Shown here in pieces: positions 1 through 64,000 of a stretch of 64,000 nucleotides of DNA. Source of the DNA: a virus. Position numbers and translations under genes: made by a program. Within the stretch, counting starts at the first letter, position 1. The number at the start of each line of letters is the position of its first letter. Under the pieces are notes generated by a model. The model saw only the letters and a program-made list of their open reading frames with translations, did no database searches and was not told the origin of the DNA. Location of the stretch: positions 1-64,000 of IMG/VR virus record IMGVR_UViG_3300041956_000050. The stretch is one strand, 5' to 3'.

Positions 1-2
1 GC

Positions 3-95
3 GAGGGTGTCTACACACGCCTGCTGCGCCAGGGAAGCCGTCGCATCGTGCGGCTGAAGCGGCCGGAGGCGTTCCTCTACGGCGACGTGCGCTAG
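3..95 (+). CDS. C-terminal fragment of probable major capsid protein (truncated by window edge)
   Basis: Open frame EGVYTRLLRQGSRRIVRLKRPEAFLYGDVR* ends at TAG 93-95. It resembles the end of lambda gpE-like capsid proteins and lies just upstream of head-completion and tail genes. Confidence 0.55.
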   Translation, partial: EGVYTRLLRQGSRRIVRLKRPEAFLYGDVR

Positions 96-110
96 AAGGG
101 AGGTGACAAC

Positions 111-815
111 ATGGGTTACAAGGTTCTAGTGGACGAAGTGACTGTCCACAAGACGATCAACAAGCTCCCGCAGCCGGATGGCTCGGTGATCTACCAGAAC
201 GGCCTCGGCCAGACGTACTACCGGGACGAGGTGGTTCCGGACGACCAGTTCGCTGAGGACTGGGCGGAAGCGCTCGAATCGGGCGAAGGTCCGCTCGGTG
301 AGTCGCTGAGCAAGCGGTTCGAGAAGGTCAGTGGTGACGGCAGTGGTGACACCGGCAAGCGCCTCGGTGCTCCGTTCGCGGGCTACGACGACATGGATGA
401 GGACGACGTTCTCAATGCCATGAAGATGTTGCCCTCGGCCGCGATCCAGCGGATCAAGGAGTACGAGGAGCAGCGCGACGATCCGCGTGAGCGCATCACT
501 GGCTACAACGTCGGCTACGGGGAGTCTGCTGTGGATCGCCAGGAGGGACGTGTCTCAAGCGATCCGCAGGACAGCGACCCGGAGAAGGCGTCTGCTCGCA
601 TCTCGACTCGCGAGGTGCCGGAGGACGGGCCGGTCGTGGCCGGTGAAGGTGTCACCGGTACTGGTGACCCGCAGGTTCCCTACGGCTCACGCGAGGACGA
701 CGAGAAGGGCGACATCAAGGGCAGCGGCAGCCCGCGCCGCCGTGGCCGTCGCGACCGACAGCCGAAGCCGCAGGAGGGCGGGGCCGACCCGTCTCTTGCC
801 AAGGCGAACGAGTAG
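111..815 (+). CDS. Hypothetical virion-module protein with a small helical PFxGYD...YE...R module
   Basis: Strong SD GGGAGGTGA; 234 aa; acidic, low-complexity C-terminus. Confidence 0.75.
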   Translation: MGYKVLVDEVTVHKTINKLPQPDGSVIYQNGLGQTYYRDEVVPDDQFAEDWAEALESGEGPLGESLSKRFEKVSGDGSGDTGKRLGAPFAGYDDMDEDDVLNAMKMLPSAAIQRIKEYEEQRDDPRERITGYNVGYGESAVDRQEGRVSSDPQDSDPEKASARISTREVPEDGPVVAGEGVTGTGDPQVPYGSREDDEKGDIKGSGSPRRRGRRDRQPKPQEGGADPSLAKANE

Positions 816-818
816 ACG

Positions 819-1328
819 ATGGCGCTCGCTGATTCACCAATAGCGTTGGCAGCACGCGACGAACTCCCTGAGACATGGGACAAGCTGTTGCAGGCACCGA
901 CGTTCGGTGAAGAAGCGCTGCAACGTCGTCTCGACGTTCTGACCTACCGGGCGTTTGGCGCAAGCCTCGATGAAGATGAGCAGGAGTTGCTTGATCCTGT
1001 TCTTGTCAGCTATCTTGGCAAGCGTCTGGCGCTCGACCTGATCATCCCCGGCATCGACTACTGGTCGAAGCAAGCGCTCTCGCTTTCCGCTGGGGAGCGG
1101 GAGACGAAGGCATACAAGGACCGTGCGGAGGACTTGAAGGAACTCCGCAAGCTCCTTCTGGAAGACACGAGCAAGATGCTTCCAGAGGTTGTGCTGCCGC
1201 AGATCCCACGGCCCGCAGCGGATACCGTTCGCGTGCTGGAGTCGGGATTCTCGACAGTACACGTGACAGCGGACCCGATGGGCTTCCCGCCTCTCTATGG
1301 TCCGCCCGAGGAGACGACGACAGGATGA
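819..1328 (+). CDS. Probable head-tail adaptor/connector
   Basis: Helical 169-aa protein after the capsid gene; ATGA-coupled to the next gene. Confidence 0.55.
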   Translation: MALADSPIALAARDELPETWDKLLQAPTFGEEALQRRLDVLTYRAFGASLDEDEQELLDPVLVSYLGKRLALDLIIPGIDYWSKQALSLSAGERETKAYKDRAEDLKELRKLLLEDTSKMLPEVVLPQIPRPAADTVRVLESGFSTVHVTADPMGFPPLYGPPEETTTG

Positions 1329-1960
1329 GTCCGTACCTGTCTGAAGAACTCGTCGGCACCGAGGAACTGCTCGACATGATCGAGTCGGCCATCATCCGCG
1401 AAGTGAACGAAGCGCTGGAAGTCGTTTACGAGCGGAGGGTGCCACGCGATAAGGCGCGAGCGGATCTCCGAGGTGAGGAGTACGTGCCCTTGGAGTACGA
1501 GGACGTACCGGCCAGCCATGTGTGGGCCGGGAACTTCCCGTCAACAGTGTTGGAGGAGGTTGGACCGGAGGCTTACCCGTACATCGCCATCACCCTTGAC
1601 GATACGATCCCTGACTCGGAAGACCTGATGCTGGATCACGTGAACGTGTACCGAAACGGATTCACGCTTCACGCGCTGGCAAAGTGCGAGCCTCAGGGTG
1701 ATGTCAACGGTAACGGCATCGACGGTGCGTCGGACATCGTGCTCCGGCGTGCCATCCGAATGTCCGAGGCGTTGCATCTGGTGATTCACCACGATCCGGC
1801 CGTCAGTCGCCTCATCAGCGGCGCATCGAACCCGACACGCGGCCAACACTCGCTGCCGTGGACGTATCAGCATCAGGGCGTGGGACCGAACTTCTGGTTC
1901 CAGGCTGTCGGTACTACTTACGCAATCAAGAGCTACTCATCTCCCTACGGGTCTGAGTAG
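1325..1960 (+). CDS. Probable tail terminator/tail completion protein
   Basis: Acidic 211-aa protein with a YPYIAI motif, immediately before the major tail protein. Confidence 0.5.
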   Translation: MSPYLSEELVGTEELLDMIESAIIREVNEALEVVYERRVPRDKARADLRGEEYVPLEYEDVPASHVWAGNFPSTVLEEVGPEAYPYIAITLDDTIPDSEDLMLDHVNVYRNGFTLHALAKCEPQGDVNGNGIDGASDIVLRRAIRMSEALHLVIHHDPAVSRLISGASNPTRGQHSLPWTYQHQGVGPNFWFQAVGTTYAIKSYSSPYGSE

Positions 1961-1990
1961 CTAGTGTTGAAACGAGAGGAGGTGAAGTAG

Positions 1991-2674
1991 ATGGGCACGT
2001 TCTTCCGGGGTCGGCACCCGATCACCTACGAGCGTGGCTTCGTCCAGGGCGCGGGACGGATTCTGTATGCGCCCGCCGGGTCTGCCTGGCCGGACGACAT
2101 CAGTGACATCATTGATGTCGATGACTCGGCTCCGACGGCCTACGACCTCAAGACACCGTGGGTCGAGATCGGCTTCACGAAGACCGGCATCAACATCACC
2201 CGCAACAACGCCGAGGAGGATTTCGACGTTGATCAGGTGAGCGGGTCGATTCGTCGCCGTCCGACCAACTGGGAGATGTCAGTCGGCACCCAGCTTGCCG
2301 AGGCAACACTGGAGACATTCCAGCTAGCCTGGGAGTTGGGACCGATCAACGACGCCACCGTGGCCTCACCGCAACTTGGCGAGCGGCACATGGGGCTGGG
2401 CGCTCCCACGTCGTACACGGAGCGGATGATCGCTGTGCTGTTCCAGTTCCCGCCCGAGCCTTCGGGCGCGAGTCCTGGGACGGCGGCGCTGATCCGTGCA
2501 TGGGTCTTCCGGCGCTGCCTGCGTGCGGCGCAGGAGTCGGGGCTGACCCTCCAGAAGACCGGCGAGCAGGTGTCGCTGCCAGTGCGGTGGAACGCACAGG
2601 CCGACACCAGTGTTCCCATCGATGAGCAGTTCGGGGAGATGTTCGAGCAGGTTCCCGACACTGTGACTCCGTAG
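1991..2674 (+). CDS. Major tail (tube) protein
   Basis: Motifs GAGRILYAP, EIGFTKTGINIT, DFDVDQ and QLAEATLE are typical of actinophage tail tube proteins; SD GAGGAGGTGA. Confidence 0.8.
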   Translation: MGTFFRGRHPITYERGFVQGAGRILYAPAGSAWPDDISDIIDVDDSAPTAYDLKTPWVEIGFTKTGINITRNNAEEDFDVDQVSGSIRRRPTNWEMSVGTQLAEATLETFQLAWELGPINDATVASPQLGERHMGLGAPTSYTERMIAVLFQFPPEPSGASPGTAALIRAWVFRRCLRAAQESGLTLQKTGEQVSLPVRWNAQADTSVPIDEQFGEMFEQVPDTVTP

Positions 2675-2681
2675 TCAACGG

Positions 2682-2797
2682 GCATGACAGACTGAGCAAA
2701 GGCCAGTCACATCAGCAAAGGCGATACTCATGCATACGACAACTAACACGACATCAGCAGGGCGAGGGTTCTGATAGGGCCTTCGCCCTGTCGTGTT
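2682..2797 (+). promoter_or_regulatory. Structured intergenic element: three-way junction plus terminator-like hairpin
   Basis: GCATGA/TCATGC closes two AGCAAAGGC hairpins. Next is hairpin CAGGGCGAGGGTTC/GGGCCTTCGCCCTG (2758-2790) followed by TCGTGTTTCTT. Confidence 0.6.
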
Positions 2798-2801
2798 TCT
2801 T

Positions 2802-3314
2802 ATGGCCAGAACCAAGTACGTAACCATCAAGCTTGAGGGAGAGGAGAAGATCTCGGCTGCTCTGCGCTCGCACGAAGAGCGTGGCTCGGCGCAGCTTCGA
2901 GAACTGGTTGATGATCTGGCCGATGTCGCGGGGATTGCGCTCATCGCGCACGTTCCTCGTGGCAGCAGTGACTACATCTTGGAGCATGTTGACCGAGATG
3001 GCCCGTTGTGGATGCCTGGTGGCGCAGGTGGCAGCGGTGAGTGGAAAGCCATCGTCGGCATCAAGAAGGGGCACAGCAGGCACCCGATCTACGTCGAGGA
3101 GGGCACCGGCATCTACGCCGGTCGCAGCGAGTGGGGCGGCAGGCCGATGCCGATGACCAAGGCGTTCCCCGAGTCCGATCCCGGTGGCCCTGCCTCCAAG
3201 ACCAAGTTCCGCCAGTACGTCAAGGGCCAGAGGCCGCAGAAGTACTTCTACATGACGTGGCGGACGCTCAACGCCGTCGTGGCAGCACGCATCGCAGCAC
3301 GGAAGATCCTGTAA
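2802..3314 (+). CDS. HK97 gp10-like tail completion protein
   Basis: Motifs HPIYVEEGTGIY and VKGQRPQKYF; lies in the tail module. Confidence 0.7.
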   Translation: MARTKYVTIKLEGEEKISAALRSHEERGSAQLRELVDDLADVAGIALIAHVPRGSSDYILEHVDRDGPLWMPGGAGGSGEWKAIVGIKKGHSRHPIYVEEGTGIYAGRSEWGGRPMPMTKAFPESDPGGPASKTKFRQYVKGQRPQKYFYMTWRTLNAVVAARIAARKIL

Positions 3315-3337
3315 CTGCTCATCGAAGGAGAGCAACA

Positions 3338-4027
3338 ATGGCTACACCTACCAAGCAAAGGCCCCCGTCGAAGATCCCGTCAGCGCAAGACGACGGGGCG
3401 ACTGACGAACAGGTCAAGGAGGCCGAGGCGGCGCTGGAGATCCTTGAGCCTCAGGTCGAGGCCAAGCGCTGGATCATTGGCAAGCCGCCCGAGCAGGGTG
3501 GCAAGGACACTGAGTACAGTGTTTACACACAGCAGGCGCTCGGATACATGGCCCGTAACCGGTTGTTCTCGCTGATCGGGCGCACGTTCTCGCTGGCGAT
3601 CAAGGCGACCGGTGGCAGTGTTGGCGGAATGGATGACATCTTCGGGTCAGGCGGTGGCACGCTGATCGAGCGAGGGCGTAGGCTCGGCTCACGCGACTTC
3701 CAAGATGCATCGTCGTTCTTCGCGCTCGCGATGGAACTGGTTGGCTACGCTCCGGACTTCCTGTCCGACTTCTATGCCATCATTCTTGACGTTCCGGTGG
3801 GAGAGCGCGGGTGGTTCCGCGAGGTCATCGAGCAGCCGCGCAGGCCCGACGATGACAAGTGGGGTCTGTCTGAGGACGACGGCATCCTGATGATCGAGAT
3901 CTTCATCGATCAGAACTACGAGGACATCCGTCGTTTTTTTACGGAGAGGCTTCCGAGGATCGGTCGCCGCGCTTCGCAGAGGGAACAGGAGCACAAGAAG
4001 GACCGCGAATCCGCGTCACAGCAGTAG
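3338..4027 (+). CDS. Tail assembly chaperone (short form)
   Basis: SD GAAGGAG before ATG 3338; lies between tail tube and tape measure; slippery T-TTT-TTT at 3934-3940. Confidence 0.75.
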   Translation: MATPTKQRPPSKIPSAQDDGATDEQVKEAEAALEILEPQVEAKRWIIGKPPEQGGKDTEYSVYTQQALGYMARNRLFSLIGRTFSLAIKATGGSVGGMDDIFGSGGGTLIERGRRLGSRDFQDASSFFALAMELVGYAPDFLSDFYAIILDVPVGERGWFREVIEQPRRPDDDKWGLSEDDGILMIEIFIDQNYEDIRRFFTERLPRIGRRASQREQEHKKDRESASQQ

Positions 4028-4533
4028 AGGTCGTAGAGAAGATCTGGTCAAACGGAGGAGGCGACAAGCTAGACGACATACTTAGATGGCCTGCCAAGCG
4101 TGTTGAAGGCTTCTACAAGGCCATCGTCACGCGGGAGGCTGTCGAGTCGATAGAGCAGCAGCGCCGGGACATGATCTCGGCGTGTTACTCGAATCCGAAC
4201 TGGGACGGCAAGGACAACGCAAGCAAGCGCGAGGAATACCTCAGAGACATCAACAGGCACTTCAATGAAGCAATCACCGCGATCTACTACCCCGAAGAAC
4301 ACAAGGCTCAGAAGGTGGACTGGAGCAACCCGTTCTTCGCGGCACACAAGCGCGAGATGTTGCGGACGAAGAAGCTGTTCGAGCAGGCCACCGGCCGCAC
4401 GTTGGGCGATGTCATCGAGGAAGAAGACAAGAGTGGTGTCGATCAGGTGCAGAACGGGAGCACCAACGGCCACGCTCGCGGCAGGGACTATGACCAGATC
4501 CCTGACGAAGACAAGATCCCGAGGAATACATGA
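3338..4533 (+). CDS. Tail assembly chaperone long form via programmed -1 frameshift
   Basis: A -1 slip at CGT TTT TTT ACG enters a frame (TAC GGA GAG...) that is open to TGA 4533 and contains the 4171..4533 ORF. Confidence 0.75.
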
Positions 4534-4555
4534 CAACAGTGAGAAAGGAGGTGAG

Positions 4556-4771
4556 ATGGTTACCGCGAAGTTCAAGGTCAGTCGCCGCAACGACATGGGT
4601 TGGGCGACCGAGGTCGAGTTGACTCCCGACTACGCCGATGGGCGCAACAAGGAGTGGGCTGAGGCCACCCCGGCAGGCATGTGCCGGATGACGATCAAGA
4701 ACGAACTCGCTGCGAAGCAGTTCAGGGAGAACCAGCCGGTCACTCTGACGTTCAGCTTCGATGACGAGTAG
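4556..4771 (+). CDS. Small hypothetical phage protein (71 aa)
   Basis: SD AAAGGAGGTGA; sequence MVTAKFKVS...NKEWAEATPAG... Confidence 0.7.
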   Translation: MVTAKFKVSRRNDMGWATEVELTPDYADGRNKEWAEATPAGMCRMTIKNELAAKQFRENQPVTLTFSFDDE

Positions 4772-4825
4772 CGGTACGGCTGAGGATAAGGGTGTCCGGA
4801 CCCAGCTACACCGTCTCAAGTTGTC

Positions 4826-7800
4826 ATGAATGAAGTCGAATACATTCTGAGGATCGTCCTCAAGGCTCGCGATGAACTGGCGACCGCGCTCAAGCGTGCG
4901 CGGGAGGAACTGCGGCTGTTTGCCAACGCTGCTGGCGATAACCAGAAGAAGATCGACGCATTCAACACGTCCGTCGAGAAGATGAACGTGAATATTGACA
5001 ACATCACGGACAAGTTCCGTGAATGGCGAGCCGTCATCCAAGGGACGAGTGATGGCACTGAGAAAGCACGCAAGTCCTTCGGTGATCTCGCCAAGGATGT
5101 TGACGAGGCAGGCAAGGCGACTAAGCGCTCGGCCGATGCGGCAGAGAAGCACGCCGTAGCGCAAGACAAACTTCTCAAGTCTGCTGACAAGCTCCGTAAC
5201 GAGTACCGGAAGCTGCACGAAACCGAGGGCGAGATCGACAAGGATCGCGAGTACTCGGTCTTCCGCCTGAAGGAAATCGGGGTGCAGCTAGAGTCGATCT
5301 CCAAGAAGGTCGCTGACCCGAAGATCCAGCGCTTCTACTTCAACTGGGCCAGAGACGCCAAGAGTGCTGCTAACTCTATCATCGCGGAGCAGAAGCGGAT
5401 CACTGCTGCTGAGGAAGAGGAAGCCAAAAAGCGCGTCGATGCTGAAGAAGCCGCGCTCAAGTTCGCGGAGAAGGCAGAGAAGGATTCTTTCGCACGGCGA
5501 GCAAAGGCGCACGAGAGCGCCGTCAAGACTTATAACAACATAGTCGCCAGAGGACTCCAGCAGCAGATCGCGGAGGAGGAAGCTGCTGCCAAGGAGAGCG
5601 TCAGGATCGAGACGGAGAAGGCTAGGCGCAAGGAGCAGATCAACCAGCGTGAGTCCGAGCGCTACCGGGCCTTTGTGAACCAACGGGCCGCGCTTCAGCG
5701 CCTTACTTCCGGCGATGCTGACTTCATTGATGTCGGCAGGGCGCGCGAAACCGTTACTGAGATGCGCAAGGTCGCGAATCAGTACAAGGACACCTCGAAG
5801 ACTTATCGCGAACTCAAGGACGGAGCTATTGCGCTTGAGCATGCGCTGCGCGGCGTCAATCGCCAGGGCGACGAGAGCAACCATGTCTTCAGCAGACTGT
5901 TCCGCGCGTTCAGGAACAATTCAGATAGCATCGCCACTCTTGATAATCAGCTTCGTGGCATGGGGCTGTTGCTGGTTGTCGGCTTCGCGCAGCAACTGAT
6001 CACAGTCCTCGGTGGCCTCGGTGGAGCATTCGTCTCGGTGGCATCGTCGGCAGCGATGGCAGGCGGCGCAATCGGTGGCATCTTTGTCGCTGGTATTGTC
6101 CAAGCGATCCCGGCCATCGGCCTTCTCGGTGCTGCTCTGGCTCGTGTCAAGAGTGTTATGGAGGCGGTGCAAGCTGCTCAGGCGGCGGATCAGCAGAACG
6201 CGACTCAAGCGGCGACGGCTCATCGTCGGGTGGCAGACGCGGCCGACACGTTGCGCGAGGCGCAGGAGCGGCTCAGCAAAGCGCGCAAGGATGCACGAGA
6301 GGAGATCGAGGATCTGATCGACGCTGAGCGCGAGGCTGAGCTAGCGGCAATAGGCGCGACGCTTTCTCAGCAGGAGGCTCAGGAAGCGCTTCGAGAAGCT
6401 GTCGCCAGTGGCGAAGGCGTAGCTCGCGCACAGCTTGGCGTGCTGGAGGCGAACGCAGCCAAGCAGGAGGCCATCGAGGATCGTCAAGATGCACGACGAA
6501 AGTCGCGTCAGGCACAACGCGGCGGCGTTGAAGCAATGCCGGGCGTCGTGCAGGCGAACCAGCAGCTTGAGACGGCCAAGCGCAATGCGCAGGAGGCAGC
6601 AGCCGGTACTGAGACGGCGGTGGCAAAGCTCAATTACCTGATCGCACAGTTGTCACCTGCTGAGCGACGGCTGTACGAAGCGGTCACGAACTTCCAGAAC
6701 CTGTTCAAGCAGGGCGTCTACCGCGAGATCACTGACAACCTTGTAAACAGCTTCGCCCGCAGCGTCGAGAAGATCACGAAGATCATCCAGATGCCGGAGG
6801 TTCTCGGCCTGGCCAAGCGCACGTCGAAGACGCTGGCGAGCACGATGAACAACGTCTTCGATTCGTTCACGACGAAGCCGATGCTCGACCAGTTCGTGCG
6901 GATCGGTGAAGCAGGCCGCAAGAACCTCAAGCCGCTTGGCGGAATCCTCACCGATGTTGGCAAGATTATTCTCAACATTGCTGAGGCGGCAGGCCCGTCG
7001 TTCCGGCGCTTCATAGGGTTCGTCGGGGATCTGGTCGGCAAGTTCCTCGATCTCACCGATAACCGCAAGGCGATGACGGCGTTCTTCGATGAGGGCGAGA
7101 AGCATCTTGAGGCGTGGATCGAACTGTTCGTGGCAGTCATCGATCTGTTCGCTGCTCTGACCGGCGCGGGTGGTGCTGAGTCCGGGCTGAAGACGATTGA
7201 AGACGCTACCAAGGCTATTGACGATCTAGCGGAGAAGGTCAGGGACAACCGCAAGGATGTTGCCAAGTTCTTCGAGGATGCTCGCGACATTGCATATGAA
7301 GTCGTCGGCGTTCTCGTTGAGATTGCGAAGGCGCTCGGGCGAACGTTCACGCCGGAGCGTGTCCACAGGTTCGCTGACTTCATCAAGAAGGTCATCATCC
7401 CGGCGCTTGAGAATGTGATCGACTTCTTGGGCCAGATCACCGACAAGCTTGTTGAGTTTGCTGACACGCCAATCGGCGGGGAGATCATCAAGGGTCTTGT
7501 CGCCTTTGTTGTCTTGCAGCGCATCTTGGGTGGCGTGCTCGGTTCGCTCAAGCTGATCACCACCTTCGTCGGTCCCATTGCGGAAGCGTTGATCAGCGTT
7601 GGAAGCAGCGCTGGCGCATGGGAGAAGATCGGCCAGGTGCTGCTCCGGTTCGGCAGGTTCGGTGGTCCGATTGCGATTGCGATTGGGCTTATCGTCCTCC
7701 TGCTGGACAAGCTCGGGCTGCTCGATGACGCCTGGGAAGCTGTCAAGAGTGGATTCAACGAGTTCTGGAAGCTCGTTCAGCCTTCGCTCAAGCAGTTCTT

Positions 7801-10800
7801 CAGGTCGATCAAGCAAGCGTGGGAAGCAGTCAGAGATGGTAAGGGTGCGTTCGGTCTGATACTCGACGTGCTCAAGCCGATCATGAAGGTGCTGATCGAC
7901 ATCGGCGGCATCTTCTTCCGTGTGTTCGGTCGTTTTCTCGGTCGCATCATCAGTGGTGCATTGGACATCCTCAGCGGCTTCATCGATGTTGTCATCGGAA
8001 TCCTGACAGGCGACTGGTCAAAGGCGTGGGAGGGTGCCAAGCGCATTGTCAGGGGATTCATCCGTGGCGCGACGGCGATCTTCCGTGCATTCCCGGAGTT
8101 CATTTGGGAGATCATCAAGAAGCTGCCTGGCCTGTTCCGCAAGCTCGTGCCGCTGATCAAGGATGCAGCGAAGGCGATCTTCCACGCCATTGTTGACTTC
8201 TTGGAGAAGCTCCCCGAGCGGATGAAAAAGCTTGGCAAGACTGTTGGCGAAGCTCTGATCGATGGCATCGTTGCGGCGATCAAGTCGGGCGCTTCACTTG
8301 CCAAGGATCTTGCCAATGCTCTGATCGACATCCTCAACAAGCTGCTACCGAACAAGATCCCGATCCCCGGCGCTCCGGATATCGATCTGCCCGACAATCC
8401 GATTCCGCATCTGGCTGAAGGTGGCCCGTCTGGCAAGGGTAGCTCCAGCGGCTTCCTGGCTGTCCTGCACCCGGATGAGCACATCTGGACAGCAGCGGAG
8501 GTGCGCGCAGCCGGTGGCCACGATGCAATGTTCGCGATGCGGCGCTACTACGGTGGCGGTGGCCAGGGCAGAGGTTCCTACAGGGATGGTGGTCAAGCTA
8601 CTTCTCCGTCAGGAGCGTTGACAGTTACGTTCATTGGCGAGGGCATGGAAGAGTTCACAGTGCTGTGGCGACAGTTCTGGAACGTCATCGTGCTGCTCGC
8701 CATCCAAGGCACCACTCGCGTCGAGCAGCAGTTCCGCGACATGCGTGCTGTCATCTCGCGGAATGTGAACCGGATGTACCGAGATGTCCGTGATGCGCTA
8801 GTCGCCATGGACCGCTCCTTCGAGCTTCGTGGCAAGAGGATTGTCGAGTCTTGGTCGGATACGTGGCTGTCGCTGATGAAGGTCACGCATCAGGGCCTGT
8901 TCTACATCGGCCATGAGACGAACCAGGGGCTGCGCGGCCTCGGTGAGAAGTCGATCAACTTCGGGTTCACGGAACCGAAGAAGAGTGATGGCAAGGCTGG
9001 TGGCGGCTGGATCGGGATGCAAGGCCAGCGCGGACAAGATCGCGGCCTCTATCCGCTCGGTGACGGCGAGGCGGTGCTGAACTGGCAGCACCAGAAGTAC
9101 GTCGAACCTGCCATGAATGCTTACTACGGTCATGGCTTGGCATCGATGTTCGACCGCGTGCATGGCTACCACGCGGGCATCGGTGGATCTGGCTACGCCT
9201 CCGGCCGTCCGCCGCAGTTCTCACCGATCCCCGGTTTCCCGATGGAGGAAGCCAACACGCGCATCATCCCGCTGCTCGTCCGGCTGATGAAGCAGTACAA
9301 GTTCATCCCGACCGATGTGTATGACCGCGACCGCAGCGCCGGTCACAAGTCGCCGGGGCACAATGTCACCGGTACTGCGCTCGATGCTGTTCCTGGCCCT
9401 GGTGGTAGCTGGGCATTGATTGAGGCGATGGGCCGCTGGGCAGTTGGCCAGGGAATGACTGTTGGCTATGGCGCTGGCGTTCCCGGCTCGCAGGCGTGGC
9501 CGGGACACGGATATGGCAACCATATTCACATCGAACTTGGCGGCGATCCGGGTGTTGCTGGCACGGTCTTGGAAACGGTCGCGAAGGTTGGCCGTCCGCT
9601 CATCACTGGCGGGGGCAAGCTCGCGGAGATGGTGCAGGCTGCCTTCGACATGGTGCTCAAGGCAGCCAATGCGGAACTGACTGCGACATTCGATCCTGTC
9701 AGCGGTACTACCAGCTTCAAGCTCGGGCCTGGTGGTGCAGCACAGAAGGTGTTCGACTTCTTCACTGCGCGTGGCCTGAGCGATGCGATTGCCGCTGGAT
9801 TCGTCGGCACGTTCCAGAAGGAGTCCAACTTCGTCACTACTGTTCAGAACGCTGCTGGCAGCGGCGCAACTGGACTGGCGCAGTGGCTCGGTGGTCGTCT
9901 GACAGCACTTCAGGCATTGCCCAACTGGACTAGCCTGGCAACGCAGTTGAACTACGTGTGGAAGGAGTTGCACAGCACGGAGTCAGCGGCGTTCTCAGCG
10001 ATCAAGGGTGCGAGCACGCCGGAAGAAGCGGCATATCTGATCGACAGCAGGTATGAGCGCTCTGACAATATTCTTTCGGCTCCGCAGTACGCGAGAGCAG
10101 CATACGAGCGCTTCCATCACACCGGCCCGCGCAAGCAGTACGCTGAGGGCGGCGAGATCCCCGGCCCGCTCGGTCAGGCGATCCCGATCCTGGCACACGC
10201 GCAGGAGTGGATCGTCAATCCGACGCAGCAGGCGCGGCTGGCAGCACTGACCGGACTCAGCCGCTACGGCTTGAAGTCGATGCTCGGCTTCTACGGTGGC
10301 AAGGGTAGTTACCAGGGAGGTGGTGCTCCTGGCGACACAGAGGTCACTAGGCTGTCAGACAAGGATGTCAAGGGGATTGATAATGCACGGCTGCGGCGGA
10401 TTATCGTCGCATTGCGTAATCTCGGAACACGGCTGGATAGGATGGCCGAGGCGATCCGTCCGGCTGAACGCTTTGTCGATGGACTTGACAAGACGATGGA
10501 CAATCTTGGGCGTCTGTCGCATCGCATCAACCGCGTGCGCGACAAGTCGGATCGCAGGACCGGCGTGCGCGGCTTCCTCGATGCGATGGAGAATCTGACT
10601 GGCGACACTGGCCTCTTTGCCAAGCTGCGCGAGTCGATTGAGCGCCGCACTGAGCGCTTTGGCAGGCGGTTGGTGCGAGATCGCTTCACTGTCAGCGGCC
10701 GTCGTGGTGCTCGTGTTGTCGCCAGGGCACAGGACGACGTGCAAGAGGCGCGAGCCGAACTTGCTGAGCAGCAGCGCCAGCGCACCGATCTGGTGGCTGA

Positions 10801-11923
10801 GCGGGATGCGCAGAGGCGCGCGCTCAATCAGGTTCGGCGTCAACAGAGGCGAAAGGGCCTCACCGATCTCCAGCGTAGGCGCTTGCAGGCGCAGGAGAAC
10901 TTGTTGCAGACGAGCCTTGACGAGTCGCGCCAGCGGATCGTTGACAACACTCAATCCATATTTGATGCACAGCAGAATGTTGCTGACGCGGTGGCGGCGC
11001 AGCAACAAGCCATCATTGATGCCCAAGAGAAGCTAGTCGAGTCCCTACGAGATCAGGTGGACAAGATCAATGCTGCTGCATCGCGCCGCCTCGGTGCCCT
11101 TGACTTGGTTACTCGCATGCATGATGCCCTGGGCACTATTGGCCTTAGTGGTGTCGTTGCTGCTGGAGGGACTGCGCTCTCGCGCAGCGGAGTCTTTACA
11201 GCGCGTGGCGCGGCCCTTGCGTCACAGCGCGCGCAGCTTCAAGGGGTGCTGGGGCGTGCTCGGGGTCAGAAGGGCGCTGAGGAGCTAATCGCTGAGCTTG
11301 AGGACCAGATCAACGAGCTTACTGTCGCGATTGCTGAGAACACGAAGGCTGCGTTCGACGCCAGGATAGAGGATGTCAATACTCGTGCGAGCACTGCGCT
11401 CACCTTCAACGACCTGAACAAGCAACTGATCGAGCTTGACGGCCAGATCGCCGGGAACACAGATCAGGCAGCGCTGTTGCTGAAGTCTCAGGAGCGACAG
11501 GCGATCTTGGTGCGGCAAGGCAACGAGTTGTCTGCATTGTTGGCGCAGGCTACCCCCGGTTCACAGACGTATCAGGATCTCCAGATCGCGGTGCTGGAGA
11601 ACACGATTGCGCAGAGACAGAACACCATTGCCACGAACGAACTCACTGGAGCCACGGCTTCGCCGCAGACATTCACCTCGACGGCGTGGTCGCGTTTCCG
11701 CGAGGCGATCTTCTCTGGTATGGGCCAGGTGCTCCCGCAGTACAACCCGACCAACCTGATGGGCGGCATCAACACTGGTGCTCAGATCATTCCGATGGGC
11801 GGTGGCATCAGCAGCAGCCGGATCAGTGGCGATACCAACATCAATCTTTACGAGTCCGGCCGTGATCCTGACCTGAACGAGATCTCGGCAGCGATTACAT
11901 TCGCCAGCAAGACAAGCCAATGA
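4826..11923 (+). CDS. Tape measure protein with M15-like peptidase and phage-tail-lysozyme domains
   Basis: 2365 aa with coiled coils and hydrophobic W/F repeats. Contains GHNVTGTALD...HIHIE (HxxxxxxD...HxH) and AAGFVGTFQKES...GLAQWLGGR. Confidence 0.92.
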   Translation: MNEVEYILRIVLKARDELATALKRAREELRLFANAAGDNQKKIDAFNTSVEKMNVNIDNITDKFREWRAVIQGTSDGTEKARKSFGDLAKDVDEAGKATKRSADAAEKHAVAQDKLLKSADKLRNEYRKLHETEGEIDKDREYSVFRLKEIGVQLESISKKVADPKIQRFYFNWARDAKSAANSIIAEQKRITAAEEEEAKKRVDAEEAALKFAEKAEKDSFARRAKAHESAVKTYNNIVARGLQQQIAEEEAAAKESVRIETEKARRKEQINQRESERYRAFVNQRAALQRLTSGDADFIDVGRARETVTEMRKVANQYKDTSKTYRELKDGAIALEHALRGVNRQGDESNHVFSRLFRAFRNNSDSIATLDNQLRGMGLLLVVGFAQQLITVLGGLGGAFVSVASSAAMAGGAIGGIFVAGIVQAIPAIGLLGAALARVKSVMEAVQAAQAADQQNATQAATAHRRVADAADTLREAQERLSKARKDAREEIEDLIDAEREAELAAIGATLSQQEAQEALREAVASGEGVARAQLGVLEANAAKQEAIEDRQDARRKSRQAQRGGVEAMPGVVQANQQLETAKRNAQEAAAGTETAVAKLNYLIAQLSPAERRLYEAVTNFQNLFKQGVYREITDNLVNSFARSVEKITKIIQMPEVLGLAKRTSKTLASTMNNVFDSFTTKPMLDQFVRIGEAGRKNLKPLGGILTDVGKIILNIAEAAGPSFRRFIGFVGDLVGKFLDLTDNRKAMTAFFDEGEKHLEAWIELFVAVIDLFAALTGAGGAESGLKTIEDATKAIDDLAEKVRDNRKDVAKFFEDARDIAYEVVGVLVEIAKALGRTFTPERVHRFADFIKKVIIPALENVIDFLGQITDKLVEFADTPIGGEIIKGLVAFVVLQRILGGVLGSLKLITTFVGPIAEALISVGSSAGAWEKIGQVLLRFGRFGGPIAIAIGLIVLLLDKLGLLDDAWEAVKSGFNEFWKLVQPSLKQFFRSIKQAWEAVRDGKGAFGLILDVLKPIMKVLIDIGGIFFRVFGRFLGRIISGALDILSGFIDVVIGILTGDWSKAWEGAKRIVRGFIRGATAIFRAFPEFIWEIIKKLPGLFRKLVPLIKDAAKAIFHAIVDFLEKLPERMKKLGKTVGEALIDGIVAAIKSGASLAKDLANALIDILNKLLPNKIPIPGAPDIDLPDNPIPHLAEGGPSGKGSSSGFLAVLHPDEHIWTAAEVRAAGGHDAMFAMRRYYGGGGQGRGSYRDGGQATSPSGALTVTFIGEGMEEFTVLWRQFWNVIVLLAIQGTTRVEQQFRDMRAVISRNVNRMYRDVRDALVAMDRSFELRGKRIVESWSDTWLSLMKVTHQGLFYIGHETNQGLRGLGEKSINFGFTEPKKSDGKAGGGWIGMQGQRGQDRGLYPLGDGEAVLNWQHQKYVEPAMNAYYGHGLASMFDRVHGYHAGIGGSGYASGRPPQFSPIPGFPMEEANTRIIPLLVRLMKQYKFIPTDVYDRDRSAGHKSPGHNVTGTALDAVPGPGGSWALIEAMGRWAVGQGMTVGYGAGVPGSQAWPGHGYGNHIHIELGGDPGVAGTVLETVAKVGRPLITGGGKLAEMVQAAFDMVLKAANAELTATFDPVSGTTSFKLGPGGAAQKVFDFFTARGLSDAIAAGFVGTFQKESNFVTTVQNAAGSGATGLAQWLGGRLTALQALPNWTSLATQLNYVWKELHSTESAAFSAIKGASTPEEAAYLIDSRYERSDNILSAPQYARAAYERFHHTGPRKQYAEGGEIPGPLGQAIPILAHAQEWIVNPTQQARLAALTGLSRYGLKSMLGFYGGKGSYQGGGAPGDTEVTRLSDKDVKGIDNARLRRIIVALRNLGTRLDRMAEAIRPAERFVDGLDKTMDNLGRLSHRINRVRDKSDRRTGVRGFLDAMENLTGDTGLFAKLRESIERRTERFGRRLVRDRFTVSGRRGARVVARAQDDVQEARAELAEQQRQRTDLVAERDAQRRALNQVRRQQRRKGLTDLQRRRLQAQENLLQTSLDESRQRIVDNTQSIFDAQQNVADAVAAQQQAIIDAQEKLVESLRDQVDKINAAASRRLGALDLVTRMHDALGTIGLSGVVAAGGTALSRSGVFTARGAALASQRAQLQGVLGRARGQKGAEELIAELEDQINELTVAIAENTKAAFDARIEDVNTRASTALTFNDLNKQLIELDGQIAGNTDQAALLLKSQERQAILVRQGNELSALLAQATPGSQTYQDLQIAVLENTIAQRQNTIATNELTGATASPQTFTSTAWSRFREAIFSGMGQVLPQYNPTNLMGGINTGAQIIPMGGGISSSRISGDTNINLYESGRDPDLNEISAAITFASKTSQ

Positions 11924-11950
11924 CCTGTAGCATGAACATACTTGAGGTAG

Positions 11951-13072
11951 GTGAGAACGATATCGCGTGATTCCTTTCAGATGACGATTGCCGCACCGGA
12001 TGTGTCAGGATCATTGAAGGCGCTTGCCGGTGTTCAGGTAGTCGTCAACAAGAGAGACACAAGCACTGGTGTGCCGATCTTCCAGCGCCACGATGGAACG
12101 GCACAAGGGCCGACTGCTGAGTCCGGCGCTTCCGGAGGCCCGAACCCGTTCCTGACAGGGGCGTCGGGCGTGGTCGAGTTCTGGAGCGAAGGACCGGCCG
12201 AACTCGACATCGCCATCTCTGATACAGCAGCGCCCGCCAGAATCGCTCCGCGCGTGATTGGCTGGAACTGCATGCCCGCTGCCAACGGGTCACTCCCCGG
12301 CGATCTGCTGGCTTCTGACGCCAGTATTGATCTCACGAACCTGGGTTCCGACATTCTGCGCCAGTTGCATCAGGTTGGCGAGGTGATCGACTGGTGGCGT
12401 CCGGCTGACTCGGTGCCGATTCCCAGTGGATTCGAGATCTGCGACGGGCGCTTGATCCCGGCAGGACAGCACGACTTCCCCGGATTGTCAGCATCAGCGA
12501 TCAACCTGCCGGATCTGCGCAATGCCTTCATCCTCGGTGCTGATCCGACGAAGGCGCGTGGGACGGGTGCCAATCAGGGCAATGCGGGGACGGACGGTCC
12601 CGGTGTGGCTGGGTCAGGTGGCAGTAATGCTGCCAAGAACCTCCAGGCGGATCTCGCGCATACCCACAAGATTCCGGATCACTCGCACGCACTCTCCGGT
12701 AGCGCTACGTCGGCTGGGGCGCACACGCATCCGGCATCGTCGGCAGGCTGGCGTTACATCATTGCTGACGGCAGCATCTCGACGGCGGATGCAACATCGC
12801 ACTCCCCGGCGATTGTCAACCACGTTCCGTACACGGTGCCTGCATGCGGCGTTATTTTCGGCAGCTTCGGGACGGCGCGGACATACGAGGACGTGGCGGC
12901 TACGGGGTCGGGTGGTGCGCATACGCATCCGCTCAGCGGTACAGCGGGAGCGGGCGCAAATGCAAACACGAATCCGGCAACACAGGCGGCAAACTGGGGA
13001 TCTGCTCCCGGTAGCGATCTGCGTCCGCAATACGTCGGCCTGATCAAGCTGATGAAGGTCCGGCGCTCATGA
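11951..13072 (+). CDS. Tail collar domain/fibre-like minor tail protein
   Basis: Collar signature VGEVIDW...IPSGFEICDG...NLPDLRNAFILG; repeated HTH/HSH metal-binding triplets. Confidence 0.75.
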   Translation: MRTISRDSFQMTIAAPDVSGSLKALAGVQVVVNKRDTSTGVPIFQRHDGTAQGPTAESGASGGPNPFLTGASGVVEFWSEGPAELDIAISDTAAPARIAPRVIGWNCMPAANGSLPGDLLASDASIDLTNLGSDILRQLHQVGEVIDWWRPADSVPIPSGFEICDGRLIPAGQHDFPGLSASAINLPDLRNAFILGADPTKARGTGANQGNAGTDGPGVAGSGGSNAAKNLQADLAHTHKIPDHSHALSGSATSAGAHTHPASSAGWRYIIADGSISTADATSHSPAIVNHVPYTVPACGVIFGSFGTARTYEDVAATGSGGAHTHPLSGTAGAGANANTNPATQAANWGSAPGSDLRPQYVGLIKLMKVRRS

Positions 13073-15837
13073 CAGCAATCGGTGCATCCGGCTTCAGCAT
13101 CAACACGCTGCTCGGCTCGACCACTGGTCTTGCCATCGGTGATGCTGGCAAGATTCTTCCGGGCACCGGCGTTGATGGCAACCGTGCTGGCACTTCGGTT
13201 CCTGGCGGCATCGAGTCGGTGCTGGAGTACAACGGCATCTATCTCAATGTCCGTGATTGGATAGACACTTATCTTGTCACTATCATCGGTGGCCTCGATG
13301 ATGCTGATGTGCGTGATACTCGCGAGGTCAACCCTGGCTTCCACGGAGAGACGGCGTTCCCGGCCTACTACGGCGGGCGCACGATCACGCTGACTGGCAA
13401 GATCATTGCGCATACCCTGGCCAAGCTGCGCGACATGCAGCGAGGGCTTCGGCAGGCGTTCTCGGAGATCGACCACGAGCTTCCCCTGATCTTCCGTACA
13501 CCTGACCCCGATCTTGACATGATGATCATGTGCAAGAAGTCGCAGCCGATCCAGATGACGGAGGAGCAGCGCACGGCCAATCACTTCGAGCGCGCGTTCC
13601 TGATCACGTTGCGGGCGAGCAATCCACGCTTCTTGAGTGTCAGCGAGGTTTACAACTCGACGAAGTTTGCCGATGTGTCCGCTTTTGGCATTCCTGATCA
13701 GGTCACCACCGAAACCTTTGACTCTCCCGGCATCTTCACTCAGTACAACGAGCGCGGTCATGGATTCGTCATCACTGGCGGCAAACTGACGTATGACACC
13801 AGCCTGCCCGCTGACAACTTCGTGAACCTGATCGCGGAGCCGGACTTCCAAGAAATCGATTACCAGAGCCATCCCACGACCATCGTGGTCACGAACGGCA
13901 TACTGGAAATTGCCAACTCTGGTGGCGTTTTGGACAACGGTAAGCACGGCGTTCTCCGGAACCCGGTGGCAGCTTCCGTCATCTCGGCGCGGTGGGACGT
14001 GAATGGCATCGCGCCGGGGGCATACTCAGCGATTGGGTACATGCGCTCTCCCTTCAGATCACGCCAGGGGCGGCTGATGGTCGAGTGGCTCGATGCTTCC
14101 AACAACATTCTTGGCTCTCAGTACACGGAGATCACGACGACCGGCCTCTGGCAGAAGCTCAGCATCCAGGGAGCCATCGCACCGGCAGGAACGGCGAAGT
14201 CCCGCTGGTATCTTCTTGTAAACTTTGTTGATGCGAACGAGGAGCACCACATCGACAAGATGCTCGTCGTCGGTGGGAATGTGTTCCCTCCGGAGGGCTA
14301 CTTCGACGGCAGCAATTCGCTGGCCGACTGGACAGACGAGGGCAACTTGATCATCTCGGGCAGCACTTCCAAGCAGCCCCAGTACAGCATCCTGACAACT
14401 TCGCGGAGCTACAAGAACGCCATGCAGGTTGTCAAGTTCACGACTCCGGCAACACTCCCCACTCCGCGCGTGGGCGAGATCCGCCTGGTCATGAGCTATC
14501 TCAATGACGACAACTACGTTTACGCTTACATCGGGGAGAAGGGTGTGAGCGGGCCTCCTCCGAGCGGCAGGCTCTACATGGGCTTCAAGCAAGTCCTGAA
14601 TGGCGTCGATGACTTCACTGACGCGGCGCTGGGCGACTTCCTTCTCGATCCCAGTACGACGTACTGGTTCCTGGCGTACCTCAAGGACGACGTGATCCAC
14701 GCTGAGGTCACTGACCTTGACCCCTACACCAGAGATGTCTCCTATACTAACATCGACCACTCCACCAGCAGCTTGTTCTTCCTCACGCCGGAGTTGAAGG
14801 CGATCTACAACAGCCTCACTCCGATGCAACTAGTAGTGATGGAGAAGGGTGCGCGGATTCCGGTTGAGGAGTGGATCTATCAGCCGCTCGAAGCCCCGAG
14901 CGGTTGGGCGCACAAGTACCCGGTGAGCTACATCCGGTACGACACGATTTGGGTCAGAGGCGGCAGGATCGTCCCGCTCGGTGTGAAGGGTCCGCTGCTC
15001 GTGCGCAGCGATCTTCCCTACAACGTCGAAAACGGGCGCATCTCGGCCAAGATCAGACACAACGGAATCCCGACTGACCTGAATGTCACGTGGGGAATAG
15101 CTGTCAAGGTTCTTGGTGCAGAAGATTTCATTGTCGGGCAGATGGAGTACACGGCCACCGCCACACCGGCCATTCAGGTCCGGCTGACGCGGTGGAACGA
15201 AGGTACCCCCTTCGGCAGTAGCCTTGGCACCGCTGCTGTGACGCCAGCCAACTTCCCCGCGAACACCGATGCGTGGATCGCGGTTGTCATCAATGGCGAT
15301 CAATTCACGCTTGAGTTCTGGAAGACCGATCCCGCGCTCGGTGGTGCAGCTACGCACACAACCGGCGCGATCACGCTGTCCGGCGCGAACAAGACGAAGT
15401 ACGGCGCTGGCATCAAGGGCCAGGTAGGGATCATCTACGACGCGCCCAAGGCAGCCAGGGCGATCTCGATTGACGACTTCAAGATCGAGCAGCAGAGCTT
15501 CGATGACACTGCCTTCCTTATCTCCAATGATGGCAACTTCTCTGCTCAGCCTGAGATTCACATCATCGGGCCGATGACAAACCCGGTGATCGTCAACGAA
15601 TCCAATGGCGACTGGATGTCCATCCCAACTACCATCCCTGTTGATGAGGAGTGGATCATCGACATCGAGGGGCGCAGGATGTACCGCAAGAGTGATGACG
15701 CGAATCGCTTCCGGTATCTCGATGCGAACTCCGACTGGCTGGAGATCGAGCCAGGAACGAACTACATCAGCCTGACAGCCACTGGGATGACGGCGACATC
15801 TCAGATGGACATGCGCTTTCACCACACGGTGATGTGA
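13069..15837 (+). CDS. Evolved distal tail protein (Dit) with inserted carbohydrate-binding-like domains
   Basis: Dit-like N-terminus (GRTITLTG, ITLRASNPRF) and C-terminus (NDGNFSAQPEI...WLEIEPGTN) flank about 600 aa of beta-rich insert. Confidence 0.7.
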   Translation: MTAIGASGFSINTLLGSTTGLAIGDAGKILPGTGVDGNRAGTSVPGGIESVLEYNGIYLNVRDWIDTYLVTIIGGLDDADVRDTREVNPGFHGETAFPAYYGGRTITLTGKIIAHTLAKLRDMQRGLRQAFSEIDHELPLIFRTPDPDLDMMIMCKKSQPIQMTEEQRTANHFERAFLITLRASNPRFLSVSEVYNSTKFADVSAFGIPDQVTTETFDSPGIFTQYNERGHGFVITGGKLTYDTSLPADNFVNLIAEPDFQEIDYQSHPTTIVVTNGILEIANSGGVLDNGKHGVLRNPVAASVISARWDVNGIAPGAYSAIGYMRSPFRSRQGRLMVEWLDASNNILGSQYTEITTTGLWQKLSIQGAIAPAGTAKSRWYLLVNFVDANEEHHIDKMLVVGGNVFPPEGYFDGSNSLADWTDEGNLIISGSTSKQPQYSILTTSRSYKNAMQVVKFTTPATLPTPRVGEIRLVMSYLNDDNYVYAYIGEKGVSGPPPSGRLYMGFKQVLNGVDDFTDAALGDFLLDPSTTYWFLAYLKDDVIHAEVTDLDPYTRDVSYTNIDHSTSSLFFLTPELKAIYNSLTPMQLVVMEKGARIPVEEWIYQPLEAPSGWAHKYPVSYIRYDTIWVRGGRIVPLGVKGPLLVRSDLPYNVENGRISAKIRHNGIPTDLNVTWGIAVKVLGAEDFIVGQMEYTATATPAIQVRLTRWNEGTPFGSSLGTAAVTPANFPANTDAWIAVVINGDQFTLEFWKTDPALGGAATHTTGAITLSGANKTKYGAGIKGQVGIIYDAPKAARAISIDDFKIEQQSFDDTAFLISNDGNFSAQPEIHIIGPMTNPVIVNESNGDWMSIPTTIPVDEEWIIDIEGRRMYRKSDDANRFRYLDANSDWLEIEPGTNYISLTATGMTATSQMDMRFHHTVM

Positions 15838-15838
15838 C

Positions 15839-16240
15839 ATGACTGCTGTCAAAAGACGTGTGAAGGTGAAGATTCCGAGAAAGCGCTGCAAGTGTGGCCG
15901 CTTGATCAAGACTCGGGCCAAGATGTGCCAACGGTGCAACCGGAACCAAGTGGCCGCGTGGCGAAAGGCCAATCCGGAAGTCATCCTCGCTTCGAATCTG
16001 AAGAAGTATGGCATCACTCTTGCTGAGTACGAGCGGTTGCTGAAGAAGCAGAAAGGCGTCTGCGCAATCTGTAAGAAGCCCGAATACGATGCTCGCCAGC
16101 GGCGACTCAGTGTCGATCACGACCATGAGACTGGCAGAGTTCGTGGACTCCTCTGTGCGCGCTGCAATCGGGCGCTGGGAATGTTCAATGACAACCCTGA
16201 ACTGTTGCGATCAGCAGCACGCTATCTCCGGGTCATGTGA
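15839..16240 (+). CDS. Endonuclease VII-family (HNH/beta-beta-alpha) endonuclease, probably a free-standing homing nuclease
   Basis: KYGIT...QKGVCAIC...LSVDHDHETGRVRGLLCARCNRALG. Confidence 0.92.
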   Translation: MTAVKRRVKVKIPRKRCKCGRLIKTRAKMCQRCNRNQVAAWRKANPEVILASNLKKYGITLAEYERLLKKQKGVCAICKKPEYDARQRRLSVDHDHETGRVRGLLCARCNRALGMFNDNPELLRSAARYLRVM

Positions 16241-17412
16241 TGCTGTGGAAATTCATTCTTGTCAACAGCAATGATCTCTCGCATATAGGCGAGCTTTCAC
16301 AGGCGCGCAGCAAGCATCTTGAGGTCGTGCTCGGCAAGCCCGGAGCAGCATCGTTCACGTATCCGATGGACGCGGACTATGCCGAGTCTGTCCAGGCGTA
16401 CAAGAGCGGAATCAAGGCGATGCGCTGGAACCGCAAGGCGACCGAGGCAGCCGGTCATGACGTGTGGGATTGCCACTGGTCCGGCTATGTGCTGCCGATT
16501 GACGAGACTGTTGACCAGAATCGGATGACTGTCTCGTGCGTTGGGTGGCAGCAGCGCCTGGCCAAGCGGTTCGTGCGCCGCGACAAGATCTACGCGGCTG
16601 CCGATGATGGCGCAATCGTGCAGGATCTGCTTGCCGAGGTGAACCTGACGACTACGCCTGCACCGGATAGCTACCCGGTCCCGGTCCCAGCAGGCTCAAC
16701 TCCTAACACGCCAACATGGCTGTCATGGGGTGGGGTGCAGCCGAACGAGGGCGCGGGTGGCGCGACGGCCTATGTGGATCTGACGACCATCGGGGCGGGC
16801 CGCAACAAGACGGTGCAGAAGTACACCTACGTCGGCTCAGCCATCGATGAACTGATGGGGATCGAGTACGGTGGCGATCTCGTAGTTGACCCTCTGACAA
16901 GATCAGTGACATGGCACCGAAAGTACCGGCGCATCCGCGACGATGTGGTGATCGGCTTCCAGTGGGGTCCGCAAAATGCGAGAGCTTTTAGCCGCAATTT
17001 GGAGGCTGACAGCCAGGTCAACTACCTCGTCGCCTCTGGAGCGCCCGGAACAACGCCGCAGTACGCACACGATGCAACACAGCAGAGCCAGATCGGCTTG
17101 ATCGAGGAGAGCGTCGTCCTCTCCGACGTGAAAGACAACAGTGTTCTACTGGCTTACGCTGGCGGCGAGATCCTGATTCGTAACAACGGCCTGATCACCT
17201 ACACGATCCAGCCGTTCCCGCTGCCCTATGACCGTCCGAGTAATGTGCCTGAGGCGTTCCTTGACTACCGCGTCGGTGACCAGATCCGGATCACCGCTGT
17301 GCATCCTCCCCGCGTCGGTATCCGCAACCAGGCGGTGCGACTGTTCGGCATGACGATTGACATCAATGACGACGGAGTTGGTACGCTCGGCCCGCTACAG
17401 GTGGCTCCATGA
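16237..17412 (+). CDS. Minor tail/baseplate hub (Tal-like) protein
   Basis: Follows Dit; motifs LGKPGAASFT, WSGYV and DYRVGDQI. Start may be ATG 16240. Confidence 0.7.
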   Translation: MMLWKFILVNSNDLSHIGELSQARSKHLEVVLGKPGAASFTYPMDADYAESVQAYKSGIKAMRWNRKATEAAGHDVWDCHWSGYVLPIDETVDQNRMTVSCVGWQQRLAKRFVRRDKIYAAADDGAIVQDLLAEVNLTTTPAPDSYPVPVPAGSTPNTPTWLSWGGVQPNEGAGGATAYVDLTTIGAGRNKTVQKYTYVGSAIDELMGIEYGGDLVVDPLTRSVTWHRKYRRIRDDVVIGFQWGPQNARAFSRNLEADSQVNYLVASGAPGTTPQYAHDATQQSQIGLIEESVVLSDVKDNSVLLAYAGGEILIRNNGLITYTIQPFPLPYDRPSNVPEAFLDYRVGDQIRITAVHPPRVGIRNQAVRLFGMTIDINDDGVGTLGPLQVAP

Positions 17413-19268
17413 CCGACATCACCACTCCTAGCCATACCCTTGTCGTCCGGCCTGACCGGATGGCGATGCTGACGGAGAAGGATCGCGTTACTGATCGCCT
17501 CGACCGGCTTGAGCGCGCGGCGGCAGGAGGTCTACTCGGCGGCGGCGGTGGCGGTGGCCTCGGTACTGAGATGGCGATGTCGCTCGGTGCAGGCTCTAAC
17601 GTTTCTGTCGCTAGTGCTTATACAAAGCTACCCGCCGGAGCAGTTACTAAGCAGTCTACTGATACGAGCGGTTTGCGCTACAACGCCGATGGCACGATCA
17701 CGATCCTCAAGGATGGCTGGTGGCAAGTTGGCGGGTCGATGCAGACTGCCAATATCACTACTGCTGCTGGATGGGTGTTCGCGATCTGGTACACGACGGA
17801 CGATACGGCACCAACGAATCCTAACCAGTTCTTGCTTTATCAAGAGGCGCAGAGCGGTGCCAATACGAATCGAGCCGAATCGATGTCGTTGCCGCTATGG
17901 CTGACAGCTAACACGCGCTTCGGTGCTGCTGCTTACAACCGAGGCACAGCGCTCAACTGCTCCTGCCAGAAGCTGGTGGCAGTGCGGCTTGCTACAGGGG
18001 CGACGGGAGCGCAAGGTGCGCAAGGGCCTTCCGGTGCAGCAGGCCCTACCGGCGCGGCTGGCGACCAGTGGTTCACAGGCACTGTCGCTCCATCAGCATC
18101 TGCTCCGTCTGGTGCCAAGATTGGCGACTACTACCTGAACACGACCAACGGGAACTACTACGAGAAGGTCGATGTAGCAGATCCCGGCGCATGGCTGCTG
18201 ATCGGAAATCTCAAGGGACCGCAGGGAGATCTTGGTCCGCCTGGCCCGCAGGGCACTCAGGGTCCGGCAGGCTCGGCAGGTGCGCGCTGGTATTCCGGTA
18301 CGGGAGCACCGTCGAGCGGCCTTGGTCTTATTGGCGACTGGTACTTGAATGACGCTAATGGCGACATATACGAGAAGACCGGGACAACAGCGTGGACGCT
18401 ACGCGACAACCTCACCGGCCCGCAGGGCATTCAAGGAACTCAGGGCATCCAAGGCATACAGGGGGTTCAGGGTCCGCAAGGTCCGACTGGCGCGACTGGC
18501 CAGGCCGAGGGGTGGCTGAGCGGCACTGGTATCCCCGGTGGTGCGACCGGCAATGTCGGTGACTGGTATCTGCGCACGACCAATAGTGATGTCTACGAGA
18601 AGACAAGCGCTGGTGCGTGGACGCTGCAAACCAACATCAAAGGTACGGCGGGCGAGAAGTGGTTCTCGGGTGCGTACAACCCGAACGGCTCCTTTTTGGT
18701 CGCCGCAATCGGTGACTGGTTCCTGCGCACGGATACCGGCGATGTCTACGAGTGTACTGACACCACTGGCGGCGGTGTTTGGGCGCTACGTGCCAACATC
18801 AAGGGATCGCAAGGCATTCAAGGGCCAACTGGTCCTTCAGGCGTTGCCGTGCAAGCGGCGGCTCCATCGTCTAGCTCGTATCAGGTGTGGGTGGACCCCG
18901 ATGAGCCGGACCCGGACCCGCTCACGGCTGAGGCCGTCCACCTGCTCAACACGGCAGGTGAGCCAGCACTAGCGACAAACTGGGCGTTGTACGCAGCGGG
19001 TTGGCAGGCTCCCGGTTTCTACAAGGACAACCAGAGCCGCGTGTTCCTCCAGGGGATGATCAAGAAGACGATTGCCGTTGTCAATGGCGAGGTGTTGTTC
19101 ACTCTGCCGGTTGGCTATCGGCCGCTCGGCCAGAGCTTGTTCGTGGTTTACAGCAATAGTGCTGCTGCACGAATCGACGTGATGCCCAACGGCCAGGTGG
19201 TGGCCAGCACCGGCGTCAATGCTGCCTGGGTGTCGCTGGCCGGTATCAATTTCCGGGGTGAGCAGTGA
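17409..19268 (+). CDS. Collagen-like tail fibre
   Basis: Gly-X-Y tracts separated by four W[FYL][ST]G...IGDWYL...GDxYEK repeats; C-terminal LFTLPVGYRP domain. Confidence 0.85.
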   Translation: MTDITTPSHTLVVRPDRMAMLTEKDRVTDRLDRLERAAAGGLLGGGGGGGLGTEMAMSLGAGSNVSVASAYTKLPAGAVTKQSTDTSGLRYNADGTITILKDGWWQVGGSMQTANITTAAGWVFAIWYTTDDTAPTNPNQFLLYQEAQSGANTNRAESMSLPLWLTANTRFGAAAYNRGTALNCSCQKLVAVRLATGATGAQGAQGPSGAAGPTGAAGDQWFTGTVAPSASAPSGAKIGDYYLNTTNGNYYEKVDVADPGAWLLIGNLKGPQGDLGPPGPQGTQGPAGSAGARWYSGTGAPSSGLGLIGDWYLNDANGDIYEKTGTTAWTLRDNLTGPQGIQGTQGIQGIQGVQGPQGPTGATGQAEGWLSGTGIPGGATGNVGDWYLRTTNSDVYEKTSAGAWTLQTNIKGTAGEKWFSGAYNPNGSFLVAAIGDWFLRTDTGDVYECTDTTGGGVWALRANIKGSQGIQGPTGPSGVAVQAAAPSSSSYQVWVDPDEPDPDPLTAEAVHLLNTAGEPALATNWALYAAGWQAPGFYKDNQSRVFLQGMIKKTIAVVNGEVLFTLPVGYRPLGQSLFVVYSNSAAARIDVMPNGQVVASTGVNAAWVSLAGINFRGEQ

Positions 19269-19870
19269 CGACAGCACTCTACTATGACGGGGCGACTTGG
19301 AAGCCCGTAAGCGGTATTGTCGGCCCACGTGGTCCGCAGGGGCCGATGGCTTCGGCACGTGCGCCGAGCGGAGCCGCAGGCGGTGATCTCACCGGCACGT
19401 ACCCCAATCCGGGTGTTGACAAGACAAAGGTCGGCGGGTTGCTCGCCGTCCAGCGTCTGAACGGTACGATTGCCGGTTATCGCGCGATTGTCAACGGCCA
19501 GAAGTTCTTCGTGGACGCCGGAGTGACACCGCTCCAGATCGCCTACACGCCACCGGTTCCCTGCTGGTGGGAGGTTGAGCTTCAGGTCGGCATCTTCAAC
19601 AAGACTGATGCCAACTACCACATGGGCGCGGTCAACATTACACTGTCTCCGGCTGATGCCGATGGTATTGACAACGCGGGCAATTGGAAGACGCAGCACG
19701 CGGCGGTCCAGCAGTATGGCTTCCACAACGTAATTCGCACATTCCGTCTGAATGCCGGTGTGGCCTACATCGCTTATGGCAGCTTCGGCCAGCTTGCTAC
19801 GTCCGGAACATGGCAATATCATCAACAGCGCGAGTATCTGAGCATCATGGGGCGAGCATGGGCGGTCTGA
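19265..19870 (+). CDS. Fibre-tip/receptor-binding-like protein, paralog 1
   Basis: YYDGATW, short collagen, GGDLTGTYPNP and a beta-rich head (YTPPVPCWWEVE). Confidence 0.7.
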   Translation: MTTALYYDGATWKPVSGIVGPRGPQGPMASARAPSGAAGGDLTGTYPNPGVDKTKVGGLLAVQRLNGTIAGYRAIVNGQKFFVDAGVTPLQIAYTPPVPCWWEVELQVGIFNKTDANYHMGAVNITLSPADADGIDNAGNWKTQHAAVQQYGFHNVIRTFRLNAGVAYIAYGSFGQLATSGTWQYHQQREYLSIMGRAWAV

Positions 19871-20439
19871 AAGTTTGGGATGGCTCTCAGTGGGTGGCCG
19901 TCAGCCGGGTGCCTGGCCCGGTTGGGCCGGTTGGTGACGTTGCTACTGACACGTCTCCGGCAGGACCCGCAAGCGGGCATCTGCTAGAGCGCTACCCAAA
20001 CCCGAAGGTCAACCGCATCCTGGCCGGGACGTTGCTTGGCGCTCAACGTATCAATGGTCCTGCCAGCACGTCAACTGCTGTGGCCATTGCTGACAATGGC
20101 ACAATCCTATCGATGTCCTACACGCCACTAGTTGATTGCTGGTGGGTGGTCGAGTGCTGGCTTGGTTACTTGCAGAAGATGGATGCTGCCTACAACACGT
20201 GCTACATGAACCTCAACTTGTCCCCGGCTGATGCTGACGGTTGGACGGATCGATTCGCGATCAAGTCCCAGCATTCCGGCGTGCAGCAATTCGAGCACCG
20301 CACGATACGTCATGTCTTCAATCTTGTCGGTGGGACGACGTACACGGCGGCGATGAAGATTCAGATCAACGGAGGGACTTGGAACTACAACTCGCTGTGG
20401 AACTTCGAGCATATGACCGGGAAGGCGTGGGCGAAATGA
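19858..20439 (+). CDS. Fibre-tip/receptor-binding-like protein, paralog 2
   Basis: ATG 19858 gives MGGLKVWDGSQW; motifs YTPLVDCWWVVE and NLSPADADG. Confidence 0.7.
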   Translation: MGGLKVWDGSQWVAVSRVPGPVGPVGDVATDTSPAGPASGHLLERYPNPKVNRILAGTLLGAQRINGPASTSTAVAIADNGTILSMSYTPLVDCWWVVECWLGYLQKMDAAYNTCYMNLNLSPADADGWTDRFAIKSQHSGVQQFEHRTIRHVFNLVGGTTYTAAMKIQINGGTWNYNSLWNFEHMTGKAWAK

Positions 20440-21035
20440 CTGCGCCGAAAGTGTGGGACGGCACGCAGTGGATCACCGTCCGCGCGCTCGCTGGTCCGCA
20501 GGGGCCAAAGGGACCGCAAGGCGTCGGTGCCCCGCCGAACGGCGCGGCCGGTGGTGCGCTGGCCGGAACCTACCCGGACCCGACTGTCAAGCGCGAGAGT
20601 GCCGGTGGATTGATGGCGGTCCAGCGCAAGTGGGGCGCGAACGAGGCGTGGCGAGCGATCCTCACTGGCGCTGACATCTTTGTTGACGCTGCGGGGACTG
20701 ATCGTCTTCAGATCAGTTACACGCCAAGCGTGGACTGCTGGTGGGAAGTCGAAGCCAACTGCATGTACTGGAAGACTGATGCCGCCTATCACTATGGTTA
20801 CCTGTTTCTCAATCTCAGCCCAAACGATCAGGATGGGCTGTCTACGCGCGGTGCGATTGAGACGCAGCACAAGGACGTGCAGACGTTCGTCGCCCGCCAG
20901 GTGTCGCAGTGGTATCGGCTTGCTTCTGGTGTCGCGTATACTTGCAAGACAACAACTTCGTTCTCGGGTGGTACGTGGAGCGTCCACCAGGGTCACGACT
21001 ACATGTGGATGAGTGGTCGGGTGTTTGCTCAATGA
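20436..21035 (+). CDS. Fibre-tip/receptor-binding-like protein, paralog 3
   Basis: ATGA overlap; MTAPKVWDGTQW; motifs YTPSVDCWWEVE and NLSPNDQDG. Confidence 0.7.
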   Translation: MTAPKVWDGTQWITVRALAGPQGPKGPQGVGAPPNGAAGGALAGTYPDPTVKRESAGGLMAVQRKWGANEAWRAILTGADIFVDAAGTDRLQISYTPSVDCWWEVEANCMYWKTDAAYHYGYLFLNLSPNDQDGLSTRGAIETQHKDVQTFVARQVSQWYRLASGVAYTCKTTTSFSGGTWSVHQGHDYMWMSGRVFAQ

Positions 21036-21049
21036 GGAAGCAATGAGGC

Positions 21050-21346
21050 GTGTCAATACTGGCTGCCCTAGATATCGCAGCGATCCTTCCGCTGGCTATT
21101 GGCATTCTCGGCCTGGCTGGACTCGTGTTCACAGCGCTGCGGTTCCGGCGCGACGATACGACAGCAATCGTAACGCAGCAGAGCACAATCCTTGGCAACA
21201 TGAAGACGCTCAACGACGAGCTTCGTCTGTCAGCCGAGAACCTGCGTGTCGAGCGCGACAAGCTTGCAGAGGAGATCGTCGGCCTCAAGGGGCAGATCGA
21301 GGCTCTGCGTGTCGAACTGCGTGAGGCGATGGGGAAGTCTGCATGA
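21050..21346 (+). CDS. Membrane protein with N-terminal TM and coiled coil (possible lysis accessory)
   Basis: Hydrophobic N-terminus followed by heptad repeats. Confidence 0.65.
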   Translation: MSILAALDIAAILPLAIGILGLAGLVFTALRFRRDDTTAIVTQQSTILGNMKTLNDELRLSAENLRVERDKLAEEIVGLKGQIEALRVELREAMGKSA

Positions 21347-21705
21347 GCATCATCAACCCTCCCGATATCGAAATTACTGATGACAAAATTGCGGAGCAAA
21401 TCCGCGAGCACACCGACACGATCATCGCCTACTTGCGCAAGCGCTTCCTGCTGACGTGGCTGTTCATGGGAATGCTGGCAGTGATGACTGGATCAGCGCT
21501 GTATCTAGAGTCGCAGAGTAGCGACAAGATAGACGACAATGCACAGCGTCTGAACAATGCCATTGGCGCGGCGTGTGAGGTTGGTCTGGCGTCAGATGCG
21601 AATGAACCGAGGGTGCTCGACAGGCTTGCCGCTGGTGGCGATGAAGTCATTCACAAGGTTTGCTTGGAAATCGTTGAACGTGTCAAGGGTGATAACGGTG
21701 GCTGA
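21343..21705 (+). CDS. Single-TM membrane protein, paralog A
   Basis: YLRKRFLLTW, a TM segment and a two-Cys ectodomain. Confidence 0.65.
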   Translation: MSIINPPDIEITDDKIAEQIREHTDTIIAYLRKRFLLTWLFMGMLAVMTGSALYLESQSSDKIDDNAQRLNNAIGAACEVGLASDANEPRVLDRLAAGGDEVIHKVCLEIVERVKGDNGG

Positions 21706-22459
21706 TGAGAAAAAGACAGAGATTGATCTGATCTCTGATCAGTTGACGCAGCAGGCTTCGACCAATCTGCATTACTCGCGGTCGCGGTTCCTGGCTACGT
21801 GGTTCGCGCTTGCGCTGCTGGCGATCCTGACGGCGATTGCGCTGTTGCTCGGCTTGCGCGGATTCAACAACGACAATGCGCAGAACCGTACATTGGCTGT
21901 ACGAGCGTCTGATCGGGCAGACGTTGCCAACGATAAAGGCAACAACATTTACTACTTCCTGCGCGGTCAGCGCGGGCTGCCGGGAGTTCCCGGAGCGGAT
22001 GGCGAGGACGGCTCACCGGGACAGCCTGGCTCGAACCCGGCCCTGCTACCGCCAGGCCCAAAAGGCGATACTGGGCAAGCTGGCCCTGCCGGTCCCGCTG
22101 GGGCAACTGGATCTATCGGTCCTGTTGGCAGCAGCGGCCCTATGGGTCCGGTCGGTCAAGCTGGCAACACTGGAGAGAAAGGTGACACAGGAGCACAAGG
22201 AGAGGCTGGGCCTGCGGGCGCAGCAGGTGAAGATGGCGTTGATGGTGCCACCGGTGCTGACGGTCCTGCTGGTCCGCAGGGCAATATTGGTCCGCAAGGT
22301 CCGGAAGGCCCAAGAGGAGAGACTGGAGCGACTGGCGCTCAGGGACCGCCCGGTCCAGCAGGGCCGTCGTGTCCGGCAGGGACCGCCCTGTCAACCATTG
22401 ACGTACACATGCGGAATCCTGAGGGCACGGCGACCATCGTCGTGTGCGTAATGCCGTGA
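21698..22459 (+). CDS. Membrane-anchored collagen-like protein, paralog B
   Basis: GTG 21698; [10 protein letters not shown], a TM segment, long Gly-X-Y tract and SCPAG...VVC end. Confidence 0.75.
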
Positions 22460-22794
22460 GTAATGACCCTCTTCAGGCCACGTTGATGACTGTGCTGGAA
22501 TATTCGCGCAAGCGATTCCTGTGGACGTGGCTTGTGATTGCCCTGCTGGCGACGGGGGTCGGGCTGGAGTTCGCTCGCGCTCAGAATCAGCGAGACATCA
22601 ATACTAAGCACAACCAGCAATTGTCAACGGTGGCTGGCGTGTTGTGTGAAGCGATGCTCGCGCCTGATAGCGATGAGCGCGAGATCCTCATCACTCTTGC
22701 CGAGTCAGGCTCGTTCTCGGAGCAGAACCCGTCCGGCGACATCTCCGAACCCCTCTGTGTCAAGATTGTCAACAGGCTTTCCGATGATCACTAA
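22456..22794 (+). CDS. Single-TM membrane protein, paralog C
   Basis: GTGA overlap; YSRKRFLWTW, a TM segment and a two-Cys ectodomain. Confidence 0.65.
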   Translation: MSNDPLQATLMTVLEYSRKRFLWTWLVIALLATGVGLEFARAQNQRDINTKHNQQLSTVAGVLCEAMLAPDSDEREILITLAESGSFSEQNPSGDISEPLCVKIVNRLSDDH

Positions 22795-22804
22795 AGTGTC
22801 AAAA

Positions 22805-22891
22805 GCCTGGGACGCCACCTCCCAGGCGTGCGCCCGTAAGAGCGCTCCGGCAAGGGATCGCCACCTTACCGTTGCAGCGCTCCGGGCGCAC
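22805..22891. other. Tandem stem-loop element with repeated CGCCACC motif
   Basis: GCCTGGGA-CGCCACC-TCCCAGGC, then a long interrupted hairpin: GTGCGCCCG/CGGGCGCAC, GAGCGCT/AGCGCTC, CGGCAAGG/CCTTACCG. Confidence 0.6.
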
Positions 22892-22959
22892 GATATGCTT
22901 ACCGTTTCTGATGCCTGGAAATCGAGAAGGGATGAACCCACAATGCGTCACCAATCCTG

Positions 22960-23184
22960 ATGGAACTCCACCCATCACCCCAAGCACGACAGGTCTACAA
23001 CATGATGGTCACTCGTGCTGACAACAACGACGGCGAACTACACTTGACACTGGCCAACTCGATAGCGCTGAGTTGCACGCTCCAGCGCAGAGGCGAGGAC
23101 GGCCAGGCGATGTCGGCGGTGACCGAGCTACAGGAAGCCAACTGGATCGCCCCGGTGGCGGACGGCGGCTGGCGATTGGGCTAG
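22960..23184 (+). CDS. Small hypothetical protein (possible winged helix)
   Basis: 74-aa ORF ending AVTELQEANWI...GGWRL. Confidence 0.5.
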   Translation: MELHPSPQARQVYNMMVTRADNNDGELHLTLANSIALSCTLQRRGEDGQAMSAVTELQEANWIAPVADGGWRLG

Positions 23185-23221
23185 CTTGCTGGGATCATAC
23201 TGGGCTGGTATCTTGTTCGGA

Positions 23222-23650
23222 GTGCCGCACGTCGTCCACACGATCCCGGTCAACGACCTGATCGAACACCTCACCAACGGTGAGGACTGCCCCTGCGGGC
23301 CGACGGTGAAGCCGCTCCAGCGTGAAGATGGCTCGATTGGCTACCAGTACCTGCATCACTCGCTCGACGGTCGCGAGTTCCGCGAGCACGAGTTGTCGAT
23401 CACGTGCCCGGTCTGCAAGATGACGAGCTACCACCCGAAGGACGTTGAGCACGGATACTGCGGCAACTGTCATGCGTTCACAAGAGGAGAGGTAAATGTC
23501 ATGACGGTTGATGAGACTCCAAGCGTCATGGAGCAGATCGCGACCAACAACTGGGAATGGTTGCCGTGGCCTGCCAAGGTTGTTGTCGTTGTGGTTCTGT
23601 TCCTGCTGGTAGTCGGCCTGTTGTGGTTGCTGATCTTCGGGGAAGTCTGA
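23222..23650 (+). CDS. Hypothetical protein with two Cys/His metal-binding modules and a C-terminal TM
   Basis: Leaderless GTG 7 nt after TGGTATCTT; motifs DCPCGP...HHSLDGRE and CPVC...YCGNC. Confidence 0.6.
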   Translation: MPHVVHTIPVNDLIEHLTNGEDCPCGPTVKPLQREDGSIGYQYLHHSLDGREFREHELSITCPVCKMTSYHPKDVEHGYCGNCHAFTRGEVNVMTVDETPSVMEQIATNNWEWLPWPAKVVVVVVLFLLVVGLLWLLIFGEV

Positions 23651-23874
23651 TGGTCTACACGCACTGGTCTGAGAAGCCGAAGCGCAAGCCACCGCGCTAC
23701 TACAAGCTGCGCACGGTGGCATCACTGCTGCCAGACAGGTGGCTGCGCTGGATCGGCCGCAGGTGGAAGCTCGACTACGACCCCTCGGATGGGTGGACGT
23801 TCTGGCTGGACGCCAGCTACGTGAAGTACTGCCGCGTGGAGGAACGGCGTGCGAAGCGTTCCCGTTATTGTTGA
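23650..23874 (+). CDS. Small Trp-rich hypothetical protein
   Basis: TGATG coupling at 23648-23652. Confidence 0.45.
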   Translation: MVYTHWSEKPKRKPPRYYKLRTVASLLPDRWLRWIGRRWKLDYDPSDGWTFWLDASYVKYCRVEERRAKRSRYC

Positions 23875-25360
23875 CAACAAGCTGCGGCTCGACGGCAACC
23901 TCGTCGGTCACGATCTCGCCAACGAGATCTTCGATGAGCTTACGATTCATAACCACGCTCGTGATATCGCTGAGCGCATGGATCGCTGGGGCTGGCAGGA
24001 TCTGCCGGAGGACTTTCTGCTCGGAGAACTTGATGGCGACACTGTTGTCATGCCTCGGGGCTACGCCTACCAGTTGAAGACGCTGCTGCGCGAGAACGGC
24101 CTGCGTGTGCAGTGGGTGGACCGGCGTCAGTGGCAGGCGGGAGCTTGGTTCGGCAACAACGGGTTGAAGCTCAAGGAACACCAGTGGCGTGCGGTGTATG
24201 AGATGGCCAAGCACCAGCAGGGCATGTACGAGGCTCCCACTGGTTCTGGCAAGACTATTTCCTGCATCGGCTTCATCCATCATCGTCGCCCGAAGTGGAC
24301 GCTGATCCTCGTTGACAAGCTCGATCTGTTGCACCAGTGGCGCAAGGCGCTCGCGAAGTGGCTGGGGCTGGAACTTGACGACATCGGCATCATCGGTGAT
24401 GGCAAGTGGGAACTGGGGCGGCGGATCACTGTCGCCACTGTTCAGACGCTGACGAAGATCCTGCGCGAAGGAGAGATGCCTGACGCCTTCTTCGAGGTGT
24501 GGGACGCCGTGATCCTCGATGAGTGCCATCACGTGACCGCAGAGACGATCAGGGTGCTTCTCAGCCGCTTCTACGCCAAGTACCGGCTCGGGGTGTCAGC
24601 GACGACGGATCGCCAGGACGACAAGTTCGAGTTCGCACTCAATGTGCTGGGCGAGGTGTTCCATCAGGACAACGAGGAGGAGCTACGCGAGGCAGGAGTG
24701 TTGATGCGGCCTCGGGTGCAGGTGGTGCGCACCGAGTTCGACATGGCGTACTGGCCGGATCATGAGTCCGACGAGGACGACAAGTGTCTTGTTCCAGGCT
24801 GCAAGCTCTCTGGCCAGCGTCCGCATCGGCACCGCAACAACTACCAGAACGTCAAGAGCGCTCTGGTCGAGGACAGCGAGCGCAATCAGCTTGTCTGTGA
24901 CATCGTGATCGATCAGGTCAGGACCGGCGATCACCATCACTTGATCGTCTCCAACGAGATCCGGCAATTGGATGCGCTCTACACGATCCTCCTGAGCACC
25001 CTGAGCCACGCAGAGGGGCTTCCAGCCGTCTACGTGATGACCGGCAAGGTCAGGGGCCAGAAGCGCGCTCAGATCAAGGCAGAGATCGAGGCGGCGTCGA
25101 GCGCGATTATCTTCGCCACGGTGGCCAAGGAGGGACTGGATATCCCTCCTGTTGACAGGATCTACCTGCCGTTCCCGGAGAACAACGCCAAGGCGACTCA
25201 GCAGAAGATCGGCCGGGGTACGCGGATCTCCGAGGGGAAGACTGACACTATTGTTTTCGACTTCTTTGATGTGCTGATCAGTGTGTTCCGCAAGCAGTTC
25301 AGGAACCGTCGCTATAAGTGCTATGACGCACTCGGCCTCGACGTGGATCTCGGCGTATGA
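23849..25360 (+). CDS. Superfamily 2 helicase (DEAD/DEAH-like)
   Basis: Motifs APTGSGKT, DECH, SAT, EGLDIP and QKIGRGTR. Confidence 0.92.
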   Translation: MRSVPVIVDNKLRLDGNLVGHDLANEIFDELTIHNHARDIAERMDRWGWQDLPEDFLLGELDGDTVVMPRGYAYQLKTLLRENGLRVQWVDRRQWQAGAWFGNNGLKLKEHQWRAVYEMAKHQQGMYEAPTGSGKTISCIGFIHHRRPKWTLILVDKLDLLHQWRKALAKWLGLELDDIGIIGDGKWELGRRITVATVQTLTKILREGEMPDAFFEVWDAVILDECHHVTAETIRVLLSRFYAKYRLGVSATTDRQDDKFEFALNVLGEVFHQDNEEELREAGVLMRPRVQVVRTEFDMAYWPDHESDEDDKCLVPGCKLSGQRPHRHRNNYQNVKSALVEDSERNQLVCDIVIDQVRTGDHHHLIVSNEIRQLDALYTILLSTLSHAEGLPAVYVMTGKVRGQKRAQIKAEIEAASSAIIFATVAKEGLDIPPVDRIYLPFPENNAKATQQKIGRGTRISEGKTDTIVFDFFDVLISVFRKQFRNRRYKCYDALGLDVDLGV

Positions 25361-25404
25361 CTGCGCTGGGCGGCTTATTAGCCGGTCGTCGCCCCAGCAC
25401 TGTC
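25358..25404. terminator. Probable bidirectional terminator between convergent genes
   Basis: GCTGGG...CCCAGC encloses CGGCT-TATT-AGCCG. Confidence 0.4.
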
Positions 25405-25473
25405 ATGTATACTCCAAATGGGCGCGCGTTGAGAGAGGTTTCCGTGACTGGTTGCTCGCTCGGCGCGTGCCCT

Positions 25474-25932
25474 CTAGGCGACCGCCATCTCCTCTTTGGC
25501 GGTGATGTGCTCGATGTCTTCGACCAGGCGACTGATCATCGTCTCTGTCCGTCGAGCCAGCTTGCCTTCGATGGAGTTGCCGTGAGTGACGCGACTTCCG
25601 GTGCTTGCGATCATCAACACAGTTTGCAACTGCGTCTGAATCGTGCGCTGCCGTCTCAGCACCCACTCAGCGATCAAGCCAGGGTCGCTAGTGATGGTGT
25701 ATGCCCACTGGCTGTTGGCGGCTGGCAGGCAGACGAGTGCTCCATCCGAATCCGAGATCTCGTTGCGGTGGTACTGCACGGCGCGGTGTGCGTATCCGAC
25801 AGGAATGACGACACCGTAGAGGCGAGAGAGCTTCTTCTGGATGTAGCCGATTGTCACCCACTCTCCCCACAAGAACGCTTCGAGAGCTTCGGCAAGCTCC
25901 TCGATCTCTGGATACTTCCGTGGTGGTGCCAA
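25474..25932 (-). CDS. Hypothetical protein, second gene of the inverted cassette
   Basis: SD GAAGGAGG on the minus strand before the TTG start. Confidence 0.7.
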   Translation of the reverse strand: MAPPRKYPEIEELAEALEAFLWGEWVTIGYIQKKLSRLYGVVIPVGYAHRAVQYHRNEISDSDGALVCLPAANSQWAYTITSDPGLIAEWVLRRQRTIQTQLQTVLMIASTGSRVTHGNSIEGKLARRTETMISRLVEDIEHITAKEEMAVA

Positions 25933-25965
25933 AGCACCGCCTCCTTCGGTTGTGACTGGTTGGGG

Positions 25966-26628
25966 TTACTGCTCTGTGTCGGTCAGGTTGGCGAGTTCGC
26001 TGTCCCAATCGATGTCTGTTTCGCCAACAATGGCGATACTTATGAGTTCAAGAGTGTTGCGGATATTGGCAATTTGCCCCATCAGAGCTTCGACGTGTTC
26101 TTCGTCGTCAATCGTGTCGTGACGGGTGAGCAAGAGCGCGTTGCGCAACCGGTTCCTCGCCTGGATCAACTCGAACTCAAGATCGTTGTAAACACCGTTT
26201 CTGATTCTTCGCTTCTCCTTGGGTCGATGGGATCTGGTGCGCCTGTTGACGCGCGCTGTACGAGCGTCTTCCTCGATGCCCTCCAAGTCATCGTCGCCAA
26301 GCTCATCGAGAGTCGTGCGACGTTGTTCGGGGTGGCGCAGGATGTTCTTGGCGTGGCTGCGCGCAGAGCGAGTTCCTGCCTGCTCGTCCATCGTAAACGG
26401 TGTTTGCGCCTCGTAGTCGGACTTACGCCACTTGAGGAGCTTGCTCACTGTCGTCGGCGTAACTTGCAAGTTACGAGCCACCTTCGCTTGCGAGTCATTC
26501 GTCTCTTCGATGTGAGCAGCGATCTCCTCGGCGGCATGGCGGTACGCTTCTCGCTTGGCGTTTGCACTTTCAGCGATGATGAGGTATTCGCGCGCACGCT
26601 TGAGGCGCATGCTCTCTCCGTTGTCCAT
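25966..26628 (-). CDS. HTH-containing protein, first gene of the inverted cassette
   Basis: HTH SQAKVARNLQVTPTTVSKLL; leaderless ATG 6 nt after TGGTAGGAT. Confidence 0.75.
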   Translation of the reverse strand: MDNGESMRLKRAREYLIIAESANAKREAYRHAAEEIAAHIEETNDSQAKVARNLQVTPTTVSKLLKWRKSDYEAQTPFTMDEQAGTRSARSHAKNILRHPEQRRTTLDELGDDDLEGIEEDARTARVNRRTRSHRPKEKRRIRNGVYNDLEFELIQARNRLRNALLLTRHDTIDDEEHVEALMGQIANIRNTLELISIAIVGETDIDWDSELANLTDTEQ

Positions 26629-26668
26629 AGGATGATCCTACCATGAATCGGCAATTCGACTACGGAGG

Positions 26669-26998
26669 TTGACCTTGGAGTCTGAACAGGACATGCTGTT
26701 GACAAAGCCTGAGCAGGATGTGATCCAGGCGATGCGCGGTGGTGCGAAGCTCAAGCGCTTGCGCGATGACCTGTGCGACATCGAAGCCACGCTCAAAATG
26801 TACGACGTGCCGATCATCAGTCCGCTGTCGGACGCCGTGCTGATGGTGTGCGAGCGCAATGAGCGGCTGGAGGATCTGCTGCAACAGTGTTACAAGGTCG
26901 TCGGTAACGATGACCTGGCGAAGAGAATCGAGGAGGTGCTGAGCGATGATATGTCCGAAGTGCGGGCTGCCAATGGAACCGAACGACGAGCACGGTGA
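26669..26998 (+). CDS. Hypothetical protein
   Basis: Helical ORF; start may be ATG 26693. Confidence 0.55.
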   Translation: MTLESEQDMLLTKPEQDVIQAMRGGAKLKRLRDDLCDIEATLKMYDVPIISPLSDAVLMVCERNERLEDLLQQCYKVVGNDDLAKRIEEVLSDDMSEVRAANGTERRAR

Positions 26999-27120
26999 GC
27001 CGCAACTGTTCTGCAACCCGCTGCGCTCTCCGGACTGCTGGAAGGTTGTTGGCAGGGCGACGGCTCCGCATCCCCTGACCGGCGCTCAGCACATGCTCAC
27101 GGTGATCGAGGGAGGCAAGG

Positions 27121-27585
27121 GTGCCGACGAAGCCTGATCGCGAGTACCCCGATCTCGGCCATCAGGACCGCAAGCTTGACAGCATTATTGTCGGATTCAC
27201 TGGAACCCGCGAGGGGATGACGGAGTTCCAGAAGAACGCGATCCGGCAGATGTTCCGCGACGTGCGCGTCATCATGGGTCACCACGGCGACTGCATCGGT
27301 GGCGATGAGGAGTTCCACTACATCTGCCACGACTTCGACGTGCCGGTGCATCTGCATCCGCCAGACGATCCACGGCTGCGCGCGTTCTGCCCCGACGCCT
27401 ACATCGAAGATCCCCCACGCCCATTCCTCATCCGCAACCGGATTATCGTCAACAGTGTCAACTTGCTGGTCGCCTGCCCCAAGGAGGACTTCGAGCCGAT
27501 GGCGGCTCGGGGTCAGGGCACATGGTCAACCGTCCGCTATGCGCGCCAGGTACGGCGGTTGCTGCGGATCGTGTGGCCGGAGTGA
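27121..27585 (+). CDS. SLOG/DprA-like Rossmann-fold nucleotide-binding protein
   Basis: Motifs VGFTGTREG, HHGDCIGGD, RNRIIV and GTWSTVRYA. Confidence 0.75.
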   Translation: MPTKPDREYPDLGHQDRKLDSIIVGFTGTREGMTEFQKNAIRQMFRDVRVIMGHHGDCIGGDEEFHYICHDFDVPVHLHPPDDPRLRAFCPDAYIEDPPRPFLIRNRIIVNSVNLLVACPKEDFEPMAARGQGTWSTVRYARQVRRLLRIVWPE

Positions 27586-28070
27586 ACACGGCGGTGGTGC
27601 ATATCGACGGCGGGTGCCGCCCGATCAACCCTGGCCACGCTGGTATCGGTGTTGTCATCTTGCTTGGCGGGGAGGAGTTCATCCTCTCGCGCTACCTCGG
27701 CTGGCCGCGCTCCAACAACTTCGCTGAGTTCACCGCGCTGATCGTCGCCATCAAGTATGCGCGTCACCTCGGAGCCGAAGCGCTTGAAGTAGTCAGTGAC
27801 TCGAAGCTTGTTGTGGAGCAGGTGCATGGTCGTTGGCGTCTGCGTTCCGCCGAGTTGAAGCCCCTTGTCATGGAGGCTCGTGATCTTCTGTTCCGGCATT
27901 TTCCTCATCGCTGGGAGTTGAACTGGTCAGCCAGGGCAAACAACGTCAAGGCTGATTACTACTGTGGGCTTGCCATCGAAGCCGGTCGTAACCGCAATCC
28001 TTGGCATCGTCCTCAGAAAGAAGGAAAGATACTTGATCCTTTCTCTCTCAGCACTACGGTCAGTACCTGA
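27582..28070 (+). CDS. rnhA: Ribonuclease HI
   Basis: Motifs IDGGCR..NPG.AGIG, SNNFAEF, SDSKLVVEQV and NVKAD. Confidence 0.9.
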   Translation: MNTAVVHIDGGCRPINPGHAGIGVVILLGGEEFILSRYLGWPRSNNFAEFTALIVAIKYARHLGAEALEVVSDSKLVVEQVHGRWRLRSAELKPLVMEARDLLFRHFPHRWELNWSARANNVKADYYCGLAIEAGRNRNPWHRPQKEGKILDPFSLSTTVST

Positions 28071-28201
28071 CTAACGCTTACCGTATCTTCCCCTGGCCTA
28101 AACACAAAAACTGAAAACCGACATCCCCGCCACTACCGCCCCTCAGCCTACTGGCCTTGTCAAAATCCCTGCACCTTCCGACCTCTGGTATGATCTCACC
28201 C

Positions 28202-28804
28202 ATGGCACCAAGGATAAGAGTTCGCAGACCACCGACACGCGAGTCCGGACGTGTCTACATTGATGAGCTTGCAAAGATCGTTGACCGGCAGATGGGAACG
28301 ATCCGCAAGTGGGAGCGCACGGTGCTCCCAAAGCGCCTATATAGCAAGCGTGGCTACAGAGGCTGGCGCTACTGGACCGACGCGCAGGTGTGGGGTGACA
28401 GAGGGATCATCGCCTGGATGAACGAGAATGACATGCGTCCTGGCAACTTGGTCAGTCATCCTTCCAAGGAGGCGCAGCACGTCAGGAATCTGCGAAAGCC
28501 CAAGTATCTTGACGGCTACCACATCCGCTCGGCTCGGACCTTCGCTGAGCAAGGACGATCACGTGACGAGATCATCAGAATCCTGTACCCTCGCACGCGC
28601 TATGCTCGGCCGGAGAACCTAGAAGCCGCGCTGGTCAAGCTGTTCAAGCAGGAAGGGTGGTACTTCCCGCCCTCGCTCGGCAAGATCCAGATCCTGCCTG
28701 ATAGGGTCGAGCGAAACCTCAAGAAGATGGAACGGGTGGTCAACAAGTTCGAGCTTCGCCAGGAAGCTCGGGAACGTACTCGCAACATGCGACAGTCAGC
28801 ATAG
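28202..28804 (+). CDS. MerR-like HTH DNA-binding protein
   Basis: YIDELAKIVDRQMGTIRKWER...RGWRYW; leaderless start after TGGTATGAT. Confidence 0.75.
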   Translation: MAPRIRVRRPPTRESGRVYIDELAKIVDRQMGTIRKWERTVLPKRLYSKRGYRGWRYWTDAQVWGDRGIIAWMNENDMRPGNLVSHPSKEAQHVRNLRKPKYLDGYHIRSARTFAEQGRSRDEIIRILYPRTRYARPENLEAALVKLFKQEGWYFPPSLGKIQILPDRVERNLKKMERVVNKFELRQEARERTRNMRQSA

Positions 28805-28816
28805 GAGACACAAGGG

Positions 28817-29266
28817 ATGCCTCAAATCAAGCGGCGTGTAGCGCGCGTCGAAGACTCCGAGAGCGCCGGTCACGGCCGGACTGCGAAACTCGCGGATCAT
28901 CGTGGTACTGCAACAGTGATGTCAAACGGTAACGTCGAGATCGCGGTCCAACTGAGCGAACTCGTTCCGGTGGCGCAGTACGCAAACGTCACAGTCGGCC
29001 CGGTGCTCCTGCGGTGGCAGGCAGAGAACCCCGGCATCGAGAAGCTCGGCACGGTGGACTGGGACGCAGATGACATGACTGCTGAGCAACAGGCGGTCTA
29101 CGACACGGTGCGCGGGTGGCTGCGCGCAACGTCGCGCCTGATCGAGCACAGCATCGCGGAGGATCGCGGGCTGATCGAGGAGTCCGTCCGGCTCCACAAC
29201 GAGCGCGAGGCTGAAGAGGAAGCTGCCAAGGCCAAGAAGTCCTCCTCACCGCGCCGACGCAGGTAA
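28817..29266 (+). CDS. Hypothetical protein
   Basis: SD AGGAG; Arg-rich C-terminus. Confidence 0.7.
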   Translation: MPQIKRRVARVEDSESAGHGRTAKLADHRGTATVMSNGNVEIAVQLSELVPVAQYANVTVGPVLLRWQAENPGIEKLGTVDWDADDMTAEQQAVYDTVRGWLRATSRLIEHSIAEDRGLIEESVRLHNEREAEEEAAKAKKSSSPRRRR

Positions 29267-29270
29267 CACT

Positions 29271-30545
29271 GTGGACATAGAGAGAGCGCTGCTGAGCAAA
29301 GCTCTCGCGACTGGAGAGCTTGCCGAACTGGTCGCTCGTGGTATCGAGTACGACCACTTCGCTGACGAGGATCTAGGCGACCTATACGACTGGGCCACTG
29401 ATGTCATGGCCAAGCACGTGCATCCGCCGTCGATGGCTGCCTCCCGCGAGGAGTTCCCTGACTTCAAACCATTGTTGACAAAGGACCCGCTGTCCTGGCA
29501 TATCGAGCGCTTCGTGCGCCGCGTCAAGGAGCGGATGGCTGTCGAACTGGTACGCAACTACCACGACCAGCTAGAAGACCCGAATGAGATCGATGAGATC
29601 GAGCTACGGGCGCTGGAGATGGCGCGACAGTTGACAGAGGTTGTGCCGTCACCGAAGGCTCGCCGCTTCTCCGAGGGCAAGGCGCGCAAGGAGGAGTACG
29701 AGCGGCGCAAGAAGAAGGACATCATTCATGGCATCCCGCTCGGCATCCCGACGTTCGACAAGCTGACGCTGGGCACGCAGCCGCACGAACTGGTGATTTG
29801 GGGTGGCCCACCTGGCGGCGGCAAGACCACCGGCCTCCAGTACTCCTCGATGCACGGTTACATGCATGGTGAGACGGTGCTGTTCGTCAGCCTGGAGGTT
29901 GAGGCAGAGCAGATCCTCCGGAAGTTCGACACAATGTTGACAAACATCCGCTACCACGCGCTCAAGGCGCTGGATCTGAACCCGGATGAGGAGGAGAAGT
30001 GGCACGAGATCCTTGAGCGTGCCGAGGAGGAGAAGGCGCACCGGGACATCATCATCGTTGACGATATCCGCAACTGCACCGTGGACAAGGTTGCCGCACA
30101 GCAGATCCGCTACAAGCCTGGCCTCGTCGTCGTTGACTACCTTGAGGAGATGCGCACACCGCGCAACGTGGCCGGTTGGGAGGGCGTGGCAGCCAATGGT
30201 CGCGGCCTCAAGCAGCAGGCGCGCACGACCCGCACGCCGTACATCACGGCCACTCAGCTAAACCGTGAGGGCGAGACGGCGTATCAGAGCGCGCAGAAGA
30301 TTGCGGACATGCTCATAGTGTTGGTGCCTCCGGACGAGGACGACGAAGATCCGACGACGATGAAGCTGCTGCTGCGCAAGTACCGCGACGGCCCGTCCCG
30401 CAAGACCGTCAACATGCACTGGGATCTCAACATCATGGACATCCATGAGGCGGATGCTACGACCAACGGGCGCTTCGCTCCGCGCAAGCTCGGGGATCTC
30501 AAGAAGCAGAAGATCAACCCCTGGACGGCGAAGGCCGGACGATGA
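29271..30545 (+). CDS. dnaB: DnaB-like replicative helicase
   Basis: Motifs GPPGGGKT, FVSLE, VVDYL, TQLNR and KYRDG. Confidence 0.92.
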   Translation: MDIERALLSKALATGELAELVARGIEYDHFADEDLGDLYDWATDVMAKHVHPPSMAASREEFPDFKPLLTKDPLSWHIERFVRRVKERMAVELVRNYHDQLEDPNEIDEIELRALEMARQLTEVVPSPKARRFSEGKARKEEYERRKKKDIIHGIPLGIPTFDKLTLGTQPHELVIWGGPPGGGKTTGLQYSSMHGYMHGETVLFVSLEVEAEQILRKFDTMLTNIRYHALKALDLNPDEEEKWHEILERAEEEKAHRDIIIVDDIRNCTVDKVAAQQIRYKPGLVVVDYLEEMRTPRNVAGWEGVAANGRGLKQQARTTRTPYITATQLNREGETAYQSAQKIADMLIVLVPPDEDDEDPTTMKLLLRKYRDGPSRKTVNMHWDLNIMDIHEADATTNGRFAPRKLGDLKKQKINPWTAKAGR

Positions 30546-30549
30546 CCAA

Positions 30550-30620
30550 GCCCGCTAGCACGAAGGTGTGTGCCTCCCCGTTGCTGGGGAGGAGGCAGGA
30601 TTCGATCTCCTGAGCGGGCA
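30550..30620 (+). tRNA. Non-canonical tRNA-like cloverleaf (identity undetermined)
   Basis: Acceptor GCCCGCT/AGCGGGC+A; D-arm GCAC-GAAGGTGT-GTGC; anticodon arm CTCCCC-GTTGCT-GGGGAG; T-arm CAGGA-TTCGATC-TCCTG. Confidence 0.6.
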
Positions 30621-30625
30621 TTGCA

Positions 30626-31405
30626 ATGACTATTTACGTCGATCAGTTTCCTGAGGGTTGGGGCCGCTGGACAGGCGGTGGGCACATGCTCGGCACCGAC
30701 CTTGACGAGCTACACGCCATGGCGGCGCACCTGGGCCTTCGTCTAGCTTGGTTTCAGGACAAGACGTTCGCGCACTACGATCTGACGCGCAGCAAGCGCG
30801 ACAAGGCACTGGCAGCCGGTGCGGTGGCAATTGACTTCTACGATGAGCGCATCCCCGATGGTGTGCTGATGAAGAATGGCGACGGCACTTACGAGACGCA
30901 CGGAGAGAGAATGGCGAGAAGGAATCCGGAGACTTGGTTCACGAAGAGGGAAGGCGGAAAGACAGTTCACAATTGGCCGTCCAACTTCTTCATCGAGCCG
31001 GACGGGACGGATGTCGAGCACGAGTATCAGGCTGAGAAGCATCGCGGCCATCCGTGGCGCGTGAAGACGATCATGTGCGCTCGCACTCCCGGCCAGGCGA
31101 AGCGGCTGGGACGGCGCTGGAAGCTCAACCGCTACCAGAAGATGGAATGGGACAACCGCCGCAATCAGGCGATGTACGAGTTGGTCCGGCGCAAGATCGA
31201 GGACCATCCGGAGATCGCCTTCGCTCTTGTCTGCACTGATGACGAGGTTTTGGTCGAGAAGAACTGGTGGCACGACAACTACTGGGGCGACTGTACTTGT
31301 CTCCAGTGTTTCCGTACTGGCGAGAACATTCTCGGCTACATCCTGATGGCGATCCGCGACGAGTTCAATGCCACGTTCTCTGAGCAAAACGCTCGCGCGG
31401 CTTGA
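30626..31405 (+). CDS. DUF4031-like domain fused to a NADAR (YbiA-like) domain
   Basis: N-terminal IYVD...HM..DLDELHAMA...WFQ...HYDL; C-terminal SNF...VEHEYQAEK...AKRLGR...LVE...DNYWG...GENILGYILMAIR. Confidence 0.85.
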   Translation: MTIYVDQFPEGWGRWTGGGHMLGTDLDELHAMAAHLGLRLAWFQDKTFAHYDLTRSKRDKALAAGAVAIDFYDERIPDGVLMKNGDGTYETHGERMARRNPETWFTKREGGKTVHNWPSNFFIEPDGTDVEHEYQAEKHRGHPWRVKTIMCARTPGQAKRLGRRWKLNRYQKMEWDNRRNQAMYELVRRKIEDHPEIAFALVCTDDEVLVEKNWWHDNYWGDCTCLQCFRTGENILGYILMAIRDEFNATFSEQNARAA

Positions 31406-32525
31406 GCGCGGTGGTGGGCGCAAGCGGAAGGACTCGTTCAACCGCTGGCGTCAACACATCAACGTTATTGACTTCCTAGAGAACCTGAACATCGCCAACA
31501 TCAGCCAGGCGACGGCCGATGAGGTGCAGTTCTCGTGCCCGTTCCCCGACCACACGCACGGCGATGAGACGCCGAGCGCATCGATGAACGACGGCACCAA
31601 GGACCCGATGCTGACGAGCGCGTGGACGTGCTACGGCTGCAAACGTGGCGGCAATGCTGTCACCTTTCTGTCCGACTACGAGAACATCAGCAATCAGGAA
31701 GCCAAGAAGATCCTCAAGGCCCATTATGCGCGCGGGTTCATCTCCCCGAAGTACGGCTCGATCAGCCGCGAGTTCGAGACGCGCTATAAGGCGTCCAAGG
31801 AACGCCACATACCGCAAACACTGTTGGCGATTGAATGGAGCTTGGCCGAGCAATTCGAGGTCGAGTGGAGTCATTACGCCGAAAACTACCGGGATTCTCC
31901 CGATGTTGCCTTCATGCTTGACAGAGGCTTTTCCCCTGCTGTGCTGGAGGAATGGGGAATCGGCTACGACGACAGTTCTCAGCGCATCACGATCCCCGTC
32001 TGCGACCCGCACGGCAACCTCGTGGGGTTCAAGGGGCGCGCGTGGAGGAAGCACGCCAGGCCGAAGTACCTCGTCATGGGCAACAAGGGTGAGCGCAAGC
32101 GCTACGACTTCAACGTCTATGACAAGTCGCTTGTCGTCTTTGGCCTGGATCGGTGGGGCGAAGTAGATCGCTACGTGTTGGTCGAGGGCGAGCTAGACGT
32201 GATCGCGCTGTGGTGCATGGACATCCCGGCGATCTCCTGCGGCGGCAGCACCATGAGCGTGGAGCAGGCCAAGCTGATCCGGCAGTATTGCGACGAGGTG
32301 GTCCTGTTTTTTGACAACGATGCTGCCGGGAAGATCGGAGTCTACGGGCGCGAGGACAAGCACGGCGAGCACCACCCTGGAATCCTCGAACTGCTGGAGC
32401 CGCACCTGCGCGTCCGTGTCGTCGGCAAACACCGCTACGACGCCAACGACTACCTGCGGCGCGGTGAGCAGGCTCGGTGCCGTGATCTGATCGCTAGCGC
32501 AAAGTCCAGCCATGCGCTAGTATGA
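31368..32525 (+). CDS. dnaG: DnaG-type DNA primase
   Basis: Zinc finger CPFPDH..DETPS..CYGC; motifs GFKGR and PKYL; TOPRIM LVEGELD...FDNDAAG. Confidence 0.92.
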   Translation: MPRSLSKTLARLERGGGRKRKDSFNRWRQHINVIDFLENLNIANISQATADEVQFSCPFPDHTHGDETPSASMNDGTKDPMLTSAWTCYGCKRGGNAVTFLSDYENISNQEAKKILKAHYARGFISPKYGSISREFETRYKASKERHIPQTLLAIEWSLAEQFEVEWSHYAENYRDSPDVAFMLDRGFSPAVLEEWGIGYDDSSQRITIPVCDPHGNLVGFKGRAWRKHARPKYLVMGNKGERKRYDFNVYDKSLVVFGLDRWGEVDRYVLVEGELDVIALWCMDIPAISCGGSTMSVEQAKLIRQYCDEVVLFFDNDAAGKIGVYGREDKHGEHHPGILELLEPHLRVRVVGKHRYDANDYLRRGEQARCRDLIASAKSSHALV

Positions 32526-32602
32526 TCGCAGCGCTACGGAGAGCGACCAAAGCGACCAGAGCGAACAGAGCGATGAAAGCAACCAACAGCAAGGAGCAGT
32601 GA
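32522..32602 (+). repeat. Five tandem 9-bp repeats; possible 26-aa coupled mini-ORF
   Basis: AGAGCGACC AAAGCGACC AGAGCGAAC AGAGCGATG AAAGCAACC at 32540-32584; ORF MIAALRRATKATRANRAMKATNSKEQ*. Confidence 0.6.
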
Positions 32603-33501
32603 TGGCAGCGCCAAGCAGGCGTCGGCGTACCTCCAGCAGCGGCGGACGCGGCCTCGGCAACGTCGAGGAGAACATCAAGAAGTCCGCCCGCAAGTTCAAG
32701 AAGCCCGACTGGGTGACCATCGAGGACGGCGGATCAACGGTCGTGCGCGTCGTGGACGTGGGCGACGACTTCCGTGATGGATTCGTGCATCCGGTCGAGT
32801 TCTCGCCCAAGCGGGGCAAGAGCTTCACACGAGATGTCATGTGTCTTGACCAGAACGACGACGGTACGCCGTGTCCCGGCTGCCGCGACGATCTGGAGCG
32901 CCGGTACAAGTTCTGGTGCCGCGTGATCGAGCGCGAAGCTGAAGTCCAGAACGACTCCGGCAAGACCACCGGCTACGAGGATCGCGTCAAGATTCTTTCC
33001 AGCGGCAAGCGGCTGGCCGGTGCGCTGAACAAGAAGCAGAAGAAGCACGATCTGTCTGAGCGCGATGTCGAGATCGAGCGTGAGGGCACCGGCTGGGATA
33101 CCGACTACGCTGTCGAGTGGGTTGATGACAAGGATGTTCCGCTCACCGACGAGGAAGTCCAGATGATCGAGGACTCCGACATCGATCTGGACCGATATGC
33201 CAGCATTCCTGACTTCGACGACTTCTACGAGTTGCCGGATCGGGACAGCGACAGCGATGACGAAGACAAGCCGAGCGCCAACGCGCGGCGGCGTGGCTCG
33301 GCGTTCGCCGGTCGCAAGGGCCGTTCCCAGCGAACTAGCAGGAATGGCGACAGCGATGACGACGACGATGACGACGATGACGAGCGTCCGCGTCGGCGTC
33401 GGGCGGTAAAGCCTCGGGGCGGGCTTGCCGATATCAAGAAGCGCAAGCAAGCGGGTGGTGGCGACAGCAAGCCCGCGATTCGTCGTCGGCGCTCACGCTG
33501 A
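32602..33501 (+). CDS. gp32-like single-stranded DNA-binding protein
   Basis: Pattern VRVV...H...C...CPGC...VIER...DVEIEREG.G.DTDY; acidic tract followed by a basic tail. Confidence 0.75.
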   Translation: MAAPSRRRRTSSSGGRGLGNVEENIKKSARKFKKPDWVTIEDGGSTVVRVVDVGDDFRDGFVHPVEFSPKRGKSFTRDVMCLDQNDDGTPCPGCRDDLERRYKFWCRVIEREAEVQNDSGKTTGYEDRVKILSSGKRLAGALNKKQKKHDLSERDVEIEREGTGWDTDYAVEWVDDKDVPLTDEEVQMIEDSDIDLDRYASIPDFDDFYELPDRDSDSDDEDKPSANARRRGSAFAGRKGRSQRTSRNGDSDDDDDDDDDERPRRRRAVKPRGGLADIKKRKQAGGGDSKPAIRRRRSR

Positions 33502-33536
33502 CGTATACTCTCACGCTCTCTGAAAGGAGCACCGAA

Positions 33537-33989
33537 GTGGCCCAGTCAAACATCTACGCACAGAAGGAGAACGGCGATCTCCGGCTCATCGCAGAGATCG
33601 AAGGTCTGAGCGATCCCGCGATGGCCGTCGATGCCCTGCTCGATGAGATGCCGCGCCTCAAGCAGCGCGAGTTCATCGTCATCGATCTTGACAACGTGAT
33701 GCTGGTCGAGGCGGGCGACGAGATCGTCCAGCCGCGTCGGCAGATCGTCGTCAGCAATGGCGGCAATATCTCAGGCGCTGCGGTGGCTGCGCCGGAGGAG
33801 GACGAGACGGAGCCGGAGGAGGAGCCGGAGGCCGAAGCTCCCCCGAAGCCCGCGCCCAAGCGCCGTCAGAGCGGGCGTTCGCGCGCCAAGCCCGCCAGCA
33901 ATGGCAAGACCACGGCTCGACGCGGCAGTGGCAGCCGTCGCCGGGGCGGTGGGTCGGCGTTCAAGAAGAACGCGGCCTCGGCTGACTGA
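33537..33989 (+). CDS. Hypothetical protein with acidic then basic disordered tail
   Basis: SD AAAGGAG; TATACT -10 upstream. Confidence 0.7.
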   Translation: MAQSNIYAQKENGDLRLIAEIEGLSDPAMAVDALLDEMPRLKQREFIVIDLDNVMLVEAGDEIVQPRRQIVVSNGGNISGAAVAAPEEDETEPEEEPEAEAPPKPAPKRRQSGRSRAKPASNGKTTARRGSGSRRRGGGSAFKKNAASAD

Positions 33990-34009
33990 TCGTCGTCAAC
34001 ATGGCTGAC

Positions 34010-34041
34010 AAGGGCGTTGCTTCTCAGGAGGCAGCGCCCTT
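34010..34041 (+). terminator. Intrinsic terminator-like hairpin
   Basis: AAGGGCGTTGCTTC-TCAG-GAGGCAGCGCCCTT. Confidence 0.6.
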
Positions 34042-34062
34042 CGTCGTTCTGAAAGGGATGAT

Positions 34063-34401
34063 ATGGCAACACGCTTGCTAGAAACGAAGAAACCAACGCC
34101 GCTGAGCACGCACGCGCTGGCAGCATTCATGACGTGGAAGCAGTTCGATCTCCTCCTGCTGCTCAAGACCGAGGGTCCGGCAGTGACAGGGCCGTTGTCA
34201 GAAGATCTGGAGGAGATCCTGAAGTACGACCAGAAGCACGGTGGTGCGTTCTACGCGAGCGCTTCCTGGGACTCCACGTACTCGTGCCTGTCAACACTGC
34301 ACAAGCGCAGGCTCGTTGACAAGTACATCAATGATGCCACGAACTACGTCGAGTGGGCGATCACCGACCGTGGCCGCAAAGCGCTGGCGGGTCTGGAATG
34401 A
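34063..34401 (+). CDS. Winged-helix-like hypothetical protein
   Basis: LSTLHKRRLVDK...WAITDRGRKAL. Confidence 0.6.
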   Translation: MATRLLETKKPTPLSTHALAAFMTWKQFDLLLLLKTEGPAVTGPLSEDLEEILKYDQKHGGAFYASASWDSTYSCLSTLHKRRLVDKYINDATNYVEWAITDRGRKALAGLE

Positions 34402-34565
34402 GTGAGCGTCATGAGGTGGCAGTCAAGCTCGACCGCGAGGAGCTTCACTTGCTCGTTACGTGGGGCTATGCCATCCGTAGTGCTGACACTGACAGTTTCA
34501 GTGAGGCTGAGCACAAGCTGCTTGGTAAGCTCAAGGCACTGCGGGACGAGAGACTGGTGCTCTGA
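34398..34565 (+). CDS. Small hypothetical protein
   Basis: ATGA and TGATG coupling on both sides. Confidence 0.5.
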   Translation: MSERHEVAVKLDREELHLLVTWGYAIRSADTDSFSEAEHKLLGKLKALRDERLVL

Positions 34566-34783
34566 TGATTGAGGAACCGACCCCTGACGGTGTTCCTTGT
34601 CGCCACTGTGGACAACCGATCTTTTGGGATGAGGTCTGCTGGGTCCATGACAATGGCTTCGCTGACTGTGGCCTGGTGATCCAGGGCGGGATGCGCTTCG
34701 GCTCGGTCATACTCGACCCGCAGATGGACGTGCAAGGCCCTCACGCCGGAAAGCGTGCAGAGCCGGTGGGGGATTGGTCATAA
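34565..34783 (+). CDS. Small Zn-finger-like protein
   Basis: CRHCGQPI...WVH...C. Confidence 0.55.
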   Translation: MIEEPTPDGVPCRHCGQPIFWDEVCWVHDNGFADCGLVIQGGMRFGSVILDPQMDVQGPHAGKRAEPVGDWS

Positions 34784-34930
34784 TGCGCGCATGCAGTCCA
34801 ACGGAAAGCCCGAACGAACCCTAGAATCCAAGATCGAGACGCACGTCTTGCCCTTCCTCTACGCTGTTGCAGTAGTGTTGGCATGTCTGTTGTTGCTGGC
34901 GCTCGTCGTGATGGCGTGGAAGGAGGCGTT

Positions 34931-35179
34931 GTGAGCGGAGTTCCCTACCATCTGCTGCGCTGTCCAACCTGCGGCGGCATCATGGGTCATGAGGTGCGGT
35001 GGTACGAGGACAACGACGAGTCGTGGATGCTTGTGGGTGCGCTCTCCAGAGAGGTGATCACGTCACACAGGTTCCCATACTTGACATGTTGTCACGGACA
35101 CCGTTGGACGATCAAGCAGATCACTCGATCTGACAATGCTCCTGACGAGGTTCTACTGGGGGAACTGATCTTTGATTGA
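34931..35179 (+). CDS. Small Zn-ribbon protein
   Basis: SD AGGAGG; CPTCG...CCHGHRW. Confidence 0.55.
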   Translation: MSGVPYHLLRCPTCGGIMGHEVRWYEDNDESWMLVGALSREVITSHRFPYLTCCHGHRWTIKQITRSDNAPDEVLLGELIFD

Positions 35180-38100
35180 CTACGCCGGTCACTTCCACAC
35201 GCACGACGAGTACTCGCCGCTCGACGGCGCTGGTACGCGCAACCAACTGACCTACCAGGCCGCTCGGCACGGCCAGACCCATCTCGGCATCACCAACCAC
35301 GGCAGGCTCGGCGGCGTGCTGGAGCACGTGGAGGCGTGTCGTCATCCAGAGAAGTACGAAGACCCGCTTGAAGGCGGGCAAAGAAGTAAAGAGGAGCGAC
35401 TTATCCCGATCCTGGGGATGGAGGCGTTCTACCGGCCGGATCGCTTCATGGAGTGCGATTCCACGTGGGCCAACCATCTGTGCCTGCACGCGGCCTCCCT
35501 GCGCGGCTGGCGCACGCTGATGCGGCTGAGCAGCAAGTCGTGGATCAAGCGCGAGAAGGGTGGCGGTTTCTACGGTAAGGCTGTCATCGACCTTGACATG
35601 CTGGAGTGGGATTGCGAGGACATCATCATCTCGACAGCATGCTTGGCATCACCGTTGTCGCAGTTGATCCTGGCTGGGGATGAGAGCGGCGCTCGCGCAT
35701 GGATCATGGACATGAAGGATCTGACTGGCGACCGGCTGTGGCTGGAGATCATGCCGCACGATCTGGAGGAGCAGCGGATCGTCAACATCGGCCTTGCCAA
35801 CCTCGGGGAAGATACGTCAACAGGATTGATGGTCACTGGCGACGTGCATATCCCGTTCCGTAACTGGAAGCGCACGCACGCTGTCCTGCGGATGGCGAGC
35901 TACAAGCAGACGTTCTCCAAGCGCGACACGAAGAAGCTGGCCGGTGAAGATGTCTACACGGAGGACATCGATACGGTGTTCCTGTCGTCGGCGGACGAGT
36001 TGATCCAGATGTTCGGTGAGTATCACCCGGATCTGCCGAGCGACATCGTTGCGGAGGCGCTTGGCAATACGCGCGAGTTCGCCCGTCAGGTGCGCTGGTA
36101 TGTGATCGGCAAGACCACGAAGGCCCCGAAGGTCGGCGTCGATGCCGTCGCCATGGTCGAGAAGTGGATGGACGATGGCTGGGAGGAGATTCTTGACAGC
36201 TATCCTGACAGCCATTGGGAGAAGTGGCCGCAGGAGCAGTACCTGAGCCAGATGGAGTTCGAGTTCGGCGTGCTCAAGGAGAAGGATGTCCTCGACTACT
36301 TCTACATCGTCGGTGACTTCGTGCGGTGGGCCAAGAGCGATCTACCGCTTCCTGTCAGGATGCCTGATGGATCGCTGTACTTCCCGCCTGGCGAGAAGAA
36401 GAAGCCGATCCGAGTGGGCCTGGGGAGGGGCAGCGCCGCAGGCTGCATCATCTCGCGGCTGATCGGCATCACTGCCATCGATCCGATCCCGCACAAGCTC
36501 AGCTTCGAGCGCTTCATGAACCCGGATCGTGAGGGCTACCCTGACATCGATATTGACTTCGCTTCCGGTGGCCGCGATCTCGTCAAGGAATACCTGCGCG
36601 TCGTCTACGGCCATGACCACGTGGCCGACATCATTGCTTACCAGACGTTCGCACCGAAGATCACGATCCGCGACATCGGCGTCGTCTATGACGTGGACTA
36701 CGGCAGGCTGAACACGATCACTGAAAGCATTGGCGACACCGAGCGCGGCCTGGAGAAGATCGCAGAGAACAACGAGCTTGTCGCCGCCTTCAAGCGTGAC
36801 TTCCCAAAGCCGTGGCGCGACATGTGCCGTCTGGAGCACCAGATCCTGCGCGACACCCGGCACGCTGGTGGCGTCGTAATCACCGACCGGCCGATCAACT
36901 ACTACGCGCCGACACAGACCGGCAAGGATCAGGAAACAATTGTGACAGCTTGGTCGGACAGGATCGAGTTCCCGATCATGTCCAACTACGGCTTCCTCAA
37001 GTACGACATCCTAGGTGTCACTAGCCTCGACAAACAGGATTACGCCATCGATCTGATCCGTGAGCACTACAACGAGGACGTAGAGCCGAACGATCTGCCG
37101 TTCCTGCGCGATCCCTACGATGTGGACGGCCCGGTGATGGACGCCTTTGTCAAGGGCCTGACGTGGGGCATCTTCCAGTTCTCCGGCCGGGGCATCACGC
37201 AGTTCCTCCGTCATGTCAAGCCTGAGAATACGGTCGAGATCGCCGCCTGCAATGCGCTCTACCGGCCGGGTGCGATGAAGTACGCCTTCGAGTACGGCGA
37301 CCGCAAGAAGGACCCGCGCAAGATCACCTACGCTCACGAGTCGCTGGAGCCAGTGTTGTCAGAGACGCTGGGGCTGATCGCCTTCCAAGAGCAGGTGATG
37401 GAGATCTGCAAGGTCGTCGGCAACTTCACCGGGGCGCAGGCCGACTTCATGCGCAAGGCCGTCAGTAAGCTTTACCGTCTCGGCAAGGAAGAGGCGCAGG
37501 CCGAGATGGCTCCGTTCAAGGAGCAGTTCATGCAGGGCTGCCGCGACAACGGTATCAAGGATGCTGACGGCGAACTGATGTGGAGCTACATCCTTGAGTG
37601 GGGCGGCTACGGATTCAACCGCAGCCACAGCGATTCCTACGGCCTCCAGGCATGCCAGGACATGTGGCTCAAGATCAACTTCCCGCTCGCGCTCTACGCA
37701 TCGGTGCTGACGACGGACAGCAAGGCCAAGAAGGAGGAGCAGCGCCGGTTCCTCAAGAATGGTCTGCGCGAGGCGGCATACTTCGGCATCGAGGCGCTCG
37801 GTCCTGATGTAAACAGAAGCGACGTGGGGTGGACGATTGACAATGGGAAGCTTCGCTACGGACTCGTATCGGTTACCGGCATGGGAACTGGACTGGCGCA
37901 CGACATCATCGACAACCGTGCATACAACGACTACGACGATTTTATCGAGCGCATGCCGACCGGATTTGGTGCTGACAAGATGGTTGCCTTGGCCCAAGGT
38001 GGAGCGTTCGATGGCATCGAGGATCGGGAACTACTTCTTTCGCTGACTCGCCAGTGGGGCGATAACGTCTCCAAGCTCAAGGCCACGATGTCGTGTGGGT

Positions 38101-38771
38101 GTGTCAAGCATCGCACCGTCAAGGCCAAGAAGCCGGAGGACGTGCTGGAGAAGATGGTCGAGGAGGTGATCGCCAAGCTGAACTGCCCCAACCATCCCGA
38201 TGCGACTGTCGAGAAGCTTGTCATGCTTGACGATCTGTACCCGGTGGCACGGTACTTCAAGGACCACCAGAACGGCCACGTGCCGGATATTGTCAGCACT
38301 CCTTCCAAGGCCGAGATCTCCGACATGGAACTGAACGCGCTCAATGTCTCCCTGACACAGAGTGCGTGGTTGCTAAAGTTCAAGCCATTCCTAGACGAGC
38401 GGATCTTTACCGACGAGGAGATCGAGGCACTGCCGGAGCATCCGCAGCGCAAGGGCAAGAAGCATGGCAACTACTGCGATTGCAGCGCGTGTGTGAAGGC
38501 GGCGTGTGTCGTTGGCGGCGAGATCATCGATCTGAAGGTGATCAAGACCAAGAAGGGCGACTCCATGGCGTTCGTGGATCTCGCCTACGAGGCCAATCAA
38601 TACTCTTGCACGTTTTTCCCTCACACATATGAGGAGTATGAGGAGCTTCTGAAGGGACAGTCGCTAGTGATGATCGGTGGGTACAAAGACGACCGAGGTC
38701 AGATCGTGGCAACAGAGATGGCAGACGTGTTCAGCGTGGCGGAGGAGCAGGGATGGACGCCGACGACATGA
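35172..38771 (+). CDS. dnaE: DNA polymerase III alpha subunit
   Basis: PHP HTHDEYSPLDG; GRGSAAG, FERFMNP, PDIDIDF, HAGGVVI, YGFNRSH; C-terminal OB fold. Confidence 0.97.
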   Translation: MIDYAGHFHTHDEYSPLDGAGTRNQLTYQAARHGQTHLGITNHGRLGGVLEHVEACRHPEKYEDPLEGGQRSKEERLIPILGMEAFYRPDRFMECDSTWANHLCLHAASLRGWRTLMRLSSKSWIKREKGGGFYGKAVIDLDMLEWDCEDIIISTACLASPLSQLILAGDESGARAWIMDMKDLTGDRLWLEIMPHDLEEQRIVNIGLANLGEDTSTGLMVTGDVHIPFRNWKRTHAVLRMASYKQTFSKRDTKKLAGEDVYTEDIDTVFLSSADELIQMFGEYHPDLPSDIVAEALGNTREFARQVRWYVIGKTTKAPKVGVDAVAMVEKWMDDGWEEILDSYPDSHWEKWPQEQYLSQMEFEFGVLKEKDVLDYFYIVGDFVRWAKSDLPLPVRMPDGSLYFPPGEKKKPIRVGLGRGSAAGCIISRLIGITAIDPIPHKLSFERFMNPDREGYPDIDIDFASGGRDLVKEYLRVVYGHDHVADIIAYQTFAPKITIRDIGVVYDVDYGRLNTITESIGDTERGLEKIAENNELVAAFKRDFPKPWRDMCRLEHQILRDTRHAGGVVITDRPINYYAPTQTGKDQETIVTAWSDRIEFPIMSNYGFLKYDILGVTSLDKQDYAIDLIREHYNEDVEPNDLPFLRDPYDVDGPVMDAFVKGLTWGIFQFSGRGITQFLRHVKPENTVEIAACNALYRPGAMKYAFEYGDRKKDPRKITYAHESLEPVLSETLGLIAFQEQVMEICKVVGNFTGAQADFMRKAVSKLYRLGKEEAQAEMAPFKEQFMQGCRDNGIKDADGELMWSYILEWGGYGFNRSHSDSYGLQACQDMWLKINFPLALYASVLTTDSKAKKEEQRRFLKNGLREAAYFGIEALGPDVNRSDVGWTIDNGKLRYGLVSVTGMGTGLAHDIIDNRAYNDYDDFIERMPTGFGADKMVALAQGGAFDGIEDRELLLSLTRQWGDNVSKLKATMSCGCVKHRTVKAKKPEDVLEKMVEEVIAKLNCPNHPDATVEKLVMLDDLYPVARYFKDHQNGHVPDIVSTPSKAEISDMELNALNVSLTQSAWLLKFKPFLDERIFTDEEIEALPEHPQRKGKKHGNYCDCSACVKAACVVGGEIIDLKVIKTKKGDSMAFVDLAYEANQYSCTFFPHTYEEYEELLKGQSLVMIGGYKDDRGQIVATEMADVFSVAEEQGWTPTT

Positions 38772-38930
38772 TTGTGGGACCGGCCAGCCTGCCCTGCGAG
38801 CTAGGCTGCAAGGTGCCCGATGGCGCGAAGCTTGTGCCGGTGCCGATGCCACGTCATACTTGGAGCGATGTTCTGGTTTGTCCTAACAAGGGGTGTGGTC
38901 GAGCGTGGCTCGTGATCGTGGAGGACGACG

Positions 38931-40148
38931 GTGCCGGTGAACCCTGAGAATCGTGCTGAGTTCCGTGAGTGGGTGGTCGAGCGCGGCAGCGGCACGAAGA
39001 TCTACGATGGCGAGGATGGTGTTGCCCGCATCCCTTTCCTGTCACCGCTGATGACATGGGCGACAACCGGAGGAGTGCCGGTCGGCCATATCGCTCGGTG
39101 GTATGGACCCGAGGGAAGTGGCAAGAGCCTTTCCAATTGGGGCTTGACCTACTGCGCACAGAACTATCCGCGCATCATGTCCGAGTTGTACGAGCTTGAG
39201 ATCAAGTTCTACGAGGCTCGCCGACAGAAGCTCAAGGCTGTTGTCGCCAAGCGCAAGCTCAACCGCGCACTCAAGCGCTTCCCGGACGGCATGAGCGTTC
39301 TGCTGTTCGACACCGAGCAGCGTGCTGAGCTTGACTTCGCAGCCAAGCTTGGTGTCAACACTCATCCCGACAACCTACTGATCCTCGAAGAGAACATCAT
39401 CGAGGAGATCATCGAGGAGATGATCGGCGCTGTGGACGCCTACCACATCCACATCATTGACAGCGCCAGCAACGCGCAGAGCTACGCCGAGGCCAACCTT
39501 GATCCCGGCGAGTACGAGCGCGGCACGGCAGCGGCGGCGTGGAAGCGTCTGCGCAAGGTGCGCAAGCAGATGGACCGGCAGGAGAACACGATCATCATCG
39601 TGGATCAGGTGCGCACGCAGGGCCTGGGTGGCGCTGGTAAGTACTCCGGCCCGGAAGTCGCTCCCCCGAACATCCGCTTCCTCCGTCACAATGCCAGCAT
39701 TGCTGTCGCATACTCAGGCGGCAAGCGCATGTATCTCAACGGTGAGGGACAGCTTGTCGATGACCGCAAGAAGGCGAGTCACGACTTCATGGCGCTCGGC
39801 TCAGACGGCCCGGAGGTGGCCGGGATCGAGATGCGCTGCAAGATCGACAAGAACTCGACCGGTAAGCCGTTCCGCAACTCGATCAGCCGCTTCAAGTTCG
39901 ACGTTGCCGATGCGCGCAGTGGCGAGATTGTGCAGGAGATGGGCTTCGACCAGGGCTTCGAGCTACTAGTGACAGGTGAGCACTTCCACATCATCGAGTC
40001 AGCCGGTGGCGGCATGTTCTACGCGCTCGATGAGAAGTTCCAGCGCACCAAGCAGAAGTGGAAGGGCGAATGGCGGGCCATCGAGGGCATCCTTGACGAC
40101 CCCGGCCTGTCAGAACGGATTCTGTCAAGACTAAGGATGGCTACGTGA
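38931..40148 (+). CDS. recA: RecA-like recombinase
   Basis: Motifs GGVPVG, GPEGSGKS, FDTE, IIDS, DQVR and KN; about 40-aa basic insertion after Walker A. Confidence 0.85.
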   Translation: MPVNPENRAEFREWVVERGSGTKIYDGEDGVARIPFLSPLMTWATTGGVPVGHIARWYGPEGSGKSLSNWGLTYCAQNYPRIMSELYELEIKFYEARRQKLKAVVAKRKLNRALKRFPDGMSVLLFDTEQRAELDFAAKLGVNTHPDNLLILEENIIEEIIEEMIGAVDAYHIHIIDSASNAQSYAEANLDPGEYERGTAAAAWKRLRKVRKQMDRQENTIIIVDQVRTQGLGGAGKYSGPEVAPPNIRFLRHNASIAVAYSGGKRMYLNGEGQLVDDRKKASHDFMALGSDGPEVAGIEMRCKIDKNSTGKPFRNSISRFKFDVADARSGEIVQEMGFDQGFELLVTGEHFHIIESAGGGMFYALDEKFQRTKQKWKGEWRAIEGILDDPGLSERILSRLRMAT

Positions 40149-40396
40149 AGGAGAACCCATGGAGGAAGAAGGTCGCCCGCTCTACTGCGCCTTCTCCAAG
40201 CCCTGGCCTGGCGCAGATGCGCGAGAGCCGCGATCCGGACAAGATCAGGGAGAAGCTGTTCGCAGCGGGGTGGAAGCCGAGCATGGCGGGCCTGCCGGTC
40301 ACAGACGGGAAGATCCGCAAGCTGCTGCTGGAACTGAACGAGGCCAACCGCCAGAAGACAAGGCGCGCGATACGGCGGTATGAACGATCTCGTTGA
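40145..40396 (+). CDS. Small basic hypothetical protein
   Basis: GTGA overlap with recA. Confidence 0.5.
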   Translation: MKENPWRKKVARSTAPSPSPGLAQMRESRDPDKIREKLFAAGWKPSMAGLPVTDGKIRKLLLELNEANRQKTRRAIRRYERSR

Positions 40397-40527
40397 CACG
40401 CTCCCCTGGCCACAGACGCCGGAGGACATGCATGCGCTGCTGAAGGTCGAGAGCTTCATCAAGGGCATTGACGGCTTCACGCATCGCAGCATTCATGGAT
40501 ACGTGTACTCAATAGTGTTGGAAGGAG

Positions 40528-41646
40528 GTGAACGTGGGTCTTTCAAGGGGCGAGTTCTTTTCGCGCATCGGAATGATGCGGGAGGTGGAGCCATTGACGG
40601 CTGCCGCCTATCGGTTCTCCGAGCTTCTGGAGGCAGAGAAGCCGCGACAGGGGCATCAGCATGACGCGCCATGGCATGTGTCTTTCCATGGCTCGGCGTT
40701 CCCTGGCGACAATGAGCGAGCCTGCCCGCGCAAGGCGCTCTACACGATGATGGACATCCCGCGCGGCGGATTCTCCCGGCGAGCACGCCAGCGAATGGAC
40801 GCAGGCAAGGATCTGGAGCGCCAGCTAGTGACCCGCTGGTGGCAGGCGGGCATGCTCCTGAGCGCGCCTCCGGACGCTGAGCAGCAGACCCAGTTCGAGG
40901 ACCCGGAGCACTGGCTCACCTGCACTGTTGATGCAGTTCTGCTCAAGCCGCGCTCGATGCGCCCGTTCGTGGCGGAAGTCAAGAACATTGACTGCGACAC
41001 GCTCGATGAGATGCTGCGCCTGATCAGAGGCCCGCACGAGGATTACGTGCGCCAGGTCAAGACGGAGATCGCGATGGCGCACGAGCATGGTCCGTGGACG
41101 GTCCTGCGTTGTGTGAACAGCGGGCGGCTGGCGCTCAACATGGGTCCGGGTGCGAACGGGCACGCCCACACCCTGAATCTGATGATGTGCCCCGAGCACG
41201 GTGGCGACAAGTGTCTTGAGGCGCAGACGATCCCGCCCGTCGAGTACGGATACCTGTACTACGCCTCGCGCAACGACCCGGACATCACGCGCGAGTTCTA
41301 CTTCGAGTACGACCCCGCGTTCATGGAGGCAGGGCGCAAGCGTCTTGCCATCTGGCGGGAGTACTGGGAGCAGGGGCTACTCCCGCAGACGCACTTCGAG
41401 GGCAAGCATCCGTTCGGCTGGAACTGGACTACTGATGACAGTCCGTGCAAGTGGTGCGGCTATGGCCCTGCTGGCAGCTATGTTTGCAGGGAGGACCACC
41501 AGGAAGCTGTCAAGCGCGGCGAACAGATCACGCTGGCCGAGAGCCTGGCGGTCGAGGAGGCAGAGCAGGCTCGGCCGGAGTACAATCTGGATCTAGTCCG
41601 AGCAGCCGTGGCGGCTCGCTGGGGAGCAGACCGTCTAGAGTCTTGA
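40528..41646 (+). CDS. Cas4-like/PD-(D/E)XK exonuclease
   Basis: Motifs CPRKALY, VDAVL...AEVKN, Q, and C-terminal CKWC.Y...C. Confidence 0.8.
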   Translation: MNVGLSRGEFFSRIGMMREVEPLTAAAYRFSELLEAEKPRQGHQHDAPWHVSFHGSAFPGDNERACPRKALYTMMDIPRGGFSRRARQRMDAGKDLERQLVTRWWQAGMLLSAPPDAEQQTQFEDPEHWLTCTVDAVLLKPRSMRPFVAEVKNIDCDTLDEMLRLIRGPHEDYVRQVKTEIAMAHEHGPWTVLRCVNSGRLALNMGPGANGHAHTLNLMMCPEHGGDKCLEAQTIPPVEYGYLYYASRNDPDITREFYFEYDPAFMEAGRKRLAIWREYWEQGLLPQTHFEGKHPFGWNWTTDDSPCKWCGYGPAGSYVCREDHQEAVKRGEQITLAESLAVEEAEQARPEYNLDLVRAAVAARWGADRLES

Positions 41647-41761
41647 CGGCCCTGTACCCCCTCCGGGGGTAATCTCCAGCTTGATCCCAGCGGCTAAAGC
41701 TGCTAGGCTGCCTGGCCGACAACTGGGGAGAACCCCGACGACAGCCCAAAGGAGGGCACAA

Positions 41762-42685
41762 GTGGCACAGCAGTTGGAAGGACTCAAGCTCAGCGAGGAC
41801 CAGGCTGAGGCGATCATCGAGAAGGGCATCGAGTACGGCGCGTACAGCGACGAGATGCCCGACACGAAGAAGGCCAAGCTCGCGGCAGCGGACGAGATCG
41901 TCGCGTTCTCGGTTGACGCCTACGTCAACGACGAGATCAGGAGTGATGACGACGACCCGCAGGTGGCCGAGTCTGGCGAGCAGATCGAGGAGATCCTCGA
42001 AATGGCCGGTGTCGAGATCGATGACGACGGCACCGTGACCTATGGCGAGCCGGAGGAGCCGAAGGGCAAGAAGTCCGGTGGCAAGAGTGGCGGCGAAGCC
42101 CCCTTCGACCCGGATGACTACATCGAGGGCTACTCCGAGCTTTCGGTCGTGACCAAGCTCAAGAAGGTCAAGGAGCTTGACCCCGAGGACGACGACGACG
42201 CCGCGATCCTGAACGCGCTGCGCGACTGGGAGAACGAGCAGGACAAGCCGTCTTCCCGCGTGCTCAACTGGATCGATGAGGCGCTGCCGGAGGGCGAGGG
42301 CGACGACAACGGTGGCGACGAAGGCGAGGCCACCGAGGAGCCGTGGGAGGACTACGACAAGGCGTCGGCGGCGGACATCCGCAAGATCCTCAAGGGTGCC
42401 CTGGAGGACGAGGAGGACCCGCTCACGGCCGATCAGGTCCAGTACGTGCTCGACTACGAGCAGGGCCGCAAGGCTCCGCGCAAGCGCGTCATCGACTACT
42501 GCAACACGCTGCTGGAGGAGTTCGGCAACGGTGGCAAGGCCGATGACGAGCCGGAGGAGAAGCCCAAGCGCGGGCGTGGCGCGGCGAAGAAGGAGGAGCC
42601 GAAGTCCGAGAACGGTGTGATCGTGCTCACCCGCGAGCAGATCCTGACCGCGCTCGACAGCGGCGAGGTCACCATCGAGGTCTGA
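41762..42685 (+). CDS. Acidic protein with two small helical YD/YS...YE/WE...RV repeats
   Basis: SD AAAGGAGG before GTG 41762. Confidence 0.75.
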   Translation: MAQQLEGLKLSEDQAEAIIEKGIEYGAYSDEMPDTKKAKLAAADEIVAFSVDAYVNDEIRSDDDDPQVAESGEQIEEILEMAGVEIDDDGTVTYGEPEEPKGKKSGGKSGGEAPFDPDDYIEGYSELSVVTKLKKVKELDPEDDDDAAILNALRDWENEQDKPSSRVLNWIDEALPEGEGDDNGGDEGEATEEPWEDYDKASAADIRKILKGALEDEEDPLTADQVQYVLDYEQGRKAPRKRVIDYCNTLLEEFGNGGKADDEPEEKPKRGRGAAKKEEPKSENGVIVLTREQILTALDSGEVTIEV

Positions 42686-43344
42686 TGGCACTACCGGCCA
42701 AGCGTGTTGACAGGCGCGGGGGTGGCAACGCTGCCCCTGCGTCTGACGGCGCGCTGAGCGATGACGATCTCCGCAGGCTCGTTCCATCAGGGCTTGCGGG
42801 GTCGCTCGTCAAGAGCAAGCTTCATGACAAGAGGCTTGCTATTGCTGGTTTGGGGGAGCCAGAGGACTGGTCCGGTGCGATGCCGGATCTGCCCCGCGAC
42901 ATCGCGGCGTTCGATCACAGCCAGATGTCAGCACTGTTGGGAGACTTCGCGAATGCGCTGAGCACGTCGTTGTGGCAGGCGAGCAAGGCGTACATCGAGG
43001 CAGATGCCTACGACCAGATCGCGGAGTACCTTGAGGATGTCGCTACTCTTGATGCTGATGAAAGCAACGAGCAGAAGCGCAAGGCGCAGGCTCGCACCGA
43101 CGAGCGGGTGGTTGCTGCGCGTGCGCTCCAGCGGCAGTCCTACCACGACTACGTGCGCTTTCGCGACCTGGCGAGAACCATTGAGGTCCGCTGGCGCACG
43201 ATCAGCCGCATCGGTGGCTTCGTAGGCGACGAGGTGGAAGCTGAGGCGGCAGGAGCGATCAAGGCCAGCACGCGAGGGAGCGCGGCTGGCAATGCGCGAG
43301 GTACTGGCCGGGGAGAGATTCGCCGGTCACGCCGTAGTAAGTAG
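42685..43344 (+). CDS. Helical hypothetical protein (possibly UvsY-like recombination mediator)
   Basis: Coiled coil with TISR near the C-terminus; function speculative. Confidence 0.5.
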   Translation: MALPAKRVDRRGGGNAAPASDGALSDDDLRRLVPSGLAGSLVKSKLHDKRLAIAGLGEPEDWSGAMPDLPRDIAAFDHSQMSALLGDFANALSTSLWQASKAYIEADAYDQIAEYLEDVATLDADESNEQKRKAQARTDERVVAARALQRQSYHDYVRFRDLARTIEVRWRTISRIGGFVGDEVEAEAAGAIKASTRGSAAGNARGTGRGEIRRSRRSK

Positions 43345-43349
43345 TAGTG

Positions 43350-43394
43350 ACAGGCCAGGGGCGGGATAACGGTGGGCCGCGCCCTGGTCTGTTT
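43350..43394 (+). terminator. Terminator-like hairpin
   Basis: ACAGGCCAGGG...CCCTGGTCTGTTT. Confidence 0.5.
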
Positions 43395-43541
43395 CAATCA
43401 GGTGGTGAGACTCTTGTCACTTTCCTGATCTGGTTAGTCTTGGCTGTGGCGTTCGCTCCTGTACTGGGAGCTTGGGGCCACGTGATGTATCTACTGTTCA
43501 AACTGGGATGGGACCTGATCTGATGGAGGACAAAGATCGTC

Positions 43542-43919
43542 ATGAATGACGAAACAACCTGGCAGGAAGACTGGGATCGAGATCCGCAGACTCAGGCATA
43601 TGTGCAGCACTTCATTGACAACGTGCTGCCGGAGATCGACAAGTCAGCGATGGCGGTCAGCGTCGTACCGAACAAGAAGCGCAGCCAGCATGGCAACGGT
43701 GATGTCAAGTACTGGGTCGAGCTTGGCGCGATGATCATGTTCGACAAGCCCATCATCTGTGTTGTCGATCCCGGTATGCGCAGTGAGATGCCGGAGCACC
43801 TTGTGCGGGTGGCCGACTACATCGTGGAGGGCGACATCACGACGCTGGAGGGCCAGACGAAGATCGCTGAGGCGATGTCGGTGATCGTCACGAAGATCGA
43901 GGAGGGCGAGGGGCCATGA
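43542..43919 (+). CDS. Hypothetical protein (nucleoside deoxyribosyltransferase-like fold possible)
   Basis: DVKYWVELGAMIMFDKPII. Confidence 0.55.
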   Translation: MNDETTWQEDWDRDPQTQAYVQHFIDNVLPEIDKSAMAVSVVPNKKRSQHGNGDVKYWVELGAMIMFDKPIICVVDPGMRSEMPEHLVRVADYIVEGDITTLEGQTKIAEAMSVIVTKIEEGEGP

Positions 43920-44608
43920 AGGAATGGATCGCGATCCTGCTGTGGTCGATCACCAAGAAGCGCAGCATCGCTGTCAAGATGCTTGGCGAGAAGCGCGTCA
44001 AGGAGATCGAGGAGAGCCAGGGCCTCTTCTCGTGATCGAGTACAGCGACCTACGCAGGGCGCGCTCAAGCGTGATCAGGCAGGCCGGTGCAAAGGCACCG
44101 GGGCGCGGCTCGATGGACACCACGACGCCGATGGTCAGGCTCGGACTTGAGGTGGTCGAGTTCGACGTTTCTGACACAGTGCAATTCGCTGGCGAGATCA
44201 CTAGCAAGAATCTTTACAGGATCAAGGTGGCTCAAGGCAACTATGCAATCGATCTCTTCACCGCCGCAATCTGCTCCGGAATCACCTACGGAGCCGCCGC
44301 CGAACGACGGCGATAAGCGATGGGCCGTCATCGCTATTGACTGGAGCAGGCCGAACGTGATCGCCTGGTTCTTGTCCGAGGAGGATGCCGACAAGGCGGC
44401 AGACGGCTACGACTCCCTGGCATTACGCGCGATAGCGGTGCCCGAGGGGCACCCGATGATCAAGGAGTAACCATGGATGACGAACTGAAGGAAGCTGCCG
44501 ACAACTTGGCAGCCAACGTGAAGTCATTCCTGTCGTCGCTCCCGTTCGTAGCTCCAGAGCAGATCGAGTTCCAGGCTCAGGTCAAGCTACGCGAGCCGCT
44601 TGAGGAAT

Positions 44609-45091
44609 ATGAGAACGTGCGGAATTGACATCGGTAGTGCTAACTACAGGGCTATAGCGCTCGTCGTCAATGGCGCTCCAGTTCGCGCTGCTGTTTGGAA
44701 GCCACCCGACAAACGTGACAGCAGGGCTATCATCTTGGAGCACTCGTTCAAGTGGTTTCAACGGTGGCTACATATATTCAACCCTGATGTAGTCAGTGTT
44801 GAGCAACTTGTGGTGTTCCACAACAAGAAAACGATTCGCGCACTGTCGCACCATGAAGGCGTTGCCCTGCTCGCGGCGAAGCGCAGTGGGGCCATAGTGC
44901 TGAATCCGTCACCGAGCCAGTCGCGTGCTGTAGTCTTCGCCAACGGACGACTCTCCAAAGACGACGCATGGGTGGCCTTCAAGAAAATGTACCCCGATCT
45001 CAAGCTGCTCGCCAAGAACAGCGGAGGGTCCGACCAGATGGATGCGTACACGCACGCACTGGCGGCTCCGACTGTTCTTGAGCGAAGGTGA
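44609..45091 (+). CDS. ruvC: RuvC-like Holliday junction resolvase
   Basis: Motifs GIDIG, PDVVSVE, SKDD and DQMDA. Confidence 0.85.
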   Translation: MRTCGIDIGSANYRAIALVVNGAPVRAAVWKPPDKRDSRAIILEHSFKWFQRWLHIFNPDVVSVEQLVVFHNKKTIRALSHHEGVALLAAKRSGAIVLNPSPSQSRAVVFANGRLSKDDAWVAFKKMYPDLKLLAKNSGGSDQMDAYTHALAAPTVLERR

Positions 45092-45738
45092 CAAGACGCA
45101 AGGCGAAAAACCCGCAAGGGCCGTTGCCCCTTGTCTGGCGCGGATATCGCAACTGCGACCGCTGCACGGCCTGGCGTCCTGTTAGTGACTTTACTGTTTA
45201 CCAGACGCGCACCGGCTACGAGCAGATCAAAGGGACGTGTGATGCGTGTAAGCGCCAGGTCGAGCGCGACCGCTACAACAAGCTGTCTCCGGCGCAGAAG
45301 AAGCTCAAGGGAGTCAAGGCCAACAAGCAGGCGCAGAAGCGCCGCGACAAGGCACTCATCTACATCGAGAGACAGCGCGCCATTCTTGACAAGCAGAACG
45401 ACAAGATCGAGCGGCTGGAGAAGAAGGTTGAAGTCGCTCGTTCGCGGGTTCTACATGAGGAGAATGGCAGCGAAACGTATGTTGACGCAATACCGTTCAG
45501 GATGTGGCTGCTGCGCCGACATCGCGAGAGTGGTTACAACGTCTCTGATCTGGCCGACGAGATCGGTTTCGATCACTCTCAGGTGACCAGTTGGCTCAAC
45601 GGATACAAGTGGAATGGAGCCGGTCGTGATCCTGCGCCGATGCGGTCAATCAAGCTCAGCACTGTTGACGAGGTAGCAGTGGCGTTGGGTGACCCCGGCC
45701 TCGTGGAAAGACTGTACCCACTGCTGGTAGAGGACTGA
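45088..45738 (+). CDS. Zn-finger plus HTH DNA-binding protein
   Basis: CDRC...CDAC; HTH VSDLADEIGFDHSQVTSWL. Confidence 0.7.
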   Translation: MTRRKAKNPQGPLPLVWRGYRNCDRCTAWRPVSDFTVYQTRTGYEQIKGTCDACKRQVERDRYNKLSPAQKKLKGVKANKQAQKRRDKALIYIERQRAILDKQNDKIERLEKKVEVARSRVLHEENGSETYVDAIPFRMWLLRRHRESGYNVSDLADEIGFDHSQVTSWLNGYKWNGAGRDPAPMRSIKLSTVDEVAVALGDPGLVERLYPLLVED

Positions 45739-45758
45739 TCCGGTAGAATGCCCTGCAA

Positions 45759-46451
45759 ATGGGTGGCACAGATATCGCCAGGGCTGACGAAGTTGGCCTC
45801 ACAGACCGCCAGATAGGCGCGCTGGGCCGATTGCACCGGCTCGGAGCTAAGCCTCGCATCGAGGGCGAGGTGTACGACTCAGACCCGCAGATTCGCGCTC
45901 TGCAACTGGTCTACGAGGGCAAGATGGGTGGCAAGGGCCTGGGGCAAGGTCGGCCTCGAACCGGCGTGGATCGCAAGGCTCGCGCGGCTGAGGTGATTGC
46001 GGCTGAGATCCGCGAGCGCTTTACCGGCAGGATGATCAGGGCTATTGACAGAGCCTTGAAGAAGGACGCCGGAACCCGCGCTAATCTTGATGCAGTGAAG
46101 CTGGCGCTCGACATCGAGAACCGCGAGGCAGCGCTGGCACTGAAGGAATACGAGGCCGAGTTCGACACCGCCACAAAGGAGCAGCTAATTGCCACCCTCT
46201 TCGAGCTTGTCGCGGAACCGCAGACAGCGGCAGCTATCGAAGGAACAGCCTGGGACATCACAGACGCGGAGGTCGTTGAAGATCCATCCGCTTCTGGAGA
46301 GAGTGGGGGTAACGGAAGTGCCCCCAGTGTTGGCAGCAATGGGGATCACTCCGGAGACTCTGGATCAGTTAGAGCCGTCCGACTTGCGCGACATCGTAAG
46401 CAGAGTGAAAACCCTTTCACGAAGGCTGCAATACGAAGGGCCGAGCAATGA
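45759..46451 (+). CDS. Probable terminase small subunit
   Basis: Directly upstream of and overlapping TerL; motifs GRP and ITDAEVVE. Confidence 0.55.
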   Translation: MGGTDIARADEVGLTDRQIGALGRLHRLGAKPRIEGEVYDSDPQIRALQLVYEGKMGGKGLGQGRPRTGVDRKARAAEVIAAEIRERFTGRMIRAIDRALKKDAGTRANLDAVKLALDIENREAALALKEYEAEFDTATKEQLIATLFELVAEPQTAAAIEGTAWDITDAEVVEDPSASGESGGNGSAPSVGSNGDHSGDSGSVRAVRLARHRKQSENPFTKAAIRRAEQ

Positions 46452-48213
46452 CGATGAGCTTCACGCCTGGATCAAGAAGAACATCGGTGTTGACATCCCT
46501 CGTGAGCCGGTCTGTGAAGATCACGTAGCACCCTTTCAGTTCCTGGCAGATCTCTTCTTCGAGCGCGTGCCCTCGGCGCTTGCGCTGGCGAATCGTGGTG
46601 GCTCCAAGACTTTCATCGTCGCGCTGCTCCACTACCTCAACTGCACGTACAAGGCCGGATGCGGCTGCCTGACCTTCGGGGCGACGGAGGCTCAGGGCAA
46701 TCGCTGTTATGGCAATATTGAGGACTGGTGCTACGTCCACGACGAAGATACTGGCAGGCGTACTGACACAGTTCTGCCGTTCATCAGGGAAAAGCCGAAG
46801 AAGTCACAGACGGTGTGGAAGACCGGCTCGGTGGTCGAGGTCGTGGCCGGGTCTGAGAATGCCGTCTCTGGCCCGCACCCGGCGAAGGCGCATGCCGACG
46901 AGATTGATCAGATGGAACGGCCGGTGTGGAACCAGAGCCGTGGTATGGCCGTCACTAATCGTGCCACTGGGCCGTTGCCGCTGTGGATGCAGAAGTACGA
47001 GGGAATGATCCCGCCGCAGGACATCGCTACGAGCACGCGCAACTCGACCAAGGGGCTGATGCAGGAGCTTCTGGATGAGATCGAGCAAGATGTCAAGGAT
47101 GGAAACATCGCACAGTTTGCGCTCTACACGTGGTGCATTTGGGAGACGATCAAGGAAGTCCCGAACTGCCGCTGTGTTGACAAGCGCCTGCGGCGGAAGC
47201 GCCTCAAGCAACTCGACATGGATGTTGACTCCCTCTGCGAGTGCAACCGCGTTGTGAAGGGCCGTTTGCCAAGTGGCAAGCCGAGGACCCTGGAGTCCAT
47301 CTGTAAGGGCAAGGCGTTCCGCTCGCGCGGCTGGAAGCCGTATGTAGATCTCGTGATGACGTTCAAGCGCAACACTCCTGGCACGTGGACGTTGCAGCAT
47401 GAGTGCCGCCACGGCATTGACGAGAACAACTACATCCAAGACTGGTCGCTGAACCTGTACGGCATCCGCCACTACGAGCCGCATCCGATGTACGGGCCGA
47501 TCTACCGGGGCGTTGACTGGGGATCGACGCACCCGGCCTGTGTGCTCTACTTCCAGTACCTGACAGCAGAGGTGCCAGCACTCGGGTTCGACTACGAGCC
47601 GATCTGGCTGGAGTCCGGGATCTATGTGCTGTTCCACGAGATCTACATCGCGGGCAGCGACAGCCAGACGCTCGCCAAGCGTGTCGTCATGGTTGACGAG
47701 CAGTACCGCAAGGAGTACGGCGGCGCTTGGAAGGTCAAGGCTACGTTCTGTGACCCGCAGGGAGCCGGTGACCGGATCATCTTCAACAATCACGGCATCC
47801 CTTCCATCTGGCCCGTCAAGACGCGCAACAAGATCCGCTTCATCGAGACAGTGCAGAACCTCGTCATTGATGACAAGTTCGCCGTCGATGTCGATGCCGC
47901 TCCGATGTTCTGCGAAGAGGTCGAGGGCTGGCAGAAGGACCCACGTACTGGCAAGGAGCTTGACAAGTACAACCACGCGATGGCGGCATGGCGCTACGGC
48001 ATCTCCAACGCCGAAGTGATCGAGAGCCACCGCAGCCAGAAGAAGAACAAGGCAGTCCAGTCCAATGGCGCACAGCCTCAGCGGCAGGCAGTAGTGAGCC
48101 GTCGCACACCGATGGCGGCTGAAGCTGGCGAGATCGTCTACGGTTCGATAGCATCGCGCGGAGGTTCGGCAGTTCCGCTCGACCCGCGCTTCACCCTCAA
48201 CGTGGACAAGTGA
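46276..48213 (+). CDS. terL: Terminase large subunit (start uncertain: TTG 46276 or ATG 46339)
   Basis: Walker A-like ANRGGSKT, Walker B AHADEID; nuclease motifs GVDWG..HP, CDP and NHAMAAWRY. Confidence 0.9.
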   Translation: MKIHPLLERVGVTEVPPVLAAMGITPETLDQLEPSDLRDIVSRVKTLSRRLQYEGPSNDDELHAWIKKNIGVDIPREPVCEDHVAPFQFLADLFFERVPSALALANRGGSKTFIVALLHYLNCTYKAGCGCLTFGATEAQGNRCYGNIEDWCYVHDEDTGRRTDTVLPFIREKPKKSQTVWKTGSVVEVVAGSENAVSGPHPAKAHADEIDQMERPVWNQSRGMAVTNRATGPLPLWMQKYEGMIPPQDIATSTRNSTKGLMQELLDEIEQDVKDGNIAQFALYTWCIWETIKEVPNCRCVDKRLRRKRLKQLDMDVDSLCECNRVVKGRLPSGKPRTLESICKGKAFRSRGWKPYVDLVMTFKRNTPGTWTLQHECRHGIDENNYIQDWSLNLYGIRHYEPHPMYGPIYRGVDWGSTHPACVLYFQYLTAEVPALGFDYEPIWLESGIYVLFHEIYIAGSDSQTLAKRVVMVDEQYRKEYGGAWKVKATFCDPQGAGDRIIFNNHGIPSIWPVKTRNKIRFIETVQNLVIDDKFAVDVDAAPMFCEEVEGWQKDPRTGKELDKYNHAMAAWRYGISNAEVIESHRSQKKNKAVQSNGAQPQRQAVVSRRTPMAAEAGEIVYGSIASRGGSAVPLDPRFTLNVDK

Positions 48214-48215
48214 AC

Positions 48216-50861
48216 ATGGCTGATGTGAATGTCAAGATAGATGAGGGCGGCGTCGAAGAGGAAGACGTTGCCAAGATCGAGAAGTCCGTCAAGGGTCTTG
48301 ACCAGGCCCCGACGACTGCTCAGCAGACACCGACTCAGGATCAGTGGACGGCGTTCAGTACAGCGCTCGGCCCACCGTTCGACTCTGAGCGCGTCACGCT
48401 GTATCAGATGCGGCAGATGCGCAAGGATGCGATGATCGCCTTCGGCCTGCACTACATCAAGGTGCCATTGGTAAGGGCAGAATGGCACATCGAGGCGCGC
48501 GACAAGGACGGCCCGAACGCACAAGTTGCCGCGTTTGTTGACGCCGCGCTGCGTCCGATCTACGCCAGGTACATGTTCCAGCGGATGCTCGCGCTCGACT
48601 TCGGCTTCCAGGCGATGACGAAGCGCTTCATCATGAAGAACCCCGGAGGGATCTATAGCGATCCCACAGAGGCCGACGAGACGCGCCAGATCAAGCCGAT
48701 TTGGGACGAGGGCAGCATCGATCCGGTGATCTGGAAGGCTCCTGTCCCGCTGCGCCCCGAACTTGTCAAGCCTGTTTTCGATGACAAGACTGGTGAGTTC
48801 GCCGGGATGACCTACGACGCTCCGCAAGTGCAGCGCCAGTCCACGAAGACGAGCCGTGGCAAGTCCAAGGGCCTGATGGAGATGGACGTGTACCACAGCC
48901 TGTGGGGCACGAACGCCAAGGACGACGAGCACGGCTCGATCTACGGCTTCCCGCGCACCGGCCATGCGAGGGACTACTGGTGGGCCTACAAGTTCCTGTT
49001 CCAGCTTTCCAACCGTGGCTACGAGCGCGTGGCGATCCCGCCCGTCGTGGCCTACCACCCCGAAGGCAGCAGCGTCATTGATGACACAACCGGTGAGACG
49101 CAGCCGAACTGGCAGATTGCGCTTGAGATGGCAGACCGGCTCCGCAGCAACGCGGTCGCGGCCGTGCCGTCAACAATGGCGGAAGCCGGACTGGGGGAAG
49201 CGTCCAACTCGCAGCGTGCGTGGGACTTCAAGTTCCTAGAGACGCCGTGGCAGTCACTGTCATCATTCGATACGCGCTTCAATTACCTGAACGTGATGAA
49301 GCTGCGCTCGGTGTGGGTGCCCGAGCAGGCTTTCATCGAGGGCGAGGGCGGCACAAGCTCGCGCAACGTCGCTTCGCAGATGGCCGAGATCTTCCAAGAG
49401 TCGCAGGCACTGTTGATGGAAGAGGCCGACGACGAGATCAATCGCTACATGATCCCGCAGCTTCTGATCGTCAACTTCCCGGAGTTCATCAACAATGGCG
49501 GCATTGCTCGCAAGGTGTCACACGGCTTCCGCAAGGAGGACATCGAGTTCTACAAGCAGGTGCTCCAGTTGATCGGCCAGAGCACGCCGGAGAAGCTGGC
49601 CGACGAGGTGGACGTGACCGAACTGCTGCGCCGGATGGGAGCGCCCCTGCGTGACGCCCGCGTGCTGGAGCGCGAGCGCCAGAAGCTCCAGGCACAGAGC
49701 GCGCTCGGATCGCCGCCTCTTGTCAACGGTGGTTCCGGCAACGTCAGCGTGATCGCCAATCCGAACGTCAACCCTGGCTTCCAGAATGGCGGCTCGGTTC
49801 CGTCACCGCGTGGCGGCGGCGCTGCGTCGGCGGCGGCTGGGTTCGCAGACCCGATGTATCAGCAGGCCACGATCTACATGCAGCCGCCGCCCCACATGGA
49901 CGCCTGGCTCGGAGACGCCGACGACTTCATCACGTCGCTACCTGTCAGCAAGCACTACACTGACAAGACGATTCGCTCGCTGTCGCTGCAACTGCGGCGT
50001 GTGTGGGAGGCCCACTTCCGGCGTCTGTATCCCGACTTCGCCAAGTACGTCAATGGGCTTGACACGCTCGAACTGGCCGATGGCAAGCGCGTGCGCATCA
50101 CCAAGAAGACGGCTGAGGCAGCGGCGCGCAAGATCATGGACAAGTGGGGCGTGGCCAGCGAGGAGATGGACAAGCTGGCCAAGCGCTCGGCAGAGATCAT
50201 CCGCAAGATGGTTGACAGGGGAGCCAAGCTCGATCAGAAGCGGACGCGGATCGATGCCGACCTTGACGAAGATGACATCGAGAGCTTCGTCGGAGAACAG
50301 GTGGGGCGATTGATCCGGCTCACAGATCGCACGTTCAAGGAGGAGATGCGTGGATTCGTCACCGACGCCATCCGAGATGGCCAAGGCCCTGGCGAGATTG
50401 CAGACGGCATTACGGCACATTTCGAGGGCTTTCCGACGACTCGCGCGGATCGTATTGCGCGTAGCGAGACTCGTGATGCGGTCAACGCTGCCACACTGTT
50501 GTCTGGTCAGGCATCCGGTATCCGCTACGTCCGGGCGACGGACGGCGAGGAGTTCGATGAGGACTGCAAGAATCGCAATGGGCGGCTATACACCGTTCGC
50601 GAGGCTTGGCGTGAGATGCGCAAGGAACACCCCAACGGCACGCTCGGGTTCGATCTCATCCCGCGAGCGAACTTCTCGGTCGAGTACGTGGCGCAGATGC
50701 CTGACGGAGCGCCCGATGACTCCCTTGCCTTCTACGATTCGGACTCAGAGACGGCCTTCGTAGTCTTCAACAGTGATGGCACTGACCAGTACCTGTCGGA
50801 ACTGGGCGAGTGGTTGATCCGCGAGGGCAGCAATGGCAACGGGGCGCATGCCAACGTATGA
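48216..50861 (+). CDS. Portal protein (DUF935/Mu gp29-like) fused to a MuF-like minor head domain
   Basis: Portal-like N-terminal ~490 aa (INRYMIPQLLIVNFP); C-terminal RADRIARSETRDAVN...C..RNG...HPNG. Confidence 0.85.
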   Translation: MADVNVKIDEGGVEEEDVAKIEKSVKGLDQAPTTAQQTPTQDQWTAFSTALGPPFDSERVTLYQMRQMRKDAMIAFGLHYIKVPLVRAEWHIEARDKDGPNAQVAAFVDAALRPIYARYMFQRMLALDFGFQAMTKRFIMKNPGGIYSDPTEADETRQIKPIWDEGSIDPVIWKAPVPLRPELVKPVFDDKTGEFAGMTYDAPQVQRQSTKTSRGKSKGLMEMDVYHSLWGTNAKDDEHGSIYGFPRTGHARDYWWAYKFLFQLSNRGYERVAIPPVVAYHPEGSSVIDDTTGETQPNWQIALEMADRLRSNAVAAVPSTMAEAGLGEASNSQRAWDFKFLETPWQSLSSFDTRFNYLNVMKLRSVWVPEQAFIEGEGGTSSRNVASQMAEIFQESQALLMEEADDEINRYMIPQLLIVNFPEFINNGGIARKVSHGFRKEDIEFYKQVLQLIGQSTPEKLADEVDVTELLRRMGAPLRDARVLERERQKLQAQSALGSPPLVNGGSGNVSVIANPNVNPGFQNGGSVPSPRGGGAASAAAGFADPMYQQATIYMQPPPHMDAWLGDADDFITSLPVSKHYTDKTIRSLSLQLRRVWEAHFRRLYPDFAKYVNGLDTLELADGKRVRITKKTAEAAARKIMDKWGVASEEMDKLAKRSAEIIRKMVDRGAKLDQKRTRIDADLDEDDIESFVGEQVGRLIRLTDRTFKEEMRGFVTDAIRDGQGPGEIADGITAHFEGFPTTRADRIARSETRDAVNAATLLSGQASGIRYVRATDGEEFDEDCKNRNGRLYTVREAWREMRKEHPNGTLGFDLIPRANFSVEYVAQMPDGAPDDSLAFYDSDSETAFVVFNSDGTDQYLSELGEWLIREGSNGNGAHANV

Positions 50862-50959
50862 CGGAAACCTCTTGACGCTGGACCTCGACATCACTGTATT
50901 TGGTGTTGTCATAAAAGTCGCTGGCACCATAGAGGTGCTGAACGTCCGAAGGCGTGTCA

Positions 50960-51223
50960 ATGCGCCCACGTAGGACACACAACACCACCCGCACACTGTC
51001 GCTCCGGGGAGGCACGGAGGACAACGATCTGTGGGTGTACGACCTCCCTGACGGCGACGGTCGGCATGTGATCGCCTCGGTGTGGGAGCCATCCGACGAG
51101 GAACGCAAGGCCATCGCTGAGGGCGAGAACGTGCGTCTGCTGGTGTGGGCCATCCGGGGCACCCAACAACCTGTCGCTATTGACACCACCGACGAGCTAC
51201 TGGGGAAGCCGCCGAATGAATGA
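50960..51223 (+). CDS. Hypothetical phage protein
   Basis: SVWEPSDEERKAIAEG...QQPV. Confidence 0.65.
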   Translation: MRPRRTHNTTRTLSLRGGTEDNDLWVYDLPDGDGRHVIASVWEPSDEERKAIAEGENVRLLVWAIRGTQQPVAIDTTDELLGKPPNE

Positions 51224-51938
51224 GATCTGGCTGTCAGACAATGGCGAGCCGCCGATCATGCTCGCTGTCAGAAAACCTGGCCAGGTGGCGGCGCAGCCTG
51301 ATGCCTCCGGCGCTGTTGTCAGGCGTGGTGCTGCCTCTGGCAACCCGAACTTCGATCCGGTCACCGGCAAGTTTGCGGGCAAGAAGCTCAGGGCGCTCAA
51401 GGATGGCCTGGAGGTGGTCGCTCAGACTGTGCAGCAGGGCGCGCTTCCAACGCAGAGCGGCGTCCCTACCGGCGTCGATGCCGATGCGTGGGCGCGCAGG
51501 CTGGCGGCAGTGCGTGACGCTGGCCGGACACTCGATGACCTGACGGCTGAGACGCTGACCGCATTCCTGCGGGCAAGGGTGCTGGATGTCAATCAAGTTG
51601 ACATTGGTCAGTTCCTGTCAGACGTGCAGTGGCAGCGGATCGCGGATCTGGCAGACGCGCTCCAGCAGAAGCACAAGGAGAAGGGCTTCGTCCGGATCGA
51701 TGCGACGAGTGGCTGGATCAAGAAGGTCTTCAACAACCTCGACGGCCCGATGGCCGGACATCTTGTCAAGATTCTTGAAGGAAGGGGATGGAGCCAGGAC
51801 GAGATCAAGAACAACATCATCAAGCGTGTCAAGAACAAGGAGATTCGGGGCTACCTCGAAACCCTCTATGGCACGCCGCTAGAGCAGGGCAAGGAAGAGA
51901 AGCCCCAAAAGGAAGAAGAGGTAAAGAGTGGCGTCTAA
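51216..51938 (+). CDS. Hypothetical protein (possible internal head protein)
   Basis: GNPNFDPVTGKF motif; lies in the late operon. Confidence 0.6.
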   Translation: MNEIWLSDNGEPPIMLAVRKPGQVAAQPDASGAVVRRGAASGNPNFDPVTGKFAGKKLRALKDGLEVVAQTVQQGALPTQSGVPTGVDADAWARRLAAVRDAGRTLDDLTAETLTAFLRARVLDVNQVDIGQFLSDVQWQRIADLADALQQKHKEKGFVRIDATSGWIKKVFNNLDGPMAGHLVKILEGRGWSQDEIKNNIIKRVKNKEIRGYLETLYGTPLEQGKEEKPQKEEEVKSGV

Positions 51939-52605
51939 CGGTAGGCTCCCGGCTAGTTCACTAGGGGCGATCCCTGGTGGTCGGCTGGAGAAGCATGCAG
52001 CCAATTCGTGGCTACGGCTGCGCGCATACATCGGCAAGAAGGCGAACGTCTGGATCTGTCCTACATCCAGCAGGACTGCTTACAGGACGTATGCAGAGCA
52101 GCAGTACTTCTGGAACCTCTACATCCATGGCCACGGCGCTCTCGCCGCACGGCCTGGCACGAGCAACCACGGCTGGGGCGTTGCTGTGGATGTTCCGCAA
52201 ACAGTGATGGCGGCACTGATCAACCGCTACGGTGCGGACTTCGGATGGCAGAAGCGCTGGAGTGATGCGCCGAGCGAGTGGTGGCACTTCAAGTACGCGC
52301 CGCAGTACGACAAGCACAAGGGCGAGAAGCCCGGTGGTGTCAAGCCCAAGCATCCGGCTCACTACCTGATGCGAGACGAGAAGCACTGGCGCGCGGTGCT
52401 TCGGCGCGAGCGCAGGCTGGCCAGAAAGGCTGGCGGCTGGGACAAGGTTGGTGATGATCATCGCACCATGGCCAAGCGCGCAAAGGCATGGCTGCGTCGG
52501 CGCATGACGCATATCAAGAAGGCTGCCAACTCCGAGAGTGGCGGCTGGAAGAAGCATCACCGCCGTGTCCGCTACAACTACATCAAGAAGGTTGTCGATG
52601 GCTGA
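51928..52605 (+). CDS. Endolysin, M15 (VanY-like) Zn peptidase with a basic C-terminal domain
   Basis: Motifs YRTYAEQ, AARPGTSNHGWGVAVD and EWWH. Confidence 0.9.
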   Translation: MASNGRLPASSLGAIPGGRLEKHAANSWLRLRAYIGKKANVWICPTSSRTAYRTYAEQQYFWNLYIHGHGALAARPGTSNHGWGVAVDVPQTVMAALINRYGADFGWQKRWSDAPSEWWHFKYAPQYDKHKGEKPGGVKPKHPAHYLMRDEKHWRAVLRRERRLARKAGGWDKVGDDHRTMAKRAKAWLRRRMTHIKKAANSESGGWKKHHRRVRYNYIKKVVDG

Positions 52606-52930
52606 GAACGAAGTCACTGAGTCGCCGGTCATGCAGACCGAGGACCATCTGGAAGAAGCGGTCCCCACCACAGAGGTGACAACAACGGTGTCAGACATCC
52701 CGGTGGACTACGGGAACCCTGGCGTTGCCGACATCGCTGACCCGGCGTTCGATGACGTGGAGGACGAGGACGACATGCCTGGTCCCGGCGAGCCGAAGGA
52801 CGACGACGAAGAGATCGAGGACGACGAGGACGAGATGGACGAAGAAGAGGAGCCGGTCGTTCCGCCTGGCATCGAGGAGGGCCAGACGGCCGAGCCGGAT
52901 TCCGAGTACGACCACGACCCGCAAGACTGA
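52598..52930 (+). CDS. Highly acidic disordered protein
   Basis: D/E-rich, 110 aa; overlaps both neighbours. Confidence 0.65.
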   Translation: MAENEVTESPVMQTEDHLEEAVPTTEVTTTVSDIPVDYGNPGVADIADPAFDDVEDEDDMPGPGEPKDDDEEIEDDEDEMDEEEEPVVPPGIEEGQTAEPDSEYDHDPQD

Positions 52931-53670
52931 TGACTCTTCCTCTGACTCCGAACAAGACGATCCCGTCATCGCTCCGCAGGGGTGATATGGGATGGCCGGT
53001 GTATGGCCTCCAGACGGGCCTCGACAAGCTCGGCCATGACTTGACGTTCGATGGCGACTTTGGGCCTGCAACCGATCTGGCTGTGCGCAACTTCCAGATC
53101 AAGCAGAAGCTCACCGTCGATGGCATCGCCGGTATTACTACCCAAGCTCGGATCGTCACGCTGATCGATGCCAAGACTCACGACAATCACCCTAGGCTGC
53201 CAACCGGTCTGCTGCGTGGGTTTGCGGAGTCAGAGGGAGGCAACAACCTCGGCGCTGTCAACTGGTCTGTCAAGGGTGGCGTCGATTGCGGAGTTGTGCA
53301 AATCCGCTGCTATGGCCCGCCGTACAAGTCGGAGGAGATGTACGCCGCCTATCACCCCGGCGTGGCGATGGAGCGGGTGGCAGTCACGTTCCTGGCGCGG
53401 ACGCTCAGCTATAGCGAGATGAAATACGCCAAGAAGCATCCCATCGCTTTCTCACAGCGGTGTGCAGCCTTGTCATGGAACTGGCCCTTCGCAGCACAGG
53501 AGTACGCCGTGAATGGCGCGCTCCCCAACCCCAACAGGATTGCTGACTGGGCGGTCGGTATCAAGTTCCCCGATGGAACACCTGTCCGGACATGGAAAGA
53601 CTGGGCACAGTTTTACGCCATGGGAGGCCCACACGGCGAGGGCAGAGTCACTCGCTACGTCCGCTGGTGA
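52930..53670 (+). CDS. Endolysin: peptidoglycan-binding domain plus lysozyme/transglycosylase-like domain
   Basis: LRRGD.G..V..LQ...DGDFGPAT..AVRNFQ...VDGIAG; ESEGG...AVN...DCGVVQI. Confidence 0.85.
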   Translation: MTLPLTPNKTIPSSLRRGDMGWPVYGLQTGLDKLGHDLTFDGDFGPATDLAVRNFQIKQKLTVDGIAGITTQARIVTLIDAKTHDNHPRLPTGLLRGFAESEGGNNLGAVNWSVKGGVDCGVVQIRCYGPPYKSEEMYAAYHPGVAMERVAVTFLARTLSYSEMKYAKKHPIAFSQRCAALSWNWPFAAQEYAVNGALPNPNRIADWAVGIKFPDGTPVRTWKDWAQFYAMGGPHGEGRVTRYVRW

Positions 53671-53681
53671 AAGGAGTATTG

Positions 53682-54080
53682 ATGGGAGGACTCACACAAG
53701 GAGAGCGCCCGGCGATCACGCCGCCACAGATCGTGGCGATGATCATCGCTGGCATTCCCCTTGCCGCGCAGTTCCTGCATGGTTTCGGGATCTACGATCT
53801 CTCGGCCGAGTCGCAGGAAGCCCTCAACAATGCTGTCACGTGGGCTGGTGTGTTTGCTGGCTCGCTGATCGGCGGCGATGCGGTGCTGAGGACAGGCCGC
53901 AATCTGCGCAAGGGCAAGGTCGAGGCTGTCCTGGCCGAAGGCGGCGAGGCTCACACGCTGGAGATCGTGCAGGACAGCATGCTCGTTCCGGCCAGCAAGC
54001 CGGTTGTCGCTACTGGCGGCACCCTCCAGGGCGGTGATCCGTCAACCAAGACCGGGTTCGAGGAGCCTCCGAAGCTATGA
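53682..54080 (+). CDS. Probable holin
   Basis: Two hydrophobic segments; follows the endolysin; SD AAAGGAG. Confidence 0.65.
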   Translation: MGGLTQGERPAITPPQIVAMIIAGIPLAAQFLHGFGIYDLSAESQEALNNAVTWAGVFAGSLIGGDAVLRTGRNLRKGKVEAVLAEGGEAHTLEIVQDSMLVPASKPVVATGGTLQGGDPSTKTGFEEPPKL

Positions 54081-54319
54081 CTCTGCGCGGGCACGAAGAT
54101 CTCAAGCCAAAGGCCATCGTCGGCTTCGACATGGGGTTCGCCCTGGTTGACTGCGGCGGTGAGGTGAAACGCTACCGGCTCGCTGTCGGGGCCATGGGCA
54201 ACCTGATGGCAGCGCCGGTCGATGAGGCGGCGCTGAATGGAGTCGATCAGCTAGGATCACTGACCGATCCCGGTCTTCGTGCCCCGCGTAGGCACACCAC
54301 AGTAGACCAACGGATGTAA
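54077..54319 (+). CDS. Hypothetical protein
   Basis: ATGA overlap. Confidence 0.5.
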   Translation: MTLRGHEDLKPKAIVGFDMGFALVDCGGEVKRYRLAVGAMGNLMAAPVDEAALNGVDQLGSLTDPGLRAPRRHTTVDQRM

Positions 54320-54328
54320 GGAGTATTG

Positions 54329-54631
54329 ATGGCAGATAACCACCCACGGCTGGTGCAGAACTCGAAGGGAGTGCGTTGTCAGCGCTGCACCGGCATTCAT
54401 GAATACCTGACACGCCTCAGTGACGACACCCGAGACTGCTCCACCCCAGTCGCCTTCGGTCCAGACAAGGCGCTCAAGATGGCAACCCTACTCGCCAACG
54501 GCGCTGAAGATGTGGTTCGTATTCCTGATGACACTATTGTCGTTATGGATGACAGCGCTCGTCGGCTGCCACGGTCAGGCACAGGGACCATCCGGCTCGC
54601 ACAGTTCACCACCGTCACACGTTCAGCGTGA
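54329..54631 (+). CDS. Hypothetical protein
   Basis: SD AAGGAG; CQRC motif. Confidence 0.55.
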   Translation: MADNHPRLVQNSKGVRCQRCTGIHEYLTRLSDDTRDCSTPVAFGPDKALKMATLLANGAEDVVRIPDDTIVVMDDSARRLPRSGTGTIRLAQFTTVTRSA

Positions 54632-54754
54632 GCACTGAAGCAGGTGGATGATGTCGTTATTCTTTTCGTCTGCCTGCTGTGTCTCTTCCTCATCGCCATC
54701 GTCTGGATTATCACGGCGCTGCCTGGGATCTAGCTAGTCGGGTATGATCGCGTC

Positions 54755-55297
54755 ATGAGCTTCCTATCTGACCGCGATCTGATGGTGCTCGGGCCGACGC
54801 TCGTGACGCCGTTCGATCCTGAATGCGTAGGTCCGGCGAGCATCGACCTCCATCTGTCCGAGGAGTTCGCGGTGCCGGACATGAACGCACGGCTGGCCTA
54901 CATCGATCTCGATGGCCCTGCCTCCTTCACCCGTCCTATCGTGCGGGCGTCGGCTGAGGACGGCTTCGTCTTGCACCCCGGCGAGTTCGTGCTCGGCGTC
55001 ACCGTTGAACAGGTCAGCCTTCCCGACAACATCGTTGGCAGGATCGAGGGCAAGTCATCGCTCGGGCGGCTCGGCCTGATGGTTCACATCACGTCGGGCT
55101 TCATCGATCCCGGCTTCAAGGGCTGCCTGACGCTACAGATGACAAACGTCCTGCGCATCCCCATCGTGCTGCGACCTGGCAAGCGCATCTGCCAGGCGGT
55201 GTTCGCCTACCTCACCAATCCTGCCATGAATCCTTATGACAAGGGTCGTGTCTACAACTCCGAAAGTGTTGTTCCCTCGAAGGGTGTGACGGCATGA
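54755..55297 (+). CDS. dcd: dCTP deaminase
   Basis: Motifs PASIDL, LHPGEFVLG, EGKSSLGRLGL and IDPGF.G. Confidence 0.95.
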   Translation: MSFLSDRDLMVLGPTLVTPFDPECVGPASIDLHLSEEFAVPDMNARLAYIDLDGPASFTRPIVRASAEDGFVLHPGEFVLGVTVEQVSLPDNIVGRIEGKSSLGRLGLMVHITSGFIDPGFKGCLTLQMTNVLRIPIVLRPGKRICQAVFAYLTNPAMNPYDKGRVYNSESVVPSKGVTA

Positions 55298-55506
55298 TCT
55301 ACTGCGGGAAGTGCGCAAACTCGCGCAACTACCCCACGTCGTCAATGCGGACAAGTCGTGGCTCGTGTGAGATCTGCGGTGGCTTCGATCAGATCCAAGT
55401 CAAGAGTCGCGACGGAATCTCGACCCGCAACCTGCCGAATTTCTCCTACCCCGACAACCTGTTGCCGTCAATGGTCGAGACAGAATCGGAGGAAGAAGTT
55501 GGCTAG
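55294..55506 (+). CDS. Small Zn-finger protein
   Basis: CGKC...CEIC. Confidence 0.55.
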   Translation: MIYCGKCANSRNYPTSSMRTSRGSCEICGGFDQIQVKSRDGISTRNLPNFSYPDNLLPSMVETESEEEVG

Positions 55507-55714
55507 GGTCCTCGTCACTTACTCCAAGCCGGTGCCAGGCTGGCGGGATCTCGACTGCTCGGAGCCGTTCCTTGAGCGCGGCACGACGTTCTCGTTCTAC
55601 GGCGCGGTGCCGGAGCTAGGCATCGAGGAAGTCAAGTGTGACGACATTCCTGTCGAGCACGCCTACATCAAGGATGAGGTGCTGTACGTGGAGGGGTATG
55701 CCAACTTCGGGTGA
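55499..55714 (+). CDS. Small hypothetical protein
   Basis: SD GGAGGA before TTG. Confidence 0.45.
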   Translation: MARVLVTYSKPVPGWRDLDCSEPFLERGTTFSFYGAVPELGIEEVKCDDIPVEHAYIKDEVLYVEGYANFG

Positions 55715-56102
55715 GATCGGGCGGGGCCTGGAGGAACGGATCGCGAAAGCGCTCGGTGGCACGTTCGTCAAGCAATCCGGTGGCGGCAGGTTCGAGAAAC
55801 TCGATGTCAAGGATGCTGCCAAGTTCGTGTACTTCGCCAGAGCGACGACCCGGATGAGCGATGCCGGGTTTCGTGCGCTGTGGAAGATGTGGTCAGAGAC
55901 GATCCGTGGCACGCGGGGACCGGCTGGCCACGGCAACGATGCGAAACCGGCGATGGTGTTCGAGATGAACGGTGAACTGCTAGTGACAATGCGCTTGGCA
56001 GATCACGTGGCGTTGGCGACTGAGGAGATTGCCCCCTACGTCCAGACAACCAAGGCCCAAGAGCGAAGGGCGCGGGCATTACAGAATCCGAGGGAACGCT
56101 GA
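55698..56102 (+). CDS. Hjc/PD-(D/E)XK-like protein, possibly catalytically degenerate
   Basis: G..LEERIAK.LGG....SGG....LDV; FARAT where EAK.T is expected. Confidence 0.55.
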   Translation: MPTSGEIGRGLEERIAKALGGTFVKQSGGGRFEKLDVKDAAKFVYFARATTRMSDAGFRALWKMWSETIRGTRGPAGHGNDAKPAMVFEMNGELLVTMRLADHVALATEEIAPYVQTTKAQERRARALQNPRER

Positions 56103-56425
56103 TGCGCGCATTCATCACGATCAACCTCAAGAAATCCACGAACGACAAGCCGGAGAGTCCAGTGCGGAGCATCGAGCTTCCGTACCTGACAAAGAATGGA
56201 TTGCCTGTCTTCACCCTTGACACAGAGGAACCGTTCTTCATTGGCACCGATTTCATCCAGATCGATGCGGTTCCCGGCATGATCGGTATCGCTCAGAAGG
56301 GTGACCAGATCTACTGTGTTGACAGCCATGAGGAGGTGCAGGCTCTCCCCCTCCGCATCATCACACAGAAGCAGTACGAACGCTTCCAGCACCTCGAAGA
56401 GTCGTTCGTGAAGGAGACGGTCTAA
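56102..56425 (+). CDS. Hypothetical protein
   Basis: TGATG coupling. Confidence 0.6.
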   Translation: MRAFITINLKKSTNDKPESPVRSIELPYLTKNGLPVFTLDTEEPFFIGTDFIQIDAVPGMIGIAQKGDQIYCVDSHEEVQALPLRIITQKQYERFQHLEESFVKETV

Positions 56426-56426
56426 A

Positions 56427-56717
56427 ATGCCCAGGCGTAAGCGAAAGTCAACATCATCGTCAAGGAGGAGAAAGCGCGGGACGCCGAGGCCGAAGAAGCG
56501 CTCGACGGCCAAGGGCGTGAAGAAGCTCAAGGCGAGCAGCTTCGCGTATCCGAAGACCCGCAAGTACCCGATCAACACCAAGAAGCGCGCTCGTGCGGCG
56601 CTGGCTTACGCGGCACGCAGCGACACCGCTGGCAGCTACTCACATGTCGCCAAAGCTGTCAGAAAGAAGTACCCCGGCATCAAGATCGGCGGAAAGAAGA
56701 AGACAAGGAGGAAGTAA
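56427..56717 (+). CDS. Very basic small protein (DUF6582-like SSFAYP..RKYPI...ARAAL module)
   Basis: K/R-rich termini around a conserved-looking core. Confidence 0.65.
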   Translation: MPRRKRKSTSSSRRRKRGTPRPKKRSTAKGVKKLKASSFAYPKTRKYPINTKKRARAALAYAARSDTAGSYSHVAKAVRKKYPGIKIGGKKKTRRK

Positions 56718-56720
56718 GCA

Positions 56721-56876
56721 GTGCCGACAAAGAAGCCACTCCACCCCAAGCTGCGCGAGAACTCCGAGCGCCTCAAGCGCGGAGAACCACTGCACAGCAA
56801 GCGCAACGCGCCCACATCGGCCGGTGCCCCTCCGGCGCGGCCGAAGATCCGTTCAGCCAAGGCCAGAAAGGGGTAG
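56721..56876 (+). CDS. Basic miniprotein (51 aa)
   Basis: SD AGGAGG; VPTKKPLHPKLRENSERLKRG... Confidence 0.5.
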   Translation: MPTKKPLHPKLRENSERLKRGEPLHSKRNAPTSAGAPPARPKIRSAKARKG

Positions 56877-56880
56877 AGAC

Positions 56881-57042
56881 ATGCCTGGTGCCGCGAGCAA
56901 GATGCGCAGCCACCTGTCAAGGCAGGGCAAGAAGGGCAATCGCAAGATGAAGAAGAACTCCAGCCGCAAGCAGAACGCTGCCAACAGTCGTGTCGGCGGC
57001 TATGCCGGGGCGAACTTCAGCAACGACATTGGCCGTCGCTAG
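56881..57042 (+). CDS. Basic miniprotein (53 aa)
   Basis: MPGAASKMRSHLSRQGKKG... Confidence 0.55.
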   Translation: MPGAASKMRSHLSRQGKKGNRKMKKNSSRKQNAANSRVGGYAGANFSNDIGRR

Positions 57043-57300
57043 ATGGACGACGCCGACCTTGAGCGAATTACGCGCATCGCCAAGGGCGGGCTTGAGAGCG
57101 CGAGAGAGGAGCCGGACGAAGACGAGCACGATCTGCACCTAGATACTTTCGCCATTGTTGGCGTGTGGGCCTGGAAAGACGATGAGGGCAATGACTGTGA
57201 GGGGTACAGCATCTGGTCTGAAACGCGCCGGACCCACGTACAGGCAGGAATCCTCGTCGCTGGCTTGCAGCGCTTGTCAGAGGGCGGGGGAAAGAACTAA
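57043..57300 (+). CDS. Hypothetical protein
   Basis: Abuts the previous stop codon. Confidence 0.55.
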   Translation: MDDADLERITRIAKGGLESAREEPDEDEHDLHLDTFAIVGVWAWKDDEGNDCEGYSIWSETRRTHVQAGILVAGLQRLSEGGGKN

Positions 57301-57322
57301 CAACAATCACGACAGGAGCATC

Positions 57323-57562
57323 ATGGGAGACGAGGAGAAGGACGAGGGCCAGGAGCAGGAGCAGGGACCGATCCGCGAAGGTTCCGATCAGGTCGCGGGC
57401 GACCCGCGTGGCAACGCCATCGAGGGTGGCGCTGCCCCGAGCATCGGCGGCGGTGTCGCGAGCAGCGGCACGCCTGCCGGAGAGGACGTTCCCGAGCCTG
57501 GTGAGGGCCAGGGACCAGGGCAGGGTGAGGGTGCCCGAGAGGGCAAGTCCTCGCAGGAGTAG
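57323..57562 (+). CDS. Acidic Gly/Glu-rich miniprotein
   Basis: SD AGGAG. Confidence 0.55.
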   Translation: MGDEEKDEGQEQEQGPIREGSDQVAGDPRGNAIEGGAAPSIGGGVASSGTPAGEDVPEPGEGQGPGQGEGAREGKSSQE

Positions 57563-57574
57563 CGACACCGGCCC

Positions 57575-57931
57575 ATGGCTGAGATCGTCATACGCATACC
57601 AATCGAGATCCCCGAACTGGAGGTACTGATGGCACAGATCGATGACGTTGCCGCACAGGTCCAGCAACTGACCGAGGCGGTGCGTGGCTTCATGAACAGG
57701 CAGGCCGACATCATCGGCCAACTCAACGCCGAACTGTCAGCACTGAAGGCTGACGACGACGTGGAGAACTCCAAGCTGGAGGGCCTGTCCGGCGTCATCC
57801 AGAGCCTCACTGACGAGGTGAACAGGTTCGGCCAGAACACCGAGGTGCCGGTCGATCCCGCCGATCCGGGAGGCGAGGTGGAGCCGATCCAGCCGGACCC
57901 GGTGCCCGAGCCGGAAGAACCGGCCGAGTAG
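57575..57931 (+). CDS. Acidic coiled-coil protein
   Basis: Heptad repeats and a Pro/Glu tail; may start at the internal MAQIDD after GGAGG. Confidence 0.6.
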   Translation: MAEIVIRIPIEIPELEVLMAQIDDVAAQVQQLTEAVRGFMNRQADIIGQLNAELSALKADDDVENSKLEGLSGVIQSLTDEVNRFGQNTEVPVDPADPGGEVEPIQPDPVPEPEEPAE

Positions 57932-57965
57932 AACTGTCAACACTCAGGACCAAGGAGGGATAGAA

Positions 57966-58772
57966 GTGCTACGGCCTCTCGCAGCCACGGCGCTGATCGC
58001 GCTATCGGTGCCGCTGGCTGCGTATGCCGGTGGAGGGACGACATCGGAACACAAGGTGGCGATCTGTCACAAGGGCATGACGCTCTCCGTGGACAAGAGC
58101 GCGGTTCAAGCGCATCTCAACCATGGTGACACGTTGGGTCCGTGTGAGTGCCCGAAGTTCAAGCACAAGCATTCGTCGCATCACCACGGCAAGCGCGTTC
58201 ATGGCCATGGGCACCGCAAGCACCACAAGCCGCATTGCCCGAAGCCACACCCGACGCCAACACCGACTCCGACACCAACGTCAACACCGACGGCAACTCC
58301 AACGGCAACACCCACAGCAACACCGACGGCAACGCCAACAGTGACGCCAACTCCGACACCGACGCCAGTGGTTGGGCCTCCCGGACCCCCTGGTCCGCCT
58401 GGCCCTCCGGGACCGCCTGGACCTCCCGGCCCGCCTGGTCCTCCTGGCAAGGATGCACCCGTCTCATGCCCGAAGGGAAGCATTCGAGTCGCCAAGTGGC
58501 GCGTTGTTGTCAATCGTGGTCACAGAGTGACCTCGTTCAAGGCGACGTTCAACGGTGAGAAGGCCCAAGTCAAGCGCACACGCACCAAGAGCGGTCGTCG
58601 GATGTTCGTCATCCGTATTGACATGCGCGGACTGACGAAGGGCATCTACAACGCGCGCATCCGTTACAAGTTCGCCGGAGAGACGCGCAAGTTCCCGCAC
58701 AGCAAGGTCCATCTGTACCGGGCCTGCGGTGGCAAGGACTCGCTCAACGAGAAGTCCATCATCACCATCTAG
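57966..58772 (+). CDS. Secreted protein: signal peptide, ICHK...HL.HGD..G.C domain, His-rich, PT repeat, (GPP)8, basic C-terminal domain
   Basis: AYA signal-peptidase-like site; repeats visible in sequence; SD AAGGAGG. Confidence 0.8.
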   Translation: MLRPLAATALIALSVPLAAYAGGGTTSEHKVAICHKGMTLSVDKSAVQAHLNHGDTLGPCECPKFKHKHSSHHHGKRVHGHGHRKHHKPHCPKPHPTPTPTPTPTSTPTATPTATPTATPTATPTVTPTPTPTPVVGPPGPPGPPGPPGPPGPPGPPGPPGKDAPVSCPKGSIRVAKWRVVVNRGHRVTSFKATFNGEKAQVKRTRTKSGRRMFVIRIDMRGLTKGIYNARIRYKFAGETRKFPHSKVHLYRACGGKDSLNEKSIITI

Positions 58773-58786
58773 GAAGGAGTAGTGAC

Positions 58787-59050
58787 ATGGCCGGACTCAC
58801 TGTCAAGCAGACGCCGCTCAAGAAGGCAGGCGGTTACACAACCACGACGCCGACGCTCTCGCCGGGAGCGGGGCACCTCAAGCCGTTCGGCGGCGGTGTG
58901 CCCGACAGGCGTCCGGCCAGCCACGCGGTGGCCTCCCCCTACCACCGTGGGCGCAAGGGCCGCAACAAGGACACGGAGGCGCTGCTCAAGAACGTCCCGC
59001 GCACCGTCGTGACCGACGCCGCCCCGCCGCCCCCGGAGGAAGAGGAGTAG
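58787..59050 (+). CDS. Small hypothetical protein
   Basis: SD AAGGAG. Confidence 0.55.
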   Translation: MAGLTVKQTPLKKAGGYTTTTPTLSPGAGHLKPFGGGVPDRRPASHAVASPYHRGRKGRNKDTEALLKNVPRTVVTDAAPPPPEEEE

Positions 59051-59068
59051 CAGTTGTCATGTAGCTGA

Positions 59069-59184
59069 CCAGGCGGATCGAGTTAGCGCAAGATCCGCCT
59101 GGCGGCTGCGTTCTGGCTCTCCAGCGTTATGGAGAGCGCTCGCGCCCGGAGCGGAGCATGGACGGTGACCCGTCTGCTCCGGGC
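59069..59184. terminator. Cluster of hairpins at the convergence of the plus and minus transcription units
   Basis: CCAGGCGGATC/GATCCGCCTGG; CTCTCCA/TGGAGAG; GCCCGGAGC/GCTCCGGGC. Confidence 0.6.
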
Positions 59185-59188
59185 ATTC

Positions 59189-59425
59189 TCAGTCGCAACA
59201 CGACTGCACTGTTGTCATGCAGCGTGGACACGTCCAGTGTCCGTGGATGCGGATCAGCGTCACGTGGTGTAAACATGCAGGACACTTCGTCACGTCTTCC
59301 CCCTGCCATTCCCTCTCGCATGGACATTCCGGGTCGATCTCTCCCAAGATGCAGGCCCTGGTGTGCGTGTAAACAGTAGCGCCCGAAGCAGAAGGAGAGG
59401 GGAAGGGATTCTGCTCCGGGCGCAC
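59189..59425 (-). CDS. Small Zn-ribbon protein
   Basis: CPAC...HGHWTCPRC...CCD; leaderless GTG 6 nt after TACCCT. Confidence 0.55.
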   Translation of the reverse strand: MRPEQNPFPSPSASGATVYTHTRACILGEIDPECPCEREWQGEDVTKCPACLHHVTLIRIHGHWTCPRCMTTVQSCCD

Positions 59426-59437
59426 CGTTAGAGGGTA

Positions 59438-60058
59438 CTACTTGCTGCGCATCTTGACGCGCCCGGTGCTGCGGCGCGTCGAAGCGGCGGGCTTGCTGGC
59501 CGCGCCACGGCGGGTGCCGGTCGAGCGCGTGCCCCGCGTCGAGGGGCGGGTCGTCGCCTTCGCGCCGGACGCGCGCTTGGCGGGAGCCTTCTTGGTAGCA
59601 GTCTTGCCGTTGCCGCTGGTCACGCCCTCGCGCTCCGCGAACTCGCCCATCTTGTAGAGCCACTGGCGGGAGATGCCGGACTCGTCGGCCACCTTCGCCA
59701 TCGAGACGCCTTCTGCGATGGCCTCACGCGCGGCGTCGTGGAGAGCGTTGATCGACTCCTTGTGCTCGATCTCGGCCTTCGTGCGGCGCTCACCCGCCTT
59801 GGCGACGGCCTTGAGCAGACGCGCCTCGGTGCGAGGATCGACGCCCTTGCTCGCACGCCGGACGGGACCGTCGCCGTTGCCATTGGTCTTGGCAGCAGCA
59901 GCGGGCTTGCTGCGGGCAGGAGCACGCTTGGTAGGAGCGGTGCCCTTGCGGGTCGTGGCCTTGCGTCCAGCGGGCTTGGTGCTGCGGGTGCTACCGCGCT
60001 TGGCGGGAGCGGGCTTGTCCTCGGTCTTGGTGCCTCGGACCTTGATCTTGACTGGCAT
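59438..60058 (-). CDS. Histone H1-like basic protein with a central HTH
   Basis: K/R/A/T/P-rich arms around GVSMAKVADESGISRQWLYK; SD AGGAGG. Confidence 0.8.
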   Translation of the reverse strand: MPVKIKVRGTKTEDKPAPAKRGSTRSTKPAGRKATTRKGTAPTKRAPARSKPAAAAKTNGNGDGPVRRASKGVDPRTEARLLKAVAKAGERRTKAEIEHKESINALHDAAREAIAEGVSMAKVADESGISRQWLYKMGEFAEREGVTSGNGKTATKKAPAKRASGAKATTRPSTRGTRSTGTRRGAASKPAASTRRSTGRVKMRSK

Positions 60059-60277
60059 GTTGTTTGACCTCCTGGGTCGGGTTGTTGTGCTTGTTGCCGT
60101 CATGATAGCAGACGGCAAGAGGGTTGTCGGCAGGAATGCTGCCGGACTTGAGCTAGAAGGCGATGATGATCGCGAGTACGATCAGAATCAGCGGGAACAC
60201 CTGGATTTTGCTCAAGGCGTGATCCCTTTGCTCCTTGCGCTTCTTTCCTGCCAGGTACTCCTTGTATTCCTCGGTCG

Positions 60278-60820
60278 TCATTCGTCGCCTTCCTTGTCGT
60301 CGATGTTGTCGTTCTTCTTCTCGCGCTTCTTACGGCGCGCTTCCTTCTCGGCCTCCTCCTGCATGCGAAGCTTCTCGTCATGCGTGGGGATGCCGCGTGC
60401 CTTCATCTCGATCTCGACTCGGGCGATCAGGTTGCTAGCCATCTCGACCTGGCCGATATGCGTACCGAGCGCGAGAGCCACCCACGCCGGTTCCTTCATG
60501 TACCCGCTGCGCCCTTCCACGTCGTGCATCCACGAGCCGTAGCGGTTGTGCATCGTGTACGTGATGTCGTTGTTGCTGACATCGATCATCCAGTAGCCGT
60601 TCTCCTGCACCACGTTGCCGTAGCGCAGACCCCCGACCGTGAAGTCGCGGGTGGCACTCTGCTTAGCGAGCTTGCGAGCCTTGATCCCGGCAAGGCTGTT
60701 GTCGGGAGGCTCAGGCGCGAGCACGATCACCTGCGCTTGCTTGCGTGCGCGAAGTTCGGCAAGCGTCTTGGGCTTGCTGCGTTCCCGCCGACGCTTGTCG
60801 CGCACATCCCGCAATCCCAT
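60278..60820 (-). CDS. Hypothetical protein
   Basis: Co-oriented ORF with SD-like AAGGGA. Confidence 0.65.
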   Translation of the reverse strand: MGLRDVRDKRRRERSKPKTLAELRARKQAQVIVLAPEPPDNSLAGIKARKLAKQSATRDFTVGGLRYGNVVQENGYWMIDVSNNDITYTMHNRYGSWMHDVEGRSGYMKEPAWVALALGTHIGQVEMASNLIARVEIEMKARGIPTHDEKLRMQEEAEKEARRKKREKKNDNIDDKEGDE

Positions 60821-60823
60821 CTG

Positions 60824-61252
60824 TCATCCCTTCTGGTAGTAGCCGTAAACACACCTGCTACCGTCACGGCTTGGGTTGTGCATGTCATGTATGACGCCAT
60901 CGATCACGGCTGTCACGTGCTTGCTTACGGCGACGACCAACCGGCCACCCGGTAGCTCGTCCTCGCGCAGATGCACGGTGCAGCCCTGGCCGATCTGCAT
61001 CGTCGGCGTCCACACCCAGCCGAGATCGATCAGGTACGGCTCGTAGACGTTGCGGAACACACCGCTGCGGGCGCTCCTGACACCGCGTGTGCGATGCTTG
61101 CCACGGCTGAGCTTCATGCCGAGCGCGAGCGCTTCGTAGACATCCCCATATGGGACGCCAGTGGCAATGGCAATGCTGCGCGTCACGCAGTCGCCAGCAG
61201 TGCCGACATAGCCAGCGTCGGCGCGGCCACCGTCGTCCTGCACGAACTTCAT
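60824..61252 (-). CDS. Conserved phage protein with a Cys/His/Asp (papain-like) signature
   Basis: GDCVTRSIAIA...KHVTAVIDG.IHD. Confidence 0.7.
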   Translation of the reverse strand: MKFVQDDGGRADAGYVGTAGDCVTRSIAIATGVPYGDVYEALALGMKLSRGKHRTRGVRSARSGVFRNVYEPYLIDLGWVWTPTMQIGQGCTVHLREDELPGGRLVVAVSKHVTAVIDGVIHDMHNPSRDGSRCVYGYYQKG

Positions 61253-61479
61253 CCCTTGTCCTTCCGTGGTTGCTTGACGTTGGGCTTGGCCTTGCGCTGG
61301 AAGCGGCCGAAGCGGTTGAGGATGTAACCGCTCTCCTGCATCTCCTTGTGGATCGTCTTGTCGGAGTGGAGTCCGGCAGTGACGACGGCTGCGTCCAGCG
61401 CTTCCTTGCGCTTGGCGTTCTGCGCCTCGACGTGCTGTTGGCGGCGGCGCTTGCGTTGGCGCTGTTGACGGCTGTTCAT
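61249..61479 (-). CDS. Small basic protein
   Basis: Leaderless ATG 6 nt after TATAAT. Confidence 0.6.
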   Translation of the reverse strand: MNSRQQRQRKRRRQQHVEAQNAKRKEALDAAVVTAGLHSDKTIHKEMQESGYILNRFGRFQRKAKPNVKQPRKDKG

Positions 61480-61502
61480 CCTGGGATTATACAGGATCTC
61501 CG

Positions 61503-61814
61503 TCAGGAGTCCTGGCGACCCGCGTGCAGCCCGATGGTCATGCCGTCGATGGACAAAGCCGTCAGCGCAGGCATCAGGTTGTCGATCTCCGGTGACAGGC
61601 GGATCGCCGTCTTCTCGGTGCGCGAGAGTGCTCGCGGGTCTTGCCCGTCAAGAATCATGGCGGCTCGTAGCGCACGCTGCTGAGCGACGTACACCAGGCC
61701 CTCGGGGTCGGTGTTGAGCAGGTTGGCTACCCAGCCCTGGTCGTCGCCTGCATACTCGTCGCTGAGCGCATCCATGTACCTCGCGGACAGGCTCAGGTCG
61801 TCTTGTCCGATCAT
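61503..61814 (-). CDS. Hypothetical protein
   Basis: ATGA overlap; SD GAGGAG. Confidence 0.6.
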   Translation of the reverse strand: MIGQDDLSLSARYMDALSDEYAGDDQGWVANLLNTDPEGLVYVAQQRALRAAMILDGQDPRALSRTEKTAIRLSPEIDNLMPALTALSIDGMTIGLHAGRQDS

Positions 61815-62329
61815 CCGTTCTCCTCGGTTGTGTTGTCGCTTGTATCGACACGAAGGCCAACTTCCTTTAGCGGCGGCGTCGTGCCATCCTCCTCGGCCAT
61901 CTCGCGGATCTCGCGGATGACCTCCTCGTGGTTGTGGAACCGCTCGGGCAGATCCTCCCGGTTCATCTCCTCCAGCCGTCCGGCGTTTTCCTCCATGAAC
62001 TTGCGGATCTCCGGATCATCCTGATCGAAGATCTCCTCGGTCGCAAAGAATGGCGACACGAAGTCCATGGCCACGTCGATGTAGCGCTCGACCGCCTTGT
62101 GCTGGCCGAGCAGCTTGATGTGCGCGAACATCCGCACGTGCTCCTCGCACGGCTCCTCGTCCTTGTGGCGGTGCATCAGACGCACACCGAGAATGTGCGT
62201 GCCCTTGGGGTCCAGCAGCTTGAACTGCGCGGGGGTCAGGTTGCGGTTGTAGCCACGACGGTGCGTATCGCGACAGATCTCGCGAAGCTCCCTCGTGTTC
62301 ATGACAAGCGTTCTGTCACTTCGTTGCAT
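61811..62329 (-). CDS. Hypothetical protein
   Basis: Coupled ORF in the minus-strand operon. Confidence 0.6.
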   Translation of the reverse strand: MQRSDRTLVMNTRELREICRDTHRRGYNRNLTPAQFKLLDPKGTHILGVRLMHRHKDEEPCEEHVRMFAHIKLLGQHKAVERYIDVAMDFVSPFFATEEIFDQDDPEIRKFMEENAGRLEEMNREDLPERFHNHEEVIREIREMAEEDGTTPPLKEVGLRVDTSDNTTEENG

Positions 62330-62499
62330 TAGTTCCCCATGTGGTTGAGTTCATCACGCAGAAGCGCCCCGTCAAGCTCACGCTCTGCTTCGTACAGCGG
62401 GCCGTCAATGATCTCGCTCGCGCTCACTGATGCGCCAACGACTTTCGTGACGGCTTCCAGTTGTTCGCGGGTCAGATCGACCCTGATCTTGTCACTCAT
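62329..62499 (-). CDS. Small hypothetical protein
   Basis: SD AAGGAG before MSDKIRV. Confidence 0.5.
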   Translation of the reverse strand: MSDKIRVDLTREQLEAVTKVVGASVSASEIIDGPLYEAERELDGALLRDELNHMGN

Positions 62500-62710
62500 T
62501 GTGCTCCTTGTCTTTGTCAATCATCTTGCGCCAGCGATCCTCCGCTTCAGCGCGGCGATGGTCTGGCCAGGTATCGCCTACACCGGGCTTGCGCTCGGGA
62601 GGCTCAGGGTGTCGCCGCTTGTTCCACCAGATCTTGAAGTCGAAGATCTCGACAACGAGATAGACAATAGCAGCGACAAGCGGAATGCCTACTACTGCCG
62701 CCTCGATCAC
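62492..62710 (-). CDS. Small membrane protein
   Basis: N-terminal TM segment. Confidence 0.55.
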   Translation of the reverse strand: MIEAAVVGIPLVAAIVYLVVEIFDFKIWWNKRRHPEPPERKPGVGDTWPDHRRAEAEDRWRKMIDKDKEHNE

Positions 62711-62901
62711 TGGTAGGGCGGTTCAGGCTGCGGGTTCATGCCGGTGACTTTCATGAAGCAGTCCCAGCAGTAACCGTTGTCAGCGGCCTTCTCCTCGGGC
62801 GGGAACCCGGAGGGGTGGAAGTAGTCCTCGTTCGGTGTGCATTGGTACTCCTTGCAACAGTCTGCACACTTGACATCTGCCCAGCGTAGATCAATCGCCA
62901 T
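62707..62901 (-). CDS. Small Zn-finger protein
   Basis: CADC...YCWDC. Confidence 0.55.
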   Translation of the reverse strand: MAIDLRWADVKCADCCKEYQCTPNEDYFHPSGFPPEEKAADNGYCWDCFMKVTGMNPQPEPPYQ

Positions 62902-63352
62902 TTGCTTTCGCCATTCTGTCGTAGAGCACGACGTTGACTGCTGCACCCAGGTTCAGGCAACGCACCACTGGGATACGCACGAAGCGATGACACACCGTTC
63001 GCACGCCCTTTGGCACCTCGCCATCCTCCGGGCCGAACACGTACAGCGCTCGCTCGGGATGCTCGAACTCGATCAGGTTCTCGGCTGAGTCAAGAACCTC
63101 GACACATACAGGAACGAATCCCTGCGCCGTGAACAGTTCAACAGGGCGGTCAGGATCATTGGCTGCGCCGAAGTCAACACGCCTGCGATATTCGCGCAGA
63201 CGCTCCTCGCGTGGCAACCGAGCTTCGGCATCGCGCGCACCGCGCCAGCCGGTCCACCGAACCTGCGGCACGCCGAACTCAGCAGCAGCACGCACGACTG
63301 CGCCCAGGTTGTGGCCGTACTTGGGGTCGATCAGCAGGACAGCAGCACTCAT
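62891..63352 (-). CDS. SpoU/TrmH-family (SPOUT) RNA 2'-O-methyltransferase
   Basis: Motifs HNLGAVVRAA..FG, YVFGPEDG and VRIP...CLNLGAAV.VVLYD. Confidence 0.9.
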   Translation of the reverse strand: MSAAVLLIDPKYGHNLGAVVRAAAEFGVPQVRWTGWRGARDAEARLPREERLREYRRRVDFGAANDPDRPVELFTAQGFVPVCVEVLDSAENLIEFEHPERALYVFGPEDGEVPKGVRTVCHRFVRIPVVRCLNLGAAVNVVLYDRMAKANGD

Positions 63353-63355
63353 GAC

Positions 63356-64000
63356 TCACCTCGTGAACTCGAAGGCACGCTTGACCGGCTTGATCGGTGC
63401 GTCCTCCGGCCCCTTCATATACGGACTGATCCAGATCTGCCGGTAGGCATTCGGATCACCGACCTCACCGAGCGTGCCGTAGTATTGATTGCGCCAGTGC
63501 CCGCGCACCACCCACTGCCACTTGTACTCGATGTCGCTTTCGCCATGGTCGAGTTCGTGCGGCTGGCGTTGTCTGCGAAGAGTGATGACAGTCACGTCTT
63601 CGGTGCGGTAGTGGCGCTTTCGGTCACGCCGTAGCTGCCGGGGAAGCGTCTCCTTGACCGGCACGATTTGTCGTGATAGACGCCAGAACGACTGGAGTAG
63701 GAGCCACGTCCTGGCCCGAAGGTCGATCTCGTTCTCGTGGTCGGGATCATTCTTGGCCATCGCCTGCCAGTCCTCCAGCATGCCGAACGGGATGTAGCCG
63801 GAGAACAGGATGACCCACGTTCCCAGCGCTTCCCAGGAGGCGCGCTCTCGGGCATCCATGTCAGGGCGGTTGAAGTCGTCCATGTCATCGATGTGCGACC
63901 ACAGTGTGTACCACACGCCGTCTGGAGCCTTGTCCTCGCTCCACTCGACCTCTCCGGTGCCAGCCGGAATCCACGAGATCCCTCGGAACGAGATCTTGTT
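63356..64000 (-). CDS. Hypothetical phage protein with VRGHWRNQ...IWI.PY.KG motif (5' truncated)
   Basis: Frame is open to the window edge. Confidence 0.7.
   Translation of the reverse strand, partial: NKISFRGISWIPAGTGEVEWSEDKAPDGVWYTLWSHIDDMDDFNRPDMDARERASWEALGTWVILFSGYIPFGMLEDWQAMAKNDPDHENEIDLRARTWLLLQSFWRLSRQIVPVKETLPRQLRRDRKRHYRTEDVTVITLRRQRQPHELDHGESDIEYKWQWVVRGHWRNQYYGTLGEVGDPNAYRQIWISPYMKGPEDAPIKPVKRAFEFTR

Follow-up and report, generated by a model that had tools for sequence, protein, structure and literature searches.

Among described systems, the coat operator of MS2 is the closest in shape to the hairpins that we report here. The operator loop in MS2 and the leviviruses is A-N-Y-A, with adenines at -4 and -7 and a pyrimidine at -5. 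Our hairpins, from the tail genes of an uncultured phage, have the same geometry (a stem, a single bulged A, two base pairs, and a 4-nt loop), and the pairs that flank the bulge in one of them (H1) covary. A preliminary description of this DNA, made from its letters, had noticed this geometry in twin hairpins (H1 and H2); it is real, and it is the feature that is conserved across relatives. Another likeness to MS2 is that our third hairpin (H3) overlaps a translation-initiation region, and by the same logic, an RNA hairpin in a structural module would shut off a low-copy gene. But instead of A-N-Y-A, our loops read AAAG or GAAG, or in two relatives ACAG or AGAG; H3 covers the SD rather than the start codon; and the hairpin occurs three times, twice in a 3' UTR, in a tailed phage with dsDNA. 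Also, the Levivirus coat family (PF01819) had no match at E <= 1 in the 108-kb phage record. Because the loop consensus, the position, and the coat protein of MS2 are absent, the likeness is in geometry only and is not membership.

The nearest functional analogy is CsrA/RsmE (the BS1 and BS2 sites of the Bacillus hag leader; the RsmZ and CsrB sponges). These sites are also short hairpins with a purine-rich G-G loop motif, and there too, one site on the SD represses while clustered sites elsewhere are a possible sink. In Bacillus, CsrA couples the translation of a filament subunit to its assembly. But the core of a CsrA site is GGA. Here, H1 and H2 have GGC or GGG, with a third base that is paired and covaries; GGA is present only in H3 and in the H1 of two relatives (L014 and L015). 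In T4 (gp32, gp43, and RegA) and P22 (scaffolding protein), excess or unassembled phage protein represses at an mRNA operator. Those operators are unstructured, pseudoknotted, or undefined, and none of them is a triplicated bulged-A tetraloop hairpin. We found no homologues of CsrA, the Levivirus coat, or RegA in the phage genome.

Two antitermination elements are also worth comparing. Lambda boxB has a 5-bp stem and a 5-nt GNRA-like loop with no bulge, and it is accompanied by boxA. In our hairpins, by contrast, the bulged A is obligatory and the loop has 4 nt, of which the last is G, and no boxA-like conserved element was noted in the alignment of relatives (A2). The put RNA of HK022 is about 70 nt long, with two stem-loops, and acts in cis on RNA polymerase; our locus, which has two adjacent stem-loops and matched no Rfam model, may or may not belong with it.

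Long-tailed phages need tube subunits in the hundreds but only a few copies of the chaperone, tape measure, and completion proteins. To our knowledge, little has been described of how this ratio is set, beyond terminators and the G/GT frameshift. Intrinsic terminators, with a G+C-rich stem-loop and a tail rich in T, follow the tube gene in many siphophages, as one appears to do at our locus; examples are the V-G junction of lambda, Rhodococcus phage NiceHouse, and Streptomyces phage Navo, and such a terminator presumably sets the tube-to-chaperone ratio. In those phages, the terminator stands alone. Here, two conserved, sequence-specific hairpins stand ahead of the terminator, the SD of the chaperone gene has a matching hairpin of its own, and a gp10-like gene lies between the tube and chaperone genes. 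NiceHouse and Navo are cultured distant relatives of our phage and have only a plain terminator at this junction, so the hairpins look like an added layer.

IMG/VR intergenic regions, which we also drew on, are the source of a catalogue of 8495 anonymous structured-RNA candidates with no function assigned (PMC10690425, 2023). It includes 1241 terminator-containing candidates, and it also lists 879 candidates just upstream of genes with known domains. This catalogue may contain our hairpin motif.

We analyzed the first 64 kb (the window) of IMG/VR record IMGVR_UViG_3300041956_000050, which is 108,063 bp long and is rated 96% complete. The genome has a G+C content of about 60%, and its + strand carries nearly all of the genes. 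The phage group that bears the hairpins consists of uncultured soil phages of about 108 kb. Table 1 lists the features of the locus.

The tube protein matches Pfam family PF25681 (Phage_TTP_17) at 30.4 bits (the cut-off is 27) and PHROG 476 (major tail protein). By tblastn, it has distant matches to annotated major tail proteins from phages of Rhodococcus, Streptomyces, Microbacterium, and Bacillus, and these matches suggest a host among Gram-positive bacteria, probably an actinobacterium. The locus has no blastn matches among cultured phages and gpB has no tblastn matches there, and a search of genome contigs with the gpB profile gave no prophage or host clue.

The next gene, gpA, begins after a gap of 127 nt, which holds H1, H2, and the terminator. 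gpA has 26 homologues, none of them with a name, and no match in Pfam. We classify it as probably HK97 gp10-like from the ESM Atlas, the sole basis for this assignment, where it lies beside HK97-gp10_like clusters (score 0.96, TM 0.64-0.68). The AF2 model of gpA is poor (pLDDT 60.6). The tape measure gene is recognized from its size and position. A tape measure of 2365 aa would imply a very long tail, so that the tube protein would be needed in far greater amounts than the products of the genes downstream.

Table 1. Features of the tail locus (coordinates in the window)
Feature	Position	Strand	Details
Tail tube (major tail) protein gene	1991-2674	+	227 aa; stop TAG 2672-2674
Three-way junction	2682-2733	+	Closing stem 2682-2687/2728-2733 around H1 and H2; 2-nt linkers
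H1	2690-2708	+	5 bp, bulged A 2695, 2 bp GC/GC, loop AAAG
H2	2711-2725	+	3 bp, bulged A 2714, 2 bp GC/GC, loop AAAG
Possible 14-codon short ORF	2730-2774	+	ATG 8 nt past the AAAGG of H2; ends in terminator loop; doubtful
Intrinsic-terminator-type hairpin	2745-2797	+	9-bp extension 2745-2753/2789-2797, 6-nt bulge, 13-bp core
gpA, probably HK97 gp10-like tail/neck component	2802-3314	+	170 aa; no SD in the window
H3	3316-3334	+	5 bp, bulged A 3321, 2 bp TC/GA, loop GAAG
gpB	3338-4027	+	229 aa; upstream of the tape measure gene
-1 frame across the gpB stop, putative GT frameshift extension	3874-4533	+	No ATG, GTG, or TTG before 4171
Tape measure protein gene	4826-11923	+	2365 aa; from the ORF list

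A few other features of the neighborhood can be mentioned here. The stop codon of the tube gene is TAG in the window and in all relatives but one (which has TAATAA), and a conserved CAACA comes next. An extended tube protein, made by read-through or frameshifting, was considered and ruled out, as the zero frame stops again 6 codons past the TAG. Between the chaperone region and the tape measure gene lies a small gene of about 70 aa (about 4559-4771); it corresponds to the C-terminal portion of ORF 4265-4771, where the translation looks like protein, and its ATG is preceded by a strong SD-like run. In two relatives, an additional gene has been inserted precisely at the boundary of the terminator and gpA (L002, at about 3815-3935, and L003, from about 3830 on). 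The insert in L002 has a tandem TTGACA-containing repeat ahead of it and looks like a moron with its own promoter. Finally, L003 and L004 have identical H1 and H2 but different terminators and downstream genes, which points to a mosaic junction right at the terminator.

Hairpins and terminator after the tube gene

The preliminary description had drawn H1 and H2 within a symmetric three-way junction, with a closing stem and linkers, and all of these elements are present in the window. When we folded positions 2682-2733 (52 nt) with RNAfold, this junction was both the MFE and the centroid structure, at -15.3 kcal/mol (z = -2.76; 3 of 200 shuffled sequences were as good). In a longer segment (2670-2810), the junction formed together with a long terminator hairpin, at -53.2 kcal/mol (z = -4.15; none of 200 shuffles was as good). 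By itself, H2 reaches only -0.8 kcal/mol.

All three copies of the hairpin share a stem, a single bulged A, two base pairs (with a C-G pair closing the loop), and a 4-nt loop (AAAG, GAAG, ACAG, or AGAG). They span 15-29 nt, and the unpaired letters are nearly fixed. The preliminary description had suggested that this might be an undescribed phage RNA motif. In agreement with this, a cmscan of positions 2300-3200 against Rfam 15 (E <= 10) returned only noise from miRNA and lncRNA models, with E = 6.5 or worse and best scores of 12-16 bits, as compared to gathering thresholds of 50-87.

We identified relatives by homology of the tube protein, which is independent of the RNA, in IMG/VR and the JGI metagenomes. 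This gave about 20 distinct syntenic loci with tube-protein identities of 56-88%; about 100 further contigs, known through gpB homologues, are outside this set. In these roughly 20 distinct relatives, the three hairpins and the terminator are all retained in synteny. As an unbiased count, both H1 and H2 were found in 15 of 15 distinct relatives at 78% tube-protein identity or above, and H1 was found in all relatives down to 63%. Relatives more distant than this 78% have altered hairpins or only H1, and the most distant ones (56-61% identity) keep a bulged-A hairpin in altered form. In some of these, the bulge is 3 bp from the loop, and the loops there include ACAG, AGAG, and AUUAG. All of the AAAG, GAAG, ACAG, and AGAG loops end in G and have A as their third base.

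The stems of these hairpins covary. A gap-free alignment of H1 from 17 syntenic sequences has 93.4% of its cells in pairs, and both sides have changed in 7 of the 8 pairs. None of 500 shuffles reached the covariation score, and slid registers came nowhere near it. The lower stem of H1 differs in nearly every lineage while the bulged A and the loop are constant. The two apical pairs alternate among GC/GC, CC/GG, and TC/GA, and the base after AAAGG covaries with its partner instead of being a fixed SD letter. The preliminary description had staked its reading on the AGCAAAGGC core and the pairings not being lost from relatives, and both are kept. A caveat is that the alignments used for counting pairs were anchored with a regular expression that fixes five apex letters (A, C, A, G, and G), so the invariance of those five letters within the alignments is partly due to ascertainment; the covariation of the stems and the synteny are unaffected by this anchoring. 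Also, the G.U pairs in the hairpins are found on the + strand only (they would read as A.C mismatches on the other strand), which implies that the structure belongs to the sense RNA. Because H1, H2, and the terminator recur at one place with compensatory changes in about 20 relatives, we take the predicted structure to be beyond chance.

The apex of H2, A-GC-RAAG-GC, is identical in all 16 of the syntenic sequences that have H2. Its lower stem is 73% paired, in a variable register. Although the three-way junction folds in the window, as the preliminary description had it, the closing stem is found only there and in one relative (L010). In the other relatives, the 3' strand of this stem (CRTGCAG) pairs with a linker of 10-12 nt between H1 and H2, which has been lost from the window. 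H2 then sits on its own extended stem and abuts H1 (0-1 nt apart). Two tandem, stackable hairpins thus make up the conserved architecture, of which the window is a topological variant.

We then examined the terminator. The core of the hairpin is G+C-rich (2760-2772/2776-2788), and a T-rich tail reaches to position 2801. A terminator scan also reported it (2757-2791; 16 pairs, 9 of them G-C; tail CGTGTTTCTT). With RNAalifold on 17 relatives, we obtained 18 consensus pairs, 8 of which have compensatory double changes, and the covarying part includes the extension that ends just ahead of the next start codon. We predict that the element at 2745-2797 is a Rho-independent terminator. The G.U-containing hairpin and extension of the preliminary description are thus present, with a 13-bp core and a 9-bp extension, and the covariation that it had proposed to look for in homologous intergenic regions was found in both H1 and the terminator. 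Its placement of the element at the step-down from tail-tube protein to low-copy tail genes also fits, since the hairpins adjoin a conserved terminator. The idea that this hairpin masks the next start region fared worse. The ATG at 2802 is unpaired and lies 4 nt beyond the terminator extension; it has no SD to mask, and several relatives have an exposed SD at the start of gpA.

Two other pairings around the terminator were noticed. The loops (AAAGG or GAAGG) could pair with CCTTC in the 3' arm of the terminator, but we rejected this pairing because distant relatives alter CCTTC while the loops stay unchanged. In four relatives (L005, L006, L012, and L017), a CAGC or GAGC on the 3' side of H2 can pair with codons 2-3 of gpA (GCTG or GCTC). 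Such a long-range stem would have the terminator inside it and would reach the start of gpA. L005 and L006 differ by one apparent compensatory change in this pairing, which is weak evidence for it.

A third hairpin at the start of gpB

H3, which the preliminary description had missed, is a third copy of the hairpin and lies just ahead of gpB. The SD of gpB (GAAGGAG, 3324-3330) is inside the loop and the 3' arm of H3, and the ATG at 3338 is 3 nt past the stem. H3 forms in the MFE structure in its natural context; its stability is only -4.4 to -7 kcal/mol. In relatives with the canonical form of H3, it covers the SD and ends 2-8 nt ahead of the gpB ATG. So the clearest translational target at this locus is the gene at 3338 rather than the one at 2802.

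In relatives, the usual form of H3 is GCTC-A-TC-AAAG-GA-GAGC. Compensatory versions of its lower stem include TGACTC/GAGTCA, GCCC/GGGC, and GGATC/GATCC, and two relatives have a variant with a 3-bp apex. H3 persists, with compensatory changes, down to 56-63% tube-protein identity. Among 12 sequences, 4 pairs have double changes, and none of 500 shuffles reached the score. In L014 and L015, the apex of H1 (A-TC-AAAG-GA) is the same as the apex of H3, letter for letter, and this ties the three sites together. On the other hand, the SD sequence itself could supply part of the likeness of H3 to H1 and H2 (AAAGGAG versus AAAGG).

What does gpB encode? It lies between the genes for the tube protein and the tape measure protein, and a -1 frame extends its 3' end, as in the G/GT architecture of tail assembly chaperones. 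The -1 frame contains no ATG, GTG, or TTG before position 4171, so about 100 codons are open without a possible start. Equivalent -1 overlaps, with extensions of 440-520 nt, are present in three relatives (L002, L004, and L006). We did not identify a canonical slippery heptamer near 3980-4027. gpB has 96 homologues, mostly on contigs of about 105-115 kb. Neither the gpA family nor the gpB family has matches among PDB sequence profiles or in Pfam. The AF2 model of gpB is good (pLDDT 82.6), but comparison to the PDB with Foldseek gave no matches at E <= 0.001. A wide search with VIA peaked at Z = 3.7 (YqbN), a mere hint of a chaperone fold, and the likeness of gpB to TAC families is weak (fold and feature hints). 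Given the conserved overlap of frames and these weak hints, we regard gpB as most likely being the tail assembly chaperone G, with GT made by frameshifting, an assignment from architecture and not from family membership.

Possible functions of the hairpins

Judging from the sequences, the locus is a real, conserved, and apparently undescribed cis-regulatory RNA module, made up of putative operator hairpins and a terminator. What was observed in the preliminary description is thereby confirmed, and its interpretation is partly supported. That interpretation included a bound protein. As there, binding by a protein is inferred; we identified no RNA-binding protein, and neither gpA nor gpB matched an RNA-binding family or fold.

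Our tentative proposal, to which we give a probability of roughly 45%, is that H1, H2, and H3 are operators of one sequence-specific RNA-binding factor, encoded by either the phage or the host. At H3, the factor would block access by the 30S subunit and thereby repress translation of the chaperone (G/GT). At H1 and H2, it could be retained on the abundant, terminated tube mRNA, which would serve as a sink or sensor, or it could aid termination or the stability of the 3' end. The hairpins and the terminator would together give a large step-down, from the tube protein (hundreds per virion) to the gp10-like protein, the chaperone, and the tape measure (few copies each). Two features would be expected if a factor in trans recognized the hairpins. 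First, changes accumulate in the stems, whereas the bulged A and the loop letters are near-fixed. Second, the loops are outside the thermodynamically special tetraloop classes, and H2 has little stability of its own.

The alternative that survives best, though we consider it unlikely, is that the hairpins act only in cis. H1 and H2 would add to the barrier at the 3' end of the abundant tube mRNA or would help its terminator to fold, and H3 would be a simple occluder of the SD that damps expression of the chaperone; their likeness would come from duplication and from the common SD-like AAAGG. Much at the locus is compatible with this, as a terminator after the tube gene is an ordinary arrangement, the SD is truly buried by H3, and the core of H3 is largely the SD itself. 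But if only pairing mattered, it would be hard to see why drift is confined to the stems and spares the bulged A and the loop letters. Furthermore, H2, which is nearly unstable alone, and H3, at only -4.4 to -7 kcal/mol, would make a poor barrier and a poor occluder, and the base after AAAGG in H1 follows its partner instead of being held as an SD letter.

If the hairpins are operators of one factor, as we propose, then what binds them? As speculation, the candidates are free tube protein or the chaperone itself, which would be autoregulation. The chaperone is a candidate because gpB begins, in every relative, with a disordered and basic stretch of roughly 35 residues. These ideas can be combined in a feedback circuit, in which one protein (via the N-terminal tail of the chaperone, or as unpolymerized tube protein) binds the hairpin and represses the chaperone at H3 while H1 and H2 on the tube mRNA act as a high-affinity sink. 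We consider the full circuit unlikely. If it were true, synthesis of the chaperone would track the level of tube mRNA or the state of assembly, and this would be the first circuit of an RNA operator and an mRNA sponge to be described for tail morphogenesis.

Another scenario involves the short ORF that begins after H2. H2 would be its ribosome-binding site, and translation would melt the 5' arm of the terminator and lead to read-through; in many relatives, the ribosomes would stop at the gpA start and re-initiate on this gene, which often lacks an SD. The layout of the ORF is regular: an ATG or GTG lies 7-9 nt past H2 in 17 of 17 sequences, even where unpaired; the distance from the start codon to the terminator is 27 nt in 15 of the 17; all 17 frames extend into the terminator arm without a stop (if the in-frame GTG is taken for L006); and the stop is within about 10 nt of the gpA ATG in 11. 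Yet we doubt that the ORF is translated, and leader-peptide attenuation or coupling, with or without re-initiation, seems quite improbable to us. A second frame is also open in 15 of the 17 sequences because the region is T-poor. The frame of the window is displaced by 4 nt from that of the others and ends in the terminator loop, where 4 other sequences have their stop too. The peptide is no more conserved than the terminator stem would impose, AAAGGC is a weak SD, and H1 has no start codon after it.

It is very unlikely that the twin hairpins are an antitermination site, which would act on RNA polymerase as put does or through an N-like factor as in lambda nut/boxB, and would allow read-through of this terminator and of later ones in the tail operon. 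An element that always defeated the adjacent terminator would make the conservation of that terminator pointless, the hairpins fit neither boxB nor any Rfam model, and H3 at an SD would be left unexplained. These objections outweigh the purine-rich loops and the presence of two adjacent, coaxially stackable hairpins directly upstream of a terminator. The least probable explanation is that processing releases an sRNA from the 3' UTR (H1, H2, the CA-rich linker, and the terminator) that acts in trans or sponges a host factor. The parts do look like those of a 3'-UTR-derived sRNA (hairpins, then a single-stranded linker rich in A and C, and a terminator whose tail is rich in U), but we found no conserved complementary target, and in distant relatives the complementarity of the loops to the terminator shows no covariation. 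In addition, the hosts, which are likely Gram-positive or actinobacterial, argue against Hfq-type biology, and H3 is again unexplained.

The locus is more interesting than the description of a single site had suggested, because the same type of hairpin recurs on, and would also gate, the ribosome-binding site of the chaperone gene. H3 offers an obvious read-out (occlusion of the chaperone SD), and the element is compact and testable. If a specific binder exists, then it would be a new RNA-protein pair, with potential as an orthogonal tool for tagging or repression like those from MS2 and PP7, and it would add a new regulatory layer to tail assembly. If no binder exists, then the hairpins would be a clean case of a clade-specific addition to an ordinary post-tube terminator.

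Copies of the hairpin elsewhere

A regular expression for the apex and at least 3 flanking pairs had 5 matches on the two strands of the 108-kb genome, as compared to 2.4 +/- 1.5 in shuffled sequences. Three of the 5 are H1, H2, and H3, which lie within 650 nt of each other, all on the + strand and all intergenic. We also used a covariance model of the single hairpin (R1). R1 was trained on these syntenic sites, so their high scores in the window (27.6 bits for H1, 24 for H3, and 16.5 for H2) are by construction; the next-best site in the window scored 13 bits. Across five whole phage genomes (the window's and four related ones), only the syntenic sites scored above 18 bits, and the R1 search of these genomes found no further convincing copy. 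By these searches, the motif is private to the tail junction in these phages.

The exact 9-mer AGCAAAGGC also occurs at 3354 and 5500. We rejected both of these sites, as they are coding, fold unlike H1 and H2, and are not conserved. With one mismatch allowed, the 9-mer had 17 matches, versus 13.8 expected.

Exact 15-mers for H2 and H3 had at least 119 matches each in IMG/VR. Among the matches listed, genes for the tube protein, gpA, or gpB are confined to contigs from this clade, and the other listed contigs are therefore probably chance matches. One of these chance matches is in an unrelated phage with 44% G+C (L224; IMGVR_UViG_3300020200_001870), which has four near-identical 29-nt hairpins or palindromes on the minus strand of the locus (3953-3981, 3175-3203, 2910-2938, and 2106-2134). 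Each of these has a 10-bp stem, a bulged A, CC/GG pairs, and the loop GAAG, with the same apex geometry as H1. As the four copies are near-identical, there is no covariation among them. Every copy follows a G-rich terminator hairpin and lies ahead of the SD of a small gene. This hairpin may be a DNA operator or promoter module, or it may be a sign that the hairpin type is spread more widely.

Follow-up and report, generated by a model that had tools for sequence, protein, structure and literature searches.

A short element with the outline of a tRNA lies between a dnaB-type helicase gene and a DUF4031-NADAR fusion gene in the genome of an uncultured soil-type phage, and the question that it raises is what a tRNA-shaped RNA may do at such a place if it cannot decode. 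The phage, of ~108 kb, is represented by the IMG/VR virus record IMGVR_UViG_3300041956_000050 (108,063 bp; G+C 60.8%; completeness 96% according to CheckV). The window referred to below is the whole stretch of DNA that was analysed, namely positions 1-64,000 of this record. A first-pass annotation had drawn attention to the element and proposed three functions for it, i.e. a decoy for anticodon nucleases, a frameshift tRNA or a signal for RNA processing. Our analysis partly supports that first reading as a whole.

The element and its surroundings

The element sits in an 80-nt gap on the coding strand, starting 4 nt after the stop codon of dnaB and ending 5 nt before the ATG of the fusion gene. 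The features of this neighborhood are as follows.

29271..30545, + strand: dnaB-type replicative helicase, 424 aa (Pfam DnaB_C, E=5e-25), with its TGA stop at 30543-30545
30546..30549, + strand: 4-nt spacer CCAA from the dnaB stop to the 5' end of the tRNA-like RNA, as read in the sequence
30550..30620, + strand: 71-nt tRNA-like cloverleaf, predicted to be non-decoding (acceptor, D arm, closed anticodon hairpin, T arm, discriminator A)
30621..30625, + strand: 5-nt spacer TTGCA from the discriminator to the start codon, without CCA, as read in the sequence
30626..31405, + strand: DUF4031-NADAR fusion gene, 259 aa (Pfam PF13223, E=5e-15; PF08719, E=6e-19)
30911..30913, + strand: in-frame ATG inside the fusion gene, with GGAG at 30902-30905, aligning with the start of NADAR-only relatives
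31368..32525, + strand: DnaG-type primase, the next gene in the operon (Pfam Toprim_2, DNAG_N, Zn_ribbon_DnaG)

Within the fusion protein of 259 aa, Pfam assigns residues 3-71 to DUF4031 and residues 130-247 to NADAR. The element itself can be divided as follows.

30550-30556 with 30613-30619, + strand: acceptor stem, 7 bp
30557, + strand: A, linker base between the acceptor and D stems
30558-30561 with 30570-30573, + strand: D stem, 4 bp; the D loop has 8 nt and contains GG
30575-30579 with 30586-30590, + strand: anticodon stem, 5 bp, with a 6-nt loop at 30580-30585
30574..30591, + strand: the "anticodon" arm read as a 7-bp hairpin (30574-30580 with 30585-30591, innermost pair G-U), with a UUGC cap at 30581-30584
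between the anticodon and T stems, + strand: variable region, 5 nt
30596..30612, + strand: T arm, with a 5-bp stem (30596-30600 with 30608-30612) and the loop TTCGATC at 30601-30607
30620, + strand: discriminator A, followed by TTGCA and then by the ATG at 30626

All 21 stem pairs of the acceptor (7 bp), D, anticodon and T arms are Watson-Crick pairs, and the cloverleaf is the minimum-energy fold according to RNAfold (-38.7 kcal/mol, z = -3.8, with none of 200 shuffles as stable). The initial description of four fully paired arms with a D-loop GG and a TTCGA T loop is thus borne out, and the 6-nt anticodon loop, the A-T pair closing the T loop and the missing CCA can all be read in the sequence. 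The same description had a single base linking the acceptor and D stems, which holds in the main register (A 30557) but not in an alternative one with A8 and G9, in which the D stem is CACG/UGUG and its loop has 8 nt. It also placed the end of the RNA 5 nt before the ATG, which is correct, and at 30626, which is not, as this position is the A of the ATG and the shape ends at 30620. Concerning the anticodon arm, the minimum-energy fold contains seven Watson-Crick pairs (30573-30579 with 30586-30592); the hairpin register listed above drops the outermost of these and adds the innermost G-U so that it matches the columns aligned with the second copy described below.

The features expected of a decoding tRNA are found only in part. 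The core nucleotides GG (G18 G19), TTC and A58 are present, while position 8 is A instead of U and the 53-61 pair closing the T loop is A-T in place of G53-C61, a near-universal tRNA pair. The loop offers no U33 and no purine at position 37. With a loop of 6 nt, or of 8 nt with G33 and U37, that can be closed to a UUGC tetraloop, the 71-nt element is, to judge from its sequence, incapable of decoding.

The tRNA detectors are in line with this mixed picture. With default settings ARAGORN reported no tRNA in the window or in the 108-kb genome, and no tmRNA in the window, while at a 95% threshold the element was the only match in the genome, with a score of 98.1 and the call tRNA-?(Gln|Ala) with a 6-base loop; a pseudo or undetermined call of this sort had been anticipated in the first-pass annotation. 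In 60 dinucleotide shuffles of the genome, four ARAGORN matches reached 98.1 or more, i.e. ~0.07 per genome, an expectation calculated before allowing for the location of the element in one of few gaps and on the coding strand. The Rfam tRNA model RF00005, which has a curated threshold of 29 bits, was run at E<=10 on stretches of 401 and 91 nt and on the whole genome, and matched none of them. The full set of Rfam families, including YrlA, gave no match at gathering score genome-wide and none of relevance at E<=10. When a covariance model (R1) is made from the element alone, on the other hand, it retrieves genuine phage tRNAs with up to 37.7 bits. Since R1 finds real tRNAs while the decoding positions fail, the element is tRNA-shaped and yet devoid of decoding features. 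Two weak R1 matches, at 19184-19264 (within a 619-aa ORF) and 23250-23308, were rejected as spurious, as they show neither a tRNA-like fold nor a fold better than that of shuffled sequence.

With regard to translation signals, the ATG at 30626 was rightly described as lacking a Shine-Dalgarno sequence, since no GGAG, GAGG or AGGA occurs at -20..-4. This is weak evidence, because such a 4-mer was found for just 23 of 61 genes, with crude start calls. The internal ATG at 30911-30913 is preceded at 5 nt by GGAG, a good Shine-Dalgarno-like site, and may be a second start of the DUF4031-NADAR gene. The NADAR relatives encode NADAR alone, starting at a Met that aligns with the 30911 ATG. The ancestral NADAR start has been kept in frame together with GGAG, so that both the fused protein and a NADAR-only protein could be made.

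A few further observations concern the sequence around the element and the record as a whole. A 23-codon ORF at 30542-30613 starts with an ATG overlapping the dnaB stop (ATGA), crosses the tRNA-like element and stops in the T stem; it is probably meaningless, and its start-stop overlap echoes the TGATG coupling seen in relatives. The ORFs at the two ends of the record, 111-815 and 106801-107502 (the latter outside the window), match one and the same gene of a related complete genome, G001, with 48-50% identity, and the record may carry a terminal repeat or an assembly overlap unflagged by IMG/VR. On the minus strand at ~88,900-88,970 (~88.93 kb, also outside the window) hammerhead core words (CUGAGGA / GAAAC) occur with a GGCC...GGCC stem between them. 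Rfam gave no hammerhead match there at gathering score or at E<=5.

Relatives and a second copy

The DnaB protein of the window shares 57-87% identity with that of related phage contigs, and the junction between dnaB and NADAR could be compared in seven of them.

L030 and L031 (DnaB 83-87%): the dnaB TGA overlaps the NADAR ATG (TGATG), with nothing between
L002, which is G001 (DnaB 62%): dnaB and NADAR overlap, with nothing between
L029 (DnaB 86%): two small unrelated ORFs between (2731-3245), one of them Cys-rich
L245 (DnaB 68%): ~730 nt of other sequence between dnaB and NADAR
L246 and L247 (DnaB 57%): at most ~330-390 nt of other sequence between, an upper bound, as the DnaB match ends ~30 residues before the C-terminus

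No tRNA was found at the junction in L002, L029, L030, L031 or L245-L247. The first-pass annotation had singled out a canonical tRNA at this site in relatives as the finding that would speak against it; neither that nor its converse was encountered, the relatives having no tRNA of any kind there. Since dnaB abuts NADAR in three lineages, direct abutment is likely to be ancestral and the junction appears to be a cargo slot. Together with the absence of a tRNA at the site in relatives, this makes the element plus DUF4031 look like an inserted cassette; the slot of the window holds the tRNA-like element and a DUF4031 frame that runs stop-free into NADAR. Among the relatives this junction changes fast and is a hot spot of small cargo.

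The distribution of the element is narrow. It was absent anywhere in seven further members of the phage group (G007-G013), the complete genome G010 among them, and must therefore be dispensable. One of these phages, G012, carries true tRNAs (Glu, Met, Lys). Searches of cultured phages with megablast and blastn revealed no closer relative with this junction, and an exact 43-nt pattern had no match in IMG/VR. Protein-guided scans of IMG/VR and JGI metagenomes returned dnaB/NADAR relatives, none of which carried the element or the DUF4031 fusion. The sole other DUF4031-NADAR fusion found was P0002, with 69% identity, encoded on a JGI/Logan contig of 9,373 bp.

As for the origin of the two parts of the cassette, the nearest relatives of DUF4031 were found in Solirubrobacterales MAGs (60-63% identity). 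No tRNA lies beside DUF4031 in T4-like Klebsiella phages, a Xanthomonas phage, an IMG/VR contig or the Solirubrobacterales MAGs. Since DUF4031 genes elsewhere have no adjoining tRNA, the element and DUF4031 are considered separate modules. No similar or donor tRNA was detected in four Solirubrobacterales MAGs, in cultured phages or in 201 genomes of the phylum to which G002, the Solirubrobacterales MAG with the nearest DUF4031, belongs; one of the 201 genomes (G133) gave a short match at chance level only. The AlphaFold model of DUF4031 (pLDDT 57) was too poor for a structure search, no relative of the domain was found in the PDB, and the literature searched gave a passing mention only.

A single look-alike of the element was found, in G001, a complete 112-kb genome with terminal repeats that is collinear with the window genome. 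The proteins of G001 mostly share 30-65% identity with those of the window genome, and the major capsid protein shares 81%. The G001 copy (83623-83696, minus strand) belongs to an accessory region without a counterpart in the window genome, and the two copies occupy non-syntenic loci. A stop codon precedes the G001 copy by 5 nt, and 2 nt separate its end from the ATG of a basic ORF of 66 aa. The two copies agree in 6/7 and 7/8 acceptor bases, in 14/17 bases of the T arm and in the discriminator A. In the upper half (acceptor and T arm) 27 of 32 bases are identical and the remainder is compensated. RF00005 scores the G001 copy at 15.8 bits, and the ARAGORN call for it, "Gln", requires a shifted register that contains mismatches.

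R1 matches the G001 copy at 29.7 bits and does not match the three true tRNAs of G012. Judging specific homology by this score was nevertheless rejected, as R1 gives at least equal scores to real tRNAs whose acceptor is the same. The acceptor sequence of the element also occurs in genuine phage tRNAs for Arg, Thr, Val, Leu and Lys. Because such tRNAs equal the R1 score, the case for homology is based on the shared phage group, the identity of the top half and the shared loop, and the homology of the two copies is not proven. In pattern searches of IMG/VR, the acceptor plus TTCGA pattern retrieved G001, ordinary tRNAs (Leu, Thr, Val, Arg, Lys) and a few matches that could not be folded. The UUGC plus T arm pattern retrieved mostly tRNA-Ala(UGC), which says nothing of origin because this tRNA is expected by construction.

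Covariation was assessed on an R1-guided alignment of the two sequences (A6), with a structure consisting of the acceptor, the 7-bp "anticodon" hairpin and the T arm. Each of the 19 comparable pairs is standard in both copies; six changed on both sides, none on one side only, and none was broken, while controls with slid pairing gave at most one double change. The acceptor pair 7-66 is U-A in the window and C-G in G001, and the T-stem pair 53-61 is A-U in the window and G-C in G001, the change being compensated. In the hairpin, both partners differ in four of the seven pairs, and the loop is the same. In both copies the anticodon arm closes to a hairpin of 7-8 bp with a UUGC cap, the pair flanking UUGC being G-U in the window and U-A in G001. 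The combination of intact pairing and broken decoding features had been taken at first as a sign of selection on shape. The compensated pairs and the shared UUGC hairpin favor this view, and the comparison comprises two copies only. It is thus suggestive that the shape, including the closed and apparently non-decoding arm, has been maintained, with the structure derived from the same two sequences.

Other tRNA-shaped RNAs were noted in the course of these searches. The plus strand of G001 carries two more, at 45868-45946 and 47004-47074 (L125:365-443 and L125:1501-1571), both with a 7-bp acceptor, a TTCGA/TTCAA T arm and irregular middle parts. One of them scores 28 bits on RF00005 and has a 7-bp anticodon arm with a 5-nt loop, and the other scores 16 bits on R1; neither has a counterpart in the window genome. 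In an unrelated phage contig (IMGVR_UViG_2862207470_000004), ARAGORN called a tRNA-???(cc) with a 6-base anticodon loop at L150:2695-2769. Its acceptor is that of the G001 copy and differs by one base from that of the window element, and it may be another non-decoding tRNA look-alike.

A proposed processing signal and its rivals

Among the three functions proposed at first, that of a processing signal appears to fit best, because both copies fill a gap between a stop codon and an ATG (+4/-5 and +5/-2 nt) and no promoter-like or terminator-like site was found near the tRNA-like element. We tentatively favor the reading that the element is a non-decoding tRNA-like processing signal, akin to the t-elements of plant mitochondria, while recognizing that it is far from certain. 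It would be a tRNA-derived RNA that has lost decoding and retained the parts read by tRNA-processing enzymes, namely the stacked helix of acceptor and T arm, and the T loop and D-loop GG that form the elbow. Presumably transcribed within a dnaB - DUF4031/NADAR - primase message, it would be cut by host RNase P at its 5' end, after 30549 and 4 nt past the dnaB stop, and by a 3' tRNA-trimming enzyme such as RNase Z after the discriminator. A stable RNA of ~71 nt would be released, the helicase message would be split from the downstream message, and the DUF4031-NADAR message would be left with a leader of 5 nt, possibly with an effect on its translation or stability. Such a message would not be truly leaderless. 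As in t-elements, a predicted non-decoding fold with an intact acceptor/T-arm half is located at the border of a coding region.

The main rival is a tRNA gene in decay, which would have come with or beside the DUF4031 cassette, would be functionless now, and would still be paired either through its youth or through the slow breaking of GC-rich stems. A sporadic element that is missing from the junction in seven contigs and from all of G007-G013, that fails both RF00005 and default ARAGORN, and that sits in a fast-changing cargo slot is much what this explanation would predict, and the true tRNAs of G012 indicate that the group has had tRNA genes. The pattern of defects speaks against it, as every one of them affects a position used for decoding or identity and the stems are free of defects. 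Moreover, G53-C61 has been replaced by a compensated A-T, all six pairs that vary relative to G001 are compensated, and both copies share a feature foreign to tRNAs, the closed hairpin with its UUGC cap; nor did a donor tRNA turn up in the 201 phylum genomes, the four Solirubrobacterales MAGs or cultured phages. On balance we consider decay rather unlikely, although it is the alternative to be taken most seriously.

A different possibility is that the ~71-nt RNA is itself the product, acting as a stable mimic that binds or titrates a host factor that recognizes the tRNA upper half; candidates would be a toxin or defence sensor directed at the acceptor, the CCA-adding enzyme or EF-Tu. The half that such a factor would read is the conserved one (27/32 bases identical to G001 and the rest compensated), and G001 possesses two further tRNA-shaped RNAs without proper anticodon loops. 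The adjoining gene contains NADAR, a domain tied to counter-defence and possibly to RNA repair (PMC9503650), but the relatives carry NADAR without the element, so this link is not conserved. No partner can be named either, and the genome does not encode a CCA-adding enzyme. The mimic would be compatible with processing. The decoy idea put forward at first would apply to it, though not for anticodon nucleases: neither copy has an open 7-nt anticodon loop, and with a closed loop the RNA cannot mimic the target of these enzymes, which weakens the decoy in its original form. We regard the mimic as improbable.

Still less can be said for a chance fold or a remnant attachment site, which we consider disfavored and very improbable. 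Phage attachment sites often contain pieces of tRNA, and ~0.07 ARAGORN matches of such a score are expected per shuffled genome. Chance does not readily account for a position in an 80-nt gap on the coding strand, for a model that finds real tRNAs or for a look-alike in a relative. An attachment site would be expected to keep the 3' half rather than a whole cloverleaf; no match to the tyrosine integrase family PF00589 was found in the genome, and no similar host tRNA in the genomes searched.

Finally, a working +1 frameshift tRNA, in which the central UUGC of an 8-nt loop would read the four-base codon GCAA, can hardly be credited: although UUGC is central to such a possible loop in both copies and has in G001 the flanking bases of known frameshift suppressor tRNAs, U33 and A37, the window copy has G33 and U37, both wrong for decoding, these flanks pair and covary (G-U in the window, U-A in G001) in a manner that points to a stem, U8 and G53-C61 are missing, and nothing examined requires a frameshift. 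The adjoining fusion is a single open frame, and the neighboring genes need no frameshift. Beyond these neighbors the check covered one overlapping ORF pair, upstream of the portal gene and without a Pfam match, for which an over-extended upstream start of the second ORF is a sufficient explanation. The suggestion of a frameshift tRNA has thus lost ground.

Known tRNA-like systems and wider meaning

The processing-signal reading has its closest parallel in organelles. In plant mitochondria, the ends of mRNAs are set at t-elements by RNase P and RNase Z (Forner et al. 2007, PMC1920247). Like t-elements and the tRNA punctuation of mitochondria, the element of the window is a predicted non-decoding tRNA-like structure at the border of a coding message, of a kind presumed to be a substrate of RNase P and/or RNase Z. 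T-elements are, however, organellar and their mRNA ends have been mapped, whereas the window element belongs to a bacterial virus and its RNA ends are predicted. It also differs from them in being a complete four-arm cloverleaf with a sequence-conserved, UUGC-capped hairpin in place of the anticodon arm.

In bacteria, RNase P is known to cut phage M3 RNA, the precursor of the P1/P7 C4 antisense RNA and polycistronic operon mRNAs (PMC11143913). The likeness to these non-tRNA substrates is that phage or operon transcripts are cut since part of them mimics a pre-tRNA. M3 and C4 are, however, regulatory or stable RNAs with partial tRNA likeness only, and for none of these substrates is a complete cloverleaf reported that separates two genes of a replication operon.

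Ordinary phage tRNAs (RF00005) share with the element the four arms, the 7-bp acceptor, the D-loop GG, TTCGA, the discriminator A and the lack of an encoded CCA. The window element differs from them in having no 7-nt anticodon loop, U33, purine 37, U8 or G53-C61. Non-decoding RNAs with tRNA-like modules are also represented by rnaC and rnaD of phage T4 and by the YrlA-type Y RNAs, YrlA being an Rfam family. These RNAs are larger than the window element and have extra domains, and YrlA gave no Rfam match to it. In the literature searched, no description of tRNA-like punctuation in phages was found, which does not prove that none exists.

Possibly, though with considerable doubt, this group of phages possesses a non-decoding tRNA module that is portable, the upper half of a tRNA being joined in it to a closed UUGC-capped hairpin. 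The module would mark the 5' border of accessory genes that have been newly acquired, and host RNase P and RNase Z would cut these genes out of the operon transcript. If true, this would be the counterpart, in a bacterial virus, of mitochondrial tRNA punctuation. The element is small and open to testing, as it offers an RNA of 71 nt with two predicted sites of cleavage, and the relatives without it provide a natural comparison. Even if it is only a decaying tRNA gene, it documents the quick turnover of cargo at the helicase/NADAR junction. If such look-alikes are indeed cutting signals, phage operons would be divided after transcription by the tRNA machinery of the host. The way in which phage genomes are read for gene expression, mRNA stability and the choice of start sites would then change, and the recurrent "pseudo-tRNA" calls that annotation pipelines drop would be explained.
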